From Thermoproteota archaeon (GTDB lineage Archaea > Asgardarchaeota > Jordiarchaeia > Jordiarchaeales > Freyrarchaeaceae): a stretch of 23,512 nucleotides of DNA. The stretch spans positions 1-23,512 of the forward strand of contig JAPDJY010000015.1 of assembly GCA_029258835.1 (NCBI GenBank), given 5' to 3'. Every line of letters begins with the position of its first letter. The first letter of the stretch is position 1. Below the pieces are notes generated by a model that saw only the letters and a list, made by a program, of their open reading frames with translations, had not been told where the DNA came from and searched no databases. The position numbers were made by a program, and so were the translations under genes. Below, in pieces: positions 1 through 23,512 of this stretch.

Positions 1-1
1 C

Positions 2-505
2 GAGCTCACATCATTTCTTAACTCGAAGCGTATAGTTAACGCTGTGGTGTATATAAGGGAGCCGGCAAAGCTTGAAGACGTAAAATTAGCCATGGATGAG
101 GCAGCAACGTTTAAACCGGCATTAATCATTGCAAACAAGGGGGATCTCCCTAGAAGCGCCAAATCCTTTAGGATCCTACGTGATCGTTACTCGCAGAGGT
201 TCCCCATTTACCCGGTGTCATCCCTCACAGGTAAGGGCTTCGAGAAGCTGGGTGAAGCCTTGTTCTCCACCCTCGGAGTGATCCGAGTGTTCACGAAAGA
301 ACCAAGTAAGCCCCCCTCTGATAAGCCAATAATTCTTAGATCCGGTGCGACTGTGCGTGACGCCATCCAACGCCTGCGGCCGAGCATGCTCAAATCTTTT
401 AGATACGCCAAGGTTTATGGTCCATCAGCCAAGTACGATGGGGAAAAAGTGGGGTTAGACCACGTTTTAATGGATGGAGACGTGATTCAAGTTCACACGT
501 CGTAG
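2..505 (+). CDS. DRG/Rbg-type Obg-family GTP-binding protein, C-terminal part with TGS domain (5' end outside window)
   Basis: The reading frame is open from nt 2 with no stop before the listed ORF start at 44. The C-terminal region (VIRVFTKEP...ILRSGATVRDA...GDVIQV) looks like the TGS domain that ends DRG-family GTPases. Confidence 0.75.
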   Translation, partial: ELTSFLNSKRIVNAVVYIREPAKLEDVKLAMDEAATFKPALIIANKGDLPRSAKSFRILRDRYSQRFPIYPVSSLTGKGFEKLGEALFSTLGVIRVFTKEPSKPPSDKPIILRSGATVRDAIQRLRPSMLKSFRYAKVYGPSAKYDGEKVGLDHVLMDGDVIQVHTS

Positions 506-508
506 TGG

Positions 509-1255
509 GTGTCCTTCTTGCACGACATAAAAGTGGTTCTTGTGGGGGCCGAGCACGCAGGCAACGTGGGTGCTGTTGCAAGAGTGATGAAAAACTTCGG
601 GGTTAAAGAGCTAGTGCTGGTATCCCCCAAGTTCGCCTCCTTCGATGAGGCTTACGCGAGGGCCATGCATGGAAGAGACGTCCTTGAAAACGCGAGGATG
701 TTTAAAACCGTTAAGGAAGCAATAGTGGACGCGGACTGTGTAGTGGCAACAACCGCTAGATTAGGTGACCAGTATCATGTTTTCAGGACGGCTATAACAC
801 CACAAACCCTAGTTGAAAACTTGGGGGGTGTTGAAGGGAAAGTGGCCATCCTCTTTGGAAGGGAAAGTAGCGGGTTAACAAACGAGGAGATCAAGGAAGC
901 AGACATAGTTGTTACGATACCGGCATCCGAGGACTACCCAACCCTAAACCTTTCCCACGCAGTAGCCATAATACTCTATGAGCTCTTCAAATCGTCCCTC
1001 AGCCACCTTACGAAGAAAAAGGTTAGAGCCGCTACGAGGAGGGAACGCGAGCAGGCCCTCAAATTCTTCAGGGAAATAATACTGGCCCTCGGCTATAGAG
1101 AAGAAAAAATCGAACTGGTAGAAAAGGCCTTTAGAAACATAATCTCTAGAGCCTGGATCTCTGGAAGGGAAATGCACACTCTCCTAGGGGTGCTGAGGAA
1201 AATCCGAGATCGCCTATGTGAAACAGATAAAGCCAACAAGCCACTTACCAGTTAA
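509..1255 (+). CDS. trmJ: SPOUT-class tRNA 2'-O-ribose methyltransferase, TrmJ-like
   Basis: The N-terminal motif VLVGAEHAGNVGAVARVMKNFGVKELVLVSP and the C-terminal knot motifs FGRESSGLTNEE and IPASEDYPTLNLSHAVAIILYE are typical of the TrmJ/TrmH SpoU family. The start is GTG, 4 nt after the upstream stop. Confidence 0.75.
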   Translation: MSFLHDIKVVLVGAEHAGNVGAVARVMKNFGVKELVLVSPKFASFDEAYARAMHGRDVLENARMFKTVKEAIVDADCVVATTARLGDQYHVFRTAITPQTLVENLGGVEGKVAILFGRESSGLTNEEIKEADIVVTIPASEDYPTLNLSHAVAIILYELFKSSLSHLTKKKVRAATRREREQALKFFREIILALGYREEKIELVEKAFRNIISRAWISGREMHTLLGVLRKIRDRLCETDKANKPLTS

Positions 1256-2465
1256 CCCGGCTGGAGGCCTCCCTGTGTCCACCTTCACGATCCTTATAAC
1301 AACGTCCGCGGGAGTGGAAGACCTTACCGCTAAGGAAGCCGAGGAGGTTACAGGTAGGAGGGCAGGGATAGACGGGCCGGGGAGGGTCTATTTTGAAGCT
1401 AAAAATGTGGAGGACGCCTTGAAAGCCCTCTACTCCCTGCGCTTAGCTAAGAGGGTCATGATTAAGCTGGCTGAAGCCGAGGTCACCGGAAAACAGGACG
1501 ACCTAACGCGGATATATCGTACAGTAAAGAGAGCGGAGCTATCATCGTTCTTGGCGAGAGAGCAAACGTTCGCTATTAGAAGTAAAAGGATAGGTGAACA
1601 TGAATATACTTCAATCGACGTGGCACGTGTAGCCGGGCAAGCGGTCATAGACCATGTTCTGGAAGCAAGAAAGTACAGACAGAAGGTCAACCTAGACTCT
1701 CCTGATGTGATATTTAGAAGCTACGTCATTCATACCAAATTCTACTTCACACTCGACTTAACAGGTGACGTTTCCCTTGAAAGGCGAGGGTACAAAACGG
1801 AGGTGGCAATACACCCCGCGTCGTTAAAACCTGTCCTAGCAGCCAGCATGCTTAAGCTCTCCGGGTGGGATGGCACCCAGAGCATGCTAGATCCGATGTG
1901 CGGCTTGGGGACTATATGCATCGAGGCGGCGTGGATGGCGAAGAAGATACCCGCTGCATACCTCAGGAAGGATGACCTTCAAGTCGTAAGGTACCGCTTT
2001 CCAGGGAGGGTCGACCTCGCCGAAGTGTTTAGGGAAGTTGAATCTCAAATAGAGTGGGGCAGGAAGCCGAGGATAACCGGAAGCGACGTTAAAGAAAAAT
2101 ACATTGCAGGCGCTAAGAAACATGCGGAAAACGCCCTAGTACAAGACGACGTATCATTCATGGTTAAAAACATTGAAGAATATTTAAGGGGCAACGTGGA
2201 AGCTTCCTCCTTCGACCTAATAGTCACTAACCCTCCCTACGGGATCAGGGTTGGACGGGCGAAACGGATAGCATCCCTCTACACCCTCCTCGTTAAAGCA
2301 TCACGCAAACTTCTTACTGGCGGAGGCACATTATGCCTCATAACCCCTCACGCCACTATAGCCAAGAGAGCAGCGGAGAGCGAGGGCTTCCATGTAACCC
2401 ATGAAAGATGGGTGAAATACGGAAACTTAAACGTTAGAATACTCGTCTTCAAGAATAATGGTTAA
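1218..2465 (+). CDS. THUMP-domain class I SAM-dependent RNA (guanine-N2) methyltransferase, Trm14/RlmL-like
   Basis: A THUMP-like N-terminal half is followed by the SAM motif DPMCGLGTICIEAA and the catalytic motif TNPPYG. The ATG at 1218 overlaps trmJ by 38 nt; the GTG at 1275, just after the trmJ stop, is an equally plausible start. Confidence 0.8.
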   Translation: MKQIKPTSHLPVNPAGGLPVSTFTILITTSAGVEDLTAKEAEEVTGRRAGIDGPGRVYFEAKNVEDALKALYSLRLAKRVMIKLAEAEVTGKQDDLTRIYRTVKRAELSSFLAREQTFAIRSKRIGEHEYTSIDVARVAGQAVIDHVLEARKYRQKVNLDSPDVIFRSYVIHTKFYFTLDLTGDVSLERRGYKTEVAIHPASLKPVLAASMLKLSGWDGTQSMLDPMCGLGTICIEAAWMAKKIPAAYLRKDDLQVVRYRFPGRVDLAEVFREVESQIEWGRKPRITGSDVKEKYIAGAKKHAENALVQDDVSFMVKNIEEYLRGNVEASSFDLIVTNPPYGIRVGRAKRIASLYTLLVKASRKLLTGGGTLCLITPHATIAKRAAESEGFHVTHERWVKYGNLNVRILVFKNNG

Positions 2466-2592
2466 GCATCATAGTGGAAGCTGAAGCCAGGCATGAGCCA
2501 CGTCGTAAGCCACCCGTAAAAACCAGCCTTAACATGGTGGGAACATCGTCGCCTACGAGGAGGGAAAGGGTACCTTAATATCGAGCCGCCAA

Positions 2593-2621
2593 CCTTCATT
2601 AATGAAGGGATTAATGAAGGG
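2593..2621. promoter_or_regulatory. Perfect 16-nt palindrome CCTTCATTAATGAAGG overlapping a tandem 12-mer (ATTAATGAAGGG x2) in the AT-rich promoter region of ORF 2644
   Basis: Read directly: the palindrome is at 2593-2608 and the tandem copies at 2598-2609 and 2610-2621. They are followed by ATAATTAATAAA and the ATG at 2644. The position fits a TATA/BRE-overlapping operator. Confidence 0.3.
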
Positions 2622-2643
2622 ATAATTAATAAACAGGCGTTTA

Positions 2644-3780
2644 ATGGAGAGCGTAACCGTGAAAAACCATGAACTTATTGAAGACGCTCTAGAGAAGGTG
2701 TTCAGCTTAAAAGACCGGTTAAAACGCTTAGAGCTGGGCAGCTTTCCCAGGGCAAACCAGAAAAGGGCGGTGGACGCCTTGCACTACATCCTTTCAAAGT
2801 TAAGAGAGGGACTTGAACTTGCACTATCCACCCCTGAAAAAGACGCTAACAACGAAGATAGAAAGCTCACGGAACCACTCTGGAACATACATGAAACCAT
2901 AGGGTCAATTTACGATTTCATCGAGAAACTCGAATTGTCAAGCACAAGCCACACCCCCCTAGGGGCAATATACCTCGTAGAACACCTTGCCGAGAAGGTA
3001 AAAGCAAAAATAGCCCCCATCATATGTTTCCACGGCAAGACTTTCTCCCACCTCACCCTAAACCACATCCTAAAGCTGGAAGGGGACATACGTAAAAGGT
3101 TAGACCACATAGTGATGTTTACCATACCAGCAACCCTAAGGGACGACGTTCTATCATACTGTCTCGTAACACGCGAACTCACACTACACGTAATCCTAAC
3201 AGAAGAAAACATAGACGCCCCCCTATTGTCAACTGCGGCAGACGTACTCTCATCCCTCATGCTCGGGCCCGCATACCTGTACGCCCTCGAAAAATTCCTC
3301 CAAACAAGGAGGACCCCTCCAAGCGAAGTGACGCCACGTCTAAGAATCATAGCAAAAACCCTAAAAGACGAGGGATACCCTGAGCACCTCCTAACCCGCC
3401 TAGGGAGTAACTCGCAAGCCCAAAACGAGGGAGACGAGGCCCTCCAAGCCCTTAAGCAACGATTCAAGAAAACGCGTGCATACTATCCGCCTGAACAATT
3501 CAACTTAGAAGTCCCCCAGCTAACCTCCAGAATACTAGCCCTAACGCCGCCAAACGAAATAGTCATCCCGTCAAAAAAGGAAACCCTCCCCGCACAGGTC
3601 CCTTCAATAATTAACGCAGGCTGGCTGGTTAGGAAAAACCACATGAACAAAATATACGAAGCATTCAACGCCAAGAAACCCGAAGAAAAATACCAGGTGA
3701 AAAGAAGGTTCAATGCGCTGATAGAAAAAGCCATAGAGCTAAGCATCATCCATAAAACCCTAATGGAGGGCCCAACTTGA
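2644..3780 (+). CDS. hypothetical protein, 378 aa, predicted largely alpha-helical, no family recognised
   Basis: Long ORF with an ATG start downstream of an AT-rich promoter. Its stop overlaps the TTG start of the next gene (TTGA). It contains one Rx4H string (RKRLDH), which is too short to assign a HEPN domain. Confidence 0.7.
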   Translation: MESVTVKNHELIEDALEKVFSLKDRLKRLELGSFPRANQKRAVDALHYILSKLREGLELALSTPEKDANNEDRKLTEPLWNIHETIGSIYDFIEKLELSSTSHTPLGAIYLVEHLAEKVKAKIAPIICFHGKTFSHLTLNHILKLEGDIRKRLDHIVMFTIPATLRDDVLSYCLVTRELTLHVILTEENIDAPLLSTAADVLSSLMLGPAYLYALEKFLQTRRTPPSEVTPRLRIIAKTLKDEGYPEHLLTRLGSNSQAQNEGDEALQALKQRFKKTRAYYPPEQFNLEVPQLTSRILALTPPNEIVIPSKKETLPAQVPSIINAGWLVRKNHMNKIYEAFNAKKPEEKYQVKRRFNALIEKAIELSIIHKTLMEGPT

Positions 3781-4391
3781 CGGTTCTCTCAAAAAAAGAA
3801 ATACTTGAAAGAATATTCACCGAAAACGAAAATGAAAGGCTCGTGATCACTCCCCTCATATCAAAAGACCAGATATCAGCCAGCTCGGTAGATGTCAGAC
3901 TGGGAACAGAATTCATCATAACAAAACGCACGAAATACTCTCTGCTAGACCCCGCACAAGAAAACATAGAATCTGAAATAGAACAATACCAAGAAAAAAT
4001 ACATGTACCATTCGGAGAGAAACTAATCCTACGCCCACACCAGCTAATCCTAGGGAGCACACTAGAATACATAAAACTCCCCCGAGACCTAATCGGCTAC
4101 GTAATAGGGCGCTCCTCATGGGGGCGGCTAGGCTTAATAATAGCCACAGCAACCCTCGTCAACCCAGGATACACGGGAACCCTGACCCTAGAACTAATAA
4201 ATCTCGGCGAAGCCGACATAGCCTTATACCCGGGATCACGCATAGCCCAACTTGTAATCCACGAACTAAGCGAAATAGAAGAAGGATACATGCAGAAACC
4301 CCTCGCAAAATACGTAGGATCTACAGGACCAGAATTCAGTAAAATACACAAAGACAAGGAATGGAAAACCCTCACCAAACAACCACCCTAA
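3777..4391 (+). CDS. dcd: dCTP deaminase / dUTPase-fold (Dcd family) protein
   Basis: Carries the motifs SSVDVRLG, LEYIKLP, GRSSWGRLG, NPGYTGTLTLELIN and RIAQLVIHEL of the trimeric dCTP deaminase family. The N-terminus TVLSKKEILERI aligns with the usual Dcd N-terminus, which supports the TTG start at 3777. Confidence 0.8.
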   Translation: MTVLSKKEILERIFTENENERLVITPLISKDQISASSVDVRLGTEFIITKRTKYSLLDPAQENIESEIEQYQEKIHVPFGEKLILRPHQLILGSTLEYIKLPRDLIGYVIGRSSWGRLGLIIATATLVNPGYTGTLTLELINLGEADIALYPGSRIAQLVIHELSEIEEGYMQKPLAKYVGSTGPEFSKIHKDKEWKTLTKQPP

Positions 4392-5016
4392 CGGCAACCT
4401 CACACGCAACAAACAAGGAACCCGACATAAAAACACCCTCCTAACAGTCTCAGCACCATCAGAAGTCTCTCAGTTACCATAAACAACCTGCCGGCCTTAA
4501 CCCCAGCAGCCACGCCGAACATGGCTCCTTCGCTGCTAAGCCTTTCCGGCGTCTTAAAACACACGCTCCCCTAATGATTTAATCATCCACCAACCAACGC
4601 TTCATCAACCCTATGCTTTAAGGCTTAAATTCAACAAGGATCCTAGAAATAACCAAGCCCTACTTACGGCTCAACATCACTTAGAACACATAGCTGGTCC
4701 TAACAATCTATAGGGGATAACATCAAAATTAACGGTTGTTGATCCTGCGTGTTTTCTACCATCCAGCATACCAGTCGACCAAAAAGCCGATAACCCACTG
4801 CCCTGTAAGGAACTGGCAACGTAAAAAACGGCAGCACGGAACAGAAAAACACTTAGCAGGTTCAACGGTTCACTACAACACCTCCATCCTACGCCCTGAA
4901 CATCCTGGAACGCCTCCGCCCGAAAACCCGTAAAGGCACCGATGGTCTGCCGCAACCATTCGGAGGCCCATTACGCAACGTGGGAAAACCGCAGTCGAGA
5001 GTAAGGCTTCACATTG

Positions 5017-6351
5017 CTACAGGCTTCTCTTTTTCTCTAGTCTGCTAGGTTTTAATTTCTCGGCGGCGGGTTGAGGGGGTTGCCAACTTTTCTTTTTTCC
5101 GTTATAGAGACTTGGTGAAGGCAGGCTGCTTCCCAGATGGTAGCCTCTGAAGTATAGGGAATATTTTGCTACTGGGGCTAGCACCTCTTCGAGGACTCTT
5201 GTGAGCTTGTGAGTTAGGCCTGAGGGCAGCTCAAGCCAGCAGAGGAGTTCTTCACTCCCCCTAAAGTCCTCCACCTTGTAAACCCATATTTTGGGGAGTT
5301 CCCTTAAGGCTGCCTCCACGGCCTGAAAGGACACATCCAGCTCCTCGAGGATAAGAAGTAGAGATTCGCTTAGCCCTACATGGTTAAGGTTTAGTATGGG
5401 GGTTAGAGCGTCTGCTAAGAGCTTCTGCTTGCACTGGTGTGCTGCCGCGAGGCTCTTTCCTATGGCCTCCGCAAGGGCTTCAAGCCTCATCTTAGTATCC
5501 GCTGCTAGTAGGGCTGCAGCCTTAACCTCCCACGCCTCTAAGGGGAGGGGAGTTCCCTCATGCTCCACCCACCTCCAAGAGCTTTCAGAAGGTACTTCCC
5601 ATCCTTCGGCAAGCAGCTCCTTAAAGTAGACCCCCCACGCCTCAACGTTGAGCTTCCAGCCTAATCCGGGCTCATATGATGCAGTGTTAAGGCCGTAAGC
5701 AGTGCTCCTCACAAGCCAAGCTCTAACAGGGTTAAGCTCCCTGATTGGAAACCAAGCCCACCCCGCCGGAACAGTGTAAACTTGGAGGAGAAGAGGGGGG
5801 CCACCCCAGAGGAGGTGCTCGGCTGTAAGCCATTTGGCAAGGGAGACGTTTACTTCCTCCCCAGACGTTTGTGGCTCGTCGACCAGAACCACTACCTTCC
5901 TCAACCCTAGCCTTGCAGGGTTGACAACAGCCGGAAACGAAATGACCTTTTTCCTCACGAGCTCTCCTCTTCTTCGCCTTTCCCATGAGGGGGCCACCTT
6001 CAGGTTGGCTGCCGCCTCGCTTGGGGTTGCCTCAGGGTGGCTGGCGTAGTAGCTGATCAGTTTTAGGTCTGTGGAGGTGAGCTTGACCTCATAGCTTGAT
6101 GCTATGTTTCTGAGGATAAATGTTAGGTGTTCTAGCTTGACCGGGCGGCCTTGAAGGTATGCTTTCAAGGTTAAGAGGTGTTCTGTTAGCGTCTGCGTTA
6201 GTGCGCCTCCCATCCTAGCGTCTAACTCAAGCATTTCAGCCACTCTGTGATCATGTGGCATGCTGGATCTGATTTTTTTCTCTTGAAAAAATGCAGATAA
6301 TAATTTTTTAGACTCTTTGTCTAATGTATCTAGGAGGTCGCTTAACTTCAA
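5017..6351 (-). CDS. hypothetical protein with at least two winged-helix (Lrp/AsnC- or TrmB-like) HTH modules and a Trp-rich central region
   Basis: 444-aa ORF with a TTG start. The segments DLKLISYYASHPEATPSEAAANLKVAPSWERRRRGELVRKKVI and RLEALAEAIGKSLAAAHQCKQKLLADALTPILNLNHVGL look like wHTH modules. The family assignment is inference only. Confidence 0.6.
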   Translation of the reverse strand: MKLSDLLDTLDKESKKLLSAFFQEKKIRSSMPHDHRVAEMLELDARMGGALTQTLTEHLLTLKAYLQGRPVKLEHLTFILRNIASSYEVKLTSTDLKLISYYASHPEATPSEAAANLKVAPSWERRRRGELVRKKVISFPAVVNPARLGLRKVVVLVDEPQTSGEEVNVSLAKWLTAEHLLWGGPPLLLQVYTVPAGWAWFPIRELNPVRAWLVRSTAYGLNTASYEPGLGWKLNVEAWGVYFKELLAEGWEVPSESSWRWVEHEGTPLPLEAWEVKAAALLAADTKMRLEALAEAIGKSLAAAHQCKQKLLADALTPILNLNHVGLSESLLLILEELDVSFQAVEAALRELPKIWVYKVEDFRGSEELLCWLELPSGLTHKLTRVLEEVLAPVAKYSLYFRGYHLGSSLPSPSLYNGKKKSWQPPQPAAEKLKPSRLEKKRSL

Positions 6352-6535
6352 TCAACCACCAAAGTGTCCTTTGTATTATGTGCTTTAATATGGTTTACTG
6401 AAGGTTAAAGGTCAACTACGATGCTCCTCTTACTTCACGTTAAAAGAAGAAATGTATGGGATTTATGGGACATTGTTAAAAGTGGGTTAGAGAATTAAGG
6501 GAGTAATGTTTTGAAGGTTTCCCGGGTGGTTTTTT

Positions 6536-7756
6536 ATGGGTAGGGGTTGGTGCTTTTCGCTTATTGGTGGGGTTCCCGTCGGGGATTGCTTCCCGGTTAG
6601 AATAATGGCGGTCATGAATCTGAGCCCTGAATCGTTCTATAAGGGATCCGTGTTTACTGACAGTAAGAGCATTGAGCAGTATGCTTTGAAAGTTGAAGGG
6701 GATGCTGACATTTTAGATGTTGGTGCTTCCTCGTCGGCGCCTCCGGAAATATATGGTTCAAAGCCGGTTTCTGAGGGTGAGGAGCTGGAGCGTGTTGTTA
6801 ACGCAGTTAGGTTGCTGCGGGATGTTACTACGTTACCTATTTCCGTTGATACGCAGCGTGCTAAAGTCGCCGAGGCAGCTCTTAGGGAGGAAGCTCAGAT
6901 AATTAATGATGTAAGTGGCTTTAAAGGTGATCCTAGAATGGCGAGGGTTGTAGCAGATTTCGATGCTTCATGCGTTTTAATGGCGTGCTTTAAACACCCA
7001 GGAGATGCTCGAAGCATAGAGGAGGCGAGAGCTGCTCTTAAAGAGAGTATTAAGATGGCGGTGGAGGCAGGCGTGGAACAGGGAAAAATAGTCATTGACC
7101 CGGGGATAGGTTTCGGGAAGCCTTACGAGTGCGACTTAGAAATTTTAAGGGGTCTAAAAAGGCTGAAGGTTTTACGTAGGCCGGTTTTGGTCGGGGTTTC
7201 AAGAAAGCATTTTATAGGGAGAATTCTTAGCCAACCAGATCCTGCGGAAAGGCTAGTGGGCTCCATAGCAGCTACGGCCATAGCAGTGTATAACGGTGCA
7301 GACGTTATAAGAACACATGATGTAGAGGAGGCGAAGCAGGCGGCATGCGTGTCATCAGCTATTTCAAGAGGAATTAAAGTTGTAGAACGTGGAGAGGTCC
7401 TCATCGCTGACTTGACGAATATAATGCTGAACATAAGCGACGTTGAAGAGGTGATGGGTAGGATCGGTGTAAGCGACATAGGCATGAAGCTTATGCGTGA
7501 GAAGGGGGTTTACCGTTTACTCTACCTTAAAAACGTATCAACCCCCGCGGCGTTAGCATTAAAACAGCATTTACTTTCAGTTGGGGGGGACGCCGCAACG
7601 CCACATGGAGCGATAGATTTTGAGGCTAGAAAATGTGATGTGCTTTTAATGGCGACTTTGAAGCAGTTGAAAGGCATTATTCGAAAGCTGAAAATTAACG
7701 CGTTTGGCCTGCCTCAAATAGCGGACTTAATTTTAGAGTTCGTGAGGGAGACGTAG
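6536..7756 (+). CDS. dihydropteroate synthase family (pterin-binding) protein with about 120-aa C-terminal extension
   Basis: Carries the DHPS motifs VMNLSPESFYKGS, DILDVGASSS, ISVDT, INDVSG, VIDPGIGFGK, GVSRKHFIG and GADVIRTHDV. Residues after about 285 lie beyond the usual TIM-barrel core. Confidence 0.8.
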   Translation: MGRGWCFSLIGGVPVGDCFPVRIMAVMNLSPESFYKGSVFTDSKSIEQYALKVEGDADILDVGASSSAPPEIYGSKPVSEGEELERVVNAVRLLRDVTTLPISVDTQRAKVAEAALREEAQIINDVSGFKGDPRMARVVADFDASCVLMACFKHPGDARSIEEARAALKESIKMAVEAGVEQGKIVIDPGIGFGKPYECDLEILRGLKRLKVLRRPVLVGVSRKHFIGRILSQPDPAERLVGSIAATAIAVYNGADVIRTHDVEEAKQAACVSSAISRGIKVVERGEVLIADLTNIMLNISDVEEVMGRIGVSDIGMKLMREKGVYRLLYLKNVSTPAALALKQHLLSVGGDAATPHGAIDFEARKCDVLLMATLKQLKGIIRKLKINAFGLPQIADLILEFVRET

Positions 7757-7874
7757 AATGGGTTAGTATTATAGAAGTCGACCTTGTAAGATGGAAGTAT
7801 TATAGAGAGATAAGAGAGAAATCAATAACTAATGACATGTGACATGATATTTTCTATAACAGCGGGGTTCTTGA

Positions 7875-10800
7875 ATGATCGGGGAGGATGGCAGTTTAAA
7901 GGAGTACTTTACACTGCTGGAGAGGGAGTTCGAAAGAGTCTACGAGGTTGCGAGTAAAGCTAGGAGAAGGGGGTTAGACCCTGCTTTAGAGCCGGAGATT
8001 AAGCCGGCCAAGGACATAGCTGCTAGAGTGGAGGGGATCATTGGGCTTGAAGGAGTGGCTGACAGGATAAGGGAATTACTTAGGGATGCTTCAAGGGAGG
8101 AGGTGGCCTTTAAAATAGCTGAAGAGATCGTCTATGAACGGTTCTGCGAGTTTTCCTCTGACGGAGAGGCTGCCGATAAGGCTCTTCGCGTAGCACTCGC
8201 TATTTTAACCGAAAGCGTTACGGCTGCACCAATAGAGGGGATCGCCACCGTCAAGGTCAAAAATAATTTTGATGGAACAAGCTACTTAGCAGTCTACTAT
8301 GCTGGGCCTATAAGGTCTGCGGGTGGAACTGAACAGGCTGTCTCTGTTTTAGTGGCAGACTTTATCAGGAGACTCCTCCATCTAGACAGGTATAAGCCGC
8401 TTGAAGACGAGGTGGAGCGTTACGTTGAAGAAATAGACTTATACGAGAGGCGGGTTACGCATCTTCAATACCCTTCGACCCCGCAGGAAATAAGGCTGGC
8501 CGTCAGAAACATTCCAGTAGAGGTAACAGGAGAGCCGACGGATCCATACGAGGTCTCCGGCCACAGGAACCTTAGCAGGGTAGAAACCAACCAGCTGAGG
8601 GGGGGTGCAATCCTAGTTATTAACGATGGGATTATAGGAAAAGCGAAGAAGCTAAAGAAGTTTGTAGAACAGATCGGTCTTGACGGCTGGGATTGGCTTT
8701 CCGACCTCGGGAAAACTAAGGAGGAGAAAGGAGGCGAGGACGCCTTATTCAATGGGATTACACCCAGTGACAAATACCTTTCGGACGTAATTGCGGGTAG
8801 ACCGGTTTTCTCCATGCCGTCAGCTAAAGGCGGTTTTAGACTTAGATATGGTCGATCCCGAAACACGGGCTTAGCGGCTGTGGGGGTGCATCCAGCAACA
8901 ATGATCATCCTTAGTGGGTTCCTAGCTCCTGGAACACATGTAAGAACTGAGAGGCCAGGTAAGGGCGCCGTTGTTTCGCCTGTAGATAGCATAGAGGGAC
9001 CCATTGTAAAGCTGAGAGATGGAAGCGTGATAAGGGTTGAAAGCGTCGAAGACGCCGTTAAAATTGCTGATGACGTTGCTGAGACTCTTTTCTTGGGAGA
9101 CATGCTAGTAGGGTTTGGCGAGTTCTTAGAAAACAACCATGTGCTTCTGCCTTCAGGTATATGCGAGGAATGGTGGGTTCAGGAGCTTAAATTAAAAGTG
9201 GAAAAGCATGGAGGGATGAAGGGAGCAAGTAGGCGAACTGGCATCTCTGAGGGACGCTTGAGGGAGTTTATGGAAAGGCCCTTCGAAGCCAAGCCGAACG
9301 CGCGTGAAGCACTGATCCTAAGTAGAAGGTTGATGATTCCGCTCCACCCGAGGTACACCTACAACTGGCAGGACATTGACATAGAAGAGCTGTTGAAGCT
9401 TAAGAGATGGATGAGCTTATCCGAAGAACAGGGAAGTAGCCGGGTGATTTCCGGGGATGTGAAGGGAATCCTTGAAAGGCTAGGCGTCCCCCATAAGGTT
9501 GAAGACGGCGAAGTGGTTCTGGGAGAGGAAGAAAAACTTATTTTATCTACCTGCCTGGCCGCTGGACGCCCTACAGGCGAAAACAGCCTCCTAAGGTATA
9601 CTGCAAGAACGGCGCTTGAACTTGTTAACATGCTGGCAGGGTTCCCGGTGAGGGCGAAAGCCCCTGTTTACATTGGTGCAAGAATGGGAAGGCCAGAGAA
9701 AGCGGATAAGAGAACGTTGAACCCTCCATTGCACGTCCTTTTCCCTGTAGGCCTCAAGGGAGGGAAGGGGAGAAGCATAATTGTTGCGGCGAAAAGCGGC
9801 CCGGTAACTGTGGAGGTAGCGAAGAGAAGGTGCCCAGAGTGCGGAGAGGAAACGTTTCATGTTTACTGTAGAAGCTGCCATTGTAGAACCGTGCAGGTGA
9901 ACTGTTGCCCTCAATGCGGTTTTACAACGAATAAGAGTAAGTGTCCAAAGTGTGGCGTGGAAACCAAGCCGTATGGTAAATCCGTTGTAGACGTGAAAAG
10001 GGAGCTGGCTGACGCTATTAAAAGGCTGGAGCTGCCGTCACCGCCTCGCGAGGTGAAAGGTGTTAAGGCGCTGTCAAGTTATTTGAAGCTTCCTGAACCT
10101 CTAGAGAAAGGGGTACTAAGGGCGAAGCATGGCCTCTACGTGTATAAGGATGGAACGGTCAGGTTTGACGCTACAGACGCCCCTCTCACCCATTTTACAC
10201 CTCGCGAGGTAGGAACGCCAGTAGAAAGACTGAGAGAGCTAGGGTACACTTGCGATTATAAAGGTAACCCCCTTAAAGATGAAGACCAGATACTGGAACT
10301 CAAACCTCAGGACGTAGTAATACCTATTAAATCTGCTGAGTACCTAGTTAAGGTTGCAAAATTCATAGATGAGTTGCTGGTTAGGTTCTACGATCTACGG
10401 CCATACTATAACGTTGAAAGAGAAGAGGATCTTGTTGGACACTTAATAATAGGCTTGGCGCCACACACTTCGGCGGGGATCCTAGGTAGAATAGTCGGAT
10501 TCACCAAAGCTAACGTTTGCTTTGCTCATCCTTACTGGCATGCTGCAAAGAGAAGAAACTGTGATGGAGATGAAGACGCAATACTATTAGCCCTTGATGC
10601 ACTCATCAACTTTTCGAAGGCGTACATCCCAGAGAAAAGAGGGGGAATGATGGACACGCCCCTAGTTCTCACGGTGTTCCTGAACCCTCTTGAAGTGGAC
10701 AGTGAAGCATACAATTTGGATGCCGGAACACAGTATCCTCTTGAGTTCTACTACGCAACTCAACGCTTCGCAAAACCAGACGAGCTAAAACCGATCCTGG

Positions 10801-11312
10801 ACATAGTAGACCACCGGCTGAACACTCCGAGACAGTACCAAGGCATCGGATTCACCCACCCAACAAGAGATATACATCAAGGACCGGAGACTACCACATA
10901 TAGAAAGCTGAAGAAAATGAGTGAGAAAATAAATGCTCAACTAGAGCTTGCATCGAAAATCAGAGCGGTAGCAGAGGACAAGGTTGCGGAGAAAGTGCTG
11001 CAAAAACATCTTCTAAGAGATATAGTGGGAAACCTGAAGGCATTCACCACACAGCAGATAAGATGTTTAAACTGCAATAAGAAATATAGGAGGCCGCCCT
11101 TGAAGGGAACATGTCCTGCGTGTGGAGGAAAATTGGTTCTCACTGTTCACCAAGCGACAATAGAAAAGTATCTTCCATTCGCAACGGAGATCATTCGACG
11201 GTACAACTTAAAACCATACCTTAAACAAAGAATAAAGCTAATAGAAGACAGTCTAAAAATGCTCTTCCAAAAAGGCAGTAAACAAAAGCAGTTAACACTT
11301 GTAGAAAAGTAA
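7875..11312 (+). CDS. polC: DNA polymerase II (PolD) large subunit DP2
   Basis: At 1145 aa the length is typical and does not suggest an intein. It has DP2-type Cys clusters (CPECG...CRSC...CPQCG...CPKCG), the HPYWHAAKRRNCDGDED catalytic region and the C-terminal zinc finger CLNC...CPACGG. Confidence 0.95.
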   Translation: MIGEDGSLKEYFTLLEREFERVYEVASKARRRGLDPALEPEIKPAKDIAARVEGIIGLEGVADRIRELLRDASREEVAFKIAEEIVYERFCEFSSDGEAADKALRVALAILTESVTAAPIEGIATVKVKNNFDGTSYLAVYYAGPIRSAGGTEQAVSVLVADFIRRLLHLDRYKPLEDEVERYVEEIDLYERRVTHLQYPSTPQEIRLAVRNIPVEVTGEPTDPYEVSGHRNLSRVETNQLRGGAILVINDGIIGKAKKLKKFVEQIGLDGWDWLSDLGKTKEEKGGEDALFNGITPSDKYLSDVIAGRPVFSMPSAKGGFRLRYGRSRNTGLAAVGVHPATMIILSGFLAPGTHVRTERPGKGAVVSPVDSIEGPIVKLRDGSVIRVESVEDAVKIADDVAETLFLGDMLVGFGEFLENNHVLLPSGICEEWWVQELKLKVEKHGGMKGASRRTGISEGRLREFMERPFEAKPNAREALILSRRLMIPLHPRYTYNWQDIDIEELLKLKRWMSLSEEQGSSRVISGDVKGILERLGVPHKVEDGEVVLGEEEKLILSTCLAAGRPTGENSLLRYTARTALELVNMLAGFPVRAKAPVYIGARMGRPEKADKRTLNPPLHVLFPVGLKGGKGRSIIVAAKSGPVTVEVAKRRCPECGEETFHVYCRSCHCRTVQVNCCPQCGFTTNKSKCPKCGVETKPYGKSVVDVKRELADAIKRLELPSPPREVKGVKALSSYLKLPEPLEKGVLRAKHGLYVYKDGTVRFDATDAPLTHFTPREVGTPVERLRELGYTCDYKGNPLKDEDQILELKPQDVVIPIKSAEYLVKVAKFIDELLVRFYDLRPYYNVEREEDLVGHLIIGLAPHTSAGILGRIVGFTKANVCFAHPYWHAAKRRNCDGDEDAILLALDALINFSKAYIPEKRGGMMDTPLVLTVFLNPLEVDSEAYNLDAGTQYPLEFYYATQRFAKPDELKPILDIVDHRLNTPRQYQGIGFTHPTRDIHQGPETTTYRKLKKMSEKINAQLELASKIRAVAEDKVAEKVLQKHLLRDIVGNLKAFTTQQIRCLNCNKKYRRPPLKGTCPACGGKLVLTVHQATIEKYLPFATEIIRRYNLKPYLKQRIKLIEDSLKMLFQKGSKQKQLTLVEK

Positions 11313-11367
11313 AAGTAAAAGGAACTTAAGAACTTAGAATCTGTTAGATAAAAGAGAATGGTGAATC

Positions 11368-11655
11368 ATGTCGCGGACGGCAAAATGGAGGAAAATACCT
11401 CACGTACCACAAGCAGTTTTACGAACAAAAAGAAACATCCAGCAAGGAGTGAGTACGAGGACGAAGATACTTAAGGCAATAGAGGCGACGCCTAAAACAG
11501 CCAAGCAAATAGCAGAGGAAACAGGAATAGGATACAACAGCATCCTAAGACAATTAAAAACAATGGAAAAGGAAAAAATAGTTACTCGAGATGAGAACAA
11601 TCCAACATGCTGGAGAGTTACAGGGCTTGGCCAACAACCACTACGAAAAAATTAA
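11368..11655 (+). CDS. small winged-helix DNA-binding protein (ArsR/MarR-like)
   Basis: 95 aa. TKILKAIEATPKTAKQIAEETGIGYNSILRQLKTMEKEKIVTRD is a typical wHTH. Confidence 0.6.
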   Translation: MSRTAKWRKIPHVPQAVLRTKRNIQQGVSTRTKILKAIEATPKTAKQIAEETGIGYNSILRQLKTMEKEKIVTRDENNPTCWRVTGLGQQPLRKN

Positions 11656-11762
11656 AGAAGAAAGCCACTTAGAGAATTATAAATTTAAACTTTCATTTTA
11701 ACTCTCTTAGGGGGAACCTCTTTCTGTCCCTAGTTATCTTTAGATAGAGTAAAATGTGATAA

Positions 11763-11874
11763 TGGGTGGGCCAGGATTCGAACCTGGGACCTTAGCGCGC
11801 ATTCACGCGATCCGCCGTGTGAGGGCGGCTTTACGCCCCTCTTCAGGGAGTCATAACCCCTAGACTACCCACCC
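11763..11874 (-). tRNA. tRNA-Val (anticodon CAC) with two non-canonical introns (about 20 nt near position 25-27 and about 19 nt near position 43-45)
   Basis: On the minus strand the acceptor stem is GGGTGGG/CCCACCC with discriminator A, and the D arm is GTCT..TGAC. The anticodon arm is CCGCC-CTCACAC-GGCGG, the variable loop is AGGTC, and the T arm is CCAGG-TTCGAAT-CCTGG. The gene is 112 nt; removing about 11830-11849 and about 11793-11811 leaves 73 nt. CCA is not encoded. Confidence 0.85.
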
Positions 11875-12223
11875 AACATTCTTTAGCTTCAATTGAAGTG
11901 AAAGGATTGAATGATTTTTAAGTGTTGCGACGTGTATTTCGAAAAAGTAAGAAAGCTAAAAATGTTTAAAATCCAGACTATGGTGGAGTCATAAGTTTTT
12001 GAAGGAGCCATTTGGTATATCCATATCCCAAAGAGTAGGAGGTGTCTTGATAGTCCGAAATGGGTAGGATGAAGCCTTGCAGGCAAACCTGGGATCTCCC
12101 GGCTTTAGTAATGGGGGAGTATCAAATAGCCAGTAGAAAGAGTAAGCTGATTGGTGAAGGGGGCTTTTAAACCGGAAAAACGGGGAGAAATACAGGCTAT
12201 CCATGGGATTCACTATTAAAGAA

Positions 12224-13150
12224 TTAAAGTTTTTCTAGTTTTTGAAGTTCATCCCACTTTCTATCTACATGATTCTGGATTTCGTTGATTATGTCTTGCC
12301 TTAGCTTTGGGGTGAAGAGGTGTCTAAATCTTCCTTGAGGCCTAAGGTAGTATTCAACTGGGAGTTTCCGTCTCGGCCTGACGGTGATCCTGTACTTTCC
12401 GTTATCCACTTCGTAAAGCGGCCATATACATGTCTGAACGGCTATGCGACCAAGTTCTATTGTAAGGTGAGGCTCCGTACGCCACCCTCTTGGGCAGGGT
12501 GTCAAAGCTAAAATGAAAGCAGGCCCATCTGCGTCAATAGCCTTCCTCATTTTTCTTTGGAGATCCATCGGATATGACGCACTCACCGTCGCCGCATAGG
12601 GAATATCGTGTCCGACAACTATCTTCATAAGGTCTTTCTGCCATTCGATTTTTCCAGGGTTTACTTTGCCTACCGGGCTGGTGGTTGTCCAAGCGCCCTT
12701 GGGAGTAGCTCCGGACCTTTGTATTCCCGTGTTCATATATGCGTCGTTGGTGTAACAGACGTAAATGAACTTATGCCCCCTCTCGAGGGCGCCTGAAAGG
12801 GCCTGCAAACCTATGTCGTATGTTCCCCCGTCGCCTGCGAGAGCTAATACCATATCCCACTTTTTCTTTCTCCCTTTACGTATCAGGGCTTTCTGGGCTG
12901 CTTCGACACCAGCTGCGACTGCAGCCGTACATTCGAAGGCTGCATGTAACCATGGAACTCGCCAAGACGTGTAGGGGAAGGGTGTTGTTGACACCTCTAA
13001 GCACGAAGTAGCGTTACAAACTATTGGCGGCTCACTGAATGCCTTTAAAATCTGCCTTATGGTGACTCCTTCACCGCATCCGGCGCAAAGCCTGTGCCCT
13101 GGGGCGAGATACTCATGCAAAGGTAATTCCTTCAGCTTCAAATCAACCAC
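12224..13150 (-). CDS. porB: 2-oxoacid (pyruvate/2-ketoisovalerate):ferredoxin oxidoreductase beta subunit (TPP-binding)
   Basis: Carries CAGCG, the TPP motif GDGGTYDIG and the POR-beta-type C-terminus. It is the last gene of the gamma-delta-alpha-beta operon. Confidence 0.9.
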   Translation of the reverse strand: MVDLKLKELPLHEYLAPGHRLCAGCGEGVTIRQILKAFSEPPIVCNATSCLEVSTTPFPYTSWRVPWLHAAFECTAAVAAGVEAAQKALIRKGRKKKWDMVLALAGDGGTYDIGLQALSGALERGHKFIYVCYTNDAYMNTGIQRSGATPKGAWTTTSPVGKVNPGKIEWQKDLMKIVVGHDIPYAATVSASYPMDLQRKMRKAIDADGPAFILALTPCPRGWRTEPHLTIELGRIAVQTCIWPLYEVDNGKYRITVRPRRKLPVEYYLRPQGRFRHLFTPKLRQDIINEIQNHVDRKWDELQKLEKL

Positions 13151-13151
13151 C

Positions 13152-14351
13152 TCAAGGTTCTATACATCCTTTTCCTCTACACCCAGCGACTTTGTAGTCT
13201 TCTTCTAAGCTGTCTTGCTCGGCGACCTTTAGCAATGTTTCAGCCATTTTAATGAAATGTTCAACTCTAATGTCTCTTCCACCAAGGCCTGTGGGGAAGC
13301 CCATCACGTGAGGCTTACTTCTCAGCTCGTAGAGGGCAGCTCTAACTTCCATGTTTAATGCGCCACCTATAGCTCCGAAGCTTATGTGCCGATCTACCAC
13401 GCCGACAGCCTTTAAACTGCCAAGAAGTTCCTGCAGTTCCTTTACTGGTAAGGGGCGGAACAAACGCATTTTCACGAGCCCGATGTTTACTCCTTTCTTT
13501 CTCAGTAGGTCCACAGCCACCTTAGCTGTCCCGCTTGCGCTTCCTATGGCTAAAAGCGCTATTTCAGCATCGTCCATTTGATACGGCTCGAGAATATCGT
13601 AGTTTCTCCCGAACGCCTCGTTAAACTCTTTAAAAATTTCTTTTATCTTCGTAATCGACTTTTGCGTAGCCACTTCCTGCTGGAATTTTATTTCAGGGTA
13701 GTATTCAGGTACGCCGACGCAGCCCATAGTTACGGGATGATCCACGTCTAAGGGATATACAGGGTCTCGTTCAGGCAGAAAGCTGTCGACGTCTTCGTCT
13801 CTTAGGGTTTCGATTCCTTCCGTTGAGTGGCTGATTACAAATCCGTCGTGGCAAACCATTACTGGGAGGAGGACGCCGTGGTCTTCCGCTATCTTAAACG
13901 CCTGTATGGTTAAGTCGTAAACTTCCTGGGCGTTCTCATTGTAGATTTGAATCCATCCGCAGTCCCGGGCTCCCATGGTGTCGCTCATGTCATTCCAGAT
14001 GTTTAGGGGGGAGTTCAAAGCACGGTTAGCAATGCTCATGACGATCGGCAGCCTGAAGGAGGAAGCAACAAAAAGCATCTCATACATTAAAGCTAGCCCT
14101 TGAGAAGCTGTAGCAGTATACGTCCTCGCACCAGCCGCAGCAGCCCCAATGCATGCACTCATCGCCGAGTGTTCCGACTCCACTGCTATGAACTCGGCAT
14201 CAAGCTCGCCATCAGCAACATATTCACTCAGCCTTTCAACAATTATCGTCTGGGGAGTTATAGGGTACGCAGCGATGACATCAGGCTTACACTGCTTAAC
14301 AGCGTAAGCAGCGGCTTCGTCACCATTCATAGCGAGTATGCATCCCGTCAT
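13152..14351 (-). CDS. porA: 2-oxoacid:ferredoxin oxidoreductase alpha subunit
   Basis: NGDEAAAYA...YPITPQT...ESEHSAMSACIGAAAAGARTYTATASQGL is typical of POR/VOR alpha subunits. Confidence 0.9.
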   Translation of the reverse strand: MTGCILAMNGDEAAAYAVKQCKPDVIAAYPITPQTIIVERLSEYVADGELDAEFIAVESEHSAMSACIGAAAAGARTYTATASQGLALMYEMLFVASSFRLPIVMSIANRALNSPLNIWNDMSDTMGARDCGWIQIYNENAQEVYDLTIQAFKIAEDHGVLLPVMVCHDGFVISHSTEGIETLRDEDVDSFLPERDPVYPLDVDHPVTMGCVGVPEYYPEIKFQQEVATQKSITKIKEIFKEFNEAFGRNYDILEPYQMDDAEIALLAIGSASGTAKVAVDLLRKKGVNIGLVKMRLFRPLPVKELQELLGSLKAVGVVDRHISFGAIGGALNMEVRAALYELRSKPHVMGFPTGLGGRDIRVEHFIKMAETLLKVAEQDSLEEDYKVAGCRGKGCIEP

Positions 14352-14375
14352 CCACCACCCACCTTTTAAACACCT

Positions 14376-14663
14376 CTACTCGATTTCACTTTTCATTTTA
14401 ATGGCACCGGAAGGGCACTCGTAGGAGCATATACCACACCCTTTACAGTGATAGTAGTCTACTTCAACCTTGTCCTGTCCTCTAACTATGGCACCATCAG
14501 GGCAGTATATCCAGCATAAAAGACAGAAAGTGCACTTTTCATGGTTAATGACCGGCTTTTGCCTTGACCGCCAGTCACCAGTTCGGTACTCTTCAGCATT
14601 TCCAGGATCCAGTATAAATCCGGCGAAGGGAACTTCTTCCCACGTCAAAGGCTTATGTTTCAT
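14376..14663 (-). CDS. porD: 2-oxoacid:ferredoxin oxidoreductase delta subunit (2x[4Fe-4S] ferredoxin domain)
   Basis: 95 aa with two Cys clusters, CTFCLLCWIYCP and CKGCGICSYECP. The start overlaps the stop of the gamma subunit (ATGA). Confidence 0.9.
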   Translation of the reverse strand: MKHKPLTWEEVPFAGFILDPGNAEEYRTGDWRSRQKPVINHEKCTFCLLCWIYCPDGAIVRGQDKVEVDYYHCKGCGICSYECPSGAIKMKSEIE

Positions 14664-15274
14664 CCTTCAACCACCTCTTGATATGCCCTCCGCACTGCCT
14701 GAACGTTTTTCTCCGCAACTTCCTTTCTGAACGCTTTACCTATAACTTGGAGGATGGAATCCAAATTCACGATTTTTGTTGCTTTCACCAATGCTCCAAG
14801 CATTGGAGCGTTAACCCTTGGAGCGCCAAGCACCTCGAGAGCTATCTTGGTTGCGTCGACAGTAGCGGTCCTAACATTAGCGTTAAGAGCATTCTTAACC
14901 TCGCTTGGTGATGATGATGTGTTTACGATCAACCACCCTTTGTCCTTTAGCCCCTCCGTCACATTTTCAGCCCTTAAAAGCGTCGGATCTAAGACAACCA
15001 CAATGTCAGGGTTATATATTTGGGAATGTATGGTGATCGGCTTTTCACTAATCCTCGTGAAAGCTCTTATGGGTGCACCCTCTCTTTCCGCTCCGAAGCT
15101 TGGAAAGCTCTGTATCCTCTTACCTTCAGAGAGAGCTGCCTCAGCCAATAGCCGGCTAGCGGTGACGACGCCTTGACCACCTCTCCCATGAAACCTAACA
15201 TCTATAATTTCCTGCAAGGAAACACCTCTCTCCTTGGGTTTACCCATTTCCAATACTATGTTGCTAAACATCAT
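14660..15274 (-). CDS. porG: 2-oxoacid:ferredoxin oxidoreductase gamma subunit
   Basis: RFHGRGGQGVVTASRLLAEAA...FPSFGAEREGAP is the POR-gamma signature. The true start may be the internal Met 9 codons downstream. Confidence 0.9.
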   Translation of the reverse strand: MMFSNIVLEMGKPKERGVSLQEIIDVRFHGRGGQGVVTASRLLAEAALSEGKRIQSFPSFGAEREGAPIRAFTRISEKPITIHSQIYNPDIVVVLDPTLLRAENVTEGLKDKGWLIVNTSSSPSEVKNALNANVRTATVDATKIALEVLGAPRVNAPMLGALVKATKIVNLDSILQVIGKAFRKEVAEKNVQAVRRAYQEVVEG

Positions 15275-15367
15275 GATTCCATACCTAAAAAGTTTACTGA
15301 GGGGGGCACGCGACCTAGCAGGGAAACGTGGTGAAGGTGTAGGTGAAGCTTGTAGGGCTATCCTCGT

Positions 15368-17194
15368 TCACAGGAGGAGAAAAAGGGGGATAATTGACAA
15401 CAGTAGGGACAGGGCTAGAACTACGATTGCCCTCTTAGCTTCCTTAGCCGCCTGCTGTATAACCGCTGAAAGAGCTCTGATCTGTTCCTCACCGATCACC
15501 TTTAAATGTACTTTCTTAACGACGAAGCTGGGTTCAACATTCACCATGCTTCTTTCCGCCTGGCTGACGGCTTCTAGAGCAGCATCTACCACCAAGTTCC
15601 AGTCAATAGAGGAGCCGACGGGGTTTGCCCCTCCTAGTCTAAGCGACACAGCGTTCGTTTCATGCGTGTCACTCGTTAAAACTTCCGCCGTTTGAACGCC
15701 GGTAGAACACACCCGTTCTATGATTTTCTCCCTAAGACCCGGAACCATATTGTTGCCATCTATGATTACGTATGCTGAGAGGAAGCCTTCAACGTCTATT
15801 AGAAAAGCTGTGACGCCTCCTCTCCCGATCCCTTCTCTCACGCCTGCATTTCTAACCTGAGTCCTTCCTCCTCCAACCCTGACGTGGCAAGATGTTAACT
15901 TCTTTGCCTTTTTAAGCGCTCCCCTAGCTGCCATGATAATCTCGTCAGCTACCTGCGTACCCGGCTCTATTGGCTCTAGGTCAAAACCGCTTTCGTTGCA
16001 GTTATGGGCGTCTATTAGAAAGATGTTACCTTTCCAATCTTTAGTTAAACTAAACGAGAGTTCATCCATAAGCTTAGGGTCTAGATCGTCAAAACTGTGA
16101 GGTGCAAGGGTCACGATGAACAAGGCTAGGCTGCCGAAAATTTGGCAACCAACCTTCACTTTCCCGATTTCTTCGTAAACCAGCGGGCTGACCGGAAAAC
16201 CGCTCACATACTCATTGGAAGATAGGGAGCTTAAAACAGATTCAATAAGTTTAACTACCTCACTTTGAGAAACAGGGTTTTGAGCGTGCGTTGACGGGCC
16301 ATGGGCAACGCCTGTTACACAGTGAAAGCGCCTTTCAACAGCGTCCATAACCATGTGGGGCATCATGCTTCCTCCAACCGTCTTAAGCGGACCCGGATGA
16401 ACTGTTGGGACAACTAGGACGAAGTGAAGATGGCTGCCACTTGCAAATTTTAGTATCAGCACAGGGCGTTCCTCCTCGCATCCAATCTTTGATAAGGTCC
16501 GTTCTAGCACGTGCGGGTAGTCAGACAGCCACTCAGCCAGAAAGCCGTAAAGAAGCCGTAGTCCTCCGACTCCCAGCCTCTTTTTAACGGCTATGTCGAC
16601 TACGTAAAGATAGATAAGTCCTGAAGATACTGGGAGGACGCTGACTGCAGCTATCTCAGCGAAGAGTGTGGTGGACGCTGGGAGGAAGCCTGAAAAGATA
16701 AGTGCCGCCACGAGCAGCAGCGGCTGCGTTGAAGCAGCAACTACGGACCTAGGAGCACTAAGATCCGCCACACCCTTAAAAACGATTACGCGAAGAAGAA
16801 GCATCGCCTCCACACCGACGATTACCCCTACGGTTAACGCTTGAGGGGTCAGCAAACGGAGGAAACCGCCAACTATAGCTGGAACCGACCAGAAAAACAA
16901 TGCGAACAGGTTTAAGCCTAGAAGACGCCTAAGAGTCCAAATCCCGCTTTCCTCACGCACTATAGGCGCTGAAACAAATAGTGAAGCTAGAGAGGGAGAG
17001 AGAAGCACGCTTAAACCCCAAAACCCGCCGGATGCTAACTCAGAAAGGAGGTAAGGGGAGCTAAAATGTGAAAGCCAGATTAGCATGCCAATTAGGAAAT
17101 GTGCGATGATAGTTACAAATAGTAGAGTTAAGGAGGAGGGGAGGGTGAATAGTTTATTGTAAAGCCTAGCTACATCCCCTAAGTCAAAGGACAT
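15368..17194 (-). CDS. archaeal polytopic membrane protein with large soluble domain, possibly DUF2070 family
   Basis: 608 aa. The N-terminal ~230 aa contain multiple TM helices, followed by a ~330-aa soluble region (VPTVHPGPLKTVGG...) and a C-terminal TM anchor. The family name is from memory and was not verified. Confidence 0.7.
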   Translation of the reverse strand: MSFDLGDVARLYNKLFTLPSSLTLLFVTIIAHFLIGMLIWLSHFSSPYLLSELASGGFWGLSVLLSPSLASLFVSAPIVREESGIWTLRRLLGLNLFALFFWSVPAIVGGFLRLLTPQALTVGVIVGVEAMLLLRVIVFKGVADLSAPRSVVAASTQPLLLVAALIFSGFLPASTTLFAEIAAVSVLPVSSGLIYLYVVDIAVKKRLGVGGLRLLYGFLAEWLSDYPHVLERTLSKIGCEEERPVLILKFASGSHLHFVLVVPTVHPGPLKTVGGSMMPHMVMDAVERRFHCVTGVAHGPSTHAQNPVSQSEVVKLIESVLSSLSSNEYVSGFPVSPLVYEEIGKVKVGCQIFGSLALFIVTLAPHSFDDLDPKLMDELSFSLTKDWKGNIFLIDAHNCNESGFDLEPIEPGTQVADEIIMAARGALKKAKKLTSCHVRVGGGRTQVRNAGVREGIGRGGVTAFLIDVEGFLSAYVIIDGNNMVPGLREKIIERVCSTGVQTAEVLTSDTHETNAVSLRLGGANPVGSSIDWNLVVDAALEAVSQAERSMVNVEPSFVVKKVHLKVIGEEQIRALSAVIQQAAKEAKRAIVVLALSLLLSIIPLFLLL

Positions 17195-17664
17195 GAAATA
17201 TCACCCTAAAAGCATCGACCCACAATACGTAGTTTCAATTGGAGTAAAAGAACTTTTAAAGTTACTGTTTTCACCTTACAACGCTGGTGAGCAAAACGGA
17301 GCGCCGCCTTAAAGGCGAGCGAGGCCTTCATTAAAAGCATCATAGAATAAAGGCCTTCCACTCTTCTTTTATCTTTTTCTTTCTCTTTAAACCTCGCTCT
17401 TAAGGGAGCAACAAAGGTTTATGAATTCCGGTTAAATTTAGTAGTAAACATGCCTTTAGCAAACCCTGAAAACAAGCTTCAACCGGGAGGGAAAGGCTTA
17501 TAGAGCATAACTCGTTAACCGGCGAAATAGGGGGAGCCATAGAAGGATGCTTCAGAAACAGTCGGAAAGTTAAGAAGCCAGCCACTTTCACTTATAGTTC
17601 GAATGGGCCGTACCTCACAGCGTCCATAAACATATTTCCTGTAAAAGCCGAGTACGCTGGGGAG

Positions 17665-17943
17665 GTGTTCGCTGAAGCCTGCAGAACGGCTAGAGGCATC
17701 GTCGAAAGGCATGTAGGCGACAACGGAGAAATAATAGAGTGCAAAGTAGATGAGGGGTGCATAATCGACGGAGGAAAACCATGGTTTAATATAATAAGGG
17801 GATACATACTGGAGACATACTGCTTTACATGCAAGTCGGTCACTTTTATTAGAGTACTTCACGAGAAGGACCCAAGGAGGAATGTGGAGTGGGTAAGCGT
17901 GGACGTCGACGAAAACCTTAAAACTCCATGGTTCAAGGAGTGA
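17665..17943 (+). CDS. small Cys-containing hypothetical protein (CKVDEGC...CFTC); start uncertain
   Basis: 92-aa ORF starting at a GTG. The same frame stays open upstream to 17542 and encodes protein-like sequence but has no ATG, GTG or TTG start there. Confidence 0.4.
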   Translation: MFAEACRTARGIVERHVGDNGEIIECKVDEGCIIDGGKPWFNIIRGYILETYCFTCKSVTFIRVLHEKDPRRNVEWVSVDVDENLKTPWFKE

Positions 17944-17955
17944 TGGGGGTAACAG

Positions 17956-18993
17956 TTACTTTCCGCTGACCAACTCGTCCCCGCCCATCTCGATGAAGTA
18001 CACTGCATCAAGCTTAACGTCCTTCACCTCTTTTTCTTTCCTTTTCAAGTTCAAGTCTCCCTTTAAAAGGTGAACCTCGCCGCTGAGAGGATCTAAAATG
18101 AACTCGATTGCTTCGCGCTCTTCCCACTCAGGAATTTTCACGTAAATCTCACCGCTCTCAAACACCCATCCAACAGTCACTAAAGGCTTCCAAAGGCCAC
18201 CACGCCCGATGACGAAAAACGCGGGGGAAACGGAGAGGGGATTAGCTGTAACTTCCTCGACAAGAGAGGAGAGTTTCATAAGCAGCCTTTCCTGTCCATT
18301 GGGATACCTAACCTTAAACGGCGCGACCCTCTCCACAAGGTAAAACTGCTTTCCCTCATCCCTCTCAGGAACCAGCAAGTTAACCGCCAAAACCACACGT
18401 TCATCGTCTTCAAACTCAAAATTAGTGTAAAAGGGTTCCTCTACGACGCTATAAATCCGCTCAATAAGCGCCCACGCATCAAAGGATACACCCTCCCAGC
18501 TCAAACCGAACTTTAACGCTTCAATTTCCTCAACGCCGGAGGGGAACTGGATGAACTCCCTCTGAGGGTGAAACTCACGTTTAACCTCCTCAAACAATTC
18601 TCCAATAGCCCTTTCAGCATCCTTATCACAATACACTTCAACCATCACATCAAAACGATTCAACCTACCGCCCTCCCCCCTCAACATGGTAACGATATCC
18701 CCAAAGGAAATAACACCCCTGAGACGCCTAACAACCTTACCCGAAAAAGCAATTTTCCTGTAAAGCCGCCTATGAGCAGCAATTTTTTCATATAAAGTAT
18801 CAGAAATAGGGGGGCTGCTTTCCTCGATGTAAACCCGCACCTTCTCCAAGCCCGGAACACCTCCAAAACAAAATAAAAAGCAAGAAATTATATAAAATAA
18901 TATTCCAGTCTCAAAAGCAATAAACATGAAAAGCAAGCAACAAAAAAGAAAGCGCATATCAAGCTCTGAGAAAACAGAGAACAGAAGCAACAA
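17956..18993 (-). CDS. hypothetical protein; true start probably near 18849 (TTG) or 18840 (GTG)
   Basis: Long ORF with host-typical NNU/NNG codon usage. Its first ~48 codons are a Phe/Leu/Cys-rich translation of an AT-rich tract that contains a strong minus-strand TATA box (TTTTATATAA, about 18890-18899), so they are likely non-coding. Confidence 0.65.
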   Translation of the reverse strand: MLLLFSVFSELDMRFLFCCLLFMFIAFETGILFYIISCFLFCFGGVPGLEKVRVYIEESSPPISDTLYEKIAAHRRLYRKIAFSGKVVRRLRGVISFGDIVTMLRGEGGRLNRFDVMVEVYCDKDAERAIGELFEEVKREFHPQREFIQFPSGVEEIEALKFGLSWEGVSFDAWALIERIYSVVEEPFYTNFEFEDDERVVLAVNLLVPERDEGKQFYLVERVAPFKVRYPNGQERLLMKLSSLVEEVTANPLSVSPAFFVIGRGGLWKPLVTVGWVFESGEIYVKIPEWEEREAIEFILDPLSGEVHLLKGDLNLKRKEKEVKDVKLDAVYFIEMGGDELVSGK

Positions 18994-19000
18994 GAAAAGT

Positions 19001-19012
19001 TTTAAATATTTT
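19001..19012 (+). promoter_or_regulatory. TATA box for tRNA-Phe
   Basis: TTTAAATATTTT is centred about 30 nt upstream of tRNA position 1 (19037). Confidence 0.4.
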
Positions 19013-19036
19013 CCTAAAGACTTGAATAACTTAGGT

Positions 19037-19183
19037 GCCGCCGTAGCTCAGCAGGGAGGCAAAAGCCCCAAAGCGCTCGACCCAACTCGGGGCGAAGCTG
19101 AAGGCAAATCAATATTTACGGTCAGAGACCGAGTTGTCGTGGGTTCAAAAGGCGATAACCTGGAAGTCCCACCGGCGGCACCA
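19037..19183 (+). tRNA. tRNA-Phe (anticodon GAA) interrupted by four putative introns; CCA encoded
   Basis: The acceptor stem is GCCGCCG/CGGCGGC with discriminator A followed by CCA. Removing 19059-19071 (13 nt), 19080-19096 (17 nt), 19104-19127 (24 nt, canonical 37/38 site) and 19150-19166 (17 nt, T loop) gives a 73-nt cloverleaf. Its parts are GCCGCCG TA GCTC AGCAGGGA GAGC G CTCGG CTGAAGA CCGAG TTGTC GTGGG TTCAAAT CCCAC CGGCGGC A. The canonical intron forms a textbook BHB: central helix CTGA/TCAG with bulges AGG and AGA. Confidence 0.8.
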
Positions 19184-19203
19184 CCCATCTTTTAAACTGT
19201 CCT

Positions 19204-19208
19204 TTTTC
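19204..19208 (+). terminator. oligo-T tract downstream of tRNA-Phe
   Basis: CCTTTTTC lies 20 nt after the encoded CCA, and TCTTTT is also present at 19189-19193. Archaeal RNA polymerase terminates at T-runs. Confidence 0.35.
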
Positions 19209-19557
19209 TAGGTAACTTCGTCCATCAAGGCTTAACTCTTTTAGAAGTATTTTTCATTGTTAACGGAGAAAAGAGTGTTGTATGATGACACAAAGAAGGG
19301 AGGCTAAACGGAGCGAAACGCGACACGCCGGAAGGCATCGCCGAAAAGACCTAGGAATCCTTAGGGCTCCCGGCCGATGCAATGTTTTAAAGGGTTCAGT
19401 TTCCTGGGGATGTGATCCCTGATAGGTTTCGCCAAAGTCCAGTTAGCAGTTGCATAGGCTTAAAAGAAAATGTCCTTTACGTGATCTACCCAGTTTTTTG
19501 TCCAACGCTTAGGAGGCATACGTTTAGTGGGGAAGGGTGAGGAACCGTTTTGAAAAG

Positions 19558-19566
19558 AAATATATA
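19558..19566 (+). promoter_or_regulatory. TATA box for tRNA-Trp
   Basis: AAATATATA is centred about 32 nt upstream of tRNA position 1 (19594). Confidence 0.4.
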
Positions 19567-19593
19567 CTCCTTTTCCATATGGTTTCTGCTGAT

Positions 19594-19806
19594 GGGGGCG
19601 TAGCGCAGCCAGAACTATGTGTGGTTAAGCAGCGCGGCTGGCTCCAGAAGCAATGAGTTGAAGCTGGTGCGCTGAAGGAGGATGATGACCTTCTGGAGCG
19701 CCGAGCGAGGAGGCACCAGCCAGGTGATATGTATTAATTACATTGGGGTGGCACCAGCAAGTCGTGGGTTCGCCCTTATTGGGGCCTAGAAATCCCACCG
19801 CCCCCA
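19594..19806 (+). tRNA. tRNA-Trp (anticodon CCA) with three introns (D loop, canonical 37/38, T loop)
   Basis: The acceptor stem is GGGGGCG/CGCCCCC with discriminator A, and the D stem is GCGC/GCGC. The anticodon stem is GCTGG (19637-41) paired with CCAGC (19754-58), giving the loop CTCCAG|A once 19648-19752 (105 nt) is removed. The variable loop is AAGTC. The T arm is GTGGG-TTCG[19773-19790]AAT-CCCAC. The D loop carries an extra ~15-17 nt centred on the hairpin AACTA-TGTG-TGGTT (19613-19626). Confidence 0.85.
19653..19704 (+). ncRNA. box C/D guide RNA embedded in the tRNA-Trp canonical intron
   Basis: There is a degenerate C box around 19653-19661 (AUGAGUUGA), D' CTGA at 19672-75, C' ATGATGA at 19682-88 and a D-like CCGA at 19701-04. 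The D' guide GCTGGTGC (19663-70) is the exact complement of GCACCAGC (19751-58). The D guide CTTCTGGAGC (19690-99) is the exact complement of GCTCCAGAAG (19641-50). The nucleotides paired with the 5th position upstream of D' and D are C19754 (nt 39) and C19644 (C34). Confidence 0.75.
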
Positions 19807-19810
19807 TCAA

Positions 19811-19815
19811 TTTTT
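19811..19815 (+). terminator. oligo-T tract downstream of tRNA-Trp
   Basis: TTTTTCTTGT begins 5 nt after the discriminator base. Confidence 0.35.
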
Positions 19816-19860
19816 CTTGTTAATTGTGTAAATTGGTCTTGTTGCGTTTTTGGTTGATTA

Positions 19861-21261
<1,401 letters not shown>

Positions 21262-21577
21262 TTTAGGTTAATAGGCTACTTCCGCTTTCACCGTGTTCCT
21301 GCTTCATCCACTTTCCGGCGTTAGTCTCGCCTTCCCTACGGAGGATTATCTAGTTTACGCAAAGGCACAACTTCAATCCGTCTCGGCTCCAAGACAAAGC
21401 AGCAAAATTATGCTGAGGGAGATGTAAGAGGTTTCAGCCATCACATTCTCTAAGGAGAAAACGCTGATGACAATATTGAAGGATTTGTGACAAAACCTTA
21501 GGATGAAGGATGCCGTCCTTAAACGTTACGGGTAAAAGAAAAAATGAAAAATGCAGGAATTAGAAAAAGGGGTTTCT

Positions 21578-22093
<516 letters not shown>

Positions 22094-22273
22094 TCATAAG
22101 AGCTATTTAAAGCATTCGAAAACAGCGGAGAAGCTATGATAAGCAAGAAGAATGGAGAACTACAGGAAATGTAGATGAAATGTTAAGTAGTATTAAATTT
22201 CCTAGGGAGTTAGGAAAAAGGCTGTTTGGAAAAACTTTTATTGGTAATAGAATATGAGTGCTTCTCGTTCTAA

Positions 22274-23512
<1,239 letters not shown>

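Follow-up and report, generated by a model that had tools for sequence, protein, structure and literature searches.

A tRNA-Phe(GAA) gene most probably spliced from five exons at four BHB introns in an Asgard archaeon of the Jordarchaeia/Freyarchaeota group

Within the window, i.e. the whole stretch of 23,512 nucleotides analysed here, the elements of a tRNA-Phe(GAA) follow each other at positions 19037-19183 of the plus strand, interrupted by four insertions. This raises the question whether the locus is a functional gene from which four introns are removed. Common tools miss it: in the raw window, no tRNA was called at 19037-19183 by ARAGORN, with or without intron mode, or by the Rfam tRNA model at gathering and E-value thresholds, and a gene caller reported a spurious ORF of 89 codons. 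As judged from the sequence, the locus is most probably a functional tRNA-Phe(GAA) gene with four introns spliced at BHB motifs, and its source is an Asgard archaeon of the Jordarchaeia/Freyarchaeota group. The gene and its exons are arranged as follows.

19037..19183, plus strand: tRNA-Phe(GAA) gene, whole, with five exons, four introns and the 3' CCA encoded at 19181-19183
19037..19058, plus strand: exon 1, tRNA positions 1-22, with the acceptor 5' strand GCCGCCG, U8 and A9, the D-stem 5' strand GCTC, the D loop AGCAGGGA and G22
19072..19079, plus strand: exon 2, positions 23-30, an 8-nt micro-exon AGCGCTCG with the D-stem 3' strand, G26 and the first four anticodon-stem bases
19097..19103, plus strand: exon 3, positions 31-37, a 7-nt micro-exon GCTGAAG, which contains the anticodon GAA and is invariant
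19128..19149, plus strand: exon 4, positions 38-59, with A38, the anticodon-stem 3' strand CCGAG, the variable loop TTGTC, the T-stem strand GTGGG and the T-loop part TTCAAA
19167..19183, plus strand: exon 5, positions 60-76, with U60, the T-stem 3' strand CCCAC, the acceptor 3' strand CGGCGGC, the discriminator A73 and CCA

Since the unspliced form is missed by the finders, the gene is recognized by ARAGORN solely after splicing in silico. The first-pass annotation had proposed these exons, the four insertions between them and a product of 73 nt, and all of this was confirmed: the spliced product GCCGCCGTAGCTCAGCAGGGAGAGCGCTCGGCTGAAGACCGAGTTGTCGTGGGTTCAAATCCCACCGGCGGCACCA consists of 73 nt plus the encoded CCA (76 nt in total), is called tRNA-Phe(gaa) by ARAGORN without defects and forms 21 of 21 stem pairs. 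The anticodon loop CTGAAGA, the variable loop TTGTC and the T loop TTCAAAT are likewise as proposed, and the conserved tRNA nucleotides G18, G19, G20 and A73 are in place. The usual identity set of tRNA-Phe, known from yeast, human and archaeal studies, comprises G20, G34, A35, A36 and A73; all of these are present together with the anticodon GAA and are invariant in the eight sequences compared (see below). The five exons are collinear within 147 nt, and the gene is therefore neither a split nor a permuted tRNA gene.

The same four insertion sites recur on eight contigs, which come from GTDB genomes, JGI metagenomes and Logan assemblies and represent seven distinct versions of the gene, all beside the TrpRS gene, so that the comparison with relatives, proposed as a check in the first-pass annotation, speaks for the four-intron structure. 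The TrpRS of the gene's neighbourhood is 99% identical to a protein of an NCBI 'Candidatus Freyarchaeota archaeon', and 79-80% identical to those of hot-spring Jordarchaeia MAGs (QC4, LHC_1308, JZ-1); its identity to the counterpart in the published wetland Freyarchaeia genome is just 65%. By this protein, the present lineage clusters with the hot-spring MAGs, unlike the wetland genome. A search with nhmmer, in which a profile of four sequences was run against 81 loci, detected no tRNA-Phe in the syntenic position next to TrpRS for L004-L008, the more distant Freyarchaeota loci, which include a segment of the complete SRVP19 genome.

In the three relatives found first, the exons are 93% and the introns 55-61% identical to those of the window; averaged over all pairs of the four sequences (window and three relatives), identity amounts to 97% for the exons and 67% for the introns. 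The cloverleaf pairs form in 100% of the cells of this four-sequence alignment, and the acceptor pair 4:69, which is G:C in the window and C:G in the relatives, represents a compensatory change. The 8-nt micro-exon is identical in 8 of 8 sequences. Intron lengths among the relatives range from 13 to 16 nt (intron 1), 15 to 19 nt (intron 2), 15 to 26 nt (intron 3) and 16 to 17 nt (intron 4).

It might be asked whether another parse with three introns or fewer gives an equally good tRNA. A single intron in place of introns 1 and 2 was tried and rejected, since one such deletion leaves at most 5 of the 9 D-stem and anticodon-stem pairs in the enumeration. Only three parses with two deletions reach 9/9 pairs, and these are nearly identical: in the window, the boundary of intron 1 can be shifted by one base (precursor 24-35 or 24-36) at no loss of pairs. 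Such shifted variants still have four introns, however; they conflict with contiguous homologues (GGGAGAGCG) and would create a U12/U23 mismatch in the relatives. The insertions in the T loop and at 37/38 cannot be absorbed into loops. No workable parse with fewer introns was thus found by enumeration, as the first-pass annotation had implied, and the probability of an equally good alternative is negligible. Moreover, an intron-poor tRNA-Phe on three unrelated metagenome contigs (L082, L086 and L087) contains GGGAGAGCGCTCGGCTGAAG without interruption, and this contiguity confirms the joints between exons 1, 2 and 3, i.e. both upstream junctions.

A BHB motif consists of two 3-nt bulges on opposite strands with a helix of 4 bp between them and is cut after the second nucleotide of each bulge; accepted forms are hBHBh' or the relaxed forms HBh' and hBH. 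By tRNA position, the four introns lie at 22/23 in the D stem, 30/31 in the anticodon stem, the canonical site 37/38 and 59/60 in the T loop.

19059..19071, plus strand: intron 1, site 22/23 (D stem), 13 nt, GCAAAAGCCCCAA; relaxed BHB
19080..19096, plus strand: intron 2, site 30/31 (anticodon stem), 17 nt, ACCCAACTCGGGGCGAA; full BHB
19104..19127, plus strand: intron 3, canonical site 37/38, 24 nt, GCAAATCAATATTTACGGTCAGAG
19150..19166, plus strand: intron 4, site 59/60 (T loop), 17 nt, AGGCGATAACCTGGAAG; full hBHBh'

Prediction at each junction, which the first-pass annotation had named as a check, placed both splice sites of all four introns, the two upstream ones included, in 3-nt bulges or in the relaxed form of the motif. 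The fullest motifs are those of introns 2 and 4, in which the central helix has 4/4 bp and both flanking helices have at least 2 bp. In intron 4, the 5-bp T stem serves as outer helix, followed by the central helix TTCA/TGGA (4/4 bp), the bulges AA|A and AG|T and an inner helix GG/CC; the central helix has 4/4 bp in 8 of 8 sequences (five relatives have U:A where the window has U:G), and 2-3 bp form the inner helix. Intron 2 possesses the central helix CGCT/GGCG (4/4 bp), the bulges CG|A and AA|G, an inner helix CC/GG and an outer helix of A23 and G24 with C32 and U33. Its central helix is likewise complete in 8 of 8 sequences, with changes from G:C to G:U and from U:G to U:A, and its inner helix comprises 1-3 bp closing a loop of variable length, which accounts for intron lengths of 15-19 nt.

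Intron 1 shows a weaker motif. Its central helix, formed by G18-G20 with CCC plus an A17/C mismatch, has 3/4 bp; AG|G and AA|A form the bulges, one C:G pair that closes an AAAA loop makes up the inner helix, and the outer helix joins G15 and C16 to G24 and C25. The motif is relaxed in this way (3-bp central helix with mismatch, 1-bp inner helix) in 7 of 8 sequences. In L088, intron 1 measures 16 nt, its central helix has the full 4 bp (TGGG/CCCA), and a different 3-bp inner stem, TGA/TCA, is present, in which the C:G pair of the inner helix has been changed on both sides to U:A. In intron 3, the central helix pairs C32-A35 with TCAG (CTGA/TCAG, 4/4 bp), with bulges AG|G and AG|A and an inner helix of 1 bp. 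The anticodon stem serves as its outer helix and becomes complete only when intron 2 is gone. All 4 bp of the central helix form in the window, L085 and L002; in five relatives an A/C mismatch leaves 3/4 bp. The canonical motif had been regarded as clean beforehand; this applies to the central helix and the 3-nt bulges but not to the flanking helices, as the inner one has 1 bp and the primary transcript offers just 1 bp of the outer one because intron 2 splits the anticodon stem.

When the introns were shuffled with the junctions fixed, the observed BHB fit was matched by 0.32% (intron 1), 0.10% (intron 2), 0.45% (intron 3) and 0.13% (intron 4) of the shuffled sequences. A relaxed BHB filter applied to the precursor let 26 of 3436 possible pairs of start and end pass, and all four real introns were among these 26. 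Over the eight sequences, 89% of the BHB cells are paired, versus 30-53% when the partner strand is slid by 1-3 columns. Three BHB pairs are changed on both sides, a covariation count that was not significant in the shuffle control with eight closely related sequences. In a consensus calculated with RNAalifold, the stems of the acceptor and T arms, two inner hairpins and the outer helix of intron 2 were recovered, and the bulged helices turned into continuous stems; this was expected and carries no information about the BHBs. Conserved exons and motif pairing together with drifting intron sequence and length, as seen across the eight sequences, are the pattern of BHB introns.

The first-pass annotation had also suggested that introns 1 and 2 fold together across the micro-exon, GCCCC of intron 1 pairing with GGGGC of intron 2, and the gene might indeed be real with both introns handled as a single composite. 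A cross helix of 5 bp is possible in the window, the two runs are pairable in all relatives (90% of cells in the eight sequences), and the separate BHBs of the two introns overlap, with folding costs of 4.6 kcal/mol for intron 1 and 7.1 kcal/mol for intron 2. However, the cross helix places neither pair of splice sites in 3-nt bulges 4 bp apart and therefore leaves the cleavage sites unexplained. None of its pairs is changed on both sides in the eight sequences, and when it is slid by -1 or -2 columns, 62-68% of cells still pair, as expected of G-runs facing C-runs. The cross helix is also unneeded, as the C-run and the G-run each have a partner in their own BHB, with the cuts correctly positioned, in 8 of 8 sequences, and the rebuilding of intron 1 in L088 with its own inner stem argues for self-contained folding. 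Processing as a composite is thus unlikely; the cross-pairing itself possibly represents a competing conformer.

A decaying pseudogene or a remnant disrupted by insertions, with a working tRNA-Phe located elsewhere, would agree with the silence of the standard finders at this locus. This explanation is very improbable in view of the constraint on the exons (93-97% identity versus 55-67% for the introns) across seven lineages with about 20% divergence in TrpRS, the compensatory change in the acceptor stem and a BHB geometry that was kept despite changes in intron length. A conserved promoter motif also speaks against decay. From its position and conservation, the following upstream element is a putative archaeal promoter, and T-runs downstream are, from their position, likely termination signals.

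18994..19009, plus strand: putative archaeal promoter, with the BRE-like, purine-rich GAAAAG at 18994-18999, followed by the TATA box TTTTAAATAT at 19000-19009
19190..19207, plus strand: oligo-T runs (TTTT at 19190-19193 and TTTTT at 19203-19207), likely a transcription termination signal

The putative TATA box lies about 28-37 nt 5' of the mature tRNA end. The motif (A/G)AAAA(G/A/T)TTTTAAATAT occurs at equal upstream distance in the window and in L002, L003 and L057, whereas the flanking sequence diverges; T-runs are present 5-25 nt 3' of the gene in 4 of 4 loci inspected. Finally, the published tRNA table of the complete Freyarchaeia genome contains no tRNA-Phe (PMC11291895, Supplementary Data 4), which suggests a hidden copy in this group rather than an intron-free one.

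That the region codes for a protein has a vanishing probability. The ORF of 89 codons exists (18926-19195, plus strand) and was reported by the gene caller on an identical Logan contig (L001, 13464-13733), but it has no Pfam match. Among the relatives, indels that are not multiples of three fall within it (15, 17, 18 or 19 nt in intron 2; 15 or 22-26 nt in intron 3; 16 or 17 nt in intron 4), and because of these frame-breaking indels the protein-coding reading was rejected. Conservation follows the tRNA exons and the RNA pairing, not codons.

A functional four-intron gene, the preferred explanation, would be transcribed from its own BRE/TATA promoter into a precursor of about 150 nt. Each junction would then fold into a BHB and serve as a substrate of EndA, the archaeal tRNA splicing endonuclease; the exon ends would be joined by an RtcB-type ligase, and the usual 5' and 3' trimming would follow. 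Cleavage by EndA, RtcB-type ligation and trimming are established steps of tRNA maturation. The motifs of introns 1, 2 and 3 cannot all form simultaneously, because C25 belongs to both the outer helix of intron 1 and the central helix of intron 2, C32-G34 are common to the outer helix of intron 2 and the central helix of intron 3, and intron 2 splits the anticodon stem. Mutually exclusive motifs of this kind would require at least two rounds of refolding, or an enzyme of relaxed specificity. For Asgard archaea, a broad-specificity (alpha-beta)2 EndA bearing an L1 loop was reported (PMC5829648). There is no EndA gene within the 23.5-kb window; Atabeyarchaeia-1 has two K01170 genes, and tRNAs with several introns predominate in the sister genomes (PMC11291895).

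The precursor and 14 partly spliced intermediates were folded with nearest-neighbour parameters while the BHB of each remaining intron was enforced. In none of these 15 RNAs does the minimum-energy structure contain a BHB. Adopting a BHB costs 2-9 kcal/mol, most for intron 2, and the cost is hardly affected by which other introns have been removed. As even the textbook-like T-loop intron pays about 3 kcal/mol, thermodynamics was rejected as a discriminating test, and the splicing order is not derivable from the enforced-BHB energies of these RNAs.

In the first-pass annotation, three introns per tRNA had been given as the reported maximum and four were considered exceptional. This limit stems from the literature on Thermoproteales and the tRNAscan-SE 2.0 paper (PMC8450103) and no longer holds. 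Four-intron genes are tabulated for Freyarchaeia (Arg-TCT, Ile2-CAT and Leu-GAG) and Atabeyarchaeia-2 (Trp-CCA and Lys-TTT) by Valentin-Alvarado et al. 2024 (Nat Commun, PMC11291895, Supplementary Data 4), some of them with micro-exons of 8-9 nt. The present gene is therefore a new example of a four-intron tRNA and not a record. In the open-access literature, no report of four-intron tRNAs was found in the main text of a paper, and the open-access text of the description of Jordarchaeia does not mention tRNA introns.

The tabulated genes resemble the present one in the Asgard group, in four short introns of the BHB type, in micro-exons and in the non-canonical sites (D arm, anticodon stem and T loop). 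Freyarchaeia Arg-TCT, for example, has exons of 22, 9, 8, 8 and 31 nt, and its first intron follows 22 exon nucleotides as it does here (PMC11291895). The isotype differs, as no Phe gene is tabulated with four introns. The same isotype occurs in Atabeyarchaeia as a tRNA-Phe(GAA) with three introns (PMC11291895, Supplementary Data 4). The tRNA-Phe gene lies at 379720-379888 in Atabeyarchaeia-2 and at 367105-367276 in Atabeyarchaeia-1. Compared by tabulated layout and not by sequence, the gene of Atabeyarchaeia-2 (exons of 23, 8, 23 and 23 nt, as derived from the table) shares with the present gene the D-stem intron, an 8-nt micro-exon and the anticodon-stem intron; it also has a T-loop intron, but after about position 54 instead of 59, no intron is listed at 37/38, and its introns are longer (21, 38 and 33 nt).

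The multi-intron tRNAs of Thermoproteales (Sugahara et al. 2008; PMC8450103) likewise carry BHB or relaxed-BHB introns at non-canonical sites, and neighbouring introns can be packed so tightly that the motif of one arises only once the other is gone, similar to the present gene. For splicing they rely on an (alpha-beta)2 EndA bearing a specificity loop. They belong to the phylum Thermoproteota with at most three introns reported per gene, whereas four occur here in an Asgard archaeon. A further similar case is the nuclear tRNA-Ile(UAU) of Cyanidioschyzon merolae (PMC3728597), which also has introns carrying hBHBh' motifs within its D stem, at 37/38 and within its T loop, but is eukaryotic, has three introns and lacks one in the anticodon stem. 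RT-PCR showed that its D-stem and T-loop introns are removed before the canonical one (PMC3728597), which makes it a useful experimental model for the question of splicing order.

A more far-reaching reading is tentative and, taken as a whole, rather doubtful. According to it, this would be the sole tRNA-Phe gene of Jordarchaeales/Freyarchaeia, and its mutually exclusive BHBs would impose an obligatory ordered cascade, in which intron 2 precedes intron 3 and intron 1 is incompatible with intron 2. An ancient unit shared with the tRNA-Phe of Atabeyarchaeia would comprise the D-stem intron, the 8-nt micro-exon and the anticodon-stem intron, and the introns would have been retained by selection, e.g. 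as a checkpoint of folding or modification, instead of being recent parasitic insertions. If the gene were indeed the only one, this would explain why tRNA-Phe is absent from the published Freyarchaeia table.

A likely essential tRNA of an Asgard group is thus probably encoded in five pieces, the smallest of which comprise 7 and 8 nt. That such a gene is overlooked by common tools bears on estimates of genome completeness and on the 'missing tRNA' problem described for genomes of Asgard archaea and DPANN (PMC5829648). The eight aligned variants with their overlapping BHBs represent a set of substrates with which the Asgard (alpha-beta)2 endonuclease, the handling of closely packed introns and the order of cutting could be studied, and they are relevant to the evolution of tRNA splicing on the lineage leading to eukaryotes.

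Two further kinds of RNA genes were observed in the window. One is a 5S rRNA gene that is apparently circularly permuted, with a putative junction GGAA|GUCAAG and, if the mature RNA is linear, ends at 20002 and 20000; in the open-access literature, no archaeal case of such a permuted 5S gene was found. The others are two tRNA genes with BHB introns, a tRNA-Trp with three and a tRNA-Val with two, and all 3 of 3 tRNA genes found in this window with a TrpRS of the Freyarchaeota/Jordarchaeia type carry 2-4 introns, as in an intron-rich Asgard tRNA set.

No tRNA was detected at 19037-19183 in the raw window, neither by ARAGORN with or without intron mode nor by Rfam at the gathering or the E-value threshold. 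After the four insertions proposed in the first-pass annotation were cut out, ARAGORN recognised the resulting 76-mer as tRNA-Phe(gaa) with a flawless cloverleaf. The gene is composed as follows (exons in upper case, insertions in lower case).

19037-19096, forward strand: exon 1 GCCGCCGTAGCTCAGCAGGGAG, intron 1 gcaaaagccccaa, exon 2 AGCGCTCG, intron 2 acccaactcggggcgaa
19097-19183, forward strand: exon 3 GCTGAAG, intron 3 gcaaatcaatatttacggtcagag, exon 4 ACCGAGTTGTCGTGGGTTCAAA, intron 4 aggcgataacctggaag, exon 5 TCCCACCGGCGGCACCA

The spliced molecule possesses an acceptor stem of 7 bp, the D stem GCTC/GAGC, the anticodon stem CTCGG/CCGAG with the loop CTGAAGA, the variable loop TTGTC, the T arm GTGGG-TTCAAAT-CCCAC, and A73 followed by an encoded CCA. 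The introns are located at tRNA positions 22/23, 30/31, 37/38 and 59/60 and leave two internal exons of only 8 nt and 7 nt. The insertions are introns, as their removal yields tRNA-Phe(gaa), all junctions are compatible with bulge-helix-bulge (BHB) motifs, and relatives carry them at the same sites. The gene model with four introns is correct; the gene structure, the BHB-compatible junctions and the conservation across relatives are established.

An equally good cloverleaf with fewer introns was searched for by enumeration, and none was found. If introns 1 and 2 were replaced by one deletion of 24-35 nt, at most 5 of the 9 pairs of the D stem and anticodon stem could form, which excludes such a parse. 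All nine pairs were obtained in just three parses with two deletions, and these differ by a one-base shift of intron 1.

The junctions were set by the cloverleaf and are therefore independent of the BHB motifs. The BHB geometry was taken from the canonical 37/38 case, i.e. a central helix of 4 bp between two 3-nt bulges, each cut after its second base, with an outer and an inner helix on either side of the motif.

BHB motifs at the four introns of the tRNA-Phe gene (arrow, cut)
Intron 1: central helix (A)GGG/CCC(C), 3/4 bp; bulges AG↓G and AA↓A; inner helix 1 bp (C:G on an AAAA loop); outer helix 2 bp
Intron 2: central helix CGCT/GGCG, 4/4 bp; bulges CG↓A and AA↓G; inner helix 2 bp; outer helix 2 bp
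Intron 3: central helix CTGA/TCAG, 4/4 bp; bulges AG↓G and AG↓A; inner helix 1 bp; outer helix 1 bp
Intron 4: central helix TTCA/TGGA, 4/4 bp; bulges AA↓A and AG↓T; inner helix 2 bp; outer helix 5 bp (T stem)

The anticodon stem is split by intron 2, which leaves intron 3 with an outer helix of only 1 bp. Shuffled introns matched the observed fit in 0.32%, 0.10%, 0.45% and 0.13% of the cases for introns 1-4, respectively (200,000 trials), and of the 3436 conceivable combinations of start and end within the precursor, only 26 passed a relaxed BHB filter, all four real introns included.

Among the genes of the window are those for the PolD large subunit, PFOR subunits and TrpRS. The TrpRS is 99% identical to a protein of 'Candidatus Freyarchaeota archaeon' at NCBI, 79-80% identical to those of the MAGs Ca. 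Jordarchaeia QC4, Jordarchaeum LHC_1308 and Jordarchaeales JZ-1, and 64-65% identical to those of other Freyarchaeota including the complete SRVP19 genome; both names, Freyarchaeota and Jordarchaeia, belong within the Asgard archaea. In all three relatives with 80% TrpRS identity, tRNA-Phe is located directly upstream of TrpRS and is interrupted at the same four sites. A single metagenome scan with the pattern GTAGCTYAGCWGGGAG-N(0-30)-AGCGCTCG-N(0-30)-GCTGAAG yielded six loci, three of which are further four-intron copies. Among these copies, L085 comes from a separate JGI assembly of the same species as the window and differs in one base, within intron 3. The scan loci L082, L086 and L087 are tRNA-Phe genes of other archaea, in which GGGAGAGCGCTCGGCTGAAG is uninterrupted, the T loop is unbroken and the sole intron is at 37/38; the predicted product of the removal of introns 1 and 2 is thereby found in nature. 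Three additional four-intron variants were detected on Logan contigs carrying TrpRS homologues.

The set of four-intron tRNA-Phe genes comprises eight contigs with seven distinct sequences. Intron lengths vary (13-16, 15-19, 15-26 and 16-17 nt for introns 1-4), and the register of the central helix and the bulges never shift. The central helices of introns 2 and 4 form 4/4 bp in all eight sequences, with changes from G:C to G:U and from U:G to U:A. In the relative L088, intron 1 has the divergent sequence TTGAAATTCACCCAAC, a full central helix of 4 bp (TGGG/CCCA) and a new inner stem of 3 bp. The three relatives found first share 93% identity with the window in the exons and 55-61% in the introns; the means over all pairs of these four sequences are 97% and 67%, respectively. 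In the four-sequence alignment, cloverleaf pairs form in all cells. BHB pairs form in 89% of the cells, versus 30-53% after a shift of the 3' partner by 1-3 columns, and three BHB pairs are changed on both sides. Covariation measures were not significant against a shuffle control with only eight closely related sequences, and the case therefore rests on conservation of the register under length change.

This constraint on the exons contradicts the assumption that the locus is a pseudogene, as do a compensatory change in the acceptor stem (at pair 4:69, the window and L085 have G:C, the remaining six sequences C:G) and a conserved putative promoter. The latter is a BRE/TATA-like motif, GAAAAG-TTTTAAATAT, at 18994-19009, which occurs at equal distance upstream of tRNA-Phe in four loci. 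T-runs are present downstream of the gene. An 89-codon ORF (18926-19195, forward strand) spans the locus and was annotated as protein-coding on the identical Logan contig (L001, 13464-13733), but indels break its frame among the relatives, and the ORF as called there had no Pfam match. Almost certainly, this call is spurious and arose because the tRNA-Phe went unrecognised.

In archaea, the splicing endonuclease cleaves tRNA precursors at the bulges, and RtcB then ligates the exons. On this basis, the tRNA-Phe precursor would be cut by the endonuclease at eight bulge sites and its exons joined by RtcB. An (alpha-beta)2 endonuclease with an L1 specificity loop, which is the kind able to cleave non-canonical and relaxed motifs, was reported for Asgard archaea (PMC5829648). 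Overlap exists among the BHB motifs of introns 1-3: C25 is common to the outer helix of intron 1 and the central helix of intron 2, C32-G34 are common to the outer helix of intron 2 and the central helix of intron 3, and the outer helix of intron 3 is the stem split by intron 2. Since the three motifs are unable to form all at the same time, we infer that the precursor would have to refold between cuts. The outer helix of intron 2 is extended to 3 bp by the final base of intron 1 in six relatives; this is a weak hint that intron 2 might be recognisable before intron 1 has been removed. No ranking of the splicing steps could be derived from folding energies.

Introns 1 and 2 had also been proposed to fold together through GCCCC and GGGGC. 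Such cross-pairing is structurally possible in all eight sequences, but it is not required and leaves the cuts unplaced, whereas the separate BHB motifs place them; the composite may occur as a side conformer. In most relatives (L002, L003, L057, L088 and L089), RNAalifold revealed a long-range helix of 7 bp between GCTGGGA in the D loop and TCCCAGC in intron 3 (alignment columns 15-21 with 87-93); in the window and in L085, this pairing is disrupted. The helix may act within the precursor as a competitor or as a chaperone.

The claim that four introns would be exceptional is outdated. The 'maximum of three' stems from work on Thermoproteales and was repeated in the tRNAscan-SE 2.0 paper (PMC8450103), but four-intron tRNAs are already contained in Supplementary Data 4 of Valentin-Alvarado et al. 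2024 (PMC11291895), which includes columns for a fourth intron: Arg-TCT, Ile2-CAT and Leu-GAG in Freyarchaeia, and Trp-CCA and Lys-TTT in Atabeyarchaeia-2. Across two genomes of Atabeyarchaeia and one of Freyarchaeia, 92-95% of the tRNA genes bear introns, and over half bear several (PMC11291895). The exons of the Freyarchaeia Arg-TCT comprise 22, 9, 8, 8 and 31 nt (PMC11291895); thus, both micro-exons of 8 nt and an intron following base 22 have precedents. The Atabeyarchaeia tRNA-Phe has three introns and exons of 23, 8, 23 and 23 nt (PMC11291895). Like the gene in the window, it shows a D-stem intron, an 8-nt micro-exon and an anticodon-stem intron in that order, whereas it lacks the 37/38 intron and its T-arm site is different. 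The published table of the complete Freyarchaeia genome (38 entries, PMC11291895 Supplementary Data 4) holds no tRNA-Phe and also lacks several other isotypes, e.g. His, Cys and Glu, which suggests that additional heavily interrupted tRNA genes are still uncalled in this genome. The paper describing the Jordarchaeia does not mention tRNA introns. The gene in the window is a genuine, well-conserved four-intron tRNA-Phe of the Jordarchaeales branch and of a kind already known; current pipelines probably miss the tRNA-Phe isotype in the Jordarchaeales/Freyarchaeia group. The gene is not a new kind of system, but it is useful for annotation, and its natural variants form a series of substrates for the splicing of Asgard tRNAs.

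Further RNA genes were detected in the window.

19594-19806, forward strand: tRNA-Trp(CCA) with three introns, directly upstream of TrpRS; ARAGORN match only after in-silico splicing
19613-19628, forward strand: tRNA-Trp intron, D loop, 16 nt
19648-19752, forward strand: tRNA-Trp intron, canonical 37/38 site, 105 nt
19772-19789, forward strand: tRNA-Trp intron, T loop 56/57, 18 nt
11763-11874, reverse strand: tRNA-Val(CAC); Rfam tRNA, 39.8 bits at the E-value threshold, missed in the default gathering run
about 11831-11848, reverse strand: tRNA-Val insertion between D and anticodon stems, 18 nt
about 11792-11810, reverse strand: tRNA-Val insertion in the variable region, 19 nt; central helix 4/4 bp, inner helix 5 bp
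19931-20000, forward strand: 3' part of 5S rRNA, GTCAAGCCCGCATGCG...GGGTGCTGGTGTCA, upstream of the 5' part
20002-20052, forward strand: 5' part of 5S rRNA, GGCGCCGGCCATAGCATGCGGGG...CCGAACACGGAA, one base after the 3' part

The tRNA-Val has about 39 extra nt, best read as two non-canonical BHB insertions without a 37/38 intron; this parse leaves two surplus bases between the D and anticodon stems, and the 5' junction is approximate. In Haloferax and other archaea, a box C/D guide resides inside the tRNA-Trp intron. The 105-nt tRNA-Trp intron resembles it and is a candidate guide of this type; a C box (ATGATGA) is found at 19682, the intron also includes CTTCTGGAGC with complementarity to the anticodon loop and the junction of the intron, and its Rfam matches to sR23 and sR3 are weak.

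The distance from tRNA-Phe to TrpRS is about 110-120 nt in the relatives with 80% identity (L002 5882-6000, L003 750-857, L057 5892-6000) versus about 990 nt in the window (19184-20172), and therefore the RNA-gene cluster was inserted or rearranged in the window's lineage. This stretch consists of a 410-nt spacer (19184-19593), with an ATGATGA motif near 19283, followed by the tRNA-Trp gene and a 5S rRNA gene.

Judged from its sequence, this 5S rRNA gene (19908-20070, forward strand) appears to be circularly permuted. If the two parts are joined with the 5' part first, a 121-nt 5S rRNA results, which comprises helix I, helix II (GCATGCGGG/CCCGCATGC) and loop C. The trailer (20054-20066) pairs at 13 of 13 positions with the leader (19912-19924), and beside this 13-bp helix lies a BHB-like motif (ACGG/CTGG, bulges AA↓A and AA↓G), which would ligate GGAA to GUCAAG in loop C. 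Rfam gave just two sub-threshold half matches in this region. No report of a permuted 5S rRNA gene in archaea was found in the open-access literature, and the apparent permutation may be more novel than the four-intron tRNA-Phe. The same arrangement is present on the independent metagenome contig L085 with 98.6% identity, including a change from G:U to G:C in helix I.

Follow-up and report, generated by a model that had tools for sequence, protein, structure and literature searches.

A tRNA-Trp intron with a duplicated 3' splice junction and a probable self-targeting box C/D guide in an Asgard (Jordarchaeia) archaeon

The window analysed here, a stretch of 23,512 nt (GCA_029258835.1, JAPDJY010000015.1), contains a tRNA-Trp(CCA) gene which is interrupted in the D-loop, the anticodon loop and the T-loop (Table 1). 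With the introns in place, the locus is matched neither by ARAGORN nor by Rfam at gathering thresholds, which may serve as a warning for annotation, since both the tRNA-Trp gene and its putative guide are missed by these methods; after excision of the D-loop insert, the anticodon-loop intron and the T-loop insert, ARAGORN accepts the remainder as tRNA-Trp(cca). The acceptor stem is formed by GGGGGCG/CGCCCCC, the discriminator is A19806, and the CCA end is not encoded. No second tRNA-Trp gene is detectable by exon BLAST and ARAGORN in the 2.72-Mb, 94.7%-complete assembly, and correct processing of this gene is therefore needed. About 370 nt downstream on the same strand (20173-21261) lies an open reading frame for a class I aminoacyl-tRNA synthetase of the Trp/Tyr type (PF00579, 128 bits).

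Table 1. Features of the tRNA-Trp locus, in window coordinates (an arrow marks a splice site).
Feature	Position	Strand	Remarks
tRNA-Trp(CCA) gene	19594..19806	+	ARAGORN call tRNA-Trp(cca) once introns are removed
D-loop intron	19611..19622	+	motif scan; boundaries ambiguous
D guide target	19641..19650	+	nt 31-37 of exon 1 and first three intron bases AAG; 10 contiguous Watson-Crick pairs
Anticodon CCA	19644..19646	+	sequence and ARAGORN; C19644 is wobble position 34
Core 67-nt anticodon-loop intron, site 37/38	19648..19714	+	best bulge-helix-bulge in the gene; holds the complete putative box C/D sRNA
C box AUGAGUU, degenerate	19653..19659	+	exactly 12 nt upstream of D'
12-nt spacer with D' guide	19660..19671	+	paired bases 19663-70; 8 bp with GCACCAGC
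D' box CUGA	19672..19675	+	canonical; invariant across the order
C' box AUGAUGA	19682..19688	+	6 nt after D' (K-loop); canonical; invariant across the order
12-nt spacer with D guide	19689..19700	+	paired bases 19690-99; 10 bp with anticodon loop and junction
D box CCGA, degenerate	19701..19704	+	12 nt after C'
GGAG, 3' strand of central helix	19709..19712	+	pairs C32-C35 (19642-45)
First copy GGC↓ACCAGC	19712..19720	+	duplicated 3' splice junction at the sister-family splice-site position
38-nt lineage-specific extension	19715..19752	+	alignment, L212, BLAST; hairpin AUGUA/UACAU (19729-33/19739-43)
Second copy GGC↓ACCAGC	19750..19758	+	A19753-C19758 are mature nt 38-43; C19754 is nt 39
T-loop intron, 18 nt	19772..19789	+	bulge-helix-bulge; T-loop UUCAAAU remains

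An unconstrained bulge-helix-bulge scan of the gene returns mostly noise, and the scan was accordingly limited to excisions which give a valid tRNA. The T-loop intron found in this way has a central helix GGGU/GCCU, bulges UC↓G and AG↓A and an inner helix of 3 bp. For the D-loop intron several registers within approximately 19609-19625 score alike as a motif; the excision listed in Table 1 is the most tRNA-like choice, yet it leaves an unusually long D-loop of 13 nt.

The host genome belongs to the same order as genome G008 (GTDB kinship), the tRNA-Trp locus of G008 is identical to that of Candidatus Jordarchaeia archaeon QZM_A3, and NCBI assigns the class Jordarchaeia to the kingdom Promethearchaeati (Asgard). 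It follows that the host is an Asgard (Jordarchaeia) archaeon, and the Thermoproteales-style affinity assumed in a first-pass annotation of this DNA is not borne out. Multi-intron tRNA genes have already been documented in the Asgard Freyarchaeia and Atabeyarchaeia (PMC11291895; bioRxiv 10.64898/2026.10.13.758758), and neither of these two reports mentions tRNA-Trp or C/D guides; indeed a tRNA-Trp intron guide is not described for the Asgard phylum in the literature that we searched. Among the relatives compared below are the sister genus (four genomes, G001-G004), the sister family f2 (six genomes) and a near relative, L212.

The anticodon-loop intron carries the features of a box C/D sRNA. 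The consensus of such RNAs is RUGAUGA for the C box and CUGA for the D box, and the standard archaeal geometry is C7-12-D'4-6-C'7-12-D4. The intron has exactly this layout, which both families of the order have in common, and both spacers are 12 nt long here and in families f1 and f2. The boxes CTGA (19672-75), ATGATGA (19682-88) and CCGA (19701-04) had been recognised in the first-pass annotation and are all found at these places, and its description of the terminal boxes as degenerate and of the internal C'/D' pair as canonical agrees with the sequence and with the comparison to relatives. The 9-nt C box which it proposed, AUGAGUUGA, is on the other hand better replaced by the 7-mer AUGAGUU, since the second GA is absent from all four sister-genus genomes; the first spacer is then 12 nt, the earlier figure of 10 nt being due to the over-long box.

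The C box of relatives reads AUGAGAA, AUGAAAU or AUGAGAG, with AUGA kept in all f1 genomes and the next three bases variable, and their D box reads UCGA, CCGA, CGGA or GUGA, the last of these in f2. The terminal boxes keep U2, G3 and A4 of C, so that the protruding U and the G-A of the sheared pairs are retained, together with G3 and A4 of D, whereas C at positions 5-7 and D at positions 1-2 depart from the consensus and vary among relatives. Next to the boxes lies a stem of 2 bp, G19650-C19706 and C19651-G19705, and three nucleotides, AAU, are bulged out. The boxes appear to keep what a kink-turn needs, namely U-G-A in C, G-A in D, a bulge of three nucleotides and a short closing stem. Degeneracy of the terminal boxes in fact looks typical of the tRNA-Trp intron family among the examples that can be read. 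It should however be mentioned that the deviation of C and D from the consensus, the closing stem of only 2 bp and the D' duplex of 8 bp, which is short for an archaeal guide, all count against reading the intron as a guide.

Both antisense elements noted in the first-pass annotation are present. GCTGGTGC (19663-19670) is the exact reverse complement of GCACCAGC (19751-19758), and CTTCTGGAGC (19690-19699) is likewise that of GCTCCAGAAG (19641-19650). Counting five bases upstream from CCGA leads to the partner of C19644, and counting five upstream from D' leads to that of C19754, so that the N+5 rule selects C34 and nt 39 as had been proposed, and these are also the two positions of the Haloferax system (PMC3326292, PMC4090602). 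The earlier statement that the D target exists only in the precursor is correct, but the property is not restricted to that target, since the D' target takes in the two intron bases GC before A38. As both duplexes include intron bases, and complete targets hence exist only before splicing, the substrate would be the unspliced precursor. When the intron interior was subjected to 5000 dinucleotide-preserving shuffles, both matches occurred together in none of them, while the single matches were met in 6 of 5000 (10-nt match to the 5' zone) and 109 of 5000 (8-nt match to the 3' zone).

The complementarities could in principle do no more than fold the precursor for splicing, the boxes being fortuitous and methylation not guided, and it is true that pairing with the anticodon loop is required of every canonical tRNA intron, that the terminal boxes are degenerate and that no Rfam family is matched at threshold. 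The splicing helix, however, is formed by a different intron segment, GGAG (19709-12), and the antisense stretches are placed with 12-nt spacing among four boxes in standard order, with N+5 falling on nt 34 and 39. Furthermore, the same design with co-varying guides recurs across the order and in a haloarchaeon, a member of the group in which the function has been established experimentally for Haloferax (PMC3326292, PMC4090602). We therefore consider a purely splicing-related role very improbable.

Conservation points in the same direction. The same intron occurs in the four sister-genus genomes and in the six of the sister family, and throughout these the D' box, the C' box and the D guide are invariant, while loop and unpaired spacer bases vary. 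The D' guide instead changes in step with its target: here GCUGGUGC faces GC↓ACCAGC, in the sister genus ACUGGUGC faces GC↓ACCAGU, in G005 GCAGGUU faces AA↓ACCUGC, and in G316 GUGUCCAAA... faces AA↓ACCUGUG. Between f1 on the one side and f2 and G316 on the other, positions 2, 3, 7 and 9 of the D' guide change together with the target, positions 2 and 3 pairing with the last two intron bases (GC versus AA), position 7 with nt 41 (A versus U) and position 9 with nt 43 (C versus U). Since positions 2 and 3 pair with intron bases, their covariation is not a by-product of the tRNA stem or structure. Still other D' guide and target sequences, again compensatory, are found in L190 and in the haloarchaeon Natrinema. 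L190, an archaeal metagenome contig (Ga0209394_1000006), has a tRNA-Trp intron of 58 nt with the same string of C' box and D guide. There CAGA stands for the D' box and AGAG occupies the position of the D box, and the D' guide, ACGGGUCU, is matched to nt 38-43 of the same tRNA.

The two guides are not equally constant. In one subclade of f2, comprising G007-G010 and QZM_A3 (L241-L243, L251, L046), the D' spacer AUAUUGGCUGAG is unmatched to nt 38-43, which there read ACUUGC, and the C34 guide is intact. Judging from these spacers, the second guide has been lost or retargeted in this subclade, and the C34 guide is thus the constant element. A strict, intron-specific pattern finds true examples in four families (f1, f2, f18 and f33) among 131 Asgard genomes sampled; the pattern is narrow, and families without a match may still carry a guide. 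A pattern scan of genome contigs gave, among the matches listed, Jordarchaeia QZM_A3 and Natrinema as true examples, most of the others being chance bacterial matches. A looser pattern, TGATGA-N1-8-TCTGGAG, was rejected as uninformative with matches in 347 of 400 Asgard genomes, and a match to it that recurs in genus g29 was likewise set aside, as it is without tRNA-Trp or C/D-guide features nearby and looks protein-coding.

Taken together, box geometry, covariation, the shuffles and the RNP genes described below support the central claim of the first-pass annotation, that the intron is a box C/D guide to C34 and nt 39 of its own tRNA-Trp, and on these sequence-derived grounds a guide function for C34 and C39 is very likely.

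The covariance scan for archaeal C/D RNAs which had been suggested at the outset adds little to this, since Rfam gave only sub-threshold matches. No family reaches its gathering score on the locus, the archaeal C/D families there being species-specific, and the best matches are sR23 (16.7 bits) and sR3 (15.6 bits) against cut-offs of 41-50 bits. The sR3 match, at 19649-19706, is the 5'-most of the weak matches and lies in the register of the proposed sRNA. A shifted register has also to be considered, in which AUGAUGA (19682-88) would be the C box, CCGA the D' box, GCGAGGA (19705-11) the C' box and GUGA (19724-27) the D box, with the 12-nt GGCACCAGCCAG as guide; the spacing from GCGAGGA to GUGA is indeed 12 nt, and the weak matches to sR23 (E 0.047), sR28 and sR19 fall in this register. 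Their scores are however far under threshold, the 3' half is missing in relatives outside this lineage, GUGA is GCGA in L212, and the conserved AUGA/CUGA 5' half would go unexplained, which makes this register scarcely credible. The stretch 19705-19727, with its GCGAGGA, 12-nt spacer and GUGA, rather mimics a further C-box/spacer/D-box unit, and this accounts for the Rfam matches in alternative registers, sR23 and others.

While the guide itself is thus of standard design, the 3' part of the intron is not. The first-pass annotation had pointed to a second, intronic copy of the D' target, and GGCACCAGC is indeed found at both 19712-20 and 19750-58; the switch role attached to it is doubtful, since other lineages lack the duplication. 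The first copy should be called a duplicated 3' splice junction rather than a decoy, given that it lies at the splice-site position of the sister family and forms the best bulge-helix-bulge. Excision of 67 nt at this junction involves an outer helix of 6 bp, a complete central helix CUCC/GGAG (4/4) and bulges AG↓A and GC↓A, and the placement of GGAG plus 2 nt ahead of the splice site is likewise seen in G004 and Natrinema. The 105-nt version (19648-19752) has a central helix of 3/4 with a U-U mismatch and an outer helix of 5 bp. In constrained folds the 67-nt core reaches -44.4 kcal/mol as against -39.5 kcal/mol for the 105-nt version, the unconstrained minimum-energy fold of the precursor (-46.7 kcal/mol) matching neither motif.

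The comparison with relatives is in accordance with the shorter intron. The f2 introns measure 64-67 nt; from the D box to the 3' site the distance is 9 nt in them and, for the first copy, 10 nt in the present intron. The intron of G316 (f33) is 69 nt long, although the D-box position there does not read as a box. The 38-nt extension is absent from the sister genus, the sister family and every other lineage compared, and it is present in L212 with two substitutions. It does not represent a mobile or repeated intron, as it is unique in the genome by BLAST, and comparison likewise led us to reject the idea of a diverged tandem copy of neighbouring sequence. Because the outgroup introns are 64-67 nt and the extension is lineage-specific, copy 1 is most simply the original junction, and the 38 nt with the repeated 9-mer a recent insertion. 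From these alignments and motifs the guide-bearing intron proper is probably 67 nt long and not 105.

A single intron of 105 nt, whose internal GGCACCAGC copy would act as a decoy or switch against exon 1 or the D' guide and so time methylation against splicing, has nevertheless some merits. Its bulge-helix-bulge (outer 5 bp, central 3/4) is usable and no worse than those of three sister-genus introns, its order of C/D unit, hairpin and 3' site resembles the sister genus, in the minimum-energy fold the anticodon stem is built with copy 2 and 19651-61 is paired to 19734-45, and the Natrinema intron also holds an internal copy of a guide target (ACUCCAGA). Yet the motif at copy 1 is better (4/4, outer helix 6 bp, 4.9 kcal/mol more stable), so that an EndA cut is expected there, and copy 1 sits at the position of the sister-family 3' site. 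In addition, the GUGAU/AUUAC helix of the minimum-energy fold is not maintained with the two L212 substitutions, and as no other lineage has the duplication, nothing points to a conserved role as a switch. A single 105-nt intron of this kind hence seems possible but doubtful.

When the precursor takes its minimum-energy fold, the region around the C box, CAAUGAGUUGA (19651-19661), pairs with 19734-19745 over 11 bp with two G-U pairs and one bulge. Such a pairing of the C-box region with the extension would, if the modelled fold is formed, mask the C box until it is undone, and it may perhaps be due to chance.

If the 67-nt core is excised at copy 1, the 38 nt must have a fate of their own. Once the 67 nt have been removed, a bulge-helix-bulge arises again at 37/38, with helices of 5 bp (outer), 3/4 (central) and 4 bp (inner), but this second-step motif has a U-U mismatch and reaches -11.4 kcal/mol, whereas the intermediate attains -19.2 kcal/mol in its minimum-energy fold. 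Three of the four sister-genus introns have imperfect central helices, so excision of the 105 nt in one step would also be feasible, and free-energy folding gives no decision between one-step and two-step splicing. Both routes yield the same mature tRNA, with nt 38-43 coming from copy 2 and copy 1 always discarded. Methylation of the copy-1 C would accordingly be wasted, and in this restricted sense decoy is a fair word for the effect of copy 1 on the D' guide. On balance the sequence leans slightly towards a core of 67 nt, the 38 nt being removed separately, be it in a two-step route or in a mixture of both routes. An obligatory nested splicing, in which the 67 nt leave first, a new motif forms at the same phosphodiester and the 38 nt then follow, is a more tentative proposition that we regard as rather unlikely.

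It could also be envisaged that the 38 nt are an independent non-canonical intron, inserted at site 43/44 or in a shifted register within the 9-nt repeat, since the mature sequence would be identical and introns in that region occur in this genome and in G003. In the primary transcript, however, a central helix is lacking in all 10 registers, and once the first intron is out only 37/38 has one, whereas the G003 insert has a good motif of its own, and an independent intron is consequently highly unlikely. The insert of G003 (L005) is a unique 16-nt sequence, UUAAAAGGUUAAUUGG, between the anticodon stem and the T arm, with a TTGGT direct repeat at its flanks, and its bulge-helix-bulge comprises a central helix AGUU/AAUU and bulges GG↓U. 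The lineage-specific gains, 38 nt here and 16 nt in G003, are both flanked by short direct repeats, which may hint at how tRNA introns originate.

The proteins required for such a scheme are encoded in the genome. Fibrillarin (C12:43014-43688, 323 bits) adjoins Nop5 (C12:42229-42909, 220 bits), and there are two genes of the L7Ae family, two EndA homologues and RtcB. The catalytic domain of the tRNA-intron endonuclease lies in two separate genes (G000 C1:12233-12481 and C6:39796-40056), the open frames of the EndA homologues being 197 and 318 aa. Two homologues would be compatible with a broad-specificity enzyme of two-subunit or fused type, as expected with many non-canonical introns.

The explanation that we consider best overall, with a probability of roughly three in four, is that the 67-nt core of an intron with a duplicated junction constitutes a double-guide box C/D sRNA. 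Its grounds are sequence geometry, conservation, covariation and the protein genes, from which we infer RNP assembly, methylation, the order of cuts and circularisation. L7Ae would bind the terminal kink-turn (AUGA of the C box and GA of CCGA, closed by G19650-C19706 and C19651-G19705) as well as the internal K-loop (CUGA/AUGAUGA), whereupon Nop5 and fibrillarin would assemble. The D guide, paired to nt 31-37 and three intron bases, would direct 2'-O-methylation of the wobble C34, and the D' guide, paired to the last two intron bases and nt 38-43, would direct methylation of C39, the unspliced pre-tRNA being modified in cis or in trans. EndA would then cleave the bulge-helix-bulge, and RtcB would ligate the exons and probably circularise the intron. 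Along one route a single pair of cuts at 19647/48 and 19752/53 would release 105 nt; along the other the 67 nt would be removed first, ligation would put the 38 nt at 37/38 with a new motif, and a second cleavage would follow. The predicted circle junctions are ...GAGGAGGC to AAGCAATG for the 67-nt species, ...GGGGTGGC to AAGCAATG for the 105-nt species and ...GGGGTGGC to ACCAGCCAGG for a 38-nt circle, and the ligation product of the first step would read GGCTCCAG-ACCAGCCAGG.

The occurrence of a putative self-targeting tRNA-Trp intron guide with standard geometry in Jordarchaeia and in at least two other Asgard families supports an ancient origin of the system, and the heavily interrupted Asgard tRNA genes thereby have at least one intron with a plausible job. 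The duplicated junction is in turn a small, concrete case of extra sequence entering a tRNA gene without destroying it. If the nested reading should hold true, the 9-nt duplication would rank among the rare traces of how intervening sequences newly arise in Asgard tRNA genes, a matter left open in the 2026 preprint (10.64898/2026.10.13.758758).

The closest known system is the Haloferax volcanii pre-tRNA-Trp intron, which carries a box C/D sRNA (Clouet d'Orval 2001; Singh 2004; summarised in PMC3326292 and PMC4090602). That intron shares with the present one the host tRNA, the site 37/38, the double guide with its targets nt 34 and 39, and at least one guide duplex which spans the exon-intron junction. 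Natrinema pallidum likewise has CCGA in the D position at a distance of 12 nt from C', and its 3' splice site is preceded by GGAG and two further nucleotides. Unlike in haloarchaea, nt 39 is C here and U there; the core is 67 nt as against 105 nt in Haloferax, the D'-C' loop is 6 nt as against approximately 23 nt in Natrinema, and the Haloferax type furthermore differs in the duplicated 3' junction, the 38-nt extension, the two further introns of the host gene and the Asgard phylum found here. For the Natrinema pallidum intron (L081) a persuasive C box was not found at the 12-nt distance ahead of D'. The anticodon loop is repeated inside this intron (ACUCCAGA), and the intron's D guide could pair with that repeat.

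The notion that such guides are described mainly in Euryarchaeota, as stated in the first-pass annotation, needs qualification, since complementarity without consensus boxes has already been reported from Sulfolobus (PMC3326292). The Sulfolobus solfataricus tRNA-Trp intron is a stable 65-nt circle complementary to nt 34 and 39 and lacks consensus C/D boxes (PMC3326292). The present core is of about the same size, with complementarity to the same two nucleotides and non-consensus C and D boxes, but here D' and C' are fully canonical and the terminal boxes keep the G-A core, which makes the box C/D assignment clearer; circularity, a property of the S. solfataricus intron (PMC3326292), is a prediction for the present one. 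Cm34 in tRNA-Trp is on record for Haloferax, Thermococcus and Sulfolobus (Sulfolobus acidocaldarius) (PMC7668247), and with a median tRNA-Trp intron of 65 nt, a guide-bearing intron of approximately 65 nt is treated as the archaeal norm (PMC4090602).

By its sequence characters the guide is thus an ordinary and well-supported member of the known system of self-targeting tRNA-Trp introns, and the known mechanism is unchanged by it. The unusual local feature is the duplicated splice junction, which may perhaps force nested splicing, and the intron would in that case be an archaeal tRNA counterpart of a stwintron. In fungal stwintrons (PMC5587772) excision of the inner intron creates the splice signal of the outer intron at the same site, a likeness which applies to the two-step reading only; stwintrons are however processed by the spliceosome and not by EndA and RtcB, and in the present case the one-step route would give the correct product as well.
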